A stretch of 58,842 bases of DNA, from positions 1 through 58,842 of the forward strand of contig CAAFMG010000149.1 of the NCBI GenBank assembly GCA_900763965.1, written 5' to 3'. Every line of letters starts with the position of its first letter. The stretch's first letter is position 1. This document shows positions 1 through 58,842 of this stretch, piece after piece. The translations under genes were made by a program, and so were the position numbers. This DNA comes from an uncultured Oscillospiraceae bacterium. Lineage in GTDB: Bacteria > Bacillota > Clostridia > Oscillospirales > Oscillospiraceae. Under the pieces are notes generated by a model, which had not been told where the DNA came from, ran no database searches, and saw nothing but the letters and a program-made list of their open reading frames with translations.

Positions 1-2
1 CA

Positions 3-458
3 ATGCGTGCACCCTTTCAAATACTTGCAATACCATATCGGATTGTCGATGGAACTCCAATGTACTGCGTTTTTCACCGTGCTGATCACGACCAATGGCA
101 GTTCATTGCCGGAGGCGGCGAGGACAACGAAACACCTTTGGCGGCAGCAAAAAGAGAAACCTTTGAGGAGGGTGGTGTACATTCTACTCAGTGGCTTGGA
201 TTGAAAAGTCTGTCGTATATTCCAGTTACGATCATATCAGAAATGCGTCGCAAACATTGGGACAGCAGCACCTATGTAATTCCTGAATATACTTTTGGCT
301 TTGAATGTCAAGATGATGTACGGCTATCTCCTGAACATACCGACTGCGTATGGTTGACCTACGACGAAGCAAATCAAAAACTCAAGTGGGACTCAAACCG
401 TACAGCACTCTACGAACTGAATTGTCGTTTGAAAAAAGCGAATGAAAAGGAGGCTTGA
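3..458 (+). CDS. NUDIX hydrolase (NudB/dATP pyrophosphohydrolase-like)
   Basis: Nudix box GGGEDNETPLAAAKRETFEEGG; C-terminal LSPEH...W motif; lower GC than the core genes. Confidence 0.85.
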   Translation: MRAPFQILAIPYRIVDGTPMYCVFHRADHDQWQFIAGGGEDNETPLAAAKRETFEEGGVHSTQWLGLKSLSYIPVTIISEMRRKHWDSSTYVIPEYTFGFECQDDVRLSPEHTDCVWLTYDEANQKLKWDSNRTALYELNCRLKKANEKEA

Positions 459-690
459 CGAAGTGAATCCGAAAGAAAATGACAATGAGATCATCGAACT
501 GACCGACGAGGAACTGGACGAGATTTTTGCCGACGATGATTTTCATAACGGCGAGGGGGACGGTGAAATCCGCTCGTTTTATTTCTCCTATCCTGACCCG
601 TATGCCAAAGCTCCGTGTGCAGAGCGAGGAAACCATGCGGTTGTGCAAGAAACGGCTGGCACAGGCTGTGAAGCGAATCGGCGAGCTTGA
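442..690 (+). CDS. Small acidic hypothetical ORF, probably truncated or fused at the junction with the recombinase remnant
   Basis: Acidic N-terminus (EIIELTDEELDEIFADDD); an AGGAGG at 448-453 suggests a start slightly downstream; the 3' part overlaps the recombinase remnant out of frame. Confidence 0.3.
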   Translation: MKRRLDEVNPKENDNEIIELTDEELDEIFADDDFHNGEGDGEIRSFYFSYPDPYAKAPCAERGNHAVVQETAGTGCEANRRA

Positions 691-1056
691 CCGCCTTTTC
701 ATCCGCATTTATGAGGACAATGTAGTTGGACGGCTGGACGATGAGCGCTTTGCAATGATGAGCAAGAACTACACCGAGGAACAGAAAGACCTCAAAGCCG
801 AGGTCAAGGGTCTGCAACAGCAAATCCGTGAACAGGAGCAGCAGGCAGAGAATATAGAGCAGTTTGTTTCAGCGGGTAAAGAGAAACAGCACCCTTACGG
901 AGCTGACCCCCTATGCCCTCAGAGAGCTTGTCAAGGCTGTTTATCGTAGATGCGCCCGATAAGTCCAGCGGCAAACGCAGGCAGAAGATACATATCGAAA
1001 ATGATCTCGTGGGCTACATCCCCGTGGATGAGCTGCTAAAAGCGGAACAGGCATGA
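605..1056 (+). pseudogene. C-terminal remnant of a large serine recombinase (TnpX-like, DUF4368 region) with two frameshifts
   Basis: KRIGELDRLFIRIYEDNVVGRLDDERFAMMSKNYTEEQ continues after +1 shifts near 869 and 945 as QRVKRNSTLTELTPYALRELVKAVY and VDAPDKSSGKRRQKIHIENDLVGYIP..EQA* (TGA 1054-1056); no catalytic N-terminus. Confidence 0.8.
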
Positions 1057-1102
1057 CCGAAATCATGCCTGCTTCAAAAAATTGGAATCGTGTCGTCTTG
1101 CC

Positions 1103-1133
1103 AGCCGGGAGAGGATTTCTCTCCCGGTTTTTT
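1103..1133. terminator. Intrinsic terminator hairpin
   Basis: CCGGGAGAG-gattt-CTCTCCCGG followed by a T-run. Confidence 0.7.
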
Positions 1134-1137
1134 GCGG

Positions 1138-1461
1138 TTATGGTTCTGCCTGGTATCGGATAAAGTCCAGGGTTAGATAGTCGAGATAAACGTATTTGTC
1201 CGGGGTTTGCCCCATGGTGACCCGGTGGCAGTGTACCAGCCAGACGTCGTGACCTTCCAGGGTGGTTTTCTGAATCTCAAATACATGGTTCCAGCTGCGG
1301 CCTTCCAGATAGATCCGATCCGGGTCGATGCGGATCAGTTCCAGGTGCCGGAAGCGGAAGGTGGGGAAGGCGTTTTGCACGCAGGCTTCAAAGAGGGCTT
1401 CTCCGTCCCGCACGCTGCAAAGCTCAAAGGTGTTGCGGATCATTGCACTGTAGTTTTCCAT
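1138..1461 (-). CDS. Hypothetical protein (107 aa)
   Basis: ATG at 1461 with GGAGG RBS, directly downstream of the thioesterase gene. Confidence 0.6.
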   Translation of the reverse strand: MENYSAMIRNTFELCSVRDGEALFEACVQNAFPTFRFRHLELIRIDPDRIYLEGRSWNHVFEIQKTTLEGHDVWLVHCHRVTMGQTPDKYVYLDYLTLDFIRYQAEP

Positions 1462-1495
1462 ACCATTGCCTCCTGTCTGTGGGTAGGGGGAGGGG

Positions 1496-1882
1496 TTACA
1501 GCTTGGCGTAGGCTCTGTCCAGGAATTTTTGGCTGTCCACAATAACACGGGTGTGGGTGCCCCGGCCGATTTCACCGGCTTCGTCATAGGCGTGAACGGC
1601 GAAGGTGATGACCTTGCCCTCCACGGCAGTGATTTCCGCTTCGGCACGAACCTCCAGGCCCACAGGGGTGGCGGAGATATGCTCAATGCTCAGGGCCGTG
1701 CCGACGGTGGTCTTGCCTTCGTCCAGCATTCCTTCCAGTGCCTCGCAGGCAGCGCCCTCCATCAGGGCGGTCATGCAGGGGGTGGCGTATACCAGCAGAT
1801 CCCCGGAGCCTACCTCCTTGGCGGTATCCTCCCGTTCTACCAGAGTGCCGACCTCTGCCTTTGTTCCAACAATGATTTCCAT
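1496..1882 (-). CDS. Hot-dog-fold thioesterase (FlK/fluoroacetyl-CoA thioesterase-like)
   Basis: VGSGDLLVYATPCMTALMEGAA, TVGT, HISATPVG and GRGTHTR motifs. Confidence 0.9.
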   Translation of the reverse strand: MEIIVGTKAEVGTLVEREDTAKEVGSGDLLVYATPCMTALMEGAACEALEGMLDEGKTTVGTALSIEHISATPVGLEVRAEAEITAVEGKVITFAVHAYDEAGEIGRGTHTRVIVDSQKFLDRAYAKL

Positions 1883-2005
1883 TGGTATCACATCCTTTTT
1901 CTGGTTTCTTATGATCAATAATACCTGAAATCCAGGCTGCTGTCAATGGATTCTGGGGCACAATGCGCTTTTTCTGCCAAATCCGGAAGCCGCCGGGAAA
2001 AGGGC

Positions 2006-2034
2006 TTGCCAAGTGGTTGGCCATGGGCTATAAT
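2006..2034 (+). promoter_or_regulatory. SigA-type promoter of pncB
   Basis: TTGCCA-N17-TATAAT. Confidence 0.65.
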
Positions 2035-2065
2035 GGGGATAATCTACCAATGTGAGGTGTATGTT

Positions 2066-3514
2066 ATGACCATTCACGACGAACTCAATTTGACCATGCT
2101 GTGCGATTTTTATGAGCTGACCATGGGTCAGGGATACTTTGCCCACGGTTATCAAGATCGCATCACCTATTTTGACCTGTTTTTCCGGCGCTGTCCCGAT
2201 GGCGGCGGATTTGCCATTGCGGCGGGTCTGGAGCAGATCGTGCAGTACATTCAGCGGCTGCACTTCTCCGACGAGGACATTGCCTATCTGCGGGGCCGGA
2301 ATCTCTTCTCCGAGGAATTCCTGACCTATCTGAGAAACTTTAAGTTTACCGGCGATATCTGGGCTGTTCCCGAGGGAACCCCTGTGTTCCCCAGAGAGCC
2401 CATCATCACCGTCCGGGCGCCTGCCATTCAGGCTCAGCTCATTGAGACCTATCTTCTGCTGTGTGTCAACCATCAGAGCCTGATTGCCACCAAGGCCAAC
2501 CGGGTGATCCGGGCCGCAGAGGGCCGCACCGTTCTGGAATTCGGTTCCCGCCGGGCCCAGGGTGCCGATGCCGCCATTCTGGGTGCCCGGGCTGCCTATA
2601 TCGGCGGCTGCCACGGCACTGCCTGCACCATTTCCGACCAGCTGTTCGGCGTGAAGGCCGGCGGCACCATGGCTCACTCCTGGGTGCAGATGTTCGATAC
2701 CGAATATGAGGCATTCAAGGCATACGCCCAGATGTACCCCACCAACTGCACCCTGTTGGTGGACACCTACAACACTTTGAAGTCCGGCGTTCCCAATGCC
2801 ATCCGGGTGTTCAATGAGGTGCTCAAGCCCATGGGCATCACCAAGTGCGGCATCCGTCTGGACTCCGGCGATATGGCCTACATGACCCAGCAGGCAAGAA
2901 AGATGCTGGACGAGGCAGGCTGGACCGGCTGCCAGATCTCCGTTTCCAACTCGCTGGACGAGTATATCATCCGGGATGTTCTGAGCCAGGGAGCAAAAAT
3001 TGATATGTTTGGCGTGGGCGAACGGCTGATCACTGCCCGTTCCGAGCCTGTGTTCGGCGGTGTGTACAAGCTGGTGGCTCTGGAAAAAGAGGACGGCACC
3101 GTGGTTCCCAAGATCAAGATCTCCGAGAACGTGGGCAAGATCACCAACCCCCACTATAAGAAGGTGTACCGCTTCATCGGCAACGACACCGGCAAGGCCA
3201 TTGCAGACTACATCTGCGTCTATGACGAGGTGGTGGATGACTCCAAGAATATTGAAATCTTCGATCCCGAGGCAACCTGGAAGACCAAGACGGTGTACAA
3301 CTACACCGCCAAGGAGCTGCAGGTTCCCATTTTCCGCAACGGTGAGCTGGTGTATCAGCTGCCCACTCTGGAGGAGATCCGCACCTACTGCCTGGAGCAG
3401 GTGGATACCCTGTGGGATGAGTACAAGCGCTTTGACAATCCCCAGACCTATTATGTGGATCTGAGCCAGAAGCTCTGGGATATCAAGTACAACCTGCTGA
3501 AGAACAATGCGTAA
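2066..3514 (+). CDS. pncB: Nicotinate phosphoribosyltransferase
   Basis: DFYELTM, EFGSRRAQG, GTMAHSW, LVDTY, IRLDSGD and GGVYKLV motifs. Confidence 0.97.
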   Translation: MTIHDELNLTMLCDFYELTMGQGYFAHGYQDRITYFDLFFRRCPDGGGFAIAAGLEQIVQYIQRLHFSDEDIAYLRGRNLFSEEFLTYLRNFKFTGDIWAVPEGTPVFPREPIITVRAPAIQAQLIETYLLLCVNHQSLIATKANRVIRAAEGRTVLEFGSRRAQGADAAILGARAAYIGGCHGTACTISDQLFGVKAGGTMAHSWVQMFDTEYEAFKAYAQMYPTNCTLLVDTYNTLKSGVPNAIRVFNEVLKPMGITKCGIRLDSGDMAYMTQQARKMLDEAGWTGCQISVSNSLDEYIIRDVLSQGAKIDMFGVGERLITARSEPVFGGVYKLVALEKEDGTVVPKIKISENVGKITNPHYKKVYRFIGNDTGKAIADYICVYDEVVDDSKNIEIFDPEATWKTKTVYNYTAKELQVPIFRNGELVYQLPTLEEIRTYCLEQVDTLWDEYKRFDNPQTYYVDLSQKLWDIKYNLLKNNA

Positions 3515-4007
3515 TCGGACGTACCCCATTGCGCTGGGCGGTATGCTGGCAGCGGCTTCGGTGGTCATCATGTCCATCGGCACCATTGTGCCGGTAGCCA
3601 CCTATGCCGCCCCGGTGGTGTGCATGATGGTGGGACAGGTGGTGCTGAAGCTCTGCGGCAGCCGGATTGCCTGGGCCTGGTATGCCGCCGTGACCATTCT
3701 TTCGGCGCTGCTGGCCCCGGATAAGGAAGCGGCAGCGGTCTTCGCGGTGCTGGGCTACTATCCCATTCTCAAACCAAAGTTGGATGGCAAAAAGGCCAAG
3801 TGGCTTTGGAAGGCCCTGTTTTTCAACGGCAGCATCCTGCTGCTGTACTGGGCGGCGCTGACGCTTCTGGGCATCCGGCAGCTGGAGGCAGAATTTGCCG
3901 AACTGGGCCGGGCAATGACGGCGGTACTGCTGGTTTTGGGAAATGTGACCTTTTTCGCCCTGGATCGGGTTTTGGAAAAGGGATTCCGAATCGCCAAAAA
4001 GAAATAA
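3507..4007 (+). CDS. Hypothetical integral membrane protein
   Basis: About 5 hydrophobic segments; overlaps the pncB stop. Confidence 0.75.
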   Translation: MRNRTYPIALGGMLAAASVVIMSIGTIVPVATYAAPVVCMMVGQVVLKLCGSRIAWAWYAAVTILSALLAPDKEAAAVFAVLGYYPILKPKLDGKKAKWLWKALFFNGSILLLYWAALTLLGIRQLEAEFAELGRAMTAVLLVLGNVTFFALDRVLEKGFRIAKKK

Positions 4008-4081
4008 GGGCTGGAAACAGTTTGGGCATGGAGCTTCGGCCCCATGCCCATTTTTTAGAGTTTCCTCAGGTTTTAAGAATT

Positions 4082-4333
4082 ATGGATCAAATCTGGTATT
4101 TGTATATCCTGTCCTGCGGGGACGGAAGCCTGTACACCGGCATTACCACCGATGTGGAAAAGCGGCTGGAAGCCCATAGACAGGGCAGAGGAGCCAAGTA
4201 CACCCGGGGCAGAGGGCCGCTGACCCTGCGTTATCAGGAGGTTTGCGGCACCCATTCCCAGGCACTGCGCCGGGAACTGGCGGTGAAAAAGCTCAGCCGG
4301 GAGGAAAAGGAGCGGCTCATTGCCGCCTTATAG
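4082..4333 (+). CDS. Small GIY-YIG nuclease (UPF0213/YazA-like)
   Basis: WYLYILSCGDGSLYTGITTDVEKRL..H..GRGAKYTRGRGP. Confidence 0.92.
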   Translation: MDQIWYLYILSCGDGSLYTGITTDVEKRLEAHRQGRGAKYTRGRGPLTLRYQEVCGTHSQALRRELAVKKLSREEKERLIAAL

Positions 4334-5005
4334 CACCACCGGCACCCGCTTGCCGATGACCATGGCCGTTTCCGTCACGGTGCAGTCCATGGCCAGAACC
4401 TGCACACCGGCGGCAGCGGCTTCCCGAAGGGCTTTGCCAAAGGCCGGGTCGGTGGCATCGTTGGGATGCAGACAGGAAACATCGGTCATCTGAATGACAA
4501 ACAGCACATAGCCACCATAGCCTTCCGCAACGCATTGCTGAAGCCCCCGCAGGTGCTTGGCACCCCGCTGGGTGGGGGCATCTGGGAAGGCACAGACGCC
4601 GTCCTGCTCCAAGGTTACGCCCTTTACCTCCAAAAAGCAGGGCTTTCCTGCCAGGGTAAAGGAAAAATCAAACCGGGAGTCCCCATGTACCGTCTCCGCC
4701 CGGACATTCTCCACCGGCCCCAGGCCGCCGGACAGCAGCCATTCCTTCACCGCCTGATTGGGAGCCTGGGAGTCCATGTTGATGAGCCGCTGCCCCTTGT
4801 ACACCGATATCAGGTCGTAGCCGGTTTTGCGGGCGGGATTCTGGGATCTCTGACACAGCACCCTGGCCCCTTCCGAAAGCAGCTCCCGGCAGCGGCCGGT
4901 GTTTTTGACGTGGACGATTTCCTCCCGGCCGCCAATCTGCACATGGGCAATAAACCGATTGGGCCGGGACAGGAAGATCCCCGGCTGCATATTTGCGTAT
5001 TCCAT
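4328..5005 (-). CDS. sfsA: DNA/RNA nuclease SfsA (sugar fermentation stimulation protein)
   Basis: RPNRF, HVKNTGRCRELL, SRFDF, LEVKGVTL and FPDAPTQRGAKHL motifs. Confidence 0.95.
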   Translation of the reverse strand: MEYANMQPGIFLSRPNRFIAHVQIGGREEIVHVKNTGRCRELLSEGARVLCQRSQNPARKTGYDLISVYKGQRLINMDSQAPNQAVKEWLLSGGLGPVENVRAETVHGDSRFDFSFTLAGKPCFLEVKGVTLEQDGVCAFPDAPTQRGAKHLRGLQQCVAEGYGGYVLFVIQMTDVSCLHPNDATDPAFGKALREAAAAGVQVLAMDCTVTETAMVIGKRVPVVL

Positions 5006-5086
5006 GCCATCCCCTCCATGACAGCCATTATACTATAGCCTGTCAAAAAAGGGAAGTCAGGGTGGAAATTTGCGATGCTTCATGAT

Positions 5087-5102
5087 ATACTATATTTAAT
5101 AT
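5087..5102 (+). promoter_or_regulatory. Possible NrdR box overlapping the -10 of nrdG
   Basis: ATACTATATTTAATAT resembles the NrdR consensus acaCwAtATaTwGtgt with several mismatches, upstream of nrdG-dut. Confidence 0.3.
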
Positions 5103-5125
5103 CGACAAAAAAGGGAGTGACCACC

Positions 5126-5674
5126 ATGAACTATGCAAACATCAAAAATTGTGACATTGCCAACGGCCCCGGCGTGCGGGTCAGCCTGTTTGTCTCCGGC
5201 TGCACCCACCACTGCCCCGGCTGCTTCAACCAGGTGGCCTGGGACTTTGCCTATGGCCAGCCCTTTACGGAGCAGACCATTCAGACCATTCTGGATATGC
5301 TTCGTCCCGACTACATCCGCGGCCTGACCCTGCTGGGCGGCGAGCCCTTTGAGCCCCAGAATCAGGGGGCTGTTGTGGCGCTTCTGCGGCGGATCAAGGC
5401 AGAAATGCCGGAAAAAACGATATGGGCATTTACCGGCTACCTTCTGGAGAAGGATCTTCTCTCCGGTCGGCTGGGGGACACCCGGGAATATCTGAGCTAT
5501 CTGGATGTTCTGGTGGACGGCCCCTTTATTGAAGCGAAGAAGAACCTGAACCTGCAATTCCGGGGTTCGGAAAACCAGCGCATCATTGATATGCGGGCAA
5601 CCCTGCGGGAGGGAAAGACCATCCTGTGGGAGGATGAGAAAGGAATGAGAGAAAATGGCGCCTATTCCCGTTAA
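5126..5674 (+). CDS. nrdG: Anaerobic ribonucleotide reductase activating protein (radical SAM)
   Basis: DIANGPGVRVSLFVSGCTHHCPGCFN (CxxxCxxC), LGGEPF, FRGSENQRII. Confidence 0.95.
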   Translation: MNYANIKNCDIANGPGVRVSLFVSGCTHHCPGCFNQVAWDFAYGQPFTEQTIQTILDMLRPDYIRGLTLLGGEPFEPQNQGAVVALLRRIKAEMPEKTIWAFTGYLLEKDLLSGRLGDTREYLSYLDVLVDGPFIEAKKNLNLQFRGSENQRIIDMRATLREGKTILWEDEKGMRENGAYSR

Positions 5675-6092
5675 GATCCTGCGGCAGGGGGCGATCCTGC
5701 CCACCTACGGAAGCTGCGAGGCGGCAGGTGCGGATCTGTATGCCTGCCTGGAAGCCCCTGTGACCATTGAACCGGGGAAGACGGCCTTTGTGCCTACGGG
5801 CATCGCCATGGAAGTTCCCAAGGGCTGTGCCGGGCTTGTCTACGCCCGCAGCGGCTTGGCCTGCAAGCGGGGTCTGGCACCGGCCAACAAGGTCGGCGTG
5901 GTGGACAGCGACTACCGGGGAGAGATCATGGTGGCCCTGCACAACCACGCAAGCACTCCCCAGCGCATTGAAAATGGGGAGCGGATCGCCCAAATGGTCA
6001 TCACCCCTGTGCTGACTCCGGAATACCGGATCGTGCCGGAGCTGTCCGATACCAGCCGGGGAGCCGGCGGATTTGGATCTACTGGCAAATAA
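5655..6092 (+). CDS. dut: dUTP diphosphatase
   Basis: AGADL, RSGLA, GVVDSDYRGE and RGAGGFGSTG motifs. Confidence 0.97.
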   Translation: MAPIPVKILRQGAILPTYGSCEAAGADLYACLEAPVTIEPGKTAFVPTGIAMEVPKGCAGLVYARSGLACKRGLAPANKVGVVDSDYRGEIMVALHNHASTPQRIENGERIAQMVITPVLTPEYRIVPELSDTSRGAGGFGSTGK

Positions 6093-6219
6093 AGCAGTGA
6101 AAAGGGATAAAAATTCGTTCAAAAATCACTGGAAAATTGACTGTACTTTTTCCGCAAAAACCGTATAATTGTATTATGCCCTTTTTCGGGCGTTAAAAAG
6201 AAAAAACGGGGTTTTCATT

Positions 6220-8025
6220 ATGGAAATATTGAGTGCCATTATCCAGCTGCTGGGTGGCTTAGCCATGTTCCTGTATGGTATGGAACTGATGGGCGACGGC
6301 CTGAAAAACTCATCCGGTGATGCACTGAAACGCGTTCTGGAAAAAGTGACCAGCAACGTGGTTCTGGGCGTTCTCACCGGTGCGCTGGTGACGGCAGTGA
6401 TCCAGAGTTCCACCGCAACCATTGTCCTGTCCGTTGCCCTGATCGGTGCCGGTGTGCTGAATCTGAAGCAGGCCGTTTCCATCGTCATGGGCGCCAACAT
6501 CGGTACCACCGTTACCGCTCAGCTGATCCGCCTGGGCTCCATTGAGTCTGACGGCAGCTGGCTGCTGTGGCTGTTTGACACGGATACCCTGGCTCCCTTG
6601 GCACTGATCGCCGGTATCCTCTTTGTCATGTTCATCAAGACAAAGGCTTCCAAGCCCCTGGGTGATATTTTCATGGGCTTCGGCATCCTGTTCATCGGCC
6701 TGAACCTGATGACGGCAGCGGTCCACCCCCTGGCTGAGACTGCGGCATTCACCAGCATTCTCATGAGCCTGAGCAACCCCATCTGGGGCATTTTCGTGGG
6801 TCTGGTGCTGACGGTGATCGTCCAGAGCTCCTCGGCTACGGTGGGTATGCTCCAAGCCATAGCGGTGACGGGCACACTGAACTTTGCCACGGTGTATCCC
6901 GTGATTATGGGTATCAACCTGGGTACCTGCGTGATCACCGCCTTCTACTGCACCGTGGGCGCAGGCAACTCCGGCAAGGATGCCCAGCGTACCGGCTTTG
7001 TTCACATTGCCTTCAATACCATCGGCACGGTGCTGTTCCTGGTGGTCATGAGCATCCTGCAATCCCACAATGTCTTTGGCACGGCATTCTGGCATCATCC
7101 CGTGGACAGCGGCGGCATCGCCAATTTCCAGACGGTGTTCAATCTGCTCACCGCCATTGTGCTGATCCCCTTTAATGGGCAGCTGGTGAAGCTGGCAATG
7201 GTGGTCATCCGGGAGGACAAGGTCAATCCCCACAACCATCCTGAGCTGTACACCCTGAATGGAAACCTGTATATTTCTCCTGCTGTGGCTGTGGGTGAGG
7301 CTACCAAGGCTGTGTCCTCCATGGGCCGCATTGCTGCTGACAACTTCATGCGCTGCTGCAATACCCTGGTGACAAAGGATAAGTCCCAGATGGCGCAGAT
7401 CGAGCTGGATGAGGACAACCTGGATCGCTTTGCCGACCGTGCGGATAACTTCCTCATCGGCCTGAGCAAGGTGGTGGAGAACGAAGCAGACGACCGTCAG
7501 GTGGATGTTCTGATGCAGACAGTCCATAGCTTTGAGCGTGTGGGCGACTACGGCATCAACCTGGTGGAGCTGACGGAACGGCTGGAAAAGGAAAATGTGG
7601 ATTTTTCCAGCCTGGCCAAGCGGGAGCTGCTGCTGCTGTGTCAGGCGGTTAAGGAGATCATGGACATCACGTTGGATGCCTTTGACCGCAACGACAACGA
7701 GGCAGCCAAGAAGATCGAGCCTCTGGAGGAGACCATTGACGACATGGTGCGCATCCTCCGGGATCGTCACACCAAGCGCCTGAAGGCAGGCACCTGCTCC
7801 ATTCCCAGCGGCCTGGTATTCATGGAAGCCCTGACCAACCTGGAGCGTGCGGCAGACCACTGCTCCTCCATTGCGGTAATGATGCTGGCCAGAACCAATG
7901 AGGCCATCCTCAATAACCACTATGAGTACCTGCGGGTGATCCACTCCGGCAACGATGCTGCCTATCGGGAAGAGCGCAACCGCCGCCGGGAGCAGTATAT
8001 TCTCCCGCTGAAGGATAAGCACTAA
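6220..8025 (+). CDS. Na/Pi cotransporter family protein with C-terminal PhoU-like domains
   Basis: Two QSSS/T repeats (IQSSTAT, VQSSSAT), GANIGTT and GINLGT; ERVGDY and ERAADH PhoU motifs. Confidence 0.93.
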   Translation: MEILSAIIQLLGGLAMFLYGMELMGDGLKNSSGDALKRVLEKVTSNVVLGVLTGALVTAVIQSSTATIVLSVALIGAGVLNLKQAVSIVMGANIGTTVTAQLIRLGSIESDGSWLLWLFDTDTLAPLALIAGILFVMFIKTKASKPLGDIFMGFGILFIGLNLMTAAVHPLAETAAFTSILMSLSNPIWGIFVGLVLTVIVQSSSATVGMLQAIAVTGTLNFATVYPVIMGINLGTCVITAFYCTVGAGNSGKDAQRTGFVHIAFNTIGTVLFLVVMSILQSHNVFGTAFWHHPVDSGGIANFQTVFNLLTAIVLIPFNGQLVKLAMVVIREDKVNPHNHPELYTLNGNLYISPAVAVGEATKAVSSMGRIAADNFMRCCNTLVTKDKSQMAQIELDEDNLDRFADRADNFLIGLSKVVENEADDRQVDVLMQTVHSFERVGDYGINLVELTERLEKENVDFSSLAKRELLLLCQAVKEIMDITLDAFDRNDNEAAKKIEPLEETIDDMVRILRDRHTKRLKAGTCSIPSGLVFMEALTNLERAADHCSSIAVMMLARTNEAILNNHYEYLRVIHSGNDAAYREERNRRREQYILPLKDKH

Positions 8026-8045
8026 TCGCATACTGCCTCAATAAC

Positions 8046-8082
8046 GAAAACGCCCCGGAAGGCTTTCCTTCCGGGGCGAAAC
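8046..8082. terminator. Terminator between convergent genes
   Basis: CGCCCCGGAA-ggctttcc-TTCCGGGGCG. Confidence 0.7.
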
Positions 8083-8095
8083 GCATCTATGAAGG

Positions 8096-8695
8096 CTAGT
8101 TCGCCTCTTTTTCCCTGCAAAGCCGTTCCTGTTCTTGGGCAACGGTGCTTTCGCAGGCACGCATGGCCTGAATGGTTTTTTCCATCAGTTCCTCCAGGCT
8201 CCAGCCCAGAGCTTCGGCCCCCTTCCGGATGACCTCCCGGGAGCATCCGGCGGCGAACTTCTTATCCTTGAACTTCTTTTTCAGACTGCTGACCTCCATA
8301 TCGGAGACGGACTTGCTGGGGCGCATTCTGGCGGCGGCGCCGATGAGCCCGGTCAGTTCATCTGCGGCAAAGAGCACCTTTTCCATGGTGTGTTCCGGGG
8401 CAACATCGCTGCACAGACCATAGCCGTGGGAGCAGATGGCGTGAACCATGGCCTCCGGGGCCTGAATTTGTGCCAGAAGCTCCGGGGCCTTTTGGCAGTG
8501 CTGGTCGGGGAACTGCTCAAAGTCCACATCGTGCAAAAGACCGCACAGCGCCCAGAAATCGGCTTCCTGGCCGTAGCCCAGCTCCCGGGCATACCAGTCC
8601 ATGACACCTTCTACAGTGAGGGCGTGGAGGATATGGAAGGGTTCTTTGTTGTACTGCATCAGCAGATCCAGTGCCTGCTGTCTTGTGATGTCCAT
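8096..8695 (-). CDS. HD-superfamily hydrolase (COG2316-like)
   Basis: HALTVEGVM, LLHDVDF, HAICSH, ADELTGLI and KKKFKDKKFAAG motifs. Confidence 0.9.
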   Translation of the reverse strand: MDITRQQALDLLMQYNKEPFHILHALTVEGVMDWYARELGYGQEADFWALCGLLHDVDFEQFPDQHCQKAPELLAQIQAPEAMVHAICSHGYGLCSDVAPEHTMEKVLFAADELTGLIGAAARMRPSKSVSDMEVSSLKKKFKDKKFAAGCSREVIRKGAEALGWSLEELMEKTIQAMRACESTVAQEQERLCREKEAN

Positions 8696-8816
8696 AAACA
8701 TCCCTCCTGAAATGAATTGCCTCTATTTTACGCAGGGCGGTGGGATTTGTCAACCTATGAAAAATAGGGTAGAATATTTTTTCGTTTTGTGCTATGGTAA
8801 ATAGGAGGTGAGTGCT

Positions 8817-9926
8817 ATGGCAAATATGTTTGACTATATTACCTGGCGGGGAGACCTGACCTTTGCCCAGGATCCGCCCAACGAGGTAGATGCCTTGATT
8901 TTTTCCACGCTGAGCTATATCCACTTTGGCGGGCCGGTGCAGGATCGCCCCATGTATCCGATCCTGCTGCGGGATGCGGCAGCCTATTTCTTCACCATGG
9001 ACGACCGCAGAAGCCGTGTCCGGGTGGAAAATGATATGCACCTGCTGGAGCTGGCGGCCAATGCCCCCCGCTTTCAGCAGACCAAGCTGGTGATGTACCG
9101 GGATACCCTGATCCCGGAGGAGGATACCCAGTTTGCGGCCATGACCTTCCTTCTGGATGACGGAACCGCATTCCTGGCTTTCCGGGGAACGGATATGACC
9201 CTGGTGGGCTGGAAGGAGGATTTCAATATGTCCTTCCAGGATACGGTGCCCTCCCAGCTGCTGGCGCAGCAGTATGTACATGATTTCTGCGAGCAATACG
9301 ATATGCCCATGCGGATCTGCGGCCACTCCAAGGGCGGCAATCTGGCGGTGTTTGCCGCGGCCCGCAGCAGCCCCCAGGTCCAGAAGCGGATCATCCAGGT
9401 CTATAACAACGACGGCCCAGGCTTTAACCATTACCTTATGGGCGACCCCGGCTATCTGGCCATGGTGCCCAAGATCACGACCCTGGTTCCCCAGTCCTCC
9501 ATTATCGGAATGCTGCTGGAGCATGAGGAGCCCTATACGGTGCTGAAAAGCCGCTCGGTCAGTGTCTGGCAGCACGACCCCTACACCTGGGAGGTGCTGG
9601 GGCGGCGGTTCGTGCCGATGGAGGGAACCACGGAGAATTCCCGGTTCCTGGATGCCACCATCAAGCAGTGGCTGGCCAGCATGACCAACCAGGAGCGCAG
9701 CCAGCTGGTGGATGTGCTGTTCAGCCTGCTGGGCAGCGGCGGTGTGGAGACCACGCCGGATATGTTCCACCCCAAAAACACCCTGAATTATCTGAAAACC
9801 CTCAGCGGGGACGACAATATGCGCAAGGTGCTCTCCCAGGAGTTTATGGGACTGCTCAGTGCAGCCCGAAAGGTCAAGAACCAGATGGATGCGGATCACG
9901 CCGCTCTTGAAGAAGCAAAGCAGTAA
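8817..9926 (+). CDS. DUF2974/Mbeg1-like alpha/beta hydrolase (lipase-like)
   Basis: AFRGTD..VGWKEDF, GHSKGGNLA nucleophile elbow, DGPGF, QHDPYTW. Confidence 0.9.
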   Translation: MANMFDYITWRGDLTFAQDPPNEVDALIFSTLSYIHFGGPVQDRPMYPILLRDAAAYFFTMDDRRSRVRVENDMHLLELAANAPRFQQTKLVMYRDTLIPEEDTQFAAMTFLLDDGTAFLAFRGTDMTLVGWKEDFNMSFQDTVPSQLLAQQYVHDFCEQYDMPMRICGHSKGGNLAVFAAARSSPQVQKRIIQVYNNDGPGFNHYLMGDPGYLAMVPKITTLVPQSSIIGMLLEHEEPYTVLKSRSVSVWQHDPYTWEVLGRRFVPMEGTTENSRFLDATIKQWLASMTNQERSQLVDVLFSLLGSGGVETTPDMFHPKNTLNYLKTLSGDDNMRKVLSQEFMGLLSAARKVKNQMDADHAALEEAKQ

Positions 9927-9928
9927 CA

Positions 9929-9968
9929 GAAGATGCCGCCGGGGTCCTGAGATCCACGGCGGCATCTT
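9929..9968. terminator. Terminator between convergent genes
   Basis: AAGATGCCGCCG...CGGCGGCATCTT inverted repeat. Confidence 0.65.
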
Positions 9969-9970
9969 TG

Positions 9971-11176
9971 TTACTTTTTCTTTGGTTCTTCGTCTGGGTA
10001 GTCGGCCTTGTACTGCTCCCACATCTGACCCTGGGCCTTGTGGTAGAGTCCGCGGCGAACCAGCTTTTTGATGGTGTCGTAGATCACGGCGAAGAGGGGA
10101 ACGGCAATGACCATGCCAACAACGCCCCACAGGCCGCCGAAGAAGATGATGGTGAACAGAACCCAGAAGCTGGATAGACCGGTGCGGTCCCCCAGGATGG
10201 TGGGGCCGATGATGTTGCCGTCCACCTGCTGCAATACCAGGATGAAAAGCACGAACCACAGCGCTTTCAGGGGATCTTCGATCAAAATCAGGAAGGTGCT
10301 GGGGATGGCACCGATAAAGGGGCCAAAGAAGGGGATGATGTTGGTAATGCCCACAATGGCGGAGATCAGCAGGGCATTGGGGATCCGCAGCAGCAGACAG
10401 CCGATGTAGCACAGCACACCGATAATGGCAGAATCCAGCAGTTTGCCGTCGATAAATCCGCCGAACACCCGGTCAACATAGGCAATCTCATTCAGGAACA
10501 GATCCGCCCACTTGGGTTTCAGGCAGCTGCGCACCAGAAGGACGCTCTGACGGGCGAACTTTTTCCGGCTGCCCAGCAGGTAAACGGCCACGATCAGACC
10601 GATCAGAAGGTTATACAGGAAGTTCAGAACCTTCAGAACGCTGGTACCCACGCCGCTGACCACGTTGGTGATGTTGGGAACCAGTGTGTTTTCCACCCAG
10701 GTCTTTACCTCGTTGTAGAAGAACTGGTAGATCCGGTCAATGATCTGCAGCAGCTGCTCGTCCACACCGAAGTTCTGGTTGGCCCAGATCTGAAACTGGG
10801 TGATCTTGTCAGGAAGGGAATTCCACAGGGAGAGAATGCTGGTATACAGCTGGGGGGCGATCATAATGATCAGGGTGTACACCACCAGAAGGCCGGTGAC
10901 GATGCTGAGCATCACCGCAAAACCGTTGGCAGACCGCTTCATCTTCATGGGGAACACATCGGTAAAGAAGGATTCGTAGGTATTGCACAAGGGCCGCAGC
11001 AGATAGGCAATGACACCGCCGTAGGCAAAGGGGGCCAGGATATCAACGATGGTGTTTAGCACATTGCCAACGCTTTGCAATCGGAACAACAGGAAAAACA
11101 GCACCAGGCTCATACTGATGGCAAAAAAGATTGACAAGCTCATGTAAAGATATCGCTTCTTTTTGGGATCGACCAT
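9971..11176 (-). CDS. AI-2E family transporter
   Basis: Multi-TM; GITNIIPFFGPFIG, QQVDGNIIGP and GGLWGVVGM..AVP motifs. Confidence 0.93.
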   Translation of the reverse strand: MVDPKKKRYLYMSLSIFFAISMSLVLFFLLFRLQSVGNVLNTIVDILAPFAYGGVIAYLLRPLCNTYESFFTDVFPMKMKRSANGFAVMLSIVTGLLVVYTLIIMIAPQLYTSILSLWNSLPDKITQFQIWANQNFGVDEQLLQIIDRIYQFFYNEVKTWVENTLVPNITNVVSGVGTSVLKVLNFLYNLLIGLIVAVYLLGSRKKFARQSVLLVRSCLKPKWADLFLNEIAYVDRVFGGFIDGKLLDSAIIGVLCYIGCLLLRIPNALLISAIVGITNIIPFFGPFIGAIPSTFLILIEDPLKALWFVLFILVLQQVDGNIIGPTILGDRTGLSSFWVLFTIIFFGGLWGVVGMVIAVPLFAVIYDTIKKLVRRGLYHKAQGQMWEQYKADYPDEEPKKK

Positions 11177-11339
11177 AACACCAAACCTTTCCACTCTATT
11201 TCTCTTAAAACAGTATACCAGTTGTCACCCAGGGGTGAATGAATAAAATGTGAACCTTTTGTATTTTATGTTCCATTTCTTTTGGGAAGAACCCAGGGCA
11301 AAGTTTACAATTTCCTAACAAGCTTTCTAAGGGGAGGTC

Positions 11340-11368
11340 TTGCCATTTTCTCTTGGGAAAGGTATAAT
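11340..11368 (+). promoter_or_regulatory. SigA-type promoter
   Basis: TTGCCA-N17-TATAAT. Confidence 0.65.
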
Positions 11369-11383
11369 AAAATCATCACCATA

Positions 11384-11429
11384 CCGTTGGGCGGCAGACC
11401 GGAGCCAAAAGGCGCCATGCCGCCCAAGG
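11384..11429 (+). promoter_or_regulatory. Stable 5'-leader hairpin upstream of the TIGR04255-family gene
   Basis: TTGGGCGGCA...TGCCGCCCAA 10-bp stem enclosing GGaGCC-AAAA-GGCgCC; no U-tract. Confidence 0.45.
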
Positions 11430-11452
11430 AAAATCAGGAATGGAGAAGCGCT

Positions 11453-12238
11453 ATGTTTTCGTTGGAAAAACGGTGCCGATATGGTGCCAACCCTCTGGTG
11501 GAGGTGATCTGTCAGCTGCGATTCCCGGAGATCCTTTCCATTGCCTCGGAACCCCCGGCGGAATTTCAGGACAGGATCCGTGCAGACTATCCCCAGTTGG
11601 GAAAACGCCTGGATGTACCGGCACCCAGAGTGACCGGCGGCCCGGGAGGCTATGGTCTGGAAAATCAGCCTGCCACCGTCAATTATCAGTTTTCCTCCCA
11701 GGATGGGAACTGGCGTGTCAATCTCACCAGTAAGTTTATTTCCCTGTCCTGCTCACAGTATACGGACTGGGAGACCTTTGCCGCCCATTTGGATAAGCCC
11801 CTGGCAGCGTTTATTCAAATCTATCATCCGGCTTGGTTTGAGCGGGTGGGGCTGCGGTATGTCAATGCCGTTTCCCGCAGAGAGCTTGGCTTGGAAGGGG
11901 TTCGCTTTTCTTCTTTGATCGCCCCCTGTTACCTGGGGCCGCTGGCGCACCAGGATGTCAGTGAGATGAACACCAGCCGCTGTACCGTGGATCTGGAAAC
12001 AGCCATCCGGGGCGGCTGCCGGGTAAAGCTCCACGCCGGTCCGGGATACCTGCACCGTCCGGGAAAGGACGACAAAGAGGTGCGGTTTGTGCTGGATATG
12101 GATCTGTTTATGCCGGGATCCGTCCCTGTGAATCTGTCGGCAGGGGCATTGCAGACCCTGCACAGCCAGGCGTTCTCCATTTTCCGGGGCGCCATCACCC
12201 AGGAGCTTCACGAAGCCATGAAACCAGAAAAAGGATAA
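11453..12238 (+). CDS. TIGR04255 family protein
   Basis: NPLVEVICQLRFP, YTDWETF, ERVGLRYVN and FVLDMD motifs. Confidence 0.8.
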   Translation: MFSLEKRCRYGANPLVEVICQLRFPEILSIASEPPAEFQDRIRADYPQLGKRLDVPAPRVTGGPGGYGLENQPATVNYQFSSQDGNWRVNLTSKFISLSCSQYTDWETFAAHLDKPLAAFIQIYHPAWFERVGLRYVNAVSRRELGLEGVRFSSLIAPCYLGPLAHQDVSEMNTSRCTVDLETAIRGGCRVKLHAGPGYLHRPGKDDKEVRFVLDMDLFMPGSVPVNLSAGALQTLHSQAFSIFRGAITQELHEAMKPEKG

Positions 12239-12250
12239 GGAGACGATATT

Positions 12251-12967
12251 ATGCCCTACTATTACGGAATTGATATGACCTATGTGGTACTGGTGCTGCC
12301 CTTTGTCCTGCTGTCTCTGTGGGCCAGCAGCAATGTCAACAGAACCTTCCGCAAGTATTCCAGGCAGCACTCTGTCCGCCGCCTCACCGGCGCAGAGGCC
12401 GCCCAGCGGGTGCTGATGGCCAACGGTGTCAGCGGCGTGCGGATCGAGCGGATCAGCGGCAATCTGACAGACCACTTTGACCCCAGAACCAATGTGATCC
12501 GCCTGTCGGATGATGTGTACGGCAATACCTCCACCGCAGCCATTGGCGTTGCCTGCCATGAGGCGGGCCATGCGGTGCAGTATGCCCAGGACTACGCCCC
12601 CATTAAGCTCCGGGCTGCCATTATTCCCCTGACCAACTTCGGCAGCCAGATCGCCATGCCCCTGATCCTGGCAGGCATCCTGTTTTCCTTCCTGGGAAGA
12701 TTCTCCGATGTGCTGATCTACATGGGCATTGCCGCCTTCGCCATGAGCCTGGTGTTCCAGCTGGTGACCCTGCCTGTGGAGTTCAATGCCAGCCATCGGG
12801 CTATGCAGGCCATTGCCCAGACGAACCTATTGACGGAGGAGGAACAGAAGGGTGCCAGAAAGACCCTCACCGCAGCAGCCATGACCTATGTGGCAGCCAC
12901 CGCCGTGGCCCTGACCCAGCTGCTTCGCCTGATCCTGCTCTTTGGCAACCGCCGCCGGGATGATTGA
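12251..12967 (+). CDS. Neutral zinc metallopeptidase (YugP-like, membrane)
   Basis: LTDHFDP, ACHEAGHAVQ (HExxH), TLPVEFNAS and AAAMTYV motifs. Confidence 0.93.
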   Translation: MPYYYGIDMTYVVLVLPFVLLSLWASSNVNRTFRKYSRQHSVRRLTGAEAAQRVLMANGVSGVRIERISGNLTDHFDPRTNVIRLSDDVYGNTSTAAIGVACHEAGHAVQYAQDYAPIKLRAAIIPLTNFGSQIAMPLILAGILFSFLGRFSDVLIYMGIAAFAMSLVFQLVTLPVEFNASHRAMQAIAQTNLLTEEEQKGARKTLTAAAMTYVAATAVALTQLLRLILLFGNRRRDD

Positions 12968-12977
12968 TGAAATGGTA

Positions 12978-13015
12978 AAAGATACCAGCCCAAAACTGAG
13001 TTGGTATCTTTTTTT
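12978..13015 (+). terminator. Intrinsic terminator
   Basis: AAAGATACCAGC..GTTGGTATCTTT plus T-run. Confidence 0.65.
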
Positions 13016-13115
13016 GGAAAATTCCGTGTGTCCATTCTGGGATATTGCCATTGGGTCGGGATTGTGCTATAATGTTTCCAATTTAACAAATCGAAGCGTA
13101 TAAAGGAGGTTTTTG

Positions 13116-13718
13116 ATGAAACTGTTCTTATGTTCTCACTTTTCAAGCGTTGGAAGTTTGATAAAAGAAGAATTGGAAAACAAGAAAGTTGCGTTTATCC
13201 CCACTGCCTCTCTGCGGGAAGGCTATACCGGCTATGTGGGTTCGGCACGCAAGCTTTTCAAAAAGCTGGGGGCAACCCTGACTGAGTTGGATATTTCGGT
13301 GGCGGATGATGCAACGATACAGTCTGTTTTGGAAAATGCGGATGTGATCTATTTTACCGGAGGAAATTCCTTCTTCCTCATGGATCAGCTCCGCAGAACG
13401 GGAACGGATGAACGGCTAAAAAAAGAATTGGCAAAGGGAAAGCTGATGATCGGTGAGTCTGCAGGCGCAATTATATGCGCTCCCACCATCCAGTATATTG
13501 CACGAATGGATGAAAAGCCCAAAGATTACGCCCAAGAAGACGATAAGGGTCTGCACCTGATTGACTTCTATGTTGTTCCCCATTATCTTACAGCACCGTT
13601 TAAGAAAATTACCGAGAAAATCGTGGCGGACTTTTCCGGCCTGAACCTATGCCCCATTCGCAACCATCAGGGCATTGTGATTGACGGTCAAACCGTCAAG
13701 GTGATTTGCAAAGAGTAA
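13116..13718 (+). CDS. Peptidase S51 / peptidase E-like (class I GATase fold)
   Basis: FIPTAS, YFTGGNSF, GESAGA, VPHY; own TTGCCA-N17-TATAAT promoter; AT-richer than neighbours. Confidence 0.88.
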   Translation: MKLFLCSHFSSVGSLIKEELENKKVAFIPTASLREGYTGYVGSARKLFKKLGATLTELDISVADDATIQSVLENADVIYFTGGNSFFLMDQLRRTGTDERLKKELAKGKLMIGESAGAIICAPTIQYIARMDEKPKDYAQEDDKGLHLIDFYVVPHYLTAPFKKITEKIVADFSGLNLCPIRNHQGIVIDGQTVKVICKE

Positions 13719-13771
13719 AAAACACCCTGCAAGTTTTGAGATCTTGCAGGGCGTTTTCTATGTGGTTGGAA

Positions 13772-14704
13772 CTAGTCGGCAAACAGGGCGGTGGACAGAT
13801 ACCGGTCGCCGGTGTCCGGCAGGAGGACGACGATGGTTTTGCCCTTGTTTTCGGGACGCTTGGCAAGGGCTATGGCGGCCCATACGGCTGCGCCGGAGGA
13901 GATCCCCACCAGCACGCCTTCCTCCCGGCCAATGCGCCGACCGGTGGCAAAGGCATCGTTTCCGGCAACGGGGATGACTTCGTCGTAGACCTTGGTGTTC
14001 AGCACCTGGGGGATGAAGCCTGCACCGATGCCCTGAATGGTGTGAGGGCCACCGGTTCCACGGCTCAGAACGGGGGAGTCGGCAGGCTCTACGGCTACGA
14101 TTTTCACCTGGGGATTCTGCTGTTTCAGATATTCGCCTACCCCGGTGATGGTGCCGCCGGTGCCAACACCGGCAACAAAAATATCCACCTTGCCCTCGGT
14201 ATCCTCCCAGATCTCCGGGCCGGTAGTGGCTCTGTGGGCGGCGGCGTTGGCAGGGTTCACGAACTGACCAGCCAGCCAACTGCCGGGAATTTCCCGGTTC
14301 AGGGCCTCTGCCTTGGCGATGGCTCCCTGCATTCCCTTGCTGCCTTCTGTCAGCACCACCTCGGCGCCGTAGGCCTTCATGATCTGGCGGCGCTCGATAC
14401 TCATGGTTTCCGGCATGACGATGATGGCACGGTAGCCTCTGGCGGCGGCAACGGAGGCAAGACCGATGCCGGTATTGCCGGAGGTGGGCTCAATGATCAC
14501 ACTGCCGGGATGCAGCAGCCCCTTGGCCTCGGCATCCTCGATCATGGCCTTGGCCACACGATCCTTCACGGAGCCGCCGGGATTGAAGTATTCCAGCTTT
14601 GCCAAAATGGTGGCTTCCAGTCCTTCGGCCTTTTCCAGGTGGGTCAGTTCCAGCAGAGGGGTTTTCCCAATCAGCTGGTCGGCGGATGTGTAGACGTTAC
14701 GCAT
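13772..14704 (-). CDS. cysK: Cysteine synthase A
   Basis: [15 protein letters not shown] (PLP Lys), [32 protein letters not shown]. Confidence 0.97.
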
Positions 14705-14766
14705 ATTGCGTTCCTCCTGTTCCTTGAAATAGTTTGGTTGGATTATAAATCCTGGGGAAATCTGTG

Positions 14767-15258
14767 TCAACCCCTGCCGGAGAATTTTACAAAACCCTCG
14801 TGTTCCAGAAGCCACTGTTTCTTCTCCAGTCCTTCTGCGTAGCCGGTAAGGCTGCCGGTGCGCCCAAGGACCCGGTGGCAGGGGATGGCAATGGAAATGG
14901 GATTGCGGCCTACCGCCTGCCCCACAGCCTGGCTGGACATACTCTGCCTGCCCATCCGCCGGGCAGCTTCCTGGGCAAGGGCTCCATAGGTGCAGGTCTG
15001 ACCATAGGGAATCTGCAGCAGAAGCTGCCAAATAAGCATCTGGAAGGGTGTCCCTTTCGGGTTCATGGGAAAGACAGGGGGGAGGGAGGATCCGGCAAAG
15101 TAGCCATCCAGCCATTGCAGGACAGGCGCAAACGCCGAAAGCTCCTTTGCAGGCTCAGAAAAGTCTTCTGTTTCCCGGAAGGTCAGCCGGGTCAGACCTT
15201 CGGCATCGGCGGTCAGGTAGATCGTCCCCAAAGGGGAGGCGTATGTGGCATATTGCAT
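14767..15258 (-). CDS. ogt: Methylated-DNA-protein-cysteine methyltransferase
   Basis: [26 protein letters not shown] and [10 protein letters not shown] motifs. Confidence 0.95.
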
Positions 15259-15403
15259 GATTTCCTCGCTCCTTTTTGTGAAATTATGCTGATAAAACGG
15301 TGGTTGTGACCAAAAGAATGGGATATTTCCCATCTTGATTCACGGGAAAGAGGGAATTATAATAGGTACGCAAAATAAAGAACAACAGAAAGGGAGATCA
15401 GAT

Positions 15404-16171
15404 ATGAAGCGGATCATTGAGGGTATGGTTTACGGCGCTAAGCAGGCCCTGTATCGGCTGAGCAATGCCAAGCTGTATGACTGTGTTTTTGCCGGTGCTG
15501 CGGATGCGGAAGCGGCTTTGCAGGAAGCTCAGGATATCACCATGGAAAACTGCATTTTTTCCCGGCCCCATCCGCTTTGGAGCATTCGGAATTTCCGCAT
15601 GACCGATTCCCGGCTGACGGAAGGAGCCCAGGAGCCCCTGCTTCACGCCGAGAACGGAAAGATCTCCGATTCCGATATTGACGGATCCCAGGCGCTGCGG
15701 GAGTGCCGGAACATCACCCTGGACAACTGCGATATCCATTCGCCGGATTTTGGGTGGAACTGCCAGGACATTCGGATGGAGGACTGCGGTATTCGGGCAG
15801 ACCATCTGTTCCGGGACAGCCGGAATGTATCCCTGCGCAACGATGAAATGCGGGGAGAATGTGCCTTTCAGCACATGGAAAATCTGGAGATCCGCAACAG
15901 CTTCCTCAATGGCCGGGACGCCTTCTGGCACAGCAAGAACGTCACCGTGGTGGACAGCGTTCTGCGGGGGGAACACCTGGGCTGGTATTCGGAAAACCTG
16001 ACCCTGATCGGCTGCCGGATCATCGGCACTCAGCCCCTGCGCAACTGCACCGGACTGAAAGTGATCGAATGCACCTTAGAGGGCTTTGACGGCCTGCCGG
16101 AGCGGATCGGAACCGAAGTGCCCCAGCCGGAGTGGAACGCCGGAGAGTGCAGCATGGCCCTGGGCGGATAA
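15404..16171 (+). CDS. DUF3737 family beta-helix protein (divergent)
   Basis: Repetitive beta-helix pattern; DAFWHSKNVTVVDS, GEHLGWYSENLTLIGC.I.GTQP. Confidence 0.8.
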   Translation: MKRIIEGMVYGAKQALYRLSNAKLYDCVFAGAADAEAALQEAQDITMENCIFSRPHPLWSIRNFRMTDSRLTEGAQEPLLHAENGKISDSDIDGSQALRECRNITLDNCDIHSPDFGWNCQDIRMEDCGIRADHLFRDSRNVSLRNDEMRGECAFQHMENLEIRNSFLNGRDAFWHSKNVTVVDSVLRGEHLGWYSENLTLIGCRIIGTQPLRNCTGLKVIECTLEGFDGLPERIGTEVPQPEWNAGECSMALGG

Positions 16172-16220
16172 CAAAATACAGGCAGCGGCCGCAGCAAATC
16201 TCTGCTGCGGCCGCGCTTTT

Positions 16221-16943
16221 TTAGGATAGATCCAGTACCTGGTCATTCTCCGAGATCTGCTCCATTACGCCGTCGCAGAGGCAGTAGCCCTCTCCAAAGA
16301 GCAGCAGATGCTCCGGATCCTGATAGATGTAGCTATTGTCCGGCAGGGCAAAGAAGCAGTTGTCCTGGCTGTCGGGGTAGGTGATATCCTCAAACAGCCG
16401 CAGACCATCCAGAATGTTGTCCTTCACCTGCTGGTAGTGGGGCAGAATGTTGACTTCCGTCAGCCCCAGCCCCGGGGCAAAGCGGGGGAAGTCCGGGGAG
16501 GATTCTCCCGGCTCCTCCGGCTGAACATAGACCCATTCGGCGCAGTTCATGGAACCGGCGCTGATGCCCATGACGGTGCCCTCAAAATCCTGAAGCAGCT
16601 GGGGCAGGTGGATCTTTTGGAAAAAGGCGTTCTGGGTGGGAACATGGCCGCCGGACAGAATGACAAAATCGCTGCGGTTCAGAAGCGCCTGGGTGCTGCG
16701 GCTGTTGCGCCCATCCAGCACATGATAGCAGGAAAAGGCGATACCGGCTTCGGCAAAGGCGGCAGTGGTTTCCGCGGCAAAGCGGCAGACCCCTTGATGA
16801 TCCTCGGGATCGGCGCAGACGAACAGCACCCTGGGATTCTCCGGCAGGGCCTGACGGATGTTGTCGATAAATGCATTGGCCGGGCTCAGAATGGCCCTGG
16901 GGGCATTTTCCACAAAGGGGCTGCTGGTGATAAAAAGGGTCAT
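16221..16943 (-). CDS. Peptidase S51-like / class I GATase-like protein
   Basis: LSGGHVPTQN, GISAGSMN, GLGL..VNILPHYQ. Confidence 0.85.
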   Translation of the reverse strand: MTLFITSSPFVENAPRAILSPANAFIDNIRQALPENPRVLFVCADPEDHQGVCRFAAETTAAFAEAGIAFSCYHVLDGRNSRSTQALLNRSDFVILSGGHVPTQNAFFQKIHLPQLLQDFEGTVMGISAGSMNCAEWVYVQPEEPGESSPDFPRFAPGLGLTEVNILPHYQQVKDNILDGLRLFEDITYPDSQDNCFFALPDNSYIYQDPEHLLLFGEGYCLCDGVMEQISENDQVLDLS

Positions 16944-16952
16944 AATTCCTCC

Positions 16953-17924
16953 TTATTCTGGGATTTTGGTGTCGGGAAAATACTCCTGCACAAAATCCAC
17001 ATGATCCACATGGAAGCTTTTCCCGTTGAGATAGGCAAGGCTTCCGGCATCGGTGGTGAAGGTGAAGGTCAGCTTATAGGAATACAGAGCCTGGTAGTTA
17101 CGGTCATATTTTTTATCCAGCTTGCCGTATTTGCCGTCTCCCAGCAGGGGGTGACCGGCGTGGGCGAACTGGGCCCGGATCTGATGGGTGCGGCCGGTGA
17201 TCAGCTCGCATTCCACCAGGGAAAGACCGCTTCGGGAGGCCAGGACACGGTAGTTGGTCTGGCAGGTCTTTGCCCCGGGCTGGGGCTTGTCGGTGACGAA
17301 CACCCGGTTCTTCTGGGCATCCTTGAACAGGTAGCCCTTGAGACTGCCCTGGCTGGGCTTGGGGGTTCCTTCCACAATGGCCAGATACCGCTTGTCCAGT
17401 TCCCGATCCTTGATCTTCTGGTTCATCACCCGCAGAGCCTCGGCGGTTTTGGCGGCGAGGACAATGCCCCCGGTGTTCCGGTCAATCCGGTTGCACAGGG
17501 CAGGGGTGAAGGCGTTTTCCTCCCGGGGTCGCCATTCCCGCTTCTGATAGAGATAGGACTGGATATGGTCGATGAGGGTGCGGCCGTATTCCGCACCGTC
17601 ATGGGGATGGACAGCCAGACCGGGGCGCTTGTCCACCAGCAGAATGTGTTCATCCTCGTAGACAATGTTCAGCTTGGGCGCTGCCACTGTCAGGTAGGCG
17701 TTGTCCTGACTGGGCTTGTCGAAAAATTCGTCGTTGATGTACAGCTGCAATACGTCTCCCACATTCAGCCGGGTATCCCGCTCAATGCGTTTTCCGTTGC
17801 ACTTGATCCGCTTCAGGCGGATGTATTTTTGGGCCAGAGAGGCGGGCAGAAGGGGAACGGCCTTGGAAAGAAACCGATCCAGCCGCTGCCCGGCATCGTT
17901 GGAGCCGATGGTAAATTCTTTCAT
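16953..17924 (-). CDS. RluA/RluC-family pseudouridine synthase with S4 domain
   Basis: GQRLDRFL (S4), NRIDRNTGG (catalytic Asp), TGRTHQIR, GDGKYG. Confidence 0.95.
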   Translation of the reverse strand: MKEFTIGSNDAGQRLDRFLSKAVPLLPASLAQKYIRLKRIKCNGKRIERDTRLNVGDVLQLYINDEFFDKPSQDNAYLTVAAPKLNIVYEDEHILLVDKRPGLAVHPHDGAEYGRTLIDHIQSYLYQKREWRPREENAFTPALCNRIDRNTGGIVLAAKTAEALRVMNQKIKDRELDKRYLAIVEGTPKPSQGSLKGYLFKDAQKNRVFVTDKPQPGAKTCQTNYRVLASRSGLSLVECELITGRTHQIRAQFAHAGHPLLGDGKYGKLDKKYDRNYQALYSYKLTFTFTTDAGSLAYLNGKSFHVDHVDFVQEYFPDTKIPE

Positions 17925-17935
17925 GTGTATACCTG

Positions 17936-18874
17936 CTATTTTGGTGTATTGGCGTCAAAGTGGCGGTTGACCTTGTCGGTGAATTCCTGGGCGGAGTTGT
18001 AGCCCATTTTCCGCTGACGGTTGTTCATAGCGGCAACCTCCAGAATCATGGCCAGGTTTCTGCCGGGGGTGATGGGAATGGTGTTCATGGGGATCTTGAC
18101 GCCCAGGATCTCCATGTACTGCTCGTTCAGTCCCAGCCGGTCGCAGACCTCCTGATTTTTCCAGGGGACGATGTTGACCACCAGGTTGATCTCATTTTCC
18201 TGACGGATGGCACCCATACCGAAGAGCTTGGCAACATTGATGATGCCGATGCCCCGCAGCTCGATGTAGTTGCGGATCAGCTCCGGGGCGGTGCCCATGA
18301 GCACGGAGTTGTCGATTTTCCGGATCTCCACGGCATCGTCGGCAATGAGTCGGTGTCCGCGCTTGAGAAGCTCGGCGGCGGCTTCACTTTTGCCAATGCC
18401 GCTGTCACCGATCAGAAGAAGTCCCTCGCCGTAGACCTCCACCAGAACCCCATGCCGGGTGATCCGGGGTGCCAGGGCACCTTTCAGGTAGGTGATGATG
18501 CCGGACACCAGGTTGCTGGTGGGTTCCGGAGAGCGGAGAATGGTAATATTATGTTTTTTCGCCATGGACAGGCACAGTTCATCCGGCTCGATGCCCCGGG
18601 CAATGAGCAGGGCGGGGAGCTTGTAGGAAAACAGCCGGTCAAAAACCATGGCCCGATCCTGTGGGGGCAGCTTTGCCATATAGCTCATTTCCATATTGCC
18701 CATGACTTGCAGACGCATGGGCTCATAGTGGTCAAAATATCCGGCCAGCTGCAAACCAGGCCGGGCCACATCCTCCACCGTCAGGCGGACGGATTGATAG
18801 TCCGTAGAGGCGTAGGCCACTTCCAGATTCATAGCTTCCACGACGGTATGTAAAGGAACGCTGTAGGTATCCAT
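17936..18874 (-). CDS. hprK: HPr(Ser) kinase/phosphatase
   Basis: RPGLQLAG, HGVLVEVYGEG, GDSGIGKSE, LIADD and PGRNLA motifs. Confidence 0.97.
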   Translation of the reverse strand: MDTYSVPLHTVVEAMNLEVAYASTDYQSVRLTVEDVARPGLQLAGYFDHYEPMRLQVMGNMEMSYMAKLPPQDRAMVFDRLFSYKLPALLIARGIEPDELCLSMAKKHNITILRSPEPTSNLVSGIITYLKGALAPRITRHGVLVEVYGEGLLLIGDSGIGKSEAAAELLKRGHRLIADDAVEIRKIDNSVLMGTAPELIRNYIELRGIGIINVAKLFGMGAIRQENEINLVVNIVPWKNQEVCDRLGLNEQYMEILGVKIPMNTIPITPGRNLAMILEVAAMNNRQRKMGYNSAQEFTDKVNRHFDANTPK

Positions 18875-18974
18875 CTTTTGCACTCCGTTCTTCGGCAAAT
18901 TATGGATTTATTATACCCGGGAAAGGGTAGAATATCAATACTTTATCAAAAAACAAAAAAATTTAAAAAAGGGC

Positions 18975-19003
18975 TTGCTTTTTTCTCGAAAGTCTGCTAT
19001 TAT
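18975..19003 (+). promoter_or_regulatory. Promoter of rpmB
   Basis: A-rich UP element, TTGCTT-N17-TATTAT. Confidence 0.55.
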
Positions 19004-19063
19004 ATCAAAGTTCCTGTGAAGGAAAAAACGACTGAGTAATCAAAAGATGGGAGGTGCAATGAA

Positions 19064-19252
19064 ATGGCTAAGTGTGATTTTTGTGGCAAGGGCGTAACCT
19101 TCGGTATCAAGGTCTCTCACTCCCACAGACGTTCCAATCGTGCATGGAAGCCCAACGTCAAGCGCGTTAAGGCTGTCGTTAACGGAACTCCCTGCCATGT
19201 GTACGCTTGTACCAGATGCCTCCGCTCCAACAAGGTTGAGCGCGCCATCTGA
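19064..19252 (+). CDS. rpmB: 50S ribosomal protein L28 (Zn-ribbon form)
   Basis: MAKCDFCGK..VSHSHRRSNRAWKPN..CTRCLRS; GGAGGT RBS. Confidence 0.97.
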   Translation: MAKCDFCGKGVTFGIKVSHSHRRSNRAWKPNVKRVKAVVNGTPCHVYACTRCLRSNKVERAI

Positions 19253-19262
19253 TTCCCTGGCT

Positions 19263-19305
19263 ATAAAATACGCTGCTGGTTTTTCAGCAGCGTTTTTTAT
19301 TTTTT
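19263..19305 (+). terminator. rpmB terminator
   Basis: ACGCTGCTG-gttttt-CAGCAGCGT plus T-run. Confidence 0.8.
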
Positions 19306-19651
19306 GGGGCAGCACCGCAGGAATGCAGGCTGCCTGACAAAGTATGCAGTGCTGCCCTGGCAGATACAACCCATTTCCCAAAATGAAGCTGCCCCAAAGG
19401 ATCGCAAGATACTTTGGGGCAGCTTTTCTTAGGCAACACCGCACAATTGCATCTGCGGACATCAGCGGATCTTTTGTCCCAATATTGCAGTTTGAAAAAC
19501 TTGAAAGATAGCGCAGCCGTTGCCAGCGCAAGCTGGCTTACGGATGCGGCATACCCCTTGCGGGTACATCCAGTATTCCTGCGTTTTCCAAACTTTATCT
19601 TGGAACAAAGTCTCTCGCTGCTGTCTCTTGCTGAATTATGCGGTGCTGCCC
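19306..19651. repeat. Cluster of nested palindromes (REP/BIME- or MITE-like)
   Basis: Hairpins at 19307-19357 and 19386-19425; ~69-bp imperfect inverted arms 19432-19500 / 19583-19650 around two GCAA/TTGC-loop hairpins. Confidence 0.7.
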
Positions 19652-22600
19652 TTATTTCATTGCCACGGAGCGGTAGTGGGTCACGAAGATCTTGCTCTGT
19701 TTCAGACTGTCCACACCGGCGGACAGCTTCAGCCGCAGGGTGGGCTCCTTGGTGTTTGCCAGGAATACCACCCGATCCTTGTAATCCGGGTCGGCGCACA
19801 GGGCGCCCACGGCCTCGAAGTTCAGATTGCTCAGGGTAAACAGCACATCTCCGGCCTTCTGCTTGATGTCCTTGATCCCTGCCTCCCGGGCCTGGGCACG
19901 GAGCAGGGCAATGTCGATGAGGTTGAGCACCCCTCTGGGAGGCTCGCCGTAGCGATCCACAATCTCGTCCAGCAGATCGTCGGCATCCTCCTGGCAGCGA
20001 ATGGCAGCCATGCGGCGGTACAGATCCATCCGTTCCTCCCCACGGACAACGTATGCCTTGTCCACATTGGCGGTAACGTTCAGGTCGGCGGTACAGTCGG
20101 GGGTCTTGGGAGCCTCGCCCTTTTCCTCCAAAACCGCTTCATCCAGCAGTTTCAGGTACATATCGTAACCCACGCTGACCATGTGGCCGGACTGCTCGGC
20201 ACCCAGCAGGTTACCGGCACCCCGGATCTCAAGATCCCGCATGGCGATCTTGAAGCCGGAGCCGAACTCCGCAAAGTCCCGGATAGCAGACAGCCGCTTT
20301 TCGGCGATCTCCGTCAGGTTTTTATCGGGACGATAGGTGAAGTAGGCGTAGGCGTGACGGGTGGACCGTCCCACCCGGCCCCGGAGCTGATGAAGCTGAG
20401 AAAGACCAAAGCGGTCGGCGTTTTCAATGATCAGGGTATTGGCGTTGGGAATGTCCAGTCCGGTTTCGATGATGGTGGTGCAGACCAGCACCTGGATTTC
20501 TCCCTCGGTCATGGCCTCCATCACCGAACCCAGCGCCTCCTCGCCCATTTGCCCATGGGCAACACCAACGGAAATGCCGGGGATCCGTTTTTTCAGGGCA
20601 GAGGCGCACTGTTCAATGGTCTCGGTGCGGTTGTGCAGGTAGTAGACCTGGCCGCCCCGCTCCACCTCCCGGCGAATGGCATCGTCCAGAATGGCGGTGT
20701 TGTGTTCCATGACAAAGGTTTGGACAGGGTAGCGGTCAGAGGGCGGTTCCTCAATGGTGGACATATCCCGAATGCCGGACAGAGCCATGTTCAGGGTGCG
20801 GGGAATGGGGGTGGCGGACAGGGTCAGCACATCCACACCCTGGGACATTTCCTTCAGGCGTTCCTTGTGGCTGACACCAAACCGCTGTTCCTCGTCAATC
20901 ACCAGCAGACCCAGATCCTTGAACTGAACACTTTTTTGCAGCAGCTTATGGGTGCCGATGATCACATCCACACTGCCGGCCCGGATATTTTGCAGGGTCT
21001 GCTGCTGGATCTTGGGGGTGCGGAAGCGGCTGAGAACATCCACATTCACCGGGAAGCCCCGGAAACGGGAGACAGCCGTCTGATAGTGCTGCTGGGCCAG
21101 AACGGTGGTGGGCACCAGAATGGCCACCTGCTTGCCGTCCATGACCGCTTTCATCACCGCCCGGAGCGCGACCTCCGTTTTGCCAAAGCCCACATCGCCG
21201 CAGAGCAGCCGATCCATGGGCTGGGGGGATTCCATATCGTGCTTGATATCGGCGATGCACCGCAGCTGATCGTCCGTCTCGGGGTAGGGGAAGTTGTCCT
21301 CAAATTCCTTCTGCCAAGGGGCATCCGGGGAGAAGGCAAAGCCCAGCTGCCGCTTCCGGGCGGCATAGAGCTGGATCAGCTCTCCGGCCATATCCTTGGC
21401 GGCCTTCCGGGCCTTGGCCTTGGTTTTCTGCCAGGCATCGCTGCCGATCTTATTCAGCTTGACCGGCTTATCCTCACTGCCGCCGCCGATGTACTTGCTC
21501 ACCAGATCCAGCTGGGTGGCGGGGACAAACAGGGTGTCGCTGCCTTGGTAGGCGATTTTGATGTAGTCCTTGACGGCGTTATCCACCTTGATCTGCTCCA
21601 TGGCCACGAACCGGCCGATGCCGTAGTTTTCGTGAACCACCAGATCGCCGGGGGTCAGGTCGGTGAAGGAATTCAGCTTCTGCCGATTGGTGGAGCCGGT
21701 TTTCTTGGGGGCCTTCCGCTTTGGCTCCTGGCGGGACAGCAGCTGTCCTTCGGTCAGGACGGCCAGGGCATTCAGAGGATATTCCATGCCGTAGGGCAGG
21801 CTGCCCTCGGTCAGCAGGATCTGCCCGGCCTTGGGCATGGTGGTCAGGGGGATGCACAGGAATGCAGACAGACCCTTTTCCCGGAGCATCTGCTGCAAAA
21901 GCTCTGCCCGGCGGCGGGTGCCGCAGAGTACCAGGGAGCCGAACTCCATTTTTTGATAGTGGGCAAGATCCGCTGCGGCGGTATCCAGATTGCCGCCGTA
22001 ACTGGGCAGCTGCTTGGCAGTCATGGGCAGCAGCACCTTGGGAGGACATTCCTCCGGGTAGGCTGCGCCGCCGAAGGCATCAAAATACACGGTGGTGTGA
22101 TGCTTCAGCGCCTTGCAGAAATCCTCCCACTGACAGACATAGTCGCTCAGCTCTCCGGCGATCAGTCCGGTTTGCAGAAGACTGTCCAGCTGCATACCCA
22201 CCTCGTCACAGCGGGTTCGGGAGGCACGGTGCAGACTGCTGTGGTCGCAGAGCACCACCAGGGCATTTTCGGGGATATAATCTGCGGCGGTGGCCATTTC
22301 CGGATAAATGAGAGCCATATACCGGTCGGAAGCGGGGTTAGACAGACCGTTTTCGTATTTTTCCAGATCCTTGGTCAGGGTGGCGATCAGCGCCTCGTTG
22401 CGGTTTTTGCGCCGGTTCTGCCGGGCAATCAGGTTCGTCAGATCCTTGCACAGTCCCGTAAGACCCTGGGGGTGGAGGCTGGGCTGGGTTTCTGCCACCG
22501 GCAGGATCAGAGCCTTTTCTGCATTTTCGCTGCGGCGCTGGGTGCCGGGATCGAAGTAGCCCATGGTATCCAGCTCATCGCCAAAGAACTCGGCACGAAT

Positions 22601-23167
22601 GGGGAGTGCCTCTGCCGGGGAATAGATATCCATAATGCCCCCTCGGATGGCGTATTGACCGGGGCCTTCCACCATGCCGCACCGGCTGTAGCCGGCATCG
22701 TTCAGCTTCCGGATCAGTTCCTCCGGGGCATATTCCTGCCCTACCTCCAGAGAGAAGGCGGCATGTTGCAGCACGGATCTGGGCATGGTGCGCTGAGACA
22801 GGGATTCCCAGGTGAAAATCTGGATGGGGGTCTTGCCGGCGGACAACGCATATAGCTGCCGCAGCCGCTTCTGCTCCCAGCTCCGGGAGACCACCGCTGC
22901 ATCATAGAGAGTCAGATCCCGGCTGGGCAGTATGGGGGCGGTCAGACCCAGAAAGTCCTTCAACTCCTGCTGCAAACGCCGTGCGGCAATGTCATCCTGA
23001 CACAGAATGACCATAGGCGCCGTGCAGTCCCGGTGCAGACCGGCGATCAGGTGGCTGCGGTTGATCTGACCGATGCCGGTGACGGCGGCACTCTGCCCCT
23101 GGGACAGGGCATCCGTCAGAGCCTTGTATTCCGGTATGGTTTTGAGCATGGCAAGGAGCTGTTCCAT
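19652..23167 (-). CDS. mfd: Transcription-repair coupling factor
   Basis: UvrB-homology N-terminus, RID (GDLVVHENYGIG), CGDVGFGKT, IDEEQRFG, QLRGRVGRS, TRG motif and TRCF domain. Confidence 0.98.
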   Translation of the reverse strand: MEQLLAMLKTIPEYKALTDALSQGQSAAVTGIGQINRSHLIAGLHRDCTAPMVILCQDDIAARRLQQELKDFLGLTAPILPSRDLTLYDAAVVSRSWEQKRLRQLYALSAGKTPIQIFTWESLSQRTMPRSVLQHAAFSLEVGQEYAPEELIRKLNDAGYSRCGMVEGPGQYAIRGGIMDIYSPAEALPIRAEFFGDELDTMGYFDPGTQRRSENAEKALILPVAETQPSLHPQGLTGLCKDLTNLIARQNRRKNRNEALIATLTKDLEKYENGLSNPASDRYMALIYPEMATAADYIPENALVVLCDHSSLHRASRTRCDEVGMQLDSLLQTGLIAGELSDYVCQWEDFCKALKHHTTVYFDAFGGAAYPEECPPKVLLPMTAKQLPSYGGNLDTAAADLAHYQKMEFGSLVLCGTRRRAELLQQMLREKGLSAFLCIPLTTMPKAGQILLTEGSLPYGMEYPLNALAVLTEGQLLSRQEPKRKAPKKTGSTNRQKLNSFTDLTPGDLVVHENYGIGRFVAMEQIKVDNAVKDYIKIAYQGSDTLFVPATQLDLVSKYIGGGSEDKPVKLNKIGSDAWQKTKAKARKAAKDMAGELIQLYAARKRQLGFAFSPDAPWQKEFEDNFPYPETDDQLRCIADIKHDMESPQPMDRLLCGDVGFGKTEVALRAVMKAVMDGKQVAILVPTTVLAQQHYQTAVSRFRGFPVNVDVLSRFRTPKIQQQTLQNIRAGSVDVIIGTHKLLQKSVQFKDLGLLVIDEEQRFGVSHKERLKEMSQGVDVLTLSATPIPRTLNMALSGIRDMSTIEEPPSDRYPVQTFVMEHNTAILDDAIRREVERGGQVYYLHNRTETIEQCASALKKRIPGISVGVAHGQMGEEALGSVMEAMTEGEIQVLVCTTIIETGLDIPNANTLIIENADRFGLSQLHQLRGRVGRSTRHAYAYFTYRPDKNLTEIAEKRLSAIRDFAEFGSGFKIAMRDLEIRGAGNLLGAEQSGHMVSVGYDMYLKLLDEAVLEEKGEAPKTPDCTADLNVTANVDKAYVVRGEERMDLYRRMAAIRCQEDADDLLDEIVDRYGEPPRGVLNLIDIALLRAQAREAGIKDIKQKAGDVLFTLSNLNFEAVGALCADPDYKDRVVFLANTKEPTLRLKLSAGVDSLKQSKIFVTHYRSVAMK

Positions 23168-23216
23168 AGTGACCTCCAAAATTGATATCGGGAGAATGCT
23201 TCTCCACGTGGCAAAG

Positions 23217-23245
23217 CGGAAAGGGGGATGGATACCCCCTTTCCG
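23217..23245. terminator. Strong hairpin between pth and mfd
   Basis: CGGAAAGGGGG-atggata-CCCCCTTTCCG; only a weak U-tract. Confidence 0.5.
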
Positions 23246-23261
23246 TAATGTGACAAGATAT

Positions 23262-23855
23262 TTAGGGATGACTTCCGTTGAAGCGGTTGGCAGCCTCGGG
23301 AACGCCCTGGTCGATAATGGCCAGGGTGGCATCGGCGGCATTTTTCAGGGAAACGGCCAGTGCCTTTTCCTCCTGGGCCGAGAAGGTGGAAAGCACCCAG
23401 TCAGCCAGATCATATTCCGGATTGGGCTTGCTGCCTACCCCGATCTTAACCCGGGGGAAGGACTGGCTGCCCAGCTCCTGAATAATGGATTTGATGCCGT
23501 TGTGACCACCGGCAGAGCCGTCGGCGCGGATCCGCAGCCGTCCGGGCTCCAGAGAGATGTCATCAAACAGAACGATAATGTTCTGCGGCGGGATATGAAA
23601 GTAAGCGCTCAGCTGAAGAACGCTGCGGCCGGACAGGTTCATGTAGGTCTGGGGCTTGAGAAGCAGCAGCTTCTTGTTGCCGTAGTTGACCTGACCGTAC
23701 AGACCCTGGAACTTTGCCTTATCGATCTTGCAGCCCAGTGTATCCGCCAGCAGCTCCACGGCCCGGAAGCCGCAGTTGTGCCGGGTGCGCTCATATTCCC
23801 TGCCGGGATTGCCCAGGCCCACAATGAGCCAGGTTTCGCCAGATTTGCCGATCAC
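23262..23855 (-). CDS. pth: Peptidyl-tRNA hydrolase
   Basis: LIVGLGNPG, TRHNCGF, KPQTYMNLSG, GGHNGIKS. Confidence 0.97.
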   Translation of the reverse strand: MIGKSGETWLIVGLGNPGREYERTRHNCGFRAVELLADTLGCKIDKAKFQGLYGQVNYGNKKLLLLKPQTYMNLSGRSVLQLSAYFHIPPQNIIVLFDDISLEPGRLRIRADGSAGGHNGIKSIIQELGSQSFPRVKIGVGSKPNPEYDLADWVLSTFSAQEEKALAVSLKNAADATLAIIDQGVPEAANRFNGSHP

Positions 23856-23858
23856 AGC

Positions 23859-24827
23859 TTAGAACAGGTCAGCAATGGAGGTGGCACCGTGGATATGCTC
23901 GATGGCACGGGCAAACACGGGAGCAACGTCCAGGAACTTGATCTTGTGGCTGGGGGTGTTGGCGACTTCGGGAATGGTGTTCAGGAACAGCATTTCCTTA
24001 ATGACGCTGTTCTCCAGACGCTCGTAAGCGGGGCCGGACAGAACGCCGTGGGTAGCGCAGGCGTAAACTTCCTTAGCACCGCCCACTTCCACCAGGGCCT
24101 TGGCAGCGTTGCACAGAGAACCGGCGGTATCCACCATGTCGTCATACAGGATGCAGGTCTTGCCGCGAACGTCACCGATGATGTTCATGACCTCGGAGAC
24201 ATTGGCCTTGGGACGGCGCTTGTCAACGATAGCCAGGTTCATGTGGACCTTGGCAGCGAAGTTACGGGCACGGGCCACGGAGCCGACGTCAGGGGAGACA
24301 ACAACGAAGTCGTTCTCATGGTCGTACTCGGCTTCGGGGAACTTGTGCATATAGTAATCCACGAAGGAGGGAGCGCCCAGCAGGTGATCCAGAGGAATGT
24401 CGAAGAAAGCCTGGATCTGGCTGGCGTGCAGGTCCATGGTCAGCACCCGGTCAGCACCGGCAACGGTGATCATGTTGGCAACCAGCTTGGCGGAGATGGG
24501 ATCGCGGGACTTGGCCTTGCGATCCTGACGGGCATAGCCGAAGTAGGGGATCACAGCGGTGATACGGCCGGCGGAAGCACGACGGCAGGCGTCGATCATG
24601 ACCAGCAGTTCCATCAGGTGATCATTCACAGGCTTGCAGGTGGACTGAATCAGATAGACGTCAGCGCCACGGACAGTCTCCAGCAGGGAAACGGATGCTT
24701 CGCCGTCAGCAAAATGCTTGACATCGGCGTTGCCCAGTTCAAGTCCCAACTCCTTGCAGACCGTCTTGGCGAATTCCGGGTTGGAGTTGCCGGTGAAGAC
24801 CTTGATACTTTCGCTGTAAGAATTCAT
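23859..24827 (-). CDS. prs: Ribose-phosphate pyrophosphokinase
   Basis: FADGE, PYFGYARQDRK, DLHASQIQ, SPDVG, YDDMVDTAGS. Confidence 0.98.
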   Translation of the reverse strand: MNSYSESIKVFTGNSNPEFAKTVCKELGLELGNADVKHFADGEASVSLLETVRGADVYLIQSTCKPVNDHLMELLVMIDACRRASAGRITAVIPYFGYARQDRKAKSRDPISAKLVANMITVAGADRVLTMDLHASQIQAFFDIPLDHLLGAPSFVDYYMHKFPEAEYDHENDFVVVSPDVGSVARARNFAAKVHMNLAIVDKRRPKANVSEVMNIIGDVRGKTCILYDDMVDTAGSLCNAAKALVEVGGAKEVYACATHGVLSGPAYERLENSVIKEMLFLNTIPEVANTPSHKIKFLDVAPVFARAIEHIHGATSIADLF

Positions 24828-25001
24828 CGAAAAAAATACCTCTCTTTTGTTTTTTATTTTTTTCCAGGACCCCTTACGGGGATATAGTACGCCACCATTA
24901 TAACATTCCTTTTGGGAAAAGCAATATCCCGTTAGAAATAATTTTTGACGAAAAAACCTCCCAAAATACAGGCATCTTGCCAGATACCGATAGGGGGATA
25001 C

Positions 25002-25053
25002 CGAATTTATGTTTGTAAAAGCACTTGTGAATGGCAGGCAGATGTGGTATAAT
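25002..25053 (+). promoter_or_regulatory. uvrA promoter with a candidate LexA (Cheo) box
   Basis: CGAAtTTATGTTtG (25002-25015) vs CGAACNNNNGTTYG; TTGTGA-N17-TATAAT (25025-25053). Confidence 0.5.
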
Positions 25054-25086
25054 ACACATTAAAGAACTTTTTGTCAGGAGCTGCTT

Positions 25087-27909
25087 ATGAACGACAAAAT
25101 CCGAATTCAGGGTGCCAGAGAAAATAACCTGAAAAATGTAAATCTTACCATTCCCAGAGACAAGCTGGTGGTGTTTACGGGGCTGAGCGGCTCCGGAAAA
25201 TCCAGCCTGGCCTTTGATACCATCTATGCCGAGGGACAGCGGCGGTATGTGGAGAGCCTCAGCTCCTACGCCCGCCAGTTCCTGGGGCAGATGGACAAAC
25301 CGGATGTGGATTCCATTGAGGGCCTTTCCCCGGCCATCTCCATTGACCAGAAAACCACCTCCAAGAACCCCCGCTCCACGGTGGGTACGGTGACGGAGAT
25401 CTACGACTATCTGCGGCTTCTGTGGGCCAGAGTGGGCACCCCCCACTGCCCCAAGTGCGGCAAGGAGATCAACCGGCAGACCATCGACCAGATCGTGGAT
25501 CGGATCGAGGCGCTGGGGGAGGGGACGCGGTTTATCGTCCTGTCTCCCGTGATCCGGGGGAAAAAGGGCGAGCATCAGAAGGTGTTCGAGGATGCCCGGA
25601 AGCAAGGCTTTGCCCGTGTCCGGGTGGATGGGATCCTGTATGACCTGACTGAGGAGATCCGTCCGGAGAAGAACAAAAAGCACAACATTGATTTGGTGGT
25701 GGACCGGCTGGTTCTGAAGGAAGGACTGCGCCGCCGTCTGACGGACTCCATTGAAACGGCCTGCACCCACAGCGGCGGACTTGTGACCATCGAGCTGCCC
25801 CCTGAAGGGCAGGAGCTAAGCTTCTCCCTGAACTACGCCTGTGAGGACTGCGGCGTAAGCCTGACGGAGCTGGAACCCAGAATGTTCTCCTTCAATAACC
25901 CCTCCGGCGCCTGCCCCAGCTGTACCGGCCTGGGCTTCCGGCTGGTGGCGGATGCAGATCTGGTGATTCCCGACCGGGATAAGTCCCTGATGGATGGGGC
26001 CATTCAGGTTTCCGGCTGGCAAAGTGTCCGCACGGATTCCATTTTCCGTATGTATTTTGAGGCATTGGCCCAGAAATATCACTTTTCCCTTACCGCCCCT
26101 GTGAAGGAGCTGTCCCCGGAGGCCATGGATGTGATTCTCAACGGCACCCGGGGCGAGAAGCTGCGGATGACCTACAACCGGGGCAACGGCATGGGCGTGA
26201 TCGAGCAGCCCTTTGAGGGCATTCTCAATAACATCGCCCGCCGCTACAAGGAGACCCAGTCCGATGCCGCCCGGAAGGAGCTGGAGGAATGTATGTCCAG
26301 CGCTCCCTGTCCCCAGTGCGGCGGTGATCGGCTTTCGGACATTGCCCGGGCGGTGACGGTAGGGGGCATTGGCATCATGGATTTCTGCCGCATGAGCATC
26401 CGGGACGAGCTGGACTTTATGAACCGACTGAAGCTGGAGGGCAACATGGCGGTGGTGGCGGAGCAGATCGTCAAGGAGATCCGTTCCCGGCTGCAATTTT
26501 TGACGGATGTGGGCCTGAGCTACCTGACCCTGTCCCGGGCCGCCGGAACCCTGTCCGGCGGCGAGAGCCAGCGGATTCGGCTGGCGACCCAGATCGGCTC
26601 CTCCCTGACGGGGGTGCTGTATATTCTGGACGAGCCCTCCATCGGCCTGCACCAGCGGGACAATGACAAGCTGCTGGGCACTCTGCGCCACCTGCGGGAT
26701 CTGGGCAACACCCTGATTGTGGTGGAGCATGACGAGGATACCATGCGGGCGGCGGACTTCCTGGTGGATGTGGGCCCCGGCGCAGGCAGCCGGGGCGGCG
26801 AGATCGTGGCGGCCGGTTCTCTTGAGGAGATCGAAGCCTGCCCCAGATCCATCACCGGGCAGTACCTGTCCGGGGTGAAGAAGATCCCGGTCCCTGCAGC
26901 CCGGCGTTCGGGCACCGGAAATGTGCTGGCTGTCCGGGGCGCCTGCGAGAACAACCTGAAAAACGTGGATGTGGAGATCCCGCTGGGAACATTGACCTGT
27001 GTCACCGGCGTTTCCGGCTCCGGAAAGTCCAGCCTGGTAAACGAGGTGCTGAATAAGACCCTCCTGGCCAAATTGAACCACGCCCACACCCGCCCCGGTG
27101 CCTGCCGCTGTGTGGAGGGAATGGAATATCTGGACAAGGTCATCGACATTGACCAGAGCCCCATCGGCAGAACACCCCGCTCCAACCCGGCCACCTATAC
27201 AGGGCTCTTTAACGATATCCGGGATCTGTTTGCCTCCACAGCGGATGCCAAGATGCGGGGCTATGCCCCCGGCCGGTTCTCCTTCAATGTCAAGGGCGGC
27301 CGGTGCGAGGCCTGCTGTGGCGACGGTCTGGTGAAAATCGAAATGCACTTCCTGGCGGATGTGTATGTTCCTTGTCAGGTGTGCAAGGGGCAGCGGTACA
27401 ACCGGGAGACTCTGGAGGTGCGCTACAAGGGCAAGAACATTGCCCAGGTGCTGGATATGACCGCCGAGGAAGCCCTGGATTTCTTTGATAACCTGCCCAA
27501 GCTTCGCCGGAAGGTGCAGACGCTGGTGGAGGTGGGCCTTGGCTATGTGAAGCTGGGCCAGTCCAGCACCACCCTGTCCGGCGGTGAGGCCCAGCGTGTC
27601 AAGCTGGCAACAGAGCTGGCCCGGGTGGCCACCGGCAGAACCATCTATATTCTGGACGAGCCTACCACGGGCCTGCACGCAGCGGATGTGCACAAGCTGA
27701 TCGAGGTATTGCAGCGGCTGGTGGATGTGGGGAACACGGTGCTGGTCATTGAACACAATCTGGATGTGATCAAAACGGCAGATCATATTATCGACCTGGG
27801 GCCGGAGGGCGGCGATGGCGGCGGCTATGTGATCGCCCAGGGAACCCCGGAGGAGGTGGCAGCTGTGGAAGGCAGCTACACCGGTCAGTACCTGAAAGCC
27901 TACCTATAA
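25087..27909 (+). CDS. uvrA: Excinuclease ABC subunit A
   Basis: Two Walker A motifs ([16 protein letters not shown]), zinc fingers, two LSGGE signatures. Confidence 0.99.
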
Positions 27910-27914
27910 AAAGA

Positions 27915-27943
27915 GCCTGTCGGAAACGATGTTTTCGACAGGC
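27915..27943. terminator. Terminator between convergent genes
   Basis: GCCTGTCGgAAAC-gat-GTTTtCGACAGGC. Confidence 0.65.
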
Positions 27944-27949
27944 CAATGG

Positions 27950-28981
27950 CTATAATGTTTGATAATACTTTGCCGGAAGACAGTCCGACAGTTCTACCAG
28001 ACCGTGATCCCAGCCGCCGGAGTGATCCAGACGGAAAATGGGACTGCGCAGGCTGCTGTGGCTGTTTTCCCGGATTTCCAGGGTCATGGCGATCCGGGTT
28101 CCGGTCTCTTTGCTGTCAATCAGAACCGTTCCGCCGTGGTTGGCGGCAACGGCGCGGATCATGGAAAGTCCCAGCCCCAGGCCGTAGCGCCCGTCCTCAA
28201 TCCCAGGGCGGCGCAGATATTGCCGGAAGAGATTTCCCCGGACATCCTGGGCAATGCCGCTGCCGCTGTCCTGGACGGTCAGACACAGCTGCTTGCCTTT
28301 GCGGGTGAGGGTGGCCTGGATCTGTCCGCCTGTGGGGGTGAAACGGATGCAGTTGGACAAAATGTTCCACACGGCCCGCTCCAGCTGTTCCGGATCCACC
28401 AGGCAGAAAAGCGGCTGGCGCAGACCGGTGTAGGAAATGCTGACCCGCTCCTGGGCCAGGGCAGCAGCTTTTTCAAACTGCTCCAGCAGCAGAGCGTTGA
28501 TATCCTGAAGTTCCGGACGGCATCCGGCCAGGTAGCGGCCAATATCCGACAGGTTATTCACAAGACGCTGCATCTGCATCAGGCTTCGGTTCATTTCGGC
28601 GCTGCCTCCGTCTGCCAGATGCTGGGCACTGGCAATGGCCTGCATCAAAGGTTTGCGCAGCTCCATGGATATCAGGGCCATGGAGCGGAATTCCTCAGGA
28701 TCCTCCCGGGGTTCCAATAGGATCAGATCCTGATCCGCCATCCGGGTGACGGCGGCTCCCCAGTGCTGCTGGGCGGCGGCCAGGGTCAGATACATCTGTC
28801 CGGATTGAAATTCAGCGTATTCCTCTGCACCTACCTCCAGCATGGGGGAAAAGGCCATGCCGGGAGACAGCAGCAGCGCTTGGGCAGCCTGATTGACCTG
28901 GATGATCTTATCCGCCTGCACCAGAAAACCGGGCTGGGGAATCTGTTCCAGCATCAGACCTATCATTTGTTCATCTTTCAT
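27950..28981 (-). CDS. Cytoplasmic PAS-like + HATPase sensor-kinase-like protein lacking the phospho-acceptor His
   Basis: PAS-like start (QIPQPGFLV..NQAA); H-box reads SMELRKPL; N box NILSN, G1 DSGSGI, G2 GLGLGL. Confidence 0.85.
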   Translation of the reverse strand: MKDEQMIGLMLEQIPQPGFLVQADKIIQVNQAAQALLLSPGMAFSPMLEVGAEEYAEFQSGQMYLTLAAAQQHWGAAVTRMADQDLILLEPREDPEEFRSMALISMELRKPLMQAIASAQHLADGGSAEMNRSLMQMQRLVNNLSDIGRYLAGCRPELQDINALLLEQFEKAAALAQERVSISYTGLRQPLFCLVDPEQLERAVWNILSNCIRFTPTGGQIQATLTRKGKQLCLTVQDSGSGIAQDVRGNLFRQYLRRPGIEDGRYGLGLGLSMIRAVAANHGGTVLIDSKETGTRIAMTLEIRENSHSSLRSPIFRLDHSGGWDHGLVELSDCLPAKYYQTL

Positions 28982-29127
28982 ACTGCTCCTCCTGACATAT
29001 GTTAGCTTGTGCAGTTTTGAGGGAGAATCTCCCGGTGGGTTTCGACATGATTCGACACCATGAGCAAATCTATTTTATCCCATAGACACCAAAATAGCAA
29101 GCATACAAACCGAAAGAGAGAAGATTT

Positions 29128-29826
29128 ATGGAGAAGAATGTTCACGGCGGCCATCGGCAGCGCCTGAAGGATCGGTTTTTGGAGGAGGGAATGGATGGCT
29201 TTACGGACATACAGGCCCTGGAGCTGCTGCTGTTTTACAGCGTTCCCCGGCAGGATACCAACCCCATTGCCCACAGACTCCTGGAATATTTTGGAAGCCT
29301 TTCCCAGGTGCTGGATGCGCCTGTGGAGGAATTGATGTGCGTCAGCGGCATCAAGGAACACAGTGCGGTGCTCCTGCATCTGATCAACGAAATGGGGCGG
29401 CGATACCTGACGGATCGCGCCCAGCAGGAGAAGGTGCTGCCGAGCATCGAAAGCTGTGCCCGATATTTACAGCCCCTGTTTTATGGACGAACCATTGAAA
29501 TGGTGTTTCTGCTGTGCCTGGATGCCAAGTGCAAGGTGATCTCCTGCAAGAAGATCGGAGAGGGCAATGTGAATTCCACAAGCATCTCTGTCCGGAAGGT
29601 GGTGGAGACTGCTCTGCGGGAGGGAGCTTCTGCGGTGGTGCTGGGTCACAACCATCCCAGCGGCATCGCAGTTCCCTCGCCGGAGGATATTGAGACCACA
29701 TTGCGGGTGGCAGAGGGCCTGAACAGTGTGGATATCCGGCTGGCAGATCACATTGTGGTGGCGGATGACGATTACGTTTCCATGGTACAGTCCAAGTATC
29801 TTCCGGACATTTATCCATTGCAATAG
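29128..29826 (+). CDS. radC: RadC family JAB-domain protein
   Basis: GHRQRLK, LELLL, HhH, HNHPSG...PSPED, DHIVV. Confidence 0.95.
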
Positions 29827-29837
29827 GAGGAACGCCT

Positions 29838-31814
29838 ATGGATCATTTCAAACTGGTATCCCAGTACCGGCCCTCCGGCGATCAGCCCCAGGCCATTGAA
29901 GGACTGGTCAACGGTGTCAACTGGGGACTGCATGAGCAGACCCTGCTGGGTGTCACCGGCTCCGGTAAGACCTTTACCATGGCCTCGGTGATCGAAAAGC
30001 TGAACCGCCCCACACTGGTGCTGGCCCACAATAAAACGCTGGCCGCCCAGCTGTGCAGTGAGTTCCGGGAGTTTTTCCCGGACAATGCGGTGGAGTACTT
30101 TATTTCCTACTACGACTACTATCAGCCGGAGGCTTATATTGCCCACACCGATACCTACATTGAAAAGGATTCCTCCGTCAATGAGGAGATCGATCGGCTG
30201 CGTCACAGTGCCACCTCGGCGCTGTTTGAGCGGCGGGATGTGATCGTTGTCAGCTCTGTCAGCTGTCTGTACGGTCTGGGTGACCCCATCGACTATAAGA
30301 GCATGGTAATCTCCCTGCGGGTAGGCCAGAGCTATCCTCTGGATGATGTGCTGCGGAAGCTGGCGGAGATCCGCTATGAGCGAAATGACCTGGAGTTCTC
30401 CCGAAACAAGTTCCGCCTGCGGGGAGATACCCTGGAAATTTATCCCGCCTACTGGTCAGGAAGGGCCATCCGGGTGGAGTTCTTCGGAGACGAGATCGAC
30501 CGGATCAGTGAGATCAACGCCGTGTCCGGCATGGCAGAGCGGTATGTGGATCATGTGGCCATCTATCCTGCCAGCCACTATGTTGCCTCCAAGGAGAAGC
30601 TCCAGCGGGCCATGCGGGATATTCAGCGGGAGTGTGACGAGCAGGTGGCCTTCTTCCGGGCCAACAACAAGCTGCTGGAGGCCCAGCGCATCGCCCAGCG
30701 CACTGCCTATGACCTGGAAATGCTGACGGAGATCGGCTTTTGCAGCGGCATTGAAAACTACTCCCGGGTGATTCAGGGCCGGGCACCGGGAACGCCCCCT
30801 ACCACACTGCTGGATTACTTCCCCAAGGATTTTCTCATGTTTATCGACGAGAGCCATGTGACCTTGCCCCAGTGCCGGGCCATGTACGCCGGTGACCGCA
30901 GCCGAAAGGATGCCCTGGTGAACTATGGCTTCCGTCTGCCCTCGGCCTATGACAACCGGCCGCTGAACTTTACGGAGTTTGAAAGCAAGATCCATCAGGT
31001 GATCTATGTTTCCGCAACCCCGGCAGAGTATGAGCGCACCCGCTCCGGGCAGATCGTGGAGCAGGTGATCCGGCCTACCGGCCTGCTGGATCCGCTGGTG
31101 GAGGTGCGCCCCATCGAAGGCCAGATCGACGATCTCATTGGAGAGATCAACGCCAGAACCGCCCGGAACGAGCGCACCCTGGTGACCACTCTGACCAAGA
31201 AAATGGCAGAGGATCTTTCTGTGTATCTGACCAAGGCCGGAATCAAGGTGCGCTATATGCACTCGGATATCGGTGCCATGGAGCGCATGGAGATCATCCG
31301 GGATCTGCGAATGGCAAAATTTGACGTTCTGGTGGGCATCAACCTGCTTCGGGAGGGCTTGGATCTGCCGGAGGTGAGCTTGGTGGCCATTCTGGATGCG
31401 GACAAGGAGGGCTTCCTGCGCAGTGAGACCAGTCTGATCCAGACCATCGGCCGTGCTGCCAGAAATGCCGACGGTCGGGTCATCATGTACGCCGATCACA
31501 TCACCCCCTCCATGCGCCTGGCCATTGATGAAACAGAGCGCCGCCGGGAGATCCAGAATGCCTACAATGAGGCCCACGGAATCGTCCCCAAGACGGTCAT
31601 CAAATCCGTCCGGGATCTGATTGAGATTTCCTCTCCCACCGCCGAGCGGAAGAGCCGCACCGGGGTGAAGATGACCAGAGTGGAGAAGGAAAAGGAGATC
31701 GCCCGTCTGGAAAAGCAGATGAAGGAAGCTGCCAAGATGATGGAATACGAATACGCCGCTGTGCTGCGTGACCAGATCATTGAGCTGCGCGGTACCGGGG
31801 TGAAAGATAAGTAA
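29838..31814 (+). CDS. uvrB: Excinuclease ABC subunit B
   Basis: [33 protein letters not shown]-terminal UVR domain. Confidence 0.99.
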
Positions 31815-31826
31815 GGAGAGATCAAC

Positions 31827-33074
31827 ATGAACGCAACCTACTATACCAACAATCGCCGCCGTTTCTATGAGAAAATGAAGCCGGCTTCTCTGGCGGTGCT
31901 GTTTTCCGGTCAGGAGATCCGCAAGTCTGCGGATGATTTCTATCCTTTCTTTGCCGAGCGGAACTTCGTATACCTGACGGGTCTGAGCTGCAAGGAAGCG
32001 GTTTTCCTGGCGGTGAAGGATGGACAAGGGGCAGTCTCCGAACGGCTGTACCTGCTGCCTCCGGATGCCATGGCAGAGCGCTGGACCGGCAGACGGGTGA
32101 AGCCTGCTGAGGCAGAGCAGATCTCCGGGATCCGGGATGTGCGGTTCCTGGATGCCTTTGAAGGAGAGCTGCAAAAGCTCCTGGAAAGCGGCAACTATGG
32201 GACCTGCTACCTGGATCTGTTCCGCACCGCTCCCCAGGACATTGCCCGCCCGGCGCATTACCTGGCCCAGCAGCTGAAGGCCCGGTGGCCGGAACTGGAG
32301 ATCCCCGATGCCTGCGCCATCTTGCGGTGCCTGCGCACCATCAAGAGCCCGGAGGAGATCCAGGCCCTGCGGGAAGCTGAGAAAAAGACCAAGGCCGGTA
32401 TCCTGGCCATGATGCAGGCTTCCAAGCCCGGTATGTATGAATACCAGTACAAGGCAGAGTTTGACAGAGCCCTGGGGCAGTTCGGCCCGGAAGGCCCCGG
32501 CTTCCCCTCCATCATTTCCGCCGGTGCCAACAACTTCTGCATCCACTACTACGGCTACACCGGTCAGGCCCAGGACGGGGATATGATCCTCAACGATGTG
32601 GGTGCGCAGCATAACAATATGATCACCGATGTGTCCCGGGGCTGGCCCTGCAACGGCAAATTCTCGGAGCGGCAGAAGCTGCTCTATGAGTGCGCTCTGG
32701 CCACCTCGAACGATATGTTCTCCATTATCAAGCCGGGAATGCCCATGGCGGATGTGGATGCCACCATCAAGCGGTACAATTTTGAGCGGCTGAAGGATGC
32801 CGGTGTGCTGAAATCCTTTGACGAGATCGGCACGCTGATGTGGCACGGCGGCAGCCATCACATTGGATATGATGTACACGATGTGGTGCAGCGGCCGGAG
32901 ATTCTGGCACCCAACATGGCCTTCTGCGTGGATGTGGGCATCTACCACGAGCAGTGGGGCATCGGCTTCCGGCTGGAGGACAACTGCCTGGTCACGGAAA
33001 CCGGTTGCGAGAACCTGTCCCGGGACATTCCCCGGACGGTGGCGGATCTGGAAGCCGTTATGGTAAAACGGTAA
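31827..33074 (+). CDS. Xaa-Pro aminopeptidase (M24B)
   Basis: AMP_N domain (NFVYLTGL); DVGA, TDVSR, HHIGYDVHD, GFRLED. Confidence 0.9.
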   Translation: MNATYYTNNRRRFYEKMKPASLAVLFSGQEIRKSADDFYPFFAERNFVYLTGLSCKEAVFLAVKDGQGAVSERLYLLPPDAMAERWTGRRVKPAEAEQISGIRDVRFLDAFEGELQKLLESGNYGTCYLDLFRTAPQDIARPAHYLAQQLKARWPELEIPDACAILRCLRTIKSPEEIQALREAEKKTKAGILAMMQASKPGMYEYQYKAEFDRALGQFGPEGPGFPSIISAGANNFCIHYYGYTGQAQDGDMILNDVGAQHNNMITDVSRGWPCNGKFSERQKLLYECALATSNDMFSIIKPGMPMADVDATIKRYNFERLKDAGVLKSFDEIGTLMWHGGSHHIGYDVHDVVQRPEILAPNMAFCVDVGIYHEQWGIGFRLEDNCLVTETGCENLSRDIPRTVADLEAVMVKR

Positions 33075-33140
33075 TTGGGCGGATCCCGGGACGTTAAACT
33101 GCATAACATAAAATAAAATCGAAAAAAATCAAAAAAGGGC

Positions 33141-33169
33141 TTGACGAATGGATCAATCCATGCTATAAT
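33141..33169 (+). promoter_or_regulatory. tRNA promoter
   Basis: TTGACG-N17-TATAAT with A-tract UP element. Confidence 0.75.
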
Positions 33170-33181
33170 CCATCGTGTTCT

Positions 33182-33258
33182 GGCCCTGTGGTGCAGTCGG
33201 TTAGCACGCCAGCCTGTCACGCTGGAGGTCGACGGTTCGAGTCCGTTCGGGGTCGCCA
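33182..33258 (+). tRNA. tRNA-Asp (GTC)
   Basis: Cloverleaf; anticodon arm CCAGC-CTGTCAC-GCTGG; GGTTCGAGTCC; encoded CCA. Confidence 0.97.
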
Positions 33259-33261
33259 AAC

Positions 33262-33292
33262 AAAAACGCCATCCAAACGGATGGCGTTTTTT
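33262..33292 (+). terminator. tRNA-Asp terminator
   Basis: AAAAACGCCATCC-aaac-GGATGGCGTTTTT. Confidence 0.85.
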
Positions 33293-33468
33293 GCATATCC
33301 TGGGAAAAATCCACGATTTGGGGGAAAATCACAGGTATTTGCAGAAGGAAAACTTTGCAATTATCTGAGATCGAAAGCCCTAATCCTCAGGGGAGATATC
33401 AGACAGCACCACAAAATTGCATCCTTAAACACCAGCAAAATGATCGTTGGAACATAGGGGGTTCATCC

Positions 33469-35121
33469 ATGAAAAAGCATTCCATGCCGGTGCGCATTGC
33501 GGCACTTTTGTGCGCCGTGTGCCTGCTGCTGACCGGCTGCGGCAAAACGACAGTGCCGGACGATCCCGGCGAACCCAGCAATCCTGCGCCGACGGCAGAG
33601 CCAATCGCAGAGGAAACGCAGGAAAATCCCACAGCAGCACCCGCTGAGGGGAAAACATCCGCAGCAACACAATTCGACACCCTTCCGGCAGATGTGGCGT
33701 TGCCTGAGGGCAGCGGAGTGTATAAGGTTCTGGATGCGTGCCCGGAGGAGTTCACCCGGCGGGAGCTGTCAGACGAAGAAATCCGCGGGATTGCCCGGAA
33801 GGATCTGGAGACGGCGCGGGAACGTATTTCCACCGGTGGAGACTTTGCGGCGTGGCTGATCGCACTAGGCGGCCAGATTTATTCTAACGTTGCCTGTGAT
33901 GAGAACGGACAAAGAATCGTTGGGGCAGATTTTGCCTATGATTGGGTTCGTGAAATGCTCACGTCCACCTTTGCTGCATCTCTGGCAGTACGCGTTCTTG
34001 GGGATGATCTGCCGGGGATTGGTGTTATTGCTGCCCGGGTGGCGGAAAACGACGGTACCTTTCTCTGCGGCAATCTGATTCCCGCAGAGGAAGGTTACTA
34101 TCTCATATCCTTCGATGCCCTGACGGACGAATGGAAAGCGATTGTTGAAGAGAATCGGATCATTCCGGAGGCGTTTCTCCCGATTTGGGTGGACGGGTTT
34201 GCGGGCATCACTGCGTGGTGTCAGAGCGCAGACAACCCCCGCGGCAGCACGCTGACGCAGGCATTCTATATTCCGGGGGATCAAAAGGTCGTGCTGGACT
34301 ATAAGGATGAGATTTATACTCCGTGGACCCCTTGGGGGATTCAGGAATTCTTCCGGGACGAGACGCTGGCGGCGAGCCTAGCCGAACAGAGGTATGCGCA
34401 CATCAAGCCGGAAAACATCGGAAACTATGAACTCTCCGCAAAGCTCGGCGGCACCACGCTGACGTCGGAGGAGGCCTACGCCCTGTTGGATATGGAACCG
34501 GAGCAGGTGAAGGCGCGGGTGAAAACCGCAGCTGACGTGCTGATGCTCATGCTGGCCGGACAGTATGGAGACAGCCAAGGCGACATGGTGAAAGTGATTA
34601 ATGGGCGGGAATGGCACTACAACATGAACGCTTTCCAGGTGATGCAGACCCGCACGACCAACTGCGGCTCCGCCGCAAACCTGGCCAACTACCTGCTGGA
34701 GGGCGACTATGAGGAGATTGGATTCATTCTTCATGCATATAAAATCGGGGAAGGCGGCGGCCACGTCTACAACTACTTCAAGTATCAGGGAAAGTACTAC
34801 ATCGTGGACTTCAGCTGGTACATGTTCGCAAATTACCAGCCGGATAACGACTTTCCTGTAATGGAGCTGGATCGGCTGGAGGACTACGGCGACCGCATCC
34901 CGGAATTATACGACGGCGTGTGTATGGCGCTCGCCCATACCTCTCCCGGACAGCATTATCCCAATGTATATGACGACCGGAACGCCGCATACGCCATTCC
35001 GAAGGGCGTGGAGTATCAGCTGCTCCATCAGGAGACTGGCAATAACTGCTTTATCCTGACAGAGTATCCGCTGGACAGATCACAGTTGGACTGGACGACC
35101 TTCGGGGAGCATTGTAGGTAA
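33469..35121 (+). CDS. Lipoprotein with duplicated transglutaminase/papain-like domain
   Basis: Lipobox LLTGC, P/T/E linker; TNCGSAA...GHVYNYFKYQGKYYIVD (C-H-D). Confidence 0.75.
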   Translation: MKKHSMPVRIAALLCAVCLLLTGCGKTTVPDDPGEPSNPAPTAEPIAEETQENPTAAPAEGKTSAATQFDTLPADVALPEGSGVYKVLDACPEEFTRRELSDEEIRGIARKDLETARERISTGGDFAAWLIALGGQIYSNVACDENGQRIVGADFAYDWVREMLTSTFAASLAVRVLGDDLPGIGVIAARVAENDGTFLCGNLIPAEEGYYLISFDALTDEWKAIVEENRIIPEAFLPIWVDGFAGITAWCQSADNPRGSTLTQAFYIPGDQKVVLDYKDEIYTPWTPWGIQEFFRDETLAASLAEQRYAHIKPENIGNYELSAKLGGTTLTSEEAYALLDMEPEQVKARVKTAADVLMLMLAGQYGDSQGDMVKVINGREWHYNMNAFQVMQTRTTNCGSAANLANYLLEGDYEEIGFILHAYKIGEGGGHVYNYFKYQGKYYIVDFSWYMFANYQPDNDFPVMELDRLEDYGDRIPELYDGVCMALAHTSPGQHYPNVYDDRNAAYAIPKGVEYQLLHQETGNNCFILTEYPLDRSQLDWTTFGEHCR

Positions 35122-35296
35122 CAAGACTGCTGTATTTATCAGCCACAGTCTGTCTTCCTGCAAAATCTGTGATGAAATTGCTGTGTTTCACAAGGGACGT
35201 CTGGTTCAGCTTGGCAGCCATGATCAATTGGTTGCTGAGAGAAATGGAAAATATTATGAACTCTGGAATGCCCAGGCGCAGTATTACACGGAGTCT
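35111..35296 (+). pseudogene. 3' fragment of an ABC transporter ATPase (exporter type)
   Basis: IVGNKTAVFISHSLSSCKICDEIAVFHKGRLVQLGSHDQL..NGKYYELWNAQAQYY (H-loop to C-terminus only). Confidence 0.85.
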
Positions 35297-35510
35297 GCAT
35301 TGGGAAGCAATGAAACGAATCCTGCCCGCCTGTGGCTGTGTTTCCCTTGGCAAAAGGATACGGGATATGTGACAATTTTAAGGCGCAGCAGTGAACAACC
35401 GCAAACTAAAGTAGAAACCGCTATCCGGATTCTCATGTGATGCTGACTTTTCAAAAAGGGAAAGCAGGCAAAACGATCCGTCTCCATAAGATCCCTCAAT
35501 ACCATAGACA

Positions 35511-35548
35511 AAAAGCTCCTGACTGCAACGAAGCAATCAGGAGCTTTT
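35511..35548. terminator. Bidirectional terminator
   Basis: AAAAGCTCCTGA..TCAGGAGCTTTT. Confidence 0.75.
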
Positions 35549-35551
35549 CCA

Positions 35552-37672
35552 TTACAATAATCCGGCTTCCCGGTGCTGGCAGGTAAAGAGGATCACCTGC
35601 TTTTGCTGGGCTTCCTGTTTGAGAATTTCCAGAGTTTGGGCCAGGCGGGTGTCATCGAAGCGGACCAGGGCATCGTCCAGAACCAGGGGGGCATCGGGGA
35701 TCAGGGCTTCTGCCACGGCCAGACGCAGGGCGACATACAGCTGATCCGCTGTGCCGTCACTGCGCCACAGGGTTTCCCGAAGGGTATCCTCTCCATCGGC
35801 GGCGGCCAGAAGGGAGAGATCCTGGTTGAAGGTGAGCCGGTCGTATCGTCCGCCGGTCATCTGCTCCAGCAGTTCTCTGGCCCGCTGGGTGATCTGGGGA
35901 GCGAATCGGCGCTGCAGGGTCTGCTTTGCCTGATCCAGAGTGTCCAGAGCCAGCACGGTGGCGGCATAAATATCTTCCAGCTTGGCGATCCGCTGCTGGG
36001 TGGCGGTCAGCTGAGCTTGCAGAGTCTGGCGGTCGCCCAAGGCATCCATTTGCCCGGCATACTGGCTCAGGCGGTTTTGCAGCCGCTGCTGTTCTGCCTG
36101 GGACTGAGAGATGAGATTCACCGTCTCCGGAAGGGACTGGGACAGCAGATCCTCCCCGGTGGGCTTAGCTGGTGTGGGCTTTGCCATGGCGGTGAGATTC
36201 TTCAGGTATTGCTCAGCCAGGTTCAGCTCTTGCAGGGCGGTCTGCCGGGCCTGCCAGTTTTTGTTCATATCCTGCCAAATCTGGGAAACCTGCTGGGGAT
36301 CCCGGTCACCGAACAGGGCCTCCCGCTGCTGCACCAGCCGATCGCGGCGGCTGTCCAGATCTCCCAGGCTGGCATGATATCCATCCAAAGCAGCCTGATA
36401 GGCAGTTTGCTGCCGTTCAAAATCCCGGGCCATCTGCTGCCAGGTTTCCGGTGAGGCAGCACCATATTTTTCTTCCAGATCCTTGGCTTTTCGGCGGTTA
36501 CTGGATCCTTTGCATATCCGCAGCACCACAAGAAGCACAGCCAGGATCCCGGAAACCAACGCCAGGGGATACACCTGTTTGAAAGCGGCAAAGAGGCACA
36601 GAAGCCCAAGGGCGGCAATGAGAAGAAGGGGCAGGGGAGAACGTTTTGTCAGGGCCTCATACTGCCCGGCATCCTGGGCTGCCATCTCCAAGGCCTGGGC
36701 GGGGGACTGATTTGCAAACACAGCAGGGGAGGGGGGCGGCACAGGGCGGCTTCCGGCTTTTTCCATAGCCGCCTGGTACTGGGCCTGTTCCCGGCGGTAG
36801 TCCTCCATGGCTTGCAGCCGCTGGGCCACATCGGCCTGACAGGGCTGCTTGGCACAGAGGGCCTCCAGATGGGAAAGAGCCTGGGCCTTCTGCTCCCGGT
36901 GGGCTTTGGCCTGGGCCACCCGCTGGGCATCCTGTTGGGCGGCTGCATAGAGAAGGGAAACGCGGTGGTTTTCCAGGGCTTGCATCCAGCTGATTTCCTC
37001 TGCCAGCCGCTGCCGCAGGTTTTGGGACTGGGTCTGTATGGTATCCAGCTGCACCAGCTTTTCTTCCAGAGCCTGCTTCTGACTCTCTGCCTGGGGCAGC
37101 AGACCGGTGCGCTTATTGTAGCGGCACTTGTTTTTCAAATCCTTTAAGGCAGTTTCCAGACGGTCGCCGTCTCCGGTTTCGTCTCCGGTGGTCACCAGGG
37201 CGTTGAGGCGGCGGCGCAGGGCATCGTCCTGGGTCACAGGCATATCCGATTGCCGCAGAAAGCCTGTCCGGCGGTATACGCTCTGCTCCACACCCAACAG
37301 GGTCTGGCCGCAGTTGTCGGCGGTCAGCTCCGGAATGGCAAGGCCGGTTTGTGTTTCGTAAGCCCGGAATACGCCCAGAGGGGTGCGGCCTGTGGTGCTG
37401 CGTTCAATGGTGATATCCCGCCCCTGCCAGTTCAGGTCGATGCGTCCGGCCATGGGACTGCCGGACCAGGGAGTGTAACGCAGCTTGTCCGCCAGGGCGG
37501 TTTTGGTGGATTTGGCCCGGGTGCCCAGGCCGTAGAGCATGGCAAGCAGAAAGGCGCACCAGGTGGTTTTTCCCCACTCGTTGGGAGCCTCCAGCACATT
37601 CAGCCCCGGCTCCAAAGTCAGGGTGTCGTGCTCCAGCTTGCCAAAGGTCGCAGTCATCCGATAGATCCTCAC
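35552..37672 (-). CDS. YhaN/SbcC-like SMC-type ATPase with central hydrophobic hairpin
   Basis: Walker A APNEWGKTT, long coiled coil, signature variant RSDGTADQ, Walker B LVLDD, LFTC. Confidence 0.88.
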   Translation of the reverse strand: MRIYRMTATFGKLEHDTLTLEPGLNVLEAPNEWGKTTWCAFLLAMLYGLGTRAKSTKTALADKLRYTPWSGSPMAGRIDLNWQGRDITIERSTTGRTPLGVFRAYETQTGLAIPELTADNCGQTLLGVEQSVYRRTGFLRQSDMPVTQDDALRRRLNALVTTGDETGDGDRLETALKDLKNKCRYNKRTGLLPQAESQKQALEEKLVQLDTIQTQSQNLRQRLAEEISWMQALENHRVSLLYAAAQQDAQRVAQAKAHREQKAQALSHLEALCAKQPCQADVAQRLQAMEDYRREQAQYQAAMEKAGSRPVPPPSPAVFANQSPAQALEMAAQDAGQYEALTKRSPLPLLLIAALGLLCLFAAFKQVYPLALVSGILAVLLVVLRICKGSSNRRKAKDLEEKYGAASPETWQQMARDFERQQTAYQAALDGYHASLGDLDSRRDRLVQQREALFGDRDPQQVSQIWQDMNKNWQARQTALQELNLAEQYLKNLTAMAKPTPAKPTGEDLLSQSLPETVNLISQSQAEQQRLQNRLSQYAGQMDALGDRQTLQAQLTATQQRIAKLEDIYAATVLALDTLDQAKQTLQRRFAPQITQRARELLEQMTGGRYDRLTFNQDLSLLAAADGEDTLRETLWRSDGTADQLYVALRLAVAEALIPDAPLVLDDALVRFDDTRLAQTLEILKQEAQQKQVILFTCQHREAGLL

Positions 37673-38718
37673 GGCAGCTTGACCTCCCTTCCTGCCAGAA
37701 TTTTCTGGGAGATTTTGGCAGCCAGCAGGGCAGAAGGATCTCCGCTTTCCTTTAGTCGTTGAAAATAGGTGCCCCGGAGGGTATCATCTCCGGCTTCTGC
37801 CCAGGGATCCACCTCCGGCTCGGTGCGATCCCGGAAGATCCGGTTTGGCAGCCGGGCATAGCGGGCATCCAATGCCTGCACATCCCCGTTCCACTGCCCG
37901 GTCAGGGTGATGCGGAAGAAGTCGTCGCTCCCGCCAGCCGGGAGCATGGCATCCAGCACCTCCTCGACCCCGTCAGAGACATCCGCTTCCAGGTCATAAA
38001 AACGGGGACCGTCCAGGGGGACAAAGCGCAGCTCCTGGGTTTGGGCCAGGTCAGCGATCCAGACCCCTTTTTCTCCCGTCTCGTCCCAGCCACGGCCCAT
38101 GGGACAGCCGGGCCAGGCACAGAGGGTGGGGCCGCATTGCAGGGCATCTGCGCTGTGGATGTGCCCCAGGGCAAGATAGCTTAGCCCGGAGGCGCGGATC
38201 TGGGCGGCGGAAATGGGACAGTAGGGGGAGCCTGCCGTCACCGGATCGCCGTGGAGAAGGGCAATTTGCCAGGCTTCGCTGCCCGCTGCCTGAAAGCCCT
38301 CCAGCAGTGCAGGGCAGTCCATGCTCTGATATCCGGCACCATAGATCCGGCAGTCAAGGGCGGGGAGGGCGACAGACTCCAGCCCGCCCCGGAACACGGT
38401 GACATTGTCCGGCCACCGTTCTTCCACCCAGGGACAGCCAACGCCGCAGAAATCGTGGTTTCCCGGAGAGACGAACACCGGCACGGCGCAGTCTGCCAGG
38501 GCATTGCGGACACAGTCCACCGCCTCCCGGGAGGGAATGCCGTCAAAGATATCTCCTGCCAGCAGCACCAGGTCACACTGCTCCCGGCGGCAGATTTCAG
38601 CAATCTTCTCCGGGAGTGCCAGCTGCTGGCGGCGCAGGAAGCTGCGCTGCGCCTCGGAAAAGGAGACAAAGGGGGCATCCATGTGCCAGTCGGCGGTGTG
38701 CAGAATTCTCAATCCCAT
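37669..38718 (-). CDS. YhaO/SbcD (Mre11)-like metallophosphoesterase, DNA repair exonuclease
   Basis: HTADWH, AGDIFD, PGNHD, LHG, ALGHIH. Confidence 0.92.
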   Translation of the reverse strand: MGLRILHTADWHMDAPFVSFSEAQRSFLRRQQLALPEKIAEICRREQCDLVLLAGDIFDGIPSREAVDCVRNALADCAVPVFVSPGNHDFCGVGCPWVEERWPDNVTVFRGGLESVALPALDCRIYGAGYQSMDCPALLEGFQAAGSEAWQIALLHGDPVTAGSPYCPISAAQIRASGLSYLALGHIHSADALQCGPTLCAWPGCPMGRGWDETGEKGVWIADLAQTQELRFVPLDGPRFYDLEADVSDGVEEVLDAMLPAGGSDDFFRITLTGQWNGDVQALDARYARLPNRIFRDRTEPEVDPWAEAGDDTLRGTYFQRLKESGDPSALLAAKISQKILAGREVKLP

Positions 38719-39485
38719 TCGTCGATCCTTTCTGCCTTCAGGCACTTTCCGGTGGCGCTGTCAAGGGTGAACAGAACGCCTTCCAGCTTGGTGGGGCCAT
38801 CTGCCCAACGGTAGCGCTCTGGCAGATCTCCCCGGAATTTGGCAATGCTCAGATCCGGGCGGATGCCCAGAATGGAGTCCCGGGGGCCGGTCATGCCCAG
38901 ATCCGTCACATAGCCGGTGCCCTTGGGCAGAACACGGGCATCTGCGGTGGGAACGTGGGTGTGGGTTCCCCAAACGGCACTGACACGGCCATCCAGCATA
39001 TACCCCATGGCCAGCTTTTCGGAGGTTGCCTCGGCGTGAATTTCCACCAGAATGATCTTGGCGGTGGCCTCTTTCAGAATCTTTTCCACCATGAGGAAGG
39101 GGTTATCCGGGGTGTAGTCCATGCTGCACCGGCCAATCAGGTCGATCACGGCCACATCTCCGGCCTTGGTTTCAAACACCTGCCAGCCCCGGCCGGGCAC
39201 CTGGGGGGCATAGTTTGCCGGACGGATGATCTGGGGACAGTCGTCCATATAGTCGGCAATCTCCCGCTTGGCCCAGGTGTGATTGCCCAGGGTGATGCAG
39301 TCTGCCCCGGCATCCAGAATTTCCTCAGCCTGGCTGGGGGTGATGCCCACCACGGCGGCATTTTCTCCGTTGACCACCACAAAATCCGCACCCAGCCGCC
39401 GTTTGAGCTGCCGCAGATTCCTGCGGAGCTTTTCTAAGCCCGGGCTTGCCACCACATCACCGATAGCCAATACCTTAAATTCCAT
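38709..39485 (-). CDS. ymdB: TIGR00282/YmdB family phosphodiesterase
   Basis: IGDVV, VNGENAA, TLGNH, HAEATSEK, GTHTHV, TDLGMTGP. Confidence 0.93.
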   Translation of the reverse strand: MEFKVLAIGDVVASPGLEKLRRNLRQLKRRLGADFVVVNGENAAVVGITPSQAEEILDAGADCITLGNHTWAKREIADYMDDCPQIIRPANYAPQVPGRGWQVFETKAGDVAVIDLIGRCSMDYTPDNPFLMVEKILKEATAKIILVEIHAEATSEKLAMGYMLDGRVSAVWGTHTHVPTADARVLPKGTGYVTDLGMTGPRDSILGIRPDLSIAKFRGDLPERYRWADGPTKLEGVLFTLDSATGKCLKAERIDEWD

Positions 39486-39585
39486 CACGCTACCTCCCAA
39501 AGGTCGTTTTCCGTTATTATATTACAGACTTCCCACTTTCGCAAGCCTTACACCTGAGATAGACTTGCGGAAAATGGCAGAAAAA

Positions 39586-39621
39586 ACCATCCGCCGGCCG
39601 TTTGCGGGCCGGCGGATGGGA
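39586..39621 (-). terminator. Terminator of the AraC gene
   Basis: CCATCCGCCGGCC...GGCCGGCGGATGG preceded by an A-run on the + strand. Confidence 0.7.
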
Positions 39622-39636
39622 TTGTCTTAAAAAGGG

Positions 39637-40806
39637 TTATCGGACGGATTTGGCATACTCCGTGGGGGTGATGCCAAATTTCTCCTTAAACTGCCGGGAG
39701 AAGTGGTGAACGGTGGAGTATTGCAGCTCGGCGGCAATCTCCGTGAAGTTCAGATTGTTTTCCCGGATCATCTGCTTGCTCTCCTGGAGCTTGGTGCGGC
39801 GGATGTACTCACCGGGGGAGATCTGCAAATTCTTGTGGAACAGAGCCGTCAGATAGCTGGGGCTCACATCCACATGGCGGGCCACCAGAGGCACCGACAG
39901 CTTCTCCCGAATGTGGGTGCTGACATACTGCTGGGCCTGGCGGATGATCTCATTTTCACTGTGCACAGCGTTGGAGGTTTGCAGCTTTCCGGCTCTGGGC
40001 TGCTGATCCTCCCGCAGCAGCAGCAACAGCAGCAGCTCCAGACGGGCCAGGATCACATTGCCGGAGAAGGCATCCATCCGCTCCTGCTCCTGGAGCATCT
40101 GCTGCAGCAGGGTTACGGTATCCTGAGGAGCGGTGATTTTGCGGTTGAGCAGGGGAGATAGATCTCCCAGACTTAAATCAAAGGTGATGGTCACAAACCG
40201 GGGGGCAACACCGATGTCGGCATACTGCATGTGCCACTGATTGGGGCCGTAGATCACCAGATCTCCCTGCCGCAGCAGGATATCCTGACCTTCCACCACA
40301 GAGTGCACCACGCCCTGATCCACATAGGTCAGCTCCAGAATGGGGTGGGACTCACCGGAGAACAGGAAGCCCTGTTCCTTTTCCTGATAGAAGAAGGTGT
40401 GGATCCCTTCCACCCGGAGCTTGCGGTCCATAGAAGGCTGGTGATCGGACTGGAACCGGGCAGAAGGGATCGGCCCAACCAGCTCCGGCTCCTCGGTGGT
40501 GTAGAACCGTACCTCTGCACTGCCGGAGAAGGGCGTCATGGCAAAGTAGATCCCATCCCGGAGGGAAACATATTTATCCAGGCAGAAGTGCCAGAAGGTT
40601 TCCCCATCGGTGCTGACAGACAGTACGATCATGGCGGTGCCGCAGCTGATCAGGGTGGGGGCCTTGGCACGGTAGACCACGGCGCTTCCGCTGTCCAGCT
40701 TCAGTAAGGTGCCGGCATCTTTTTCGATATGCTTGCTATTTTGGGGCCGCTCCGACAGCACGGCGCCAAAATCCCGGAAAGTGATGGCGTTCAAATTACG
40801 GATCAT
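39637..40806 (-). CDS. AraC family regulator with cupin sensor and extra N-terminal domain
   Basis: C-terminal AraC HTH (HFSRQFKEKFGITPTEY); cupin GESHPILELTYVDQG..PNQWH. Confidence 0.92.
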   Translation of the reverse strand: MIRNLNAITFRDFGAVLSERPQNSKHIEKDAGTLLKLDSGSAVVYRAKAPTLISCGTAMIVLSVSTDGETFWHFCLDKYVSLRDGIYFAMTPFSGSAEVRFYTTEEPELVGPIPSARFQSDHQPSMDRKLRVEGIHTFFYQEKEQGFLFSGESHPILELTYVDQGVVHSVVEGQDILLRQGDLVIYGPNQWHMQYADIGVAPRFVTITFDLSLGDLSPLLNRKITAPQDTVTLLQQMLQEQERMDAFSGNVILARLELLLLLLLREDQQPRAGKLQTSNAVHSENEIIRQAQQYVSTHIREKLSVPLVARHVDVSPSYLTALFHKNLQISPGEYIRRTKLQESKQMIRENNLNFTEIAAELQYSTVHHFSRQFKEKFGITPTEYAKSVR

Positions 40807-41000
40807 TGGATTCCCTCCCCGAAAAAATAACAGGATCAAATATCTTGACCCTGTTATTATAGCTGATAAAGTCGAAAATGGCAAATGTTTTATTGACTTT
40901 TACATATTAAATTTTTCTTGCGGAGACAGAAGGGACTGTCCATGAGTTTGTCAAATCATTTGCATGGCTTTATTGGGGAAATCCCGGCGGGGCGGGGGAT

Positions 41001-42275
41001 TCACCGCTGGTATTCAAACTCGAAATCGTACAGATCCACAGTGTCGCCGTCCTGAATACCCATTTCCTCCAGCCGGGCAAACAGTCCGCACTTTCTCAGC
41101 TGGTGGTCAAAGTGGTTTCGGGATTCGTAGTCATCAAAGTTGATGTTCTGCACCAGGCGCTCCAGCCAGGCGCCGGTGATAAGCCAGGTGTTGCCATAGT
41201 GCTCGATCTGGAATTGGCTGGGATCGGTGGGTTCTTCAATGACCTCCACATACTCCGGCTCGTAGATGGTCACCGGGGGCAGGGTGCGCAGCTTTTCGGC
41301 AATGACCCGCACCAGATTCCGGGTGCCCTGGGCGGTACCGGCAGAGATCTCATACAGCTCACAGCCGGCCTCAGCAGCGGCGGTGCGCAGGCGCTCCAGA
41401 TTGTCGGAGTCGGGATCCATGATATCGGTCTTGTTGGCGGCCACGATCATGGGGCGGTTGGACAGGTCCACGCTGTAGTTGGCCAGTTCCTCACAGATGG
41501 CGGCAAAGTCCTCCACAGGATCTCTGCCCTCGCTGCCGGAAACATCCACCACATGCACCAGCAGACGGCAGCGGTCGATATGCCGCAGGAAGTCGTGGCC
41601 CAGACCGGCACCCTCGGCGGCACCTTCAATGATGCCGGGGATATCTGCCATGACGAAGGACACGCCTTCTTCCACATAAATCACGCCCAGGTTGGGGAAC
41701 AGGGTGGTGAAGTGATAGTTGGCAATCTTTGGCCGGGCGTTGGAGGTGACACTGAGCAGGGTGGACTTGCCCACGTTGGGGAAGCCGACCAGACCTACGT
41801 CCGCCAGCAGCTTCAGCTCCAGGATCACGTCCCGCTCCTGTCCCTTCAGACCGGCCTTGGCAAACCGGGGGACCTGCCGGGTGGGGGTGGCGTAGTGGGC
41901 ATTGCCCCAGCCGCCCCGACCGCCCTTGGCGATGATGAAATCCTCGCCGGTGGACATATCCACAATGATCTGATTGGTCTCGGCATCCCGGACAACAGTG
42001 CCTCTGGGAACCTCGATGATCAGGGGCTCGCCACGCTTGCCGCTCATGTTCCGGCCTGCGCCGTTGGTGCCGCACTGGGCGGCATACTTGCGCTTATAGC
42101 GGAAATCCAGCAGGGTAGACAGATTGTCGTTGACCCGCAGGATCACGCTGCCGCCGTGTCCGCCGTCGCCGCCGTCAGGGCCACCGGAAGCAACGTATTT
42201 TTCCCGGTGAAATGCCACCGCACCGTCGCCGCCCCGGCCGCCGATGACGGTGATCCGTACTTTATCTACAAACAT
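41001..42275 (-). CDS. obgE: GTPase Obg
   Basis: Gly-rich Obg fold, GFPNVGKS, DIPG, NKTD, C-terminal OCT domain. Confidence 0.98.
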   Translation of the reverse strand: MFVDKVRITVIGGRGGDGAVAFHREKYVASGGPDGGDGGHGGSVILRVNDNLSTLLDFRYKRKYAAQCGTNGAGRNMSGKRGEPLIIEVPRGTVVRDAETNQIIVDMSTGEDFIIAKGGRGGWGNAHYATPTRQVPRFAKAGLKGQERDVILELKLLADVGLVGFPNVGKSTLLSVTSNARPKIANYHFTTLFPNLGVIYVEEGVSFVMADIPGIIEGAAEGAGLGHDFLRHIDRCRLLVHVVDVSGSEGRDPVEDFAAICEELANYSVDLSNRPMIVAANKTDIMDPDSDNLERLRTAAAEAGCELYEISAGTAQGTRNLVRVIAEKLRTLPPVTIYEPEYVEVIEEPTDPSQFQIEHYGNTWLITGAWLERLVQNINFDDYESRNHFDHQLRKCGLFARLEEMGIQDGDTVDLYDFEFEYQR

Positions 42276-42430
42276 TTCGGAATCCTCCTTTTGATCTGGG
42301 TGGGAATTTTGAGAGGCTGCCAGCCAACGGGGCAGGCAGGTTTCGGAAATTCCCTTAGGTGTATACGGTCATAAAGAAATTCCGAATCAGAACTCCCTTA
42401 TCACAGTACACAATTGAGCATATACTATGA

Positions 42431-42466
42431 AAAAAGGACTGCCGCAATAGAAGTGCAGCAGTCCTT
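42431..42466 (-). terminator. Terminator after rpmA
   Basis: AAGGACTGCcGCA..TGCaGCAGTCCTT with A-run on the + strand. Confidence 0.7.
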
Positions 42467-42482
42467 CAGGGTTTATACGCAA

Positions 42483-42764
42483 TTACTGCTCAGCGTAAAC
42501 GGAGCACTGACGGCGATCCTTACCCTTGCGCTCAAACTTGACGGTACCGTCAACCAGGGCAAACAGGGTATCATCCTTGCCGATACCAACGTTGATACCG
42601 GGATGGATGTGGGTGCCTCTCTGGCGAACCAGAATGTTGCCGGCCAGAACGAACTGACCGTCTGCACGCTTGACACCCAGGCGCTTGGACTCAGAGTCAC
42701 GGCCGTTCTTGGTGGAACCGCCGCCCTTATGGTGAGCGAAGAACTGAATACCAATCTTCAGCAT
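42483..42764 (-). CDS. rpmA: 50S ribosomal protein L27 (with Prp-cleaved N-extension)
   Basis: [32 protein letters not shown]. Confidence 0.98.
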
Positions 42765-42768
42765 GGTG

Positions 42769-43092
42769 TTACACCTCCAAAACTTCGATATAATCAGGAT
42801 AGTCGTCCCGCATATTGCACAGAGTGAGCATCATACCGGCGAGAACCGCCTGCACAGCATCCTCCTCATCGCAGGATACGGGGAGGGTCAGGGTGATACG
42901 AGCCTGCTCGTCCTTGACCCGAACCTTGGCCTTTGCGCCCAGCACATCATTGATGGTTGCCTCGGCCATGGAAACAACAGCGGAAATAGCAGCACAGACA
43001 ATATCAGCACCACTTTCGGCATAACCGCTGTGACCGGAGACGGAGAATCCTGTAATTCTGTCGTCCTCGGTAAAAAATTCGCATTTTGTCAT
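42769..43092 (-). CDS. prp: Ribosomal-processing cysteine protease Prp
   Basis: [16 protein letters not shown]; lies between rplU and rpmA. Confidence 0.95.
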
Positions 43093-43098
43093 AGGAAA

Positions 43099-43410
43099 TT
43101 ACAGTGCGATCTTGGTGATTTCCACCTTGGTGTAAGGCTGGCGATGACCGATCTTCTTCTTCTCGTTCTTCTTTGCCTTGTACTTGAAGACGTCGATCTT
43201 CTTAGCCTTGCCGTTCTTGACGACCTTAGCCTCGACAGCTGCGCCGTCAACCACGGGAGCACCGATCTTGGTGTTCTCGCCGTCCAGGATGGCCAGAACC
43301 TGCTCGAACTTCACGGTAGCCTCAGCCTCAGCACCCAGCTTCTCAACGTACAGGACGTCGCCCTCAGCCACGGTGTACTGCTTGCCACCGGTCACGATAA
43401 CTGCTTTCAT
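43099..43410 (-). CDS. rplU: 50S ribosomal protein L21
   Basis: [17 protein letters not shown]. Confidence 0.98.
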
Positions 43411-43414
43411 TCTC

Positions 43415-43496
43415 ATTTCACCTACTTTATATTGTGTAGTCTCGCTCTGAGGGCGTGGTGTTTTTGAGCACCATCTGAAAGCCCCTTCGATGCGGC
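43415..43496 (-). ncRNA. Putative L21 ribosomal leader
   Basis: Structured ~85-nt 5' UTR (GGTG..CACC hairpin within GGGC..GCCC) between the TTGACA-N17-TAAAAT promoter (43503-43531) and rplU. Confidence 0.5.
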
Positions 43497-43625
43497 TGGT
43501 CTATTTTAGCATTGATACGGCAAAATGTCAAGGATTAAATGGGAAAATTTCTTGCGTTTTCTGCCTAATTTTGATATACTGACACCACATCCCAACAGCG
43601 ATTTCACCAATTCCGAGGTAATGCC

Positions 43626-44513
43626 ATGAAACGGCTTTTTCTTTTGCTGATCACCCTCCCGCTGCTGCTGTGTGGCTGCGGGGAACCCAACGCCACACAG
43701 ACGATTTTTGCCATGGATACGGTCATGGCGTTTCAGGTTTGGGGGAAGGATGCGCCCCAGGCGGTTCAGCGGATATCCCATACCATTTCCGACCTGGAAA
43801 GCTGCTATAACCGGGCGGGCCTTGCCCGGGGGGCGGCAGATCCGACGGTTTTGCAGGAGGCTTTGGATTTGTCCCGGCGCACCGGCGGGGCCTTTGATCC
43901 GCAGCTTGGCAGTGTCACCGCCCTGTGGAATTTTACTGCCGAAGATCCCAAAATCCCAACGGCAGAACAGATTCGTGATGCCTTGCAGGAAAAAACCTGG
44001 GATCTGGGCGGCGCACTAAAGGGTTATGCCGGACAGAAATGCGTGGACATATTAAAGGAAATGCAAATCGACCGGGCGATCCTGAATCTGGGGGGCAATG
44101 TGCAGACCTACGGACAGAAGAAGGACGAAACCCCTTGGCAGGTGGGGATCCAAAATCCCCAGGGCGGAGATCCCGTGGGGATCCTGGCGGTAGAGGGCAC
44201 GGCTTCTGTGGTCACCTCCGGGGATTATCAGCGTTTTTTTGAAGCAGATGGGGTGCGGTATCACCACATTCTCGACCCTAAAACCGGGTATCCCGCCCGT
44301 TCCGGACTGCGCAGTGTCACGGTGATCTGCCGGGACGGCATGCCAGCCGACTGCCTTTCCACCGCCCTGTTCGTCATGGGTCTGGAGCAGGGGAGTGCCT
44401 TCTGGCGGGACAGCCTGGATTTCGAGGCGGTTTTTCTGACAGAGGATGGGAAAATCTACGCAACACAGGGTGCCAGCCTTTCCGGCTGCGACTACGAGGT
44501 GATCCGGCGATGA
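43626..44513 (+). CDS. apbE: FAD:protein FMN transferase (ApbE) lipoprotein
   Basis: Lipobox LLCGC, FAMDT, GAFDP, DLGGALKGY, TSGDYQR, HHILDPKTG, DCLST. Confidence 0.92.
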   Translation: MKRLFLLLITLPLLLCGCGEPNATQTIFAMDTVMAFQVWGKDAPQAVQRISHTISDLESCYNRAGLARGAADPTVLQEALDLSRRTGGAFDPQLGSVTALWNFTAEDPKIPTAEQIRDALQEKTWDLGGALKGYAGQKCVDILKEMQIDRAILNLGGNVQTYGQKKDETPWQVGIQNPQGGDPVGILAVEGTASVVTSGDYQRFFEADGVRYHHILDPKTGYPARSGLRSVTVICRDGMPADCLSTALFVMGLEQGSAFWRDSLDFEAVFLTEDGKIYATQGASLSGCDYEVIRR

Positions 44514-44866
44514 AGACAAAATACTGGATCCTGTGCCTTGCGGGAATCTTTGCCCTCTGCCTGGGGCTGAGTGTTTTCCTGTTTTCCAGGGAACAGGGGA
44601 ACTATGCGGAAATTTTCAGCGATGGGAAACGGGTAGCACGGGTGGATCTGAGACAGGATCAGGTGCTGCGGGTGGAAACTGTCCAAGGCGGCTGCAACGA
44701 GATTACCATCACCGGCGGCAAGATCGGAGTCACCGCTGCCAGCTGCCCGGATCACATCTGTATGCACCGGGGCATGTGCAGCCACGGCGCACAAATCGTC
44801 TGCCTGCCCAACCGCCTGGTGATCCGCTTTTCACCCTCCAAAGAGCTGGATACCGCCGCCGGATAA
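44510..44866 (+). CDS. NusG domain II-containing membrane-anchored protein (DUF1312)
   Basis: N-terminal TM; ASCPDHIC...IVCLPNRLVI. Confidence 0.88.
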   Translation: MKTKYWILCLAGIFALCLGLSVFLFSREQGNYAEIFSDGKRVARVDLRQDQVLRVETVQGGCNEITITGGKIGVTAASCPDHICMHRGMCSHGAQIVCLPNRLVIRFSPSKELDTAAG

Positions 44867-44883
44867 AATTTTGAAAAAAGTGC

Positions 44884-44912
44884 TTGACAAGACCGCATCT
44901 ACAGTGTATACT
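44884..44912 (+). promoter_or_regulatory. tRNA promoter
   Basis: TTGACA-N17-TATACT. Confidence 0.75.
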
Positions 44913-44935
44913 AACCCAGTGTTCAGCGCACCAAT

Positions 44936-45012
44936 GGACGATTAGCTCAGCTGGCTAGAGCATCCGCTTGACGTGCGGAAGGTCATAGGTTCGAGTCCTA
45001 TATCGTCCACCA
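44936..45012 (+). tRNA. tRNA-Val (GAC)
   Basis: Cloverleaf; anticodon arm TCCGC-TTGACGT-GCGGA; GGTTCGAGTCC; encoded CCA. Confidence 0.97.
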
Positions 45013-45049
45013 AAAATACAGCACCACCTTTTGGTGGTGCTGTATTTTT
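45012..45049 (+). terminator. tRNA-Val terminator
   Basis: AAAAATACAGCACCACC-ttt-TGGTGGTGCTGTATTTTT. Confidence 0.85.
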
Positions 45050-45052
45050 ATG

Positions 45053-45311
45053 GATATAGGACTCGAACCCATTTAAATGCAATATGCCAGCGGCATATTG
45101 CGGCCACCAGTTCAAAAACTGGTGGCAACCATACGATTTGCCCCGGGGGCAAATCGGCCATCGAGTCCTATATCGTCCACCCAAACACAGCATCTCTCCC
45201 GGCGGGGCTGTGCTTCTTCTATCACAGAACCCGCCCCCATCGAAACACCCCATGCCAGTGGCATATGGCAGCCTCGGCCATCGAGTCCTATATCGTCCGT
45301 CCATCGTCCAC
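45053..45311. repeat. tRNA-Val-derived repeats enclosing REP-like hairpins
   Basis: Inverted copy of tRNA 44988-45004 at 45053-45069; direct copies of the tRNA 3' end at 45161-45181, 45281-45298 and 45303-45311; three hairpins at 45079-45156. Confidence 0.85.
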
Positions 45312-45321
45312 TATACATGAG

Positions 45322-45364
45322 AAATCCGAACCCATTCCCCGCAGGGGAGAGGTTCGGATTTTTG
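45322..45364 (+). terminator. Terminator-like hairpin
   Basis: AAATCCGAACC..TCCCC-gca-GGGGA..GGTTCGGATTT plus T-run. Confidence 0.65.
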
Positions 45365-45397
45365 CTTTTTATTACAGGTTTAATCTTATGGATGTCT

Positions 45398-45436
45398 GCA
45401 CCGGCAGCCTCACTTCAAAAGTAAGGCTGCCAGTGC
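45398..45436. terminator. Hairpin downstream of the LacI gene
   Basis: GCACcGGCAGCCTcACTT-caa-AAGTaAGGCTGCCaGTGC. Confidence 0.5.
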
Positions 45437-45455
45437 TTTATAATATAATAAATAC

Positions 45456-46436
45456 TTATGCCTTTGTTGTGCCGCCCCAGGCGTATTGCACCGGCAGGGA
45501 GACGTTGGCGGGGGCGTTATCTCCGTGCAGAAGCAGGTGGACGGCGGTTTCGGCCATGTCTGCGACGGGCTGCACGATGGTGGAGCAGACGTACCGCCCG
45601 GTGGCAAAATCAAGGATGCCGTCATAGCCGATGACCTGCACATCTTCCGGGATCCGGATCCCCCGGCTGCCCAAAAATTCGCAGATCCGGACAGCCAGGC
45701 CGTCGGAGTTGCAGAAGATGCCGTCAAATTCCAGTTTTCCCTCCCGGATGTGATCGTCCAGGAATTGATAGAAGGGGGCTGCGGTGTCCTCGTCCCGGAG
45801 AAGCAGGCTTTGGTAGGGGATCTGTGCCTGACGGCAGGCGCTTTCAAAGCCGGGGCCCCGCTTATCCGCCTCGCCGTGAATATCCGGGCCGATGCGGAAA
45901 AACAGGAGATTCCGGCACCCAAGCTCCATCAGCTTCCGGGCCGCCAGTTCGCCTCCCAGGTAGTTGTCTGAGGATACGCAGGGAATGGCGGCGGAAAAAT
46001 GCCGGTCGATGGTCACAACGGGCACGGACTCGTCCACCTCCAGATCGGGGCTGTAGGACAGGGCAATGATGCCGTCGATCTTGTTCTGCTGGGCCAGCTG
46101 GAAGCAGTTCTTTTCTGCCACGGAATCATAGTTTGTGGTCATCAGCAGGCTGCGGTAGCCATTGCGGAGCAGGCAGCTGGTGAGCTCGTCGGTGAGGGCG
46201 GCGAAAAAGGGATGCCGCAGGGAGGGCATTACCAGCGCCACACAGTAGGTTTTGTTGGTTTTCAGCCCCCGGGCGTAGTTATTTACCTGGTAGCCCAGCT
46301 TTTTGGCGGCGGCCTCCACCTTTTTGCGATACTGCTCGCCTACGGGCAGGTCATTCATGACCTTGGATACGGTGCCCAGCGCCACACCGGCCTCCCGGGC
46401 TACGTCTTTCATAGTTGGTGCATTTCCTGATGCCAT
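45456..46436 (-). CDS. LacI family transcriptional regulator
   Basis: PTMKDVAREAGVALGTVSKVMN; VSSDNYLGG; PEDVQVIGYD. Confidence 0.96.
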   Translation of the reverse strand: MASGNAPTMKDVAREAGVALGTVSKVMNDLPVGEQYRKKVEAAAKKLGYQVNNYARGLKTNKTYCVALVMPSLRHPFFAALTDELTSCLLRNGYRSLLMTTNYDSVAEKNCFQLAQQNKIDGIIALSYSPDLEVDESVPVVTIDRHFSAAIPCVSSDNYLGGELAARKLMELGCRNLLFFRIGPDIHGEADKRGPGFESACRQAQIPYQSLLLRDEDTAAPFYQFLDDHIREGKLEFDGIFCNSDGLAVRICEFLGSRGIRIPEDVQVIGYDGILDFATGRYVCSTIVQPVADMAETAVHLLLHGDNAPANVSLPVQYAWGGTTKA

Positions 46437-46452
46437 GGTATTCCCTCTTTGA

Positions 46453-46740
46453 TGAAACGTTATTTTGTGATTATTATACCACAAAAGTAGAAAAAGGGAA
46501 GTCCCAATGTTCCGCAAGGAGGCAGGTGCCAAGCTTTTTCGTGATTATGCTGTAATTTGACAGGCCAAATTATGCGCTACTGCCAAAGTTCCGCCGGAGG
46601 GCAAATTGGTGGTTGACACCGGGCCAATCCCATGATATATATAAGTTAGATGTAACGTTTCACGATATAAAAAACACGGAAACACAGGATAAAACAGCTG
46701 GTATTTCCTTTGCTTGTCATCATGCACATGAAACGTTATT
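46453..46740. promoter_or_regulatory. Divergent control region with three LacI-type operators and a SigA promoter
   Basis: TGAAACGTTAT 46453-46463, TGTAACGTTTCA 46651-46662, TGAAACGTTAT 46729-46739; TTGACA (46613)-N17-TATATA. Confidence 0.7.
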
Positions 46741-46777
46741 CGGAATTGTACAAACCACACAAGAAAGGAAACAAGAC

Positions 46778-48046
46778 ATGAAAAGAAGATTATTTGCACT
46801 GGTTTTGACCCTGGCATTGATTCTGACTCTGACCGCCTGCGGCGGCGGCAGCGATGCCAAAAGCGACAAGGTATCCATCACCATCTTCAACTCCAAAATG
46901 GAGATTCAGAGTCAGCTGGAAGAGGCCGCTGCCAAGTACGCCGAGGAAAAGGGTGTGGGCATTGAAGTCTACTACAGCAACGACACGGTCTCCGCGCACC
47001 TGTCCACCCGCTACGCTTCCAATGAGCCCTACACCCTGTCCATGGTAGACCCCAAAGACATCTACTCTCTGGCTGCCGAGCACGCTGTGGATCTGAGCGG
47101 CGAGGACTGGGTCAAGGACACCACCCAGGCCATCTCCATTGACGGTAAGGTTTACGGTTTCCCCATGTGTGTGGAAGCCCGGGGCATCATCTACAACGCC
47201 GATGCCATTGAGAAGGCCACCGGAAAGCCCTTTGACCCCAGCACCATCAAGACCACCGAGGATCTGAAAAACCTGATGGATGCCCTGGTTGCCGGCGGTA
47301 TGGCCGCACCCACCGGCATTATGAAGGAAGACTGGTCTCTGGGCGCACACTTCCTGGCGGAGATCTATGAGCAGCATGATGATCCCGATGCCTACATTGC
47401 CGGTATTCAGAACGGTTCCATCGACCTGGCTGCCGATCCCAAGTTCAATGAAATGATGGACACCTTCGATGTGCTGAAGGCCTACAACTACGCCAAGGAT
47501 GCCGCCATCTCTGCTGAGCGTGAGGTTTCTGAGCAGAAGCTGGCTGAGGGCGAGATCGCCATGATGTTCGGCGGCAACTGGGACTGGACCATGATCAACG
47601 CCTTTGATTACACCGAGAACATGGGCATGATGCCTGTTCCCAACGACTCCGGCGACGGCACCAACGAAAAGCTGGTGGGCGGCGGCTCCAAGTACTTCTT
47701 CATTGACTCCTCCGATAACACCTCCGATGCCCAGCGTCAGGCCGCCAAGGATTTCCTGAACTGGCTGGTTTACGACGAGGCCGGACAGTCTCTCGTCGTC
47801 AATGACTGCGCACTGGTTCCTGCCTACTCCAACATTGAACTGCCGGTGAGCAACCCCCTGGGTGCTTCCGTCAAAAAGTACACCGATGCCGGTATGCTGG
47901 TGGACAACTACAACTACCTGCCCGATGACCATTTCGCCGTCTGCGGCGCTGCCTTCCAGAAGTATCTGGCCGGTCAGATCGACCGCGCAGGCTTTGCACA
48001 GGAGCTGACGAGCTACTGGGCAACGGCTCAGGTGGGCGCACACTAA
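46778..48046 (+). CDS. Carbohydrate ABC transporter substrate-binding lipoprotein (MsmE-like)
   Basis: Lipobox LTACGG; DGKVYGFP..EARGIIYN; GEIAMMFGGNW. Confidence 0.93.
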   Translation: MKRRLFALVLTLALILTLTACGGGSDAKSDKVSITIFNSKMEIQSQLEEAAAKYAEEKGVGIEVYYSNDTVSAHLSTRYASNEPYTLSMVDPKDIYSLAAEHAVDLSGEDWVKDTTQAISIDGKVYGFPMCVEARGIIYNADAIEKATGKPFDPSTIKTTEDLKNLMDALVAGGMAAPTGIMKEDWSLGAHFLAEIYEQHDDPDAYIAGIQNGSIDLAADPKFNEMMDTFDVLKAYNYAKDAAISAEREVSEQKLAEGEIAMMFGGNWDWTMINAFDYTENMGMMPVPNDSGDGTNEKLVGGGSKYFFIDSSDNTSDAQRQAAKDFLNWLVYDEAGQSLVVNDCALVPAYSNIELPVSNPLGASVKKYTDAGMLVDNYNYLPDDHFAVCGAAFQKYLAGQIDRAGFAQELTSYWATAQVGAH

Positions 48047-48170
48047 AAACAGGTTCCTCTCTAAGTAGGGTGTCTGGGGCAGCATCGGCTGCTCCGGCCC
48101 CAATAAAACCAGCCCTGCGCCGCCGGAGGCTGGCATACCAAAACAGGCGGCAGAATGGAAACGATGTATT

Positions 48171-49049
48171 ATGAAGGATAAAACCACTTCGTATAAAATC
48201 AAACAATACCTGATGTTTGCCGGTCCGGGAACGCTGCTGTTCTTCGGCGCTGTGATCGTTCCCTTCCTGTACGGCATGTATCTGACACTGACCAGCTGGG
48301 ACGGCATCAGCAAGGTCAAGCCCTTTGTGGGCCTTGCCAATTTTGCAGCGGCGTTTCAGGACACCGCCTACTGGCAGGCCATGGGCCGCACTGCGATCTA
48401 CTCCTGCTTCTCCGTGATCCTCATCAACATCATTGCCTTCGCCCTGGCCTATCTTGTGACCAGCGGCGTGAAGGGACAGAATTTCTTCCGGGCCGGTTTC
48501 TTTGTCCCCAACCTGATCGGCGGCATTGTCCTGGGCTATGTGTGGAAATTCGTATTCAACCGTGCCTTTGTGGCACTGGGCAGCGCCATTGCCGGCGGCA
48601 CCGTGCCCAGCCTGCTGGCCACCCCCAAGGGGGCTATGTTTTGCCTGATCCTGGTATCGGTGTGGCAGTACGCAGGCTACATGATGCTTATCTATGTGGC
48701 AGGCTTCATGAGTGTGTCCAAGGATGTGCAGGAGGCCGCCATGATCGATGGCTGCAATTCGGCACAGACCATGCGCAATGTGACCGTTCCTCTGATGCGT
48801 TCCTCCTTCGTTCAGTGCCTGTTCCTGAGCATCACCCGGTGCTTCGTGGTGTATGATGTGAACCTGTCTCTGACCAAGGGCGAACCCTTCAATTCCTCCG
48901 TCATGGCAGCCATGCACGTTTACAACCAGGCCTTCACCTACAAGAATTACGGTGTAGGACAGGCCGAAGCTCTGATCCTGTTCCTGGTCTGCGCCATTGT
49001 GGGCGTGACCCAGGTTATGGTCGGTAAGAAAGGAGAGGTGGATGCGTAA
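48171..49049 (+). CDS. Carbohydrate ABC transporter permease (MsmF-like)
   Basis: 6 TM; EAA loop EAAMIDGC. Confidence 0.95.
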   Translation: MKDKTTSYKIKQYLMFAGPGTLLFFGAVIVPFLYGMYLTLTSWDGISKVKPFVGLANFAAAFQDTAYWQAMGRTAIYSCFSVILINIIAFALAYLVTSGVKGQNFFRAGFFVPNLIGGIVLGYVWKFVFNRAFVALGSAIAGGTVPSLLATPKGAMFCLILVSVWQYAGYMMLIYVAGFMSVSKDVQEAAMIDGCNSAQTMRNVTVPLMRSSFVQCLFLSITRCFVVYDVNLSLTKGEPFNSSVMAAMHVYNQAFTYKNYGVGQAEALILFLVCAIVGVTQVMVGKKGEVDA

Positions 49050-49912
49050 TGCTGGATAACGAAAAGGCCGCACGGCACAAGCGGATCTGCCGGGTCATCA
49101 TGTGGGTGATCCTGCTGGCCCTGTTCCTGTGCTTCATCTTCCCCTTTGTTCTTGTCATCATCAACGTCTTTAAGACCAAGGCGGATATCACCTCGGATCC
49201 TCTGGCTCTCATCGGTGCCCATGGCTTCACGCTGAAAAATTTCCCTGAGGCCATGAAGAAGATGAACTTCAGCCGGGTGTTTCTGAACTCCGCCATTATC
49301 ACCACCAGCGCCACTGTGCTGACCATTCTGGTGTCCTCCATGACGGCCTTTGTTATGGTGCGCAATCCCCGCTGGCGGATCTGCTCCCTGACCTTCTCTC
49401 TGATGATCGCCTCCATGGTCATCCCGTTCCAGGTGCTGATGGTCCCCTTGGTATCCGTCTACGGCGGCACCCTGGGTGTTCTCAACCACCGGCTGACCCT
49501 GATCCTGCTCCACGTTGGTTTCTCCGTGTCCATGGCCATGTTTATGTTCCACGGTGCCATTAAGACCAATATCCCCATGGAGCTGGAGGAGGCGGCCACC
49601 ATTGACGGCTGCTCCCGCTGGCAGACCTACTGGAAGGTGGTATTCCCCCTGCTGAAGCCAACCATTGCCACCGTGGCCATTATCAACGCCATGGCCTACT
49701 GGAATGACTACCTTCTGCCCAGCCTGGTGCTGACCAAGAAGGATCTGTACACCATTCCCATCGCCACCCAGGCTTTCTATGGCACTTATTCCACGGATAT
49801 CGGCCTTGTGATGGCGGCACTGCTGCTGGCGATGCTGCCCATCCTCATTCTCTATGTATTCTTGCAGCGCTACATTGTGGAGGGTGTGACCTCCGGCGCC
49901 GTGAAAGGATAG
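49049..49912 (+). CDS. Carbohydrate ABC transporter permease (MsmG-like)
   Basis: IPMELEEAATIDGC, WNDYLLP, FLQRYIVEG. Confidence 0.95.
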   Translation: MLDNEKAARHKRICRVIMWVILLALFLCFIFPFVLVIINVFKTKADITSDPLALIGAHGFTLKNFPEAMKKMNFSRVFLNSAIITTSATVLTILVSSMTAFVMVRNPRWRICSLTFSLMIASMVIPFQVLMVPLVSVYGGTLGVLNHRLTLILLHVGFSVSMAMFMFHGAIKTNIPMELEEAATIDGCSRWQTYWKVVFPLLKPTIATVAIINAMAYWNDYLLPSLVLTKKDLYTIPIATQAFYGTYSTDIGLVMAALLLAMLPILILYVFLQRYIVEGVTSGAVKG

Positions 49913-49951
49913 TTCTTCTTCCTCCTCCTAAATACTTTCTCCGCAACGGGT

Positions 49952-49977
49952 TGCCCCGTCCCATCGGGGACGGGGCA
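49952..49977 (+). terminator. Intergenic hairpin after the ABC permeases
   Basis: TGCCCCGTCCC-atcg-GGGACGGGGCA; no strong U-tract. Confidence 0.45.
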
Positions 49978-50005
49978 GTTCGCCATTCTGAAAGGACAGA
50001 CGTGT

Positions 50006-50623
50006 ATGAAACGGCTTTTTGATATGGACAATCCTTTGATGCAGGCTTTGGGGATCCTGGCGGATCTCATGGTTCTGAATCTTCTGACCATTGTGTGCAG
50101 TCTGCCTGTCCTGACGGCTGGGGCAGCCCTGACGGCGCTGAACGCCACCGCCAACCGCATTCTCCGGGGGGAGGAACGCTCTGTGACAGGGGACTATTTC
50201 CGATCCTTCCGGGAGAATTTCTCCAAGGGCGTGGGGATGGGGGTGCTGTTTACCCTGGTGCTGCTGGTGCTGCTGGCAGATTTCTGGGCAGCTACCCGGT
50301 GGGTGCCGGTTTTGCGCCCTGTCTTTGCCGCTTTGGCCCTTCTGACGCTGATGCTGGGGCAGTACGCCTTTGCGCTGCTTGCCCGGTATGAAAACACCCT
50401 TTTGGAAACCCTGAAAAACGCCTGCCTGCTGGCGGTGGGGTATTTCCCCAGAACCCTGGCCATGGCAGTGTTTGCAGCGGCACTGTGGCTGCTGTCGGTA
50501 CAGTTTCTGCACTATGGCGCACCGATTCTGTTTTTGTTCGGACTTTCCCTTCCTTGCTATGTGACGCTGCTTCTGTTGCAGAGCGTCTTTTCTCGATTAG
50601 ACCATTCTCACAGCCAACCATAA
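50006..50623 (+). CDS. YesL/DUF624 family membrane protein
   Basis: DLMVLNLL..SLPVLTAGAALTA, YFRSFRENF. Confidence 0.9.
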   Translation: MKRLFDMDNPLMQALGILADLMVLNLLTIVCSLPVLTAGAALTALNATANRILRGEERSVTGDYFRSFRENFSKGVGMGVLFTLVLLVLLADFWAATRWVPVLRPVFAALALLTLMLGQYAFALLARYENTLLETLKNACLLAVGYFPRTLAMAVFAAALWLLSVQFLHYGAPILFLFGLSLPCYVTLLLLQSVFSRLDHSHSQP

Positions 50624-50674
50624 CGGCTGTGTATCTACATACAAACATACAAATCACGTTCCGGAGGTACCGCT

Positions 50675-52885
50675 ATGCCGATTTTCTGCGATCCTGAAAA
50701 CAAGAGCTTTACCCTGACCACCCAAGATACCATGTACCAGATGCAGGTTGGCCCGGTGGGGCATCTGCTGCACCTGTACTATGGCCCCAAAACCGACTGC
50801 TGCTTTGACTACTTGCAGCCGGATCGGGACTGCGGCTTTTCTCCCAATCCCTACGACTGGCAGCAGGGCCGGGGCTGGTCCCTGGATACCAAGGCCCAGG
50901 AGTACAGCAGTGCCCATACCGGCGATTACCGGGTCAGCTCCCTGCGCCTAAAAACCGATGCCGGGATCTGCGGCACCGATCTGCGGTATGTCAGCCATAC
51001 CATCCGGGAGGAAAAATACCGGATCCCCGGGATGCCCTCTGCCTTTGACAAAACCGGCAGTGCCTGCTGCCTGAGCATCACCCTGAAGGATGCTGCCACA
51101 GGGGTGCAGGTGGAGCTGCTGTACGGCGTTTTTGAAGCGGAAAATGTGATCACCCGGGCCGTCCGGATCATCAATGCCGGAGACAGTGTGGTGATGCTGG
51201 AACAGGCCGCCTCTGCCTGTTTGGATATTCCCTTCGGCAGCTGGCAGTTGATCCACTTCCACGGACGGCACACCATGGAGCGGATGCCGGAGCGCCGGGA
51301 TTTGATCCAGGGCATCCAGACCGTTTCCTCCACCCGGGGGGCCACCAGTCATCAGCACAACCCCTTCGTCATTCTCTGCCAGCCGGAAACCACCGAGGAC
51401 GATGGCGAGTGCTACGGCATGATGCTGGTCTACTCCGGCAACCACAAAACGGACATTGAACTGGATCAGGCAGGATCCGTCCGGGCGGTGATGGGCATCC
51501 ATGATGCCGGTTTCTGCTGGATGCTGGAGCCCGGTCAGGTCTTTGACACCCCGGAGGTGCTGATGACCTACACCCACCGGGGCCTGACCCGGCTCTCCCA
51601 AACCTATCACCACTTTATCCGGCACAATATATGCCGCAGCCCCTTTGCCCTGGAGCGCCGCCCGGTGCTGCTCAACAGCTGGGAGGCGGCCTACATGGAT
51701 ATCTCCGAGGAAAAGCTCCTGTCCATCGCCCAGGGGGCAAAGGAACTGGGGGTGGAGCTGTTTGTTATTGATGACGGCTGGTTCGGTCAGCGGGATGACG
51801 ATTTCCGCAGTCTGGGAGACTGGTTCCCCAACCGGCGGAAGCTGCCCCAGGGTCTGAAGCCCACCCTGGAAAAGATCCGCAGTCTGGGACTGAAGGTGGG
51901 CCTGTGGGTGGAGCCGGAGATGGTCAACGAGGACTCCCAGCTTTACCGTACCCACCCCGACTGGGCCTTGACCGTGCCGGGGCGGAAGCCCACCATGAGC
52001 CGCAGTCAGCTGGTTCTGAATATGAGCCGGAAGGACGTGGTGAACTGGCTGTATGAAACCCTGTCCGCTCTCCTGCGGGACAACCCCATTGACTACATCA
52101 AGTGGGACATGAATCGTAATTTGGCGGATGTATTCAGCTGCGCCCTTCCTCCGGCTCGTCAGGGGGAGGTGAGCCACCGCTTCGTGCTGGGCTACTATGA
52201 CCTGATGGAACGGCTGACCAGAGAATTCCCGGATGTGCTGTTTGAGGGTTGTGCAGGGGGCGGCGGACGGTTCGATGCCGCAGCCCTGGCCTACACCCCC
52301 CAGATCTGGTGCAGCGACAACACCGACCCCATTGCCCGGCTGCGCATTCAGTATGGAACCTCCTTCGGCTATCCTGTGGCCTGCATGGGCTCCCACGTTT
52401 CCGCTTCCCCAAATCACCAGACCGGCAGAAGCACCCCCATAGGCACCCGTGCCACCGTGGCCATGGCAGGAACCTTTGGCTATGAGCTGGATCCGGCAGC
52501 GTTGACCCCGGCGGAAAAAGCAGCCGTCCGGGAGCAGATCCAGCGGTTCCATACCTTGCAGGATCTGATTGGCAATGGTGACTACTATCGCCTGACCGAT
52601 GGCTCTGCCTGGCAGATCGTCTCCCGCGACCGGCAGCAAGCCCTTCTGAGCTTTGTCCTGGTGGATCCTGCTTCCAATCCCAAGCCCAACCATATCCGGC
52701 TCAAGGGGCTGGATCCCGATGCCCGGTACGAAATCGCCTGGGCAGATTATCACGAAAGCAAGGCAGTGCCTTCCTCGTGGTGCAGCCGCAGCTTCACCGG
52801 AACGGCACTGATGCGTGGCGGCTATACCCTTCCCATTCTCTTTGGCGACTATCCTGCGGTGCAGATCCTTTTTCAAAAAGTATAA
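50675..52885 (+). CDS. Alpha-galactosidase (GH36)
   Basis: NSWEAAY, FVIDDGWFG, GLWVEPEM, YIKWDMNR, CAGGGGRFD, WCSDNTD. Confidence 0.97.
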   Translation: MPIFCDPENKSFTLTTQDTMYQMQVGPVGHLLHLYYGPKTDCCFDYLQPDRDCGFSPNPYDWQQGRGWSLDTKAQEYSSAHTGDYRVSSLRLKTDAGICGTDLRYVSHTIREEKYRIPGMPSAFDKTGSACCLSITLKDAATGVQVELLYGVFEAENVITRAVRIINAGDSVVMLEQAASACLDIPFGSWQLIHFHGRHTMERMPERRDLIQGIQTVSSTRGATSHQHNPFVILCQPETTEDDGECYGMMLVYSGNHKTDIELDQAGSVRAVMGIHDAGFCWMLEPGQVFDTPEVLMTYTHRGLTRLSQTYHHFIRHNICRSPFALERRPVLLNSWEAAYMDISEEKLLSIAQGAKELGVELFVIDDGWFGQRDDDFRSLGDWFPNRRKLPQGLKPTLEKIRSLGLKVGLWVEPEMVNEDSQLYRTHPDWALTVPGRKPTMSRSQLVLNMSRKDVVNWLYETLSALLRDNPIDYIKWDMNRNLADVFSCALPPARQGEVSHRFVLGYYDLMERLTREFPDVLFEGCAGGGGRFDAAALAYTPQIWCSDNTDPIARLRIQYGTSFGYPVACMGSHVSASPNHQTGRSTPIGTRATVAMAGTFGYELDPAALTPAEKAAVREQIQRFHTLQDLIGNGDYYRLTDGSAWQIVSRDRQQALLSFVLVDPASNPKPNHIRLKGLDPDARYEIAWADYHESKAVPSSWCSRSFTGTALMRGGYTLPILFGDYPAVQILFQKV

Positions 52886-52906
52886 GGCTACGGGAGGAAA
52901 TGACCT

Positions 52907-54385
52907 ATGACCGAATTATTGCAGAAAGCCCGGGACTATGAGGCCCAGCGCCGCCCTGAGGTGATGCCCCAGCTGCCGGCGTTCCACCTGACCGCCGGTG
53001 TGGGCTGGATGAACGATCCCAACGGCTTTGCCCCCTACAAGGGGGAGTACCATCTGTTTTTTCAATACTATCCCTACGATACCCAGTGGGGCCCCATGCA
53101 CTGGGGTCACGCCAAAACCAAGGACTTTATCCGCTGGGAGTACCTGCCTGCGGCTCTGGCCCCGGATGCCCGGTATGACCGGAACGGCTGCTTCTCCGGC
53201 GGCGGGGTGGAGCTGCCCGATGGGCGGCATCTGCTGCTTTACACCGGTGTGGAGATCACCCCGGAGGGAGAATTCCAGACCCAGTGCGTAGCCCTGGGAG
53301 ATGGAGTGAACTACGAAAAATATGAACACAACCCGGTGATTACCGCCCAGCTGATCCCCCAGGGGAACAACACCCGGGACTTCCGGGATCCCAAAATCTG
53401 GATAGAGGACGGAACGATCTACAGTGTCACGGTGAACCGGGGTCGGGACGGCAGTGCCGATGTCCTGCTCCACGAAAGCCGGGACGGCCTGCACTGGCAG
53501 CTGGCAAGCACTCTGTATTCCTGCGGCCACCGCTACGGAAATATGTGGGAATGTCCCGACTTTTTCTACCTGGACGGCAGAGCCGTTCTGCTCCACAGCA
53601 TTATGGAAATGCGGGCAAAGACCCTGGAATATCACAACGGCAACTGCAAAATGTACCACATCGGCTATCTGGATGCCAACAAGCATTTCCACGAGGAAAC
53701 TGCCCATGCCATTGAAAACGGCATTGACTTCTACGCCCCTCAGACCCTGCTGGCCCAGGACGGCCGCCGGATCATGATCGGCTGGATGCAGGCCTGGGAG
53801 GGTGCCAAGCAGAAGATTCCCGGTATGGATTTCATGGGCATGATGACCGTTCCCAGAGAGCTGACCATCCGGGAGGATCGGATCTATCAGTGGCCTGTCC
53901 GGGAGCTGGAAGCCTACCGCACCAACCCGGTCACCCACCAAAAGGTGACTATTGAAAAAGAAACGGCCGTGCCTGGAATCTGCGGCAGAGTTATGGATCT
54001 GACTTTGGAGATTGCCCCCGGCCCGGCAGGCTACGAAAGCTTTACCATGGAGATCAACAAGGGTGACGGCTTCCATACCGCCATCACCCTGCTGCCTAAA
54101 AAGGGAACGATCTGCCTGGATCGCAGTCTCAGCGGCTTCCCCCACGATGTCAACCACATCCGTCAGTTCCCGGTGACCTTCCGGGAAGGCAAGCTCCGGC
54201 TGCGGCTGCTGCTGGATCGCTACAGTGCCGAGCTGTTTGTGGAGGATGGTCAGCAGGCGGCTTCTATGGTGCTCTATCCTCCGGAGAATGCCGACGGAAT
54301 CACCTTCCGGGCAGATGCACCGGTGGAGCTGTCTGTGGAAAAATATGATTTGCAGATCCCGGATAACTGGAGGGCGGCAAAATGA
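52907..54385 (+). CDS. GH32 beta-fructofuranosidase / sucrose-6-phosphate hydrolase
   Basis: WMNDPNG, WGPMHWGH, FRDP, WECPD. Confidence 0.96.
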   Translation: MTELLQKARDYEAQRRPEVMPQLPAFHLTAGVGWMNDPNGFAPYKGEYHLFFQYYPYDTQWGPMHWGHAKTKDFIRWEYLPAALAPDARYDRNGCFSGGGVELPDGRHLLLYTGVEITPEGEFQTQCVALGDGVNYEKYEHNPVITAQLIPQGNNTRDFRDPKIWIEDGTIYSVTVNRGRDGSADVLLHESRDGLHWQLASTLYSCGHRYGNMWECPDFFYLDGRAVLLHSIMEMRAKTLEYHNGNCKMYHIGYLDANKHFHEETAHAIENGIDFYAPQTLLAQDGRRIMIGWMQAWEGAKQKIPGMDFMGMMTVPRELTIREDRIYQWPVRELEAYRTNPVTHQKVTIEKETAVPGICGRVMDLTLEIAPGPAGYESFTMEINKGDGFHTAITLLPKKGTICLDRSLSGFPHDVNHIRQFPVTFREGKLRLRLLLDRYSAELFVEDGQQAASMVLYPPENADGITFRADAPVELSVEKYDLQIPDNWRAAK

Positions 54386-56001
54386 ATCAATGGTGGAAGA
54401 ATGCGGTAATCTATCAGGTCTATCCCCGGAGCTTTTGCGACAGCAATGGTGACGGCCTTGGGGATATTCCCGGTATCATTTCCAAATTGGACTATTTGCA
54501 GCAGCTGGGGGTGGATGCCATTTGGCTTTCCCCGGTGTTCCGCTCCCCGCAGGATGATAACGGCTACGACATTTCCGACTATCAGGACATTGACCCCATG
54601 TTCGGCACCCTGTCCGACATGGATGAACTGATCGCCCAGGCAAAGAAGCGGAAGATCCGCATCATCATGGATCTGGTGCTGAGCCACTCCTCCGATGAAC
54701 ACCTCTGGTTCCGGGAAGCCAAAAAGAGCCGTCAGAATCCATGGCATGATTTTTACATCTGGCGGAATGGTCAGCCGGACAATCCGCCCAATGACCTTGA
54801 ATCGGCCTTTGGCGGCTCTGCCTGGGAATGGGTGCCGGAGGTGGAACAGTTCTACTTCCACCGATTCTCCAAAAAGCAGCCGGATCTCAACTGGGAAAAC
54901 CCCAAAATGCGCCAAAGCCTGTATGCCATGATCCGCTGGTGGGCAGACCGGGGCATTGGAGGCTTCCGGCTGGATGTGGTGGATCTGTTTGGCAAGATCC
55001 CGGATCAAAAGATCCTGGAAAACGGCCCGAAGCTCCACGAATACATCCGGGAAATGCGCCGGGAGGCATTTACAGCCCCGGATCTGGTGACGGTGGGGGA
55101 GGCCTGGAGTGCCACTCCGGCCATTGCCAGACAATACAGTGCCCCGGATGGCAGCGAGCTTTCTATGGTGTTCCAGTTTGAGCACCTGGTTCTGGATCAG
55201 CAGCCCGGCGGGGAAAAATGGAATCTGGCACCCCTGCCCCTGGGGCAGCTGAAGCAGGTCATCTGCCGCTGGCAGCAGGAGCTGGCGGGAACCGGCTGGA
55301 ACAGTCTGTTCCTGGAAAATCACGATCTGCCCCGGATTGTCTCCCGCTGGGGTAATGACGGGGAATACCGGGAAGCATCGGCGAAAATGCTGGCAAGCCT
55401 GTTGTTCGGCTTGCAGGGAACGCCCTACATCTATCAGGGCCAGGAGCTGGGCATGACCAATGTCTGCTACCCTCTGGAAGAATATCGGGACATTGAAACG
55501 TTGGGTATGTACCGCAAATACAAGGCGTTGGGCTGGCCGGAGGAAAAGATTTTACGATCCATCCACGCCAGAAGCCGGGACAATGCCCGCACCCCCATGC
55601 AGTGGAGCGGCGCAGAAAACGCGGGCTTTACCACTGGAACGCCCTGGCTGAAGGTCAACCCCAACTACAAAACCATCAACGCAGACAACCAGCTTTCCGA
55701 TCCCGATTCCGTGTTTTCGTACTATCAAAGGCTGATCCGGCTGAGAAAGGGGCATCCCGTGTTCCGGGAGGGAACTTTCCGGCTGGTGCTTGCCGACCAC
55801 GAAGACATTTTTGCCTATACCCGTACCACTGCCGCGGCCCAGCTGCTGGTGGTATGTAATTTCCGGGGCGCAGACATAGAAGATCCCCTGGCCATTGGGG
55901 AATCCCCCATTCTCTGCAACTACCCGGATCAGCCCCTTTTGGGCAGACTGCGCCCCTATGAGGCACGGATCTACCTGAGATCACAGGAGGAAAATCCATG
56001 A
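54382..56001 (+). CDS. GH13_31-type oligo-1,6-/alpha-glucosidase
   Basis: YQVYPRSF, DNGYDISDY, QPDLN, GFRLDV, VGEA, ENHD. Confidence 0.95.
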   Translation: MNQWWKNAVIYQVYPRSFCDSNGDGLGDIPGIISKLDYLQQLGVDAIWLSPVFRSPQDDNGYDISDYQDIDPMFGTLSDMDELIAQAKKRKIRIIMDLVLSHSSDEHLWFREAKKSRQNPWHDFYIWRNGQPDNPPNDLESAFGGSAWEWVPEVEQFYFHRFSKKQPDLNWENPKMRQSLYAMIRWWADRGIGGFRLDVVDLFGKIPDQKILENGPKLHEYIREMRREAFTAPDLVTVGEAWSATPAIARQYSAPDGSELSMVFQFEHLVLDQQPGGEKWNLAPLPLGQLKQVICRWQQELAGTGWNSLFLENHDLPRIVSRWGNDGEYREASAKMLASLLFGLQGTPYIYQGQELGMTNVCYPLEEYRDIETLGMYRKYKALGWPEEKILRSIHARSRDNARTPMQWSGAENAGFTTGTPWLKVNPNYKTINADNQLSDPDSVFSYYQRLIRLRKGHPVFREGTFRLVLADHEDIFAYTRTTAAAQLLVVCNFRGADIEDPLAIGESPILCNYPDQPLLGRLRPYEARIYLRSQEENP

Positions 56002-57836
56002 ACAAGACAGAAAACCAAGAATTCCAGCGGCGGCTGCAAGCCCACCATGATGAGCTGCGGTGGCTGTATATGGAGCTTTACAACAACGGCTCCATGTTCT
56101 TTGAACTCATGGAATACCTGGAAAAATTCTATGCAGAACGCTCCCAGACCCTGAAAGCCATTGACCGAAAGCGGGAAGCCGATCCCAACTGGTACCGCCG
56201 CAATGACCTGGTGGGCATGATGCTCTACATCGACAATTTCGGCGGCACCATCCGGGGTGTCCAGGAAAAGCTGCCCTATCTGGAAAAGAGCAATATCAAC
56301 TATCTGCACCTGATGCCCTTTCTGGACACCGTGCCGGAACGCAGTGACGGCGGCTATGCGGTGAAGGACTTCCGCAAGGTGCAGCCGGAGCTGGGAACCA
56401 TGGCAGATCTGGAAAACCTGACCCAGGCCTGCCACGAAAAAGGAATCCAGGTGTGCATGGATTTCGTGATGAACCACACCAGCGAGGATCACCAGTGGGC
56501 CCAGCGGGCAAGGCAGGGCGAAGGGGAATACATGAGCCGGTATTTCTTCTTTGACAACCGGGAGATCCCTGACCGGTATGAAAAAACCGTGCCCCAGGTG
56601 TTTCCCACCACCGCCCCGGGGAACTTCACCTGGCTTCCCCAGTGCGGCCACTATGTAATGACCACCTTCTACCCCTACCAGTGGGATCTGAACTACCGCA
56701 ATCCCCGGGTGTTTAATGAGATGATGGCAAACTTTTTGTATCTGGCCAACCGGGGTATTGACATTCTCCGGATTGATGCGGTACCCTATATCTGGAAGGA
56801 GCTGGGCACCAGCTGCCGGAACTTAAAGCAGGTTCACACCATCGTGCGGATGATGCGGATGATCGGTCAGATCGTCTGTCCCAGTGTTCTGCTGCTGGGG
56901 GAAGTGGTGATGGAGCCAAGCAAGGTGGTTCCCTACTTTGGCACAGAGGAAAAGCCGGAGTGCCACATGCTCTACAATGTGACCACCATGGCCACCACCT
57001 GGCATACCGTTGCCACCAAGGACACCACCCTGCTGCGGGAGCAGCTGGACAAGGTGTTCAGCCTGCCCCATCAGTATGTGTTCCTCAACTATCTGCGGTG
57101 CCACGATGACATCGGATGGGGGCTGGACTATGGTTCCCTGGGCCGGTTCGGCATGGCAGAGCGGCCCCACAAGGCCTATCTGAACGACTATTTCCGGGGC
57201 CTTAAGAATCTCAGCAACAGCCGGGGAGAGCTGTACAACGAGGATCCTGTCACCGGGGATGCCCGGCTGTGCGGAACCACCGCCTCCCTGTGCGGCTTGC
57301 AGGCGGCGCTGGCCTCCGGACGGGAGGAGGAGATCCGGAAGGCTGTGGATGCCGACGTGATGCTCCACGCCTATATGTTCATGCAGTCCGGCATTCCGGT
57401 GCTGTACTCCGGCGATGAGATCGGACAGCTCAACGACGACAGCTACCACCTGGATCCCAACAAGGCTGCCGATTCCCGGTACCTGCACCGGGGCAAAATG
57501 GACTGGAAGGCCGCCGCAAAAGCAGATCAGCCAGGCACCTGTGAAAACCGGATCTTCACCCGGCTGAAACAGCTGGAGGATATCCGCGCAGGGCAGGAGG
57601 CTTTTTCCTGCGATGCCAATGCGGTGACCCTGGACACCGGAGATCGGGCCATTCTGGGAATCGCCAGAAGGTATGCCAATACCCGCCTGGTGGGATTATT
57701 CAACTTTGCCGGAGAACCCAAGACCCCCAAGGGTCTGCCCGGCGGCAGATACCGGGATCTTCTGACCGGCAGGGAAGTGGATATGGAAAGTATTTCCCTT
57801 CCTGCCTATGGGTTTTTCTGGCTGAAACAGCTGTAA
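55998..57836 (+). CDS. GH13_4-type amylosucrase / sucrose hydrolase
   Basis: SDGGYAV, QWDLN, LRIDAV, RCHDDIGW, ARLCGTTASL, DSRYLHR. Confidence 0.9.
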   Translation: MNKTENQEFQRRLQAHHDELRWLYMELYNNGSMFFELMEYLEKFYAERSQTLKAIDRKREADPNWYRRNDLVGMMLYIDNFGGTIRGVQEKLPYLEKSNINYLHLMPFLDTVPERSDGGYAVKDFRKVQPELGTMADLENLTQACHEKGIQVCMDFVMNHTSEDHQWAQRARQGEGEYMSRYFFFDNREIPDRYEKTVPQVFPTTAPGNFTWLPQCGHYVMTTFYPYQWDLNYRNPRVFNEMMANFLYLANRGIDILRIDAVPYIWKELGTSCRNLKQVHTIVRMMRMIGQIVCPSVLLLGEVVMEPSKVVPYFGTEEKPECHMLYNVTTMATTWHTVATKDTTLLREQLDKVFSLPHQYVFLNYLRCHDDIGWGLDYGSLGRFGMAERPHKAYLNDYFRGLKNLSNSRGELYNEDPVTGDARLCGTTASLCGLQAALASGREEEIRKAVDADVMLHAYMFMQSGIPVLYSGDEIGQLNDDSYHLDPNKAADSRYLHRGKMDWKAAAKADQPGTCENRIFTRLKQLEDIRAGQEAFSCDANAVTLDTGDRAILGIARRYANTRLVGLFNFAGEPKTPKGLPGGRYRDLLTGREVDMESISLPAYGFFWLKQL

Positions 57837-57849
57837 TGAGGTGAAAATT

Positions 57850-58809
57850 ATGGAAAAATATGATGTGGTCGCTTTGGGCGAGCTGCTGATTGACCTGACC
57901 CAGAACGGATACAGCGGCCAGGGCAATCCTCTGCTGGAGGCAAATCCCGGAGGGGCTCCCTGCAACGTACTGGCCCTGCTGACCAAGCTGGGGCATTCCA
58001 CCGCCTTCATCGGCAAGGTGGGCAAGGACGGCTTTGGAGATCAGCTGGAAAATGCTCTGACGGAAACCGGAATCTCCACCGCCGGACTTCTCCGGGACGA
58101 TCAGGTACATACCACCCTGGCGGTGGTGCATACCCTGGCAGGGGGCGACCGGGATTTCAGCTTCTACCGCAATCCCGGCGCAGATATGTGTCTGCACACC
58201 CAGGAAATCAACCGGGAGCTGATCCGCCAGGCAAGGATCTTCCACTTTGGCACACTGTCCATGACCGATGAGCCGGTGCGCAGCGCTACCTATGCTGCCA
58301 TTGCCGAGGCGGAAGCCCATGGCGTTCTGCGCTCCTTTGATCCCAACCTGCGGCCTCCTCTGTGGCGGACATTGGATGAAGCGAAGGAGCAGGTGCTGTA
58401 CGGCATGGCACACTGCAACATTTTGAAGATTTCCGACAATGAGATCCAGTGGCTGACCCAGCAGGAGGATTTTGATGCCGGTGTTCGTTGGATCCGGCAA
58501 AGATTCCCCAATATCCGTCTGCTTCTGCTGTCCATGGGCAAGGATGGCAGCCGGGGCTACAGCGGCGATGCCATGGCGGAGGTCAAGGGCTTTTCTGTTA
58601 ATGCCATTGAGACCACCGGAGCCGGAGACACCTTCTTCGGCGGCATCCTGCACCATGTCCTTGCCTGGGGCCTGCGGGAGTACACCCGGCAGGAGCTGGA
58701 GGAAATGCTCACCTTTGCCAATGCGGCGGCAGCTCTGGTCACCACCAGAAAGGGCGCACTGCGGGTGATGCCCAGTCTGGCGGAGATCCAGGCCCTGCGA
58801 AACGCCTGA
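57850..58809 (+). CDS. PfkB family carbohydrate kinase (fructokinase)
   Basis: GELLID, NPGGAPCNV, FDPNLR, ETTGAGDTF. Confidence 0.93.
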   Translation: MEKYDVVALGELLIDLTQNGYSGQGNPLLEANPGGAPCNVLALLTKLGHSTAFIGKVGKDGFGDQLENALTETGISTAGLLRDDQVHTTLAVVHTLAGGDRDFSFYRNPGADMCLHTQEINRELIRQARIFHFGTLSMTDEPVRSATYAAIAEAEAHGVLRSFDPNLRPPLWRTLDEAKEQVLYGMAHCNILKISDNEIQWLTQQEDFDAGVRWIRQRFPNIRLLLLSMGKDGSRGYSGDAMAEVKGFSVNAIETTGAGDTFFGGILHHVLAWGLREYTRQELEEMLTFANAAAALVTTRKGALRVMPSLAEIQALRNA

Positions 58810-58842
58810 TACTATTTCCTGATTAAAATCTTAATTTTAATC

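Follow-up and report, generated by a model that had tools for sequence, protein, structure and literature searches.

The tRNA-Val(GAC) gene of an uncultured Oscillospiraceae bacterium (contig CAAFMG010000149.1; the window analysed here is the whole stretch of 58,842 nt) is followed by a gene-less repeat of about 130-170 bases that carries the tail of its own neighbouring tRNA gene in both orientations, which points to an undescribed small mobile element. The repeat belongs to a family whose members lie behind tRNA genes and have arms that match the local tRNA; the boundaries of the unit are defined, and its presence and copy number vary between genomes. In the preferred reading, to which we assign a probability of about one half, the unit is a mobile DNA module that is non-autonomous, inserts at the tails of tRNA and tmRNA genes and derives its ends from the target sequence. 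From these observations we infer that the module moves between tRNA types, that its arms are templated, that a folded single strand serves as an intermediate and that an enzyme is involved.

The repeat unit behind tRNA-Val(GAC)

The tRNA-Val(GAC) gene (44936-45012, forward strand) was identified by ARAGORN and scores 68.9 bits with the Rfam tRNA model. A sigma-70-type promoter of the gene is located on the same strand at 44884-44912 (TTGACA, 17-nt spacer, TATACT; 11 of 12 matches). Scanning of both strands revealed no second promoter-like site in 44800-45500, and the element has no promoter of its own. The tail that is copied into the arms extends from the T-loop to the CCA of the gene (about 44990-45012). 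The first part of the unit is a bidirectional intrinsic terminator (45012-45049, acting on both strands) with a 17-bp perfect stem, an A-tract and a T-tract (inverted repeat I2, 100%), and both arms of its stem show paired changes relative to the orthologous copy on a metagenome contig (L104). The left, inverted arm follows (45053-45072, forward strand). In agreement with the original prediction, 45053-45069 is the exact reverse complement of tRNA bases 44988-45004 (17 nt); the match extends to 20 nt at 95% (44985-45004, I1), and the arm terminates in the complement of the T-loop.

The conserved core (45073-45160, forward strand), delimited by inverted-repeat search, family alignment and folding, consists of a first junction (J1), the hairpins H1, H2 and H3, and a second junction (J2). 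The three near-perfect hairpins that had been noticed were located, on the forward strand, at 45079-45101 (H1), 45103-45126 (H2) and 45134-45156 (H3) (I10, I9 100%; I7 spans the middle hairpin). The core is followed by the right, direct arm (45161-45181, forward strand), a 21-nt segment identical to tRNA bases 44991-45011, as had been claimed for the direct copy of the tail. The left and right arms match each other in inverted orientation over 14 nt (100%, I5).

A second, degenerate unit occupies 45182-45302 on the forward strand. It keeps a remnant of the left junction, lacks H2 and H3, and contains a terminator-like hairpin (about 45186-45220), an H1-like hairpin (45252-45270) and a third copy of the tail (45281-45298). 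A remnant of the original tRNA tail (45303-45311, forward strand) lies distal to the second unit, and the native terminator (45322-45361 plus a T-tract, to 45366, forward strand) is the last in the array. The unit had been predicted to measure about 130 bp; its arm-core-arm composition was confirmed, while its extent has to be revised to about 170 bp because the terminator belongs to the unit, and the degenerate second unit has to be added.

No ORF and no other coding capacity were found in the 170-bp insert, which encodes no integrase. The flanking genes are ordinary: those on the upstream side encode ApbE and a NusG-II-domain protein, and those on the downstream side a LacI regulator and a sugar-binding protein; no enzyme linked to the window copy was found among these housekeeping neighbours. 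An Rfam scan of 44600-45700 with E-values up to 10 returned the tRNA as the sole credible match and no match to the RtT model; the miRNA-like matches obtained at this locus were rejected, as they correspond to the palindrome. Misassembly, named in the original prediction as a possible refutation, was also rejected, since the independent metagenome contig L104 has the same tRNA-terminator-arm-core-arm order at the same locus. The assembled contigs from four public runs break at the tRNA and the element, one DNA contig spans 45115-45498, and the contig from one public RNA run covers the tRNA alone, in a different context.

Folding and covariation

Folding of 45050-45183 as single-stranded DNA reproduced the predicted four-way junction closed by a 14-bp stem (−43 kcal/mol, z = −10.0; none of 200 shuffles was as stable), and the closing stem of the window copy is made of the sequence of the tRNA tail. 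A covariance model was built from 13 copies, and a sample of 75 copies was composed of those from the window's own genome, 11 loci in metagenome-assembled genomes (MAGs), the best match of each of 29 genomes, and all matches of two copy-rich genomes (G245 and G207); through this composition, the sample is biased to good scores. Among the 75 distinct copies, standard pairs make up 93.6% of the cells, compared to 72.2% in shuffled alignments (none of 500 shuffles reaches the observed value) and to 34-41% with the partners slid, in an alignment which was fitted to the covariance model and therefore favours structure. Changes on both sides were observed in 36 of the 41 pairs, with strong covariation in all four helices. 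Within H1-H3, compensatory changes were found in 25 of 27 pairs, and standard pairs account for 97-98% of the cells. The H2 stem-loop and the junction sequences are conserved among copies; H1 and H3 are dissimilar, and both are variable between copies.

The strong covariation, together with the conserved junctions and H2 stem-loop, speaks for an RtT-like RNA. According to this explanation, read-through from the strong tRNA promoter would give a transcript with the four-way-junction fold, from which tRNA-processing enzymes would release a stable small RNA whose 3' end is identical to that of the tRNA; the RNA would have a regulatory or sponge role, and the DNA repeats would result from unequal recombination. 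The 178-bp repeats at E. coli tyrT/tyrV, which have the same layout and an annotated small RNA (RttR), are in line with it, as are the many right arms that keep the CCA and are followed by a terminator. There is also a weak excess of G-T over A-C pairs in H1-H3 (25 vs 10), which points to the tRNA-sense strand, should any strand fold. However, 96-97% of the pairs in H1-H3 are Watson-Crick, and the loops measure 3-4 nt. Almost complete absence of wobble pairs and such short loops are unusual for functional RNAs, and thus the hairpins look more like DNA hairpins than like typical functional RNA. Moreover, a strong terminator (15-20-bp perfect stem and T-tract) stands between every copy and its tRNA, there is no promoter of the element's own, and the Rfam RtT model gave no match.

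Mutations of the right arm are a further argument against an RNA. At the four clean sites with right-arm point mutations, the left arm is uncompensated and still matches the tRNA, whereas one indel case is the opposite, with the left arm following the distal arm; the automated test of distal versus proximal tails is noisy through indels, and these four sites and one indel case are its usable part. In addition, an RNA role gives no reason why the arms copy the particular neighbouring tRNA. Taken together, we consider an RtT-like RNA unlikely, and even if it were the correct explanation, the repeats would constitute a structured RNA family of the gut microbiome that is both new and abundant. In read-through transcripts, the left arm may also act in cis as an antisense sequence, the other possibility raised in the original prediction.

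Distribution of the family and match of the arms to the local tRNA

Matches to the covariance model were found in 47 out of 61 genomes of the genus, with up to 21 per genome. Outside the genus, 4 of 150 other genomes of the family, representing 4 other genera, contain matches, which are again located behind tRNAs and have matching arms. A first family-wide DNA search had yielded positive results in just 3 of 201 genomes, a low count explained by sampling, with two genomes of the genus in the set, and by sensitivity. The window's genome (1.97-Mb assembly, 78% complete) has 7 model matches; two near-complete genomes, censused in full, had 18 and 19 matches, weak and opposite-strand ones counted. 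Within the window's genome, copies are located behind tRNA-Arg(CCG) and tRNA-Val(CAC), a tRNA-Leu(TAG) copy is split over two contig ends, a copy with tRNA-Leu(TAA)-type arms lies behind an island, another is found at a contig end, and there are fragments as well. A pattern scan of species-representative genomes revealed the 11 loci in Oscillospiraceae MAGs, 7 of them behind tRNA-Val(GAC), Val(CAC), Gly(CCC) or Ala(CGC).

In the sample of 75 copies, 47 begin 34-56 nt behind a tRNA on the same strand (at least 21 anticodon types) and 3 are located behind tmRNA. Another 6-7 represent second or third units in tandem arrays, the upstream sequence of 5 is too short to judge, and about 10 have no tRNA within 70 nt. 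Three of the 75 copies are orphans: they are preceded by a tRNA tail of which the last ~11 nt are left, and this tail adjoins the stop region of a gene for a large serine recombinase, showing that an island split the tRNA. The orientation and the boundaries of the core are constant in all copies.

Another explanation would be decayed att-site scars left by ordinary integrase-bearing islands or prophages. Integrations of the T-loop type leave direct tail repeats reaching from the T-loop to the 3' end, and junctions of prophages and islands are indeed found at the tRNAs in question. However, one 100-nt core recurs behind over 20 types of tRNA, with 85-98% identity among the copies of one genome, which is not expected of random deletion scars, and no gene remnants were found. 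Two matches in viral contigs were rejected as phage-borne copies, since they are host flanks beside prophage junctions. Such scars are therefore a highly improbable source of the family.

The decisive test proposed in the original prediction concerned the termini of copies at other tRNA genes. At 12 tRNA-specific tail positions, the right arm is best matched by its own tRNA in 44 of the 47 tRNA-adjacent copies (mean, 11.3 of 12, vs 6.5 of 12 for other amino-acid types). It behaves as an att-type direct repeat, in keeping with the earlier remark that att sites leave direct copies. For the left arm, a strict ungapped 8-nt measure gave the own tRNA as the best match in 24 of 47 copies (mean, 6.1 of 8, vs 4.7 of 8). 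In gapped alignments, the T-loop and T-stem part is matched by every left arm, and often the CCA-proximal end beside the terminator is matched too; the acceptor part of the arm frequently contains 3-5-nt indels or unrelated letters. The palindrome is perfect from the T-loop through the terminator at loci L082, L091 and L085. The Arg, Val(CAC) and Leu copies of the window's genome bear arms of their own tRNAs and not those of tRNA-Val(GAC), and the arms at the MAG loci follow the local tRNA down to T-loop variants. One exception (L089) has a left arm from another tRNA-Arg and no right arm.

As a control, the 260 nt downstream of each of the 37 CCA-ending tRNA genes of the window's genome were searched for copies of the gene's own tail. 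Such copies were found solely at element-bearing genes: three pass the thresholds, and the fourth, Leu(TAG), is truncated by the end of its contig. Within this distance, the 33 tRNAs without the element are all devoid of tail copies, inverted as well as direct, which excludes chance. Thus, based on arms that match the own tRNA and a multi-copy, covarying core (36 of 41 pairs compensatory) with no coding capacity, the prediction of a non-autonomous tRNA-associated element with target-matching ends stands. Templating of the ends, which had also been proposed, is a further step: the matching to the target is observed, partially in the case of the left arm (24 of 47), and copying from the target would account for it. 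In any case, the terminal repeats vary with the neighbouring tRNA and are not constant as the ends of a MITE would be.

A SINE-like origin was among the suggestions of the original prediction. The left arm would then be a primer-binding site for the tRNA 3' end, or cDNA would be made by template switching onto a pre-tRNA. In three copies (L002, L020 and L082) the left arm is the full complement of the tRNA 3' end including the CCA, and the copy halts at a fixed position in the T-loop. As the CCA is genome-encoded here, its presence in the left arm is uninformative. The kinship is contradicted by the distribution of reverse transcriptases: RVT_1 occurs in two of five copy-rich genomes and is missing from the other three, including G245, which is 97% complete. 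Neither a poly-A nor another hallmark of retro-elements was found in the element, and the helices are DNA-hairpin-like, so that a retro-element has very little probability.

Similar considerations apply to a miniature element of the REP/RAYT or IS200/IS605 (HUH) type with internal guide pairing with the target. In IS608, the cleavage site pairs with a guide sequence, and the order of target, hairpin and complementary arm in the present family could be read in the same way; the hairpin-rich architecture would fit as well. Y1 (HUH) transposase genes (Y1_Tnp) are present in 29 of 47 genomes with the element, compared to 3 of 14 without it. Nevertheless, Y1_Tnp was not found in the window's genome (G000) or in G207 (98% complete), G245 (97% complete) and G217. 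The REP/RAYT kinship put forward initially is contradicted by this absence from copy-rich, near-complete genomes. The GTAG tag is absent from the element, and H1 and H3 are neither similar to each other nor constant. This explanation is largely refuted, and little weight can be given to it. Recombinases of the Phage_integrase family are present in all five copy-rich genomes, which is compatible with an involvement of these enzymes and is not discriminating.

Unit gain, possible spread and likeness to known systems

Comparison of an empty site (L036) and a filled orthologous site (L016), both at tRNA-Val(GAC), provided the empty-allele test suggested earlier. The two sites, compared like all such pairs between species or near relatives, have common upstream and downstream sequences and differ by exactly one unit, flanked in L016 by a 22-nt tail repeat. 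The native terminator is located directly after the tRNA in L036 and after the right arm in L016, and that of the window is homologous to both. At the window's locus, contig L104 contains one unit instead of two (core 97% identical); the extra ~128 nt of the window, that is, the degenerate unit, are absent from it and are bounded by tail copies. In other species of the genus, the same locus is either empty or occupied by a short unit or by one whose core is different. The tandem arrays at four loci have a period of tail, terminator, inverted arm and core, and end with a different, native terminator. The two sites, L104 and the arrays together define the gained or lost unit, which can be written as [tail, terminator, inverted arm, core] or, with the same meaning, as [terminator, inverted arm, core, tail]. 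The flanking direct repeats measure 21-25 bp and reach from the T-loop to the CCA. As judged from these differences, units bounded by tail repeats have been both gained and lost.

Quasi-palindromes are known to be corrected by template switching, and the palindrome of the present units reaches into the tRNA tail as such switching would yield. The repeats could therefore be an enzyme-free by-product of replication template switching at terminator palindromes and at the T-loop motif, combined with unequal crossing-over. The long near-perfect palindromes that comprise the tail, the terminator and the inverted arm, the replacement of both terminator arms in pairs between close relatives, and the position of the arm switch points at a conserved 11-nt T-loop motif common to all tRNA genes are consistent with this possibility, as is the finding of no candidate enzyme. 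Yet the ~100-nt core, in which H2 and the junctions are conserved in sequence, occurs in 47 of the 61 genomes of the genus and in 4 further genera, and its persistence would be difficult to explain if selection did not act on the element itself. Three coordinated switches, one of them to a donor in trans, would be needed, and the invariable orientation and boundaries of the core are likewise at odds with such an origin, which we regard as quite improbable. A terminator alone, although a perfect bidirectional one forms the first part of each unit, leaves the three-hairpin core, the direct tail copy and the copy-number variation unexplained.

The relationships among cores are of interest for the preferred reading of a mobile module. 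Nearest-neighbour comparison groups cores of the same genome together, irrespective of the tRNA type: the closest relatives of the G207 copies at Arg(CCG), Arg(ACG), Val(CAC), Ser(GGA), Gln and tmRNA are found within this same set (85-98% identity), and the cores associated with Val(GAC) belong to at least five unrelated lineages. Two cores (C94 and L024) are 96% identical and have different arms and terminators; on either side, the likeness ends at the T-loop motif. In G207, the copies behind Gln and tmRNA have a common terminator and core, and their wholly different inverted arms are each complementary to the own neighbour. The simplest account of these sequences would be spread within genomes with replacement of the arms; alternatively, tRNA-faithful lineages could have had their cores homogenised by gene conversion skipping the arms, which could likewise account for the match between arms and local tRNA.

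A second core family with the same plan was detected behind tRNA-Val(GAC) of another species and is present in 27 of 61 genomes. Among 13 of its loci, 6 are located behind a called tRNA and 4 more behind a visible CCA-ending tail. The inverted arm is sometimes the perfect complement of the whole tail including the CCA and ends at the same T-loop position. The right arm measures just 6-9 nt, which indicates that a long tail duplication is not universal, and one hairpin has a loop motif in common with H1 of the first family. The fixed T-loop boundary and the tail-terminator-inverted-tail palindromes suggest that the inverted arm may be made by fold-back copying of a tail fragment that starts in the T-loop.

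Based on these sequence comparisons, the following course of events can be proposed. The inserted unit would consist of the bidirectional terminator, the inverted tail copy and the conserved three-hairpin core, flanked by the direct tail repeat. Insertion would keep the tRNA intact and displace the original tail and the native terminator downstream, and recombination between tail copies would then lead to gain, loss and multiplication of units. Both arms would be copied from the local tRNA at or soon after insertion, the right arm as a duplicated or displaced target tail and the left arm as a fold-back copy, templated by a hairpin, whose end invariably lies in the T-loop. If both arms copy the local tRNA, the ends of a single strand would zip into a duplex that reproduces the tRNA tail sequence, that is, a folded mimic of the target site. 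An enzyme would presumably act in trans; the candidate most compatible with the data is a tyrosine recombinase of the host or of an island.

Folded mimics of this kind have precedents. In the attP of CTX phage, which targets dif, and in the integron attC, inverted copies of a site within one strand fold into a duplex that mimics the target; in the CTX-type system, a circular single-stranded intermediate is recombined by Xer-type recombinases. The inverted copies of the present family similarly fold into a duplex identical to the tRNA tail, and the topology after integration (target, rest, inverted copy, loop, target copy), as well as the tandem arrays, would be as predicted by analogy with such systems. 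The target here is a tRNA tail instead of dif or attI, and the whole "genome" measures just about 170 nt. No integron attC core motifs or dif-like sites were seen in the element by eye, as judged against the consensus sequences.

The E. coli RtT repeats, tandem non-coding units behind a tRNA with the same layout, are the closest known system. In the K-12 tyrT/tyrV region, every 178-bp repeat and the tyrT-tyrV spacer contain a 22-nt inverted arm with 86% complementarity to the T-arm/acceptor segment of tRNA-Tyr; the unit ends in a 19-nt direct tail copy, and the first unit is the one annotated as RttR. RtT differs from the present family in that no intrinsic terminator separates its unit from the tRNA, and its core is unrelated. 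The K-12 stretch examined has RtT at one locus, whereas members of the present family are found at over 20 types of tRNA as well as at tmRNA and differ from genome to genome. For RtT an RNA has been documented, while the family described here is known from DNA. The RtT repeats have been known since the early sequencing of tyrT, and to our knowledge their origin is unexplained. That both belong to a new class of bacterial mobile elements, in which both ends are rewritten from the target at each insertion, is a possible but tentative extension of the preferred reading, and we would rather doubt it at present. A mobilome preprint reports that exonuclease-resistant coverage of tyrT-rttR is raised, which its authors credit to RNA/DNA hybrids (10.1101/2024.07.17.603846).

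Among tRNA-targeted islands, tycheposons have direct partial-tRNA repeats and tRNA-specific integrases (10.1101/2020.12.28.424599). The likeness of such islands and of prophages with tyrosine integrases to the present family includes tRNA-3' direct repeats flanking the insert, an intact tRNA, serial insertions that displace older ones distally, and tmRNA as a further target. The repeats described here differ in lacking an integrase and any genes, in having an inverted arm, and in the occurrence of one core at many tRNA types, as opposed to the tRNA specificity of the island integrases (10.1101/2020.12.28.424599). Among the passages returned by a term search of that preprint, the word "inverted" appears solely in the reference list (10.1101/2020.12.28.424599). 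A full-text literature search likewise returned no description of inverted and direct tRNA-tail copies around a conserved core.

MITEs, REP/BIME repeats and the palindromes of the IS200/IS605 type share with the present repeats a small size, a non-coding nature, an intergenic position, multiple copies, the formation of hairpins and the possession of terminal inverted repeats. In contrast to all of them, the terminal repeats of this family follow the neighbouring tRNA, and a Y1 transposase is not required. With regard to the flanking direct repeat expected of a MITE, that of the present family is 21-25 bp long and is part of the tRNA.

If the preferred reading is correct, a previously uncatalogued selfish or domesticated module trails the tRNA genes of these gut bacteria, and perhaps does so widely. 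It would copy target sequence into its own ends, a property for which we found no description among bacterial repeats, and would be a compact natural case of a folded target-site mimic. It would also offer a mechanism and a family for the E. coli RtT repeats and a reason for the assembly breaks at tRNA loci. Furthermore, the tail copies would represent spare integrase attachment sites beside tRNA genes, and may influence where islands and prophages land.

We know of no parent IS for the hairpin element, and a scan of the window's genome for left junctions without a core revealed no cargo-carrying or autonomous version. The inserts that interrupt two copies of the element (contigs C34 and C53) belong to a separate, abundant family of GTAG-tagged repeats.

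Terminator of the window locus

The tRNA element behind the tRNA-Val(GAC) gene of the window was compared with an independent metagenome contig (L104) carrying the same locus. The two copies are near-identical, with identical tRNAs and cores sharing 97% identity, and differ in the outer 7–8 bp of both terminator arms (45012–45049 of the window versus 610–650 of L104), where the changes are paired. The L104 version of the terminator resembles the hairpin that follows two further tRNA-Val genes (contigs C142 and C47) in the window's own genome assembly, G000. A second tRNA-Val(GAC) gene of G000 (C142:7944–8020) has a promoter region unlike that of the window gene, and no tRNA element was found within the 144 nt of sequence available downstream of it. 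A weak NrrF-like Rfam match on the minus strand of the window (45399–45488; 31 bits, far under the 60-bit threshold) is probably just the long hairpin terminator that separates the tRNA locus from the LacI-family gene convergent to it.

Related units and repeated tRNA tails

A second core family (loci L029/L105, at C48:70–195 of genome G209, and L106–L118), present in 27 out of 61 genomes of the genus, follows the same plan of a terminator, an inverted tail and a structured core that starts at the T-loop complement. The loop motif of the first core hairpin of the tRNA element (H1) recurs in one hairpin of this second family. In E. coli K-12 (NC_000913, 1286000–1288200), the tyrT–tyrV spacer likewise holds both an inverted arm and a copy of the tail; this spacer, 66% identical to the reference RtT repeat, is therefore a diverged RtT-type unit in its own right. 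In an IMG/VR contig (L098), five 30-nt tandem repeats are found downstream of the right arm of the element, approximately 130–300 nt past the match to the second hairpin (H2), each made up of the final 14 nt of the tRNA-Lys tail and a 16-nt spacer.

Recombinase islands and a separate hairpin family

At three loci (L005, G000 C53:12560–14110; L070; L052), large serine recombinase genes with Resolvase, Recombinase and Zn_ribbon_recom domains lie by the tRNA element. The last codons of these genes overlap the final ~11 nt of a tRNA tail, so the tails of tRNA-Leu and tRNA-Arg genes have been targets of island integration immediately upstream of the hairpin element.

A GTAG-tagged hairpin, abundant in G000, constitutes a repeat family apart from the tRNA element. 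It has 24 strict copies (C34:6195–6216, C53:14313–14334 and 22 further places, none in the 44–46 kb region of the window) and 143 loose motif matches. Although the family is REP-like, a search of this 78%-complete assembly for a Y1 transposase gave no match. Contig ends are a frequent site of the hairpin, and two tRNA-element copies of G000 are interrupted or abutted by it.
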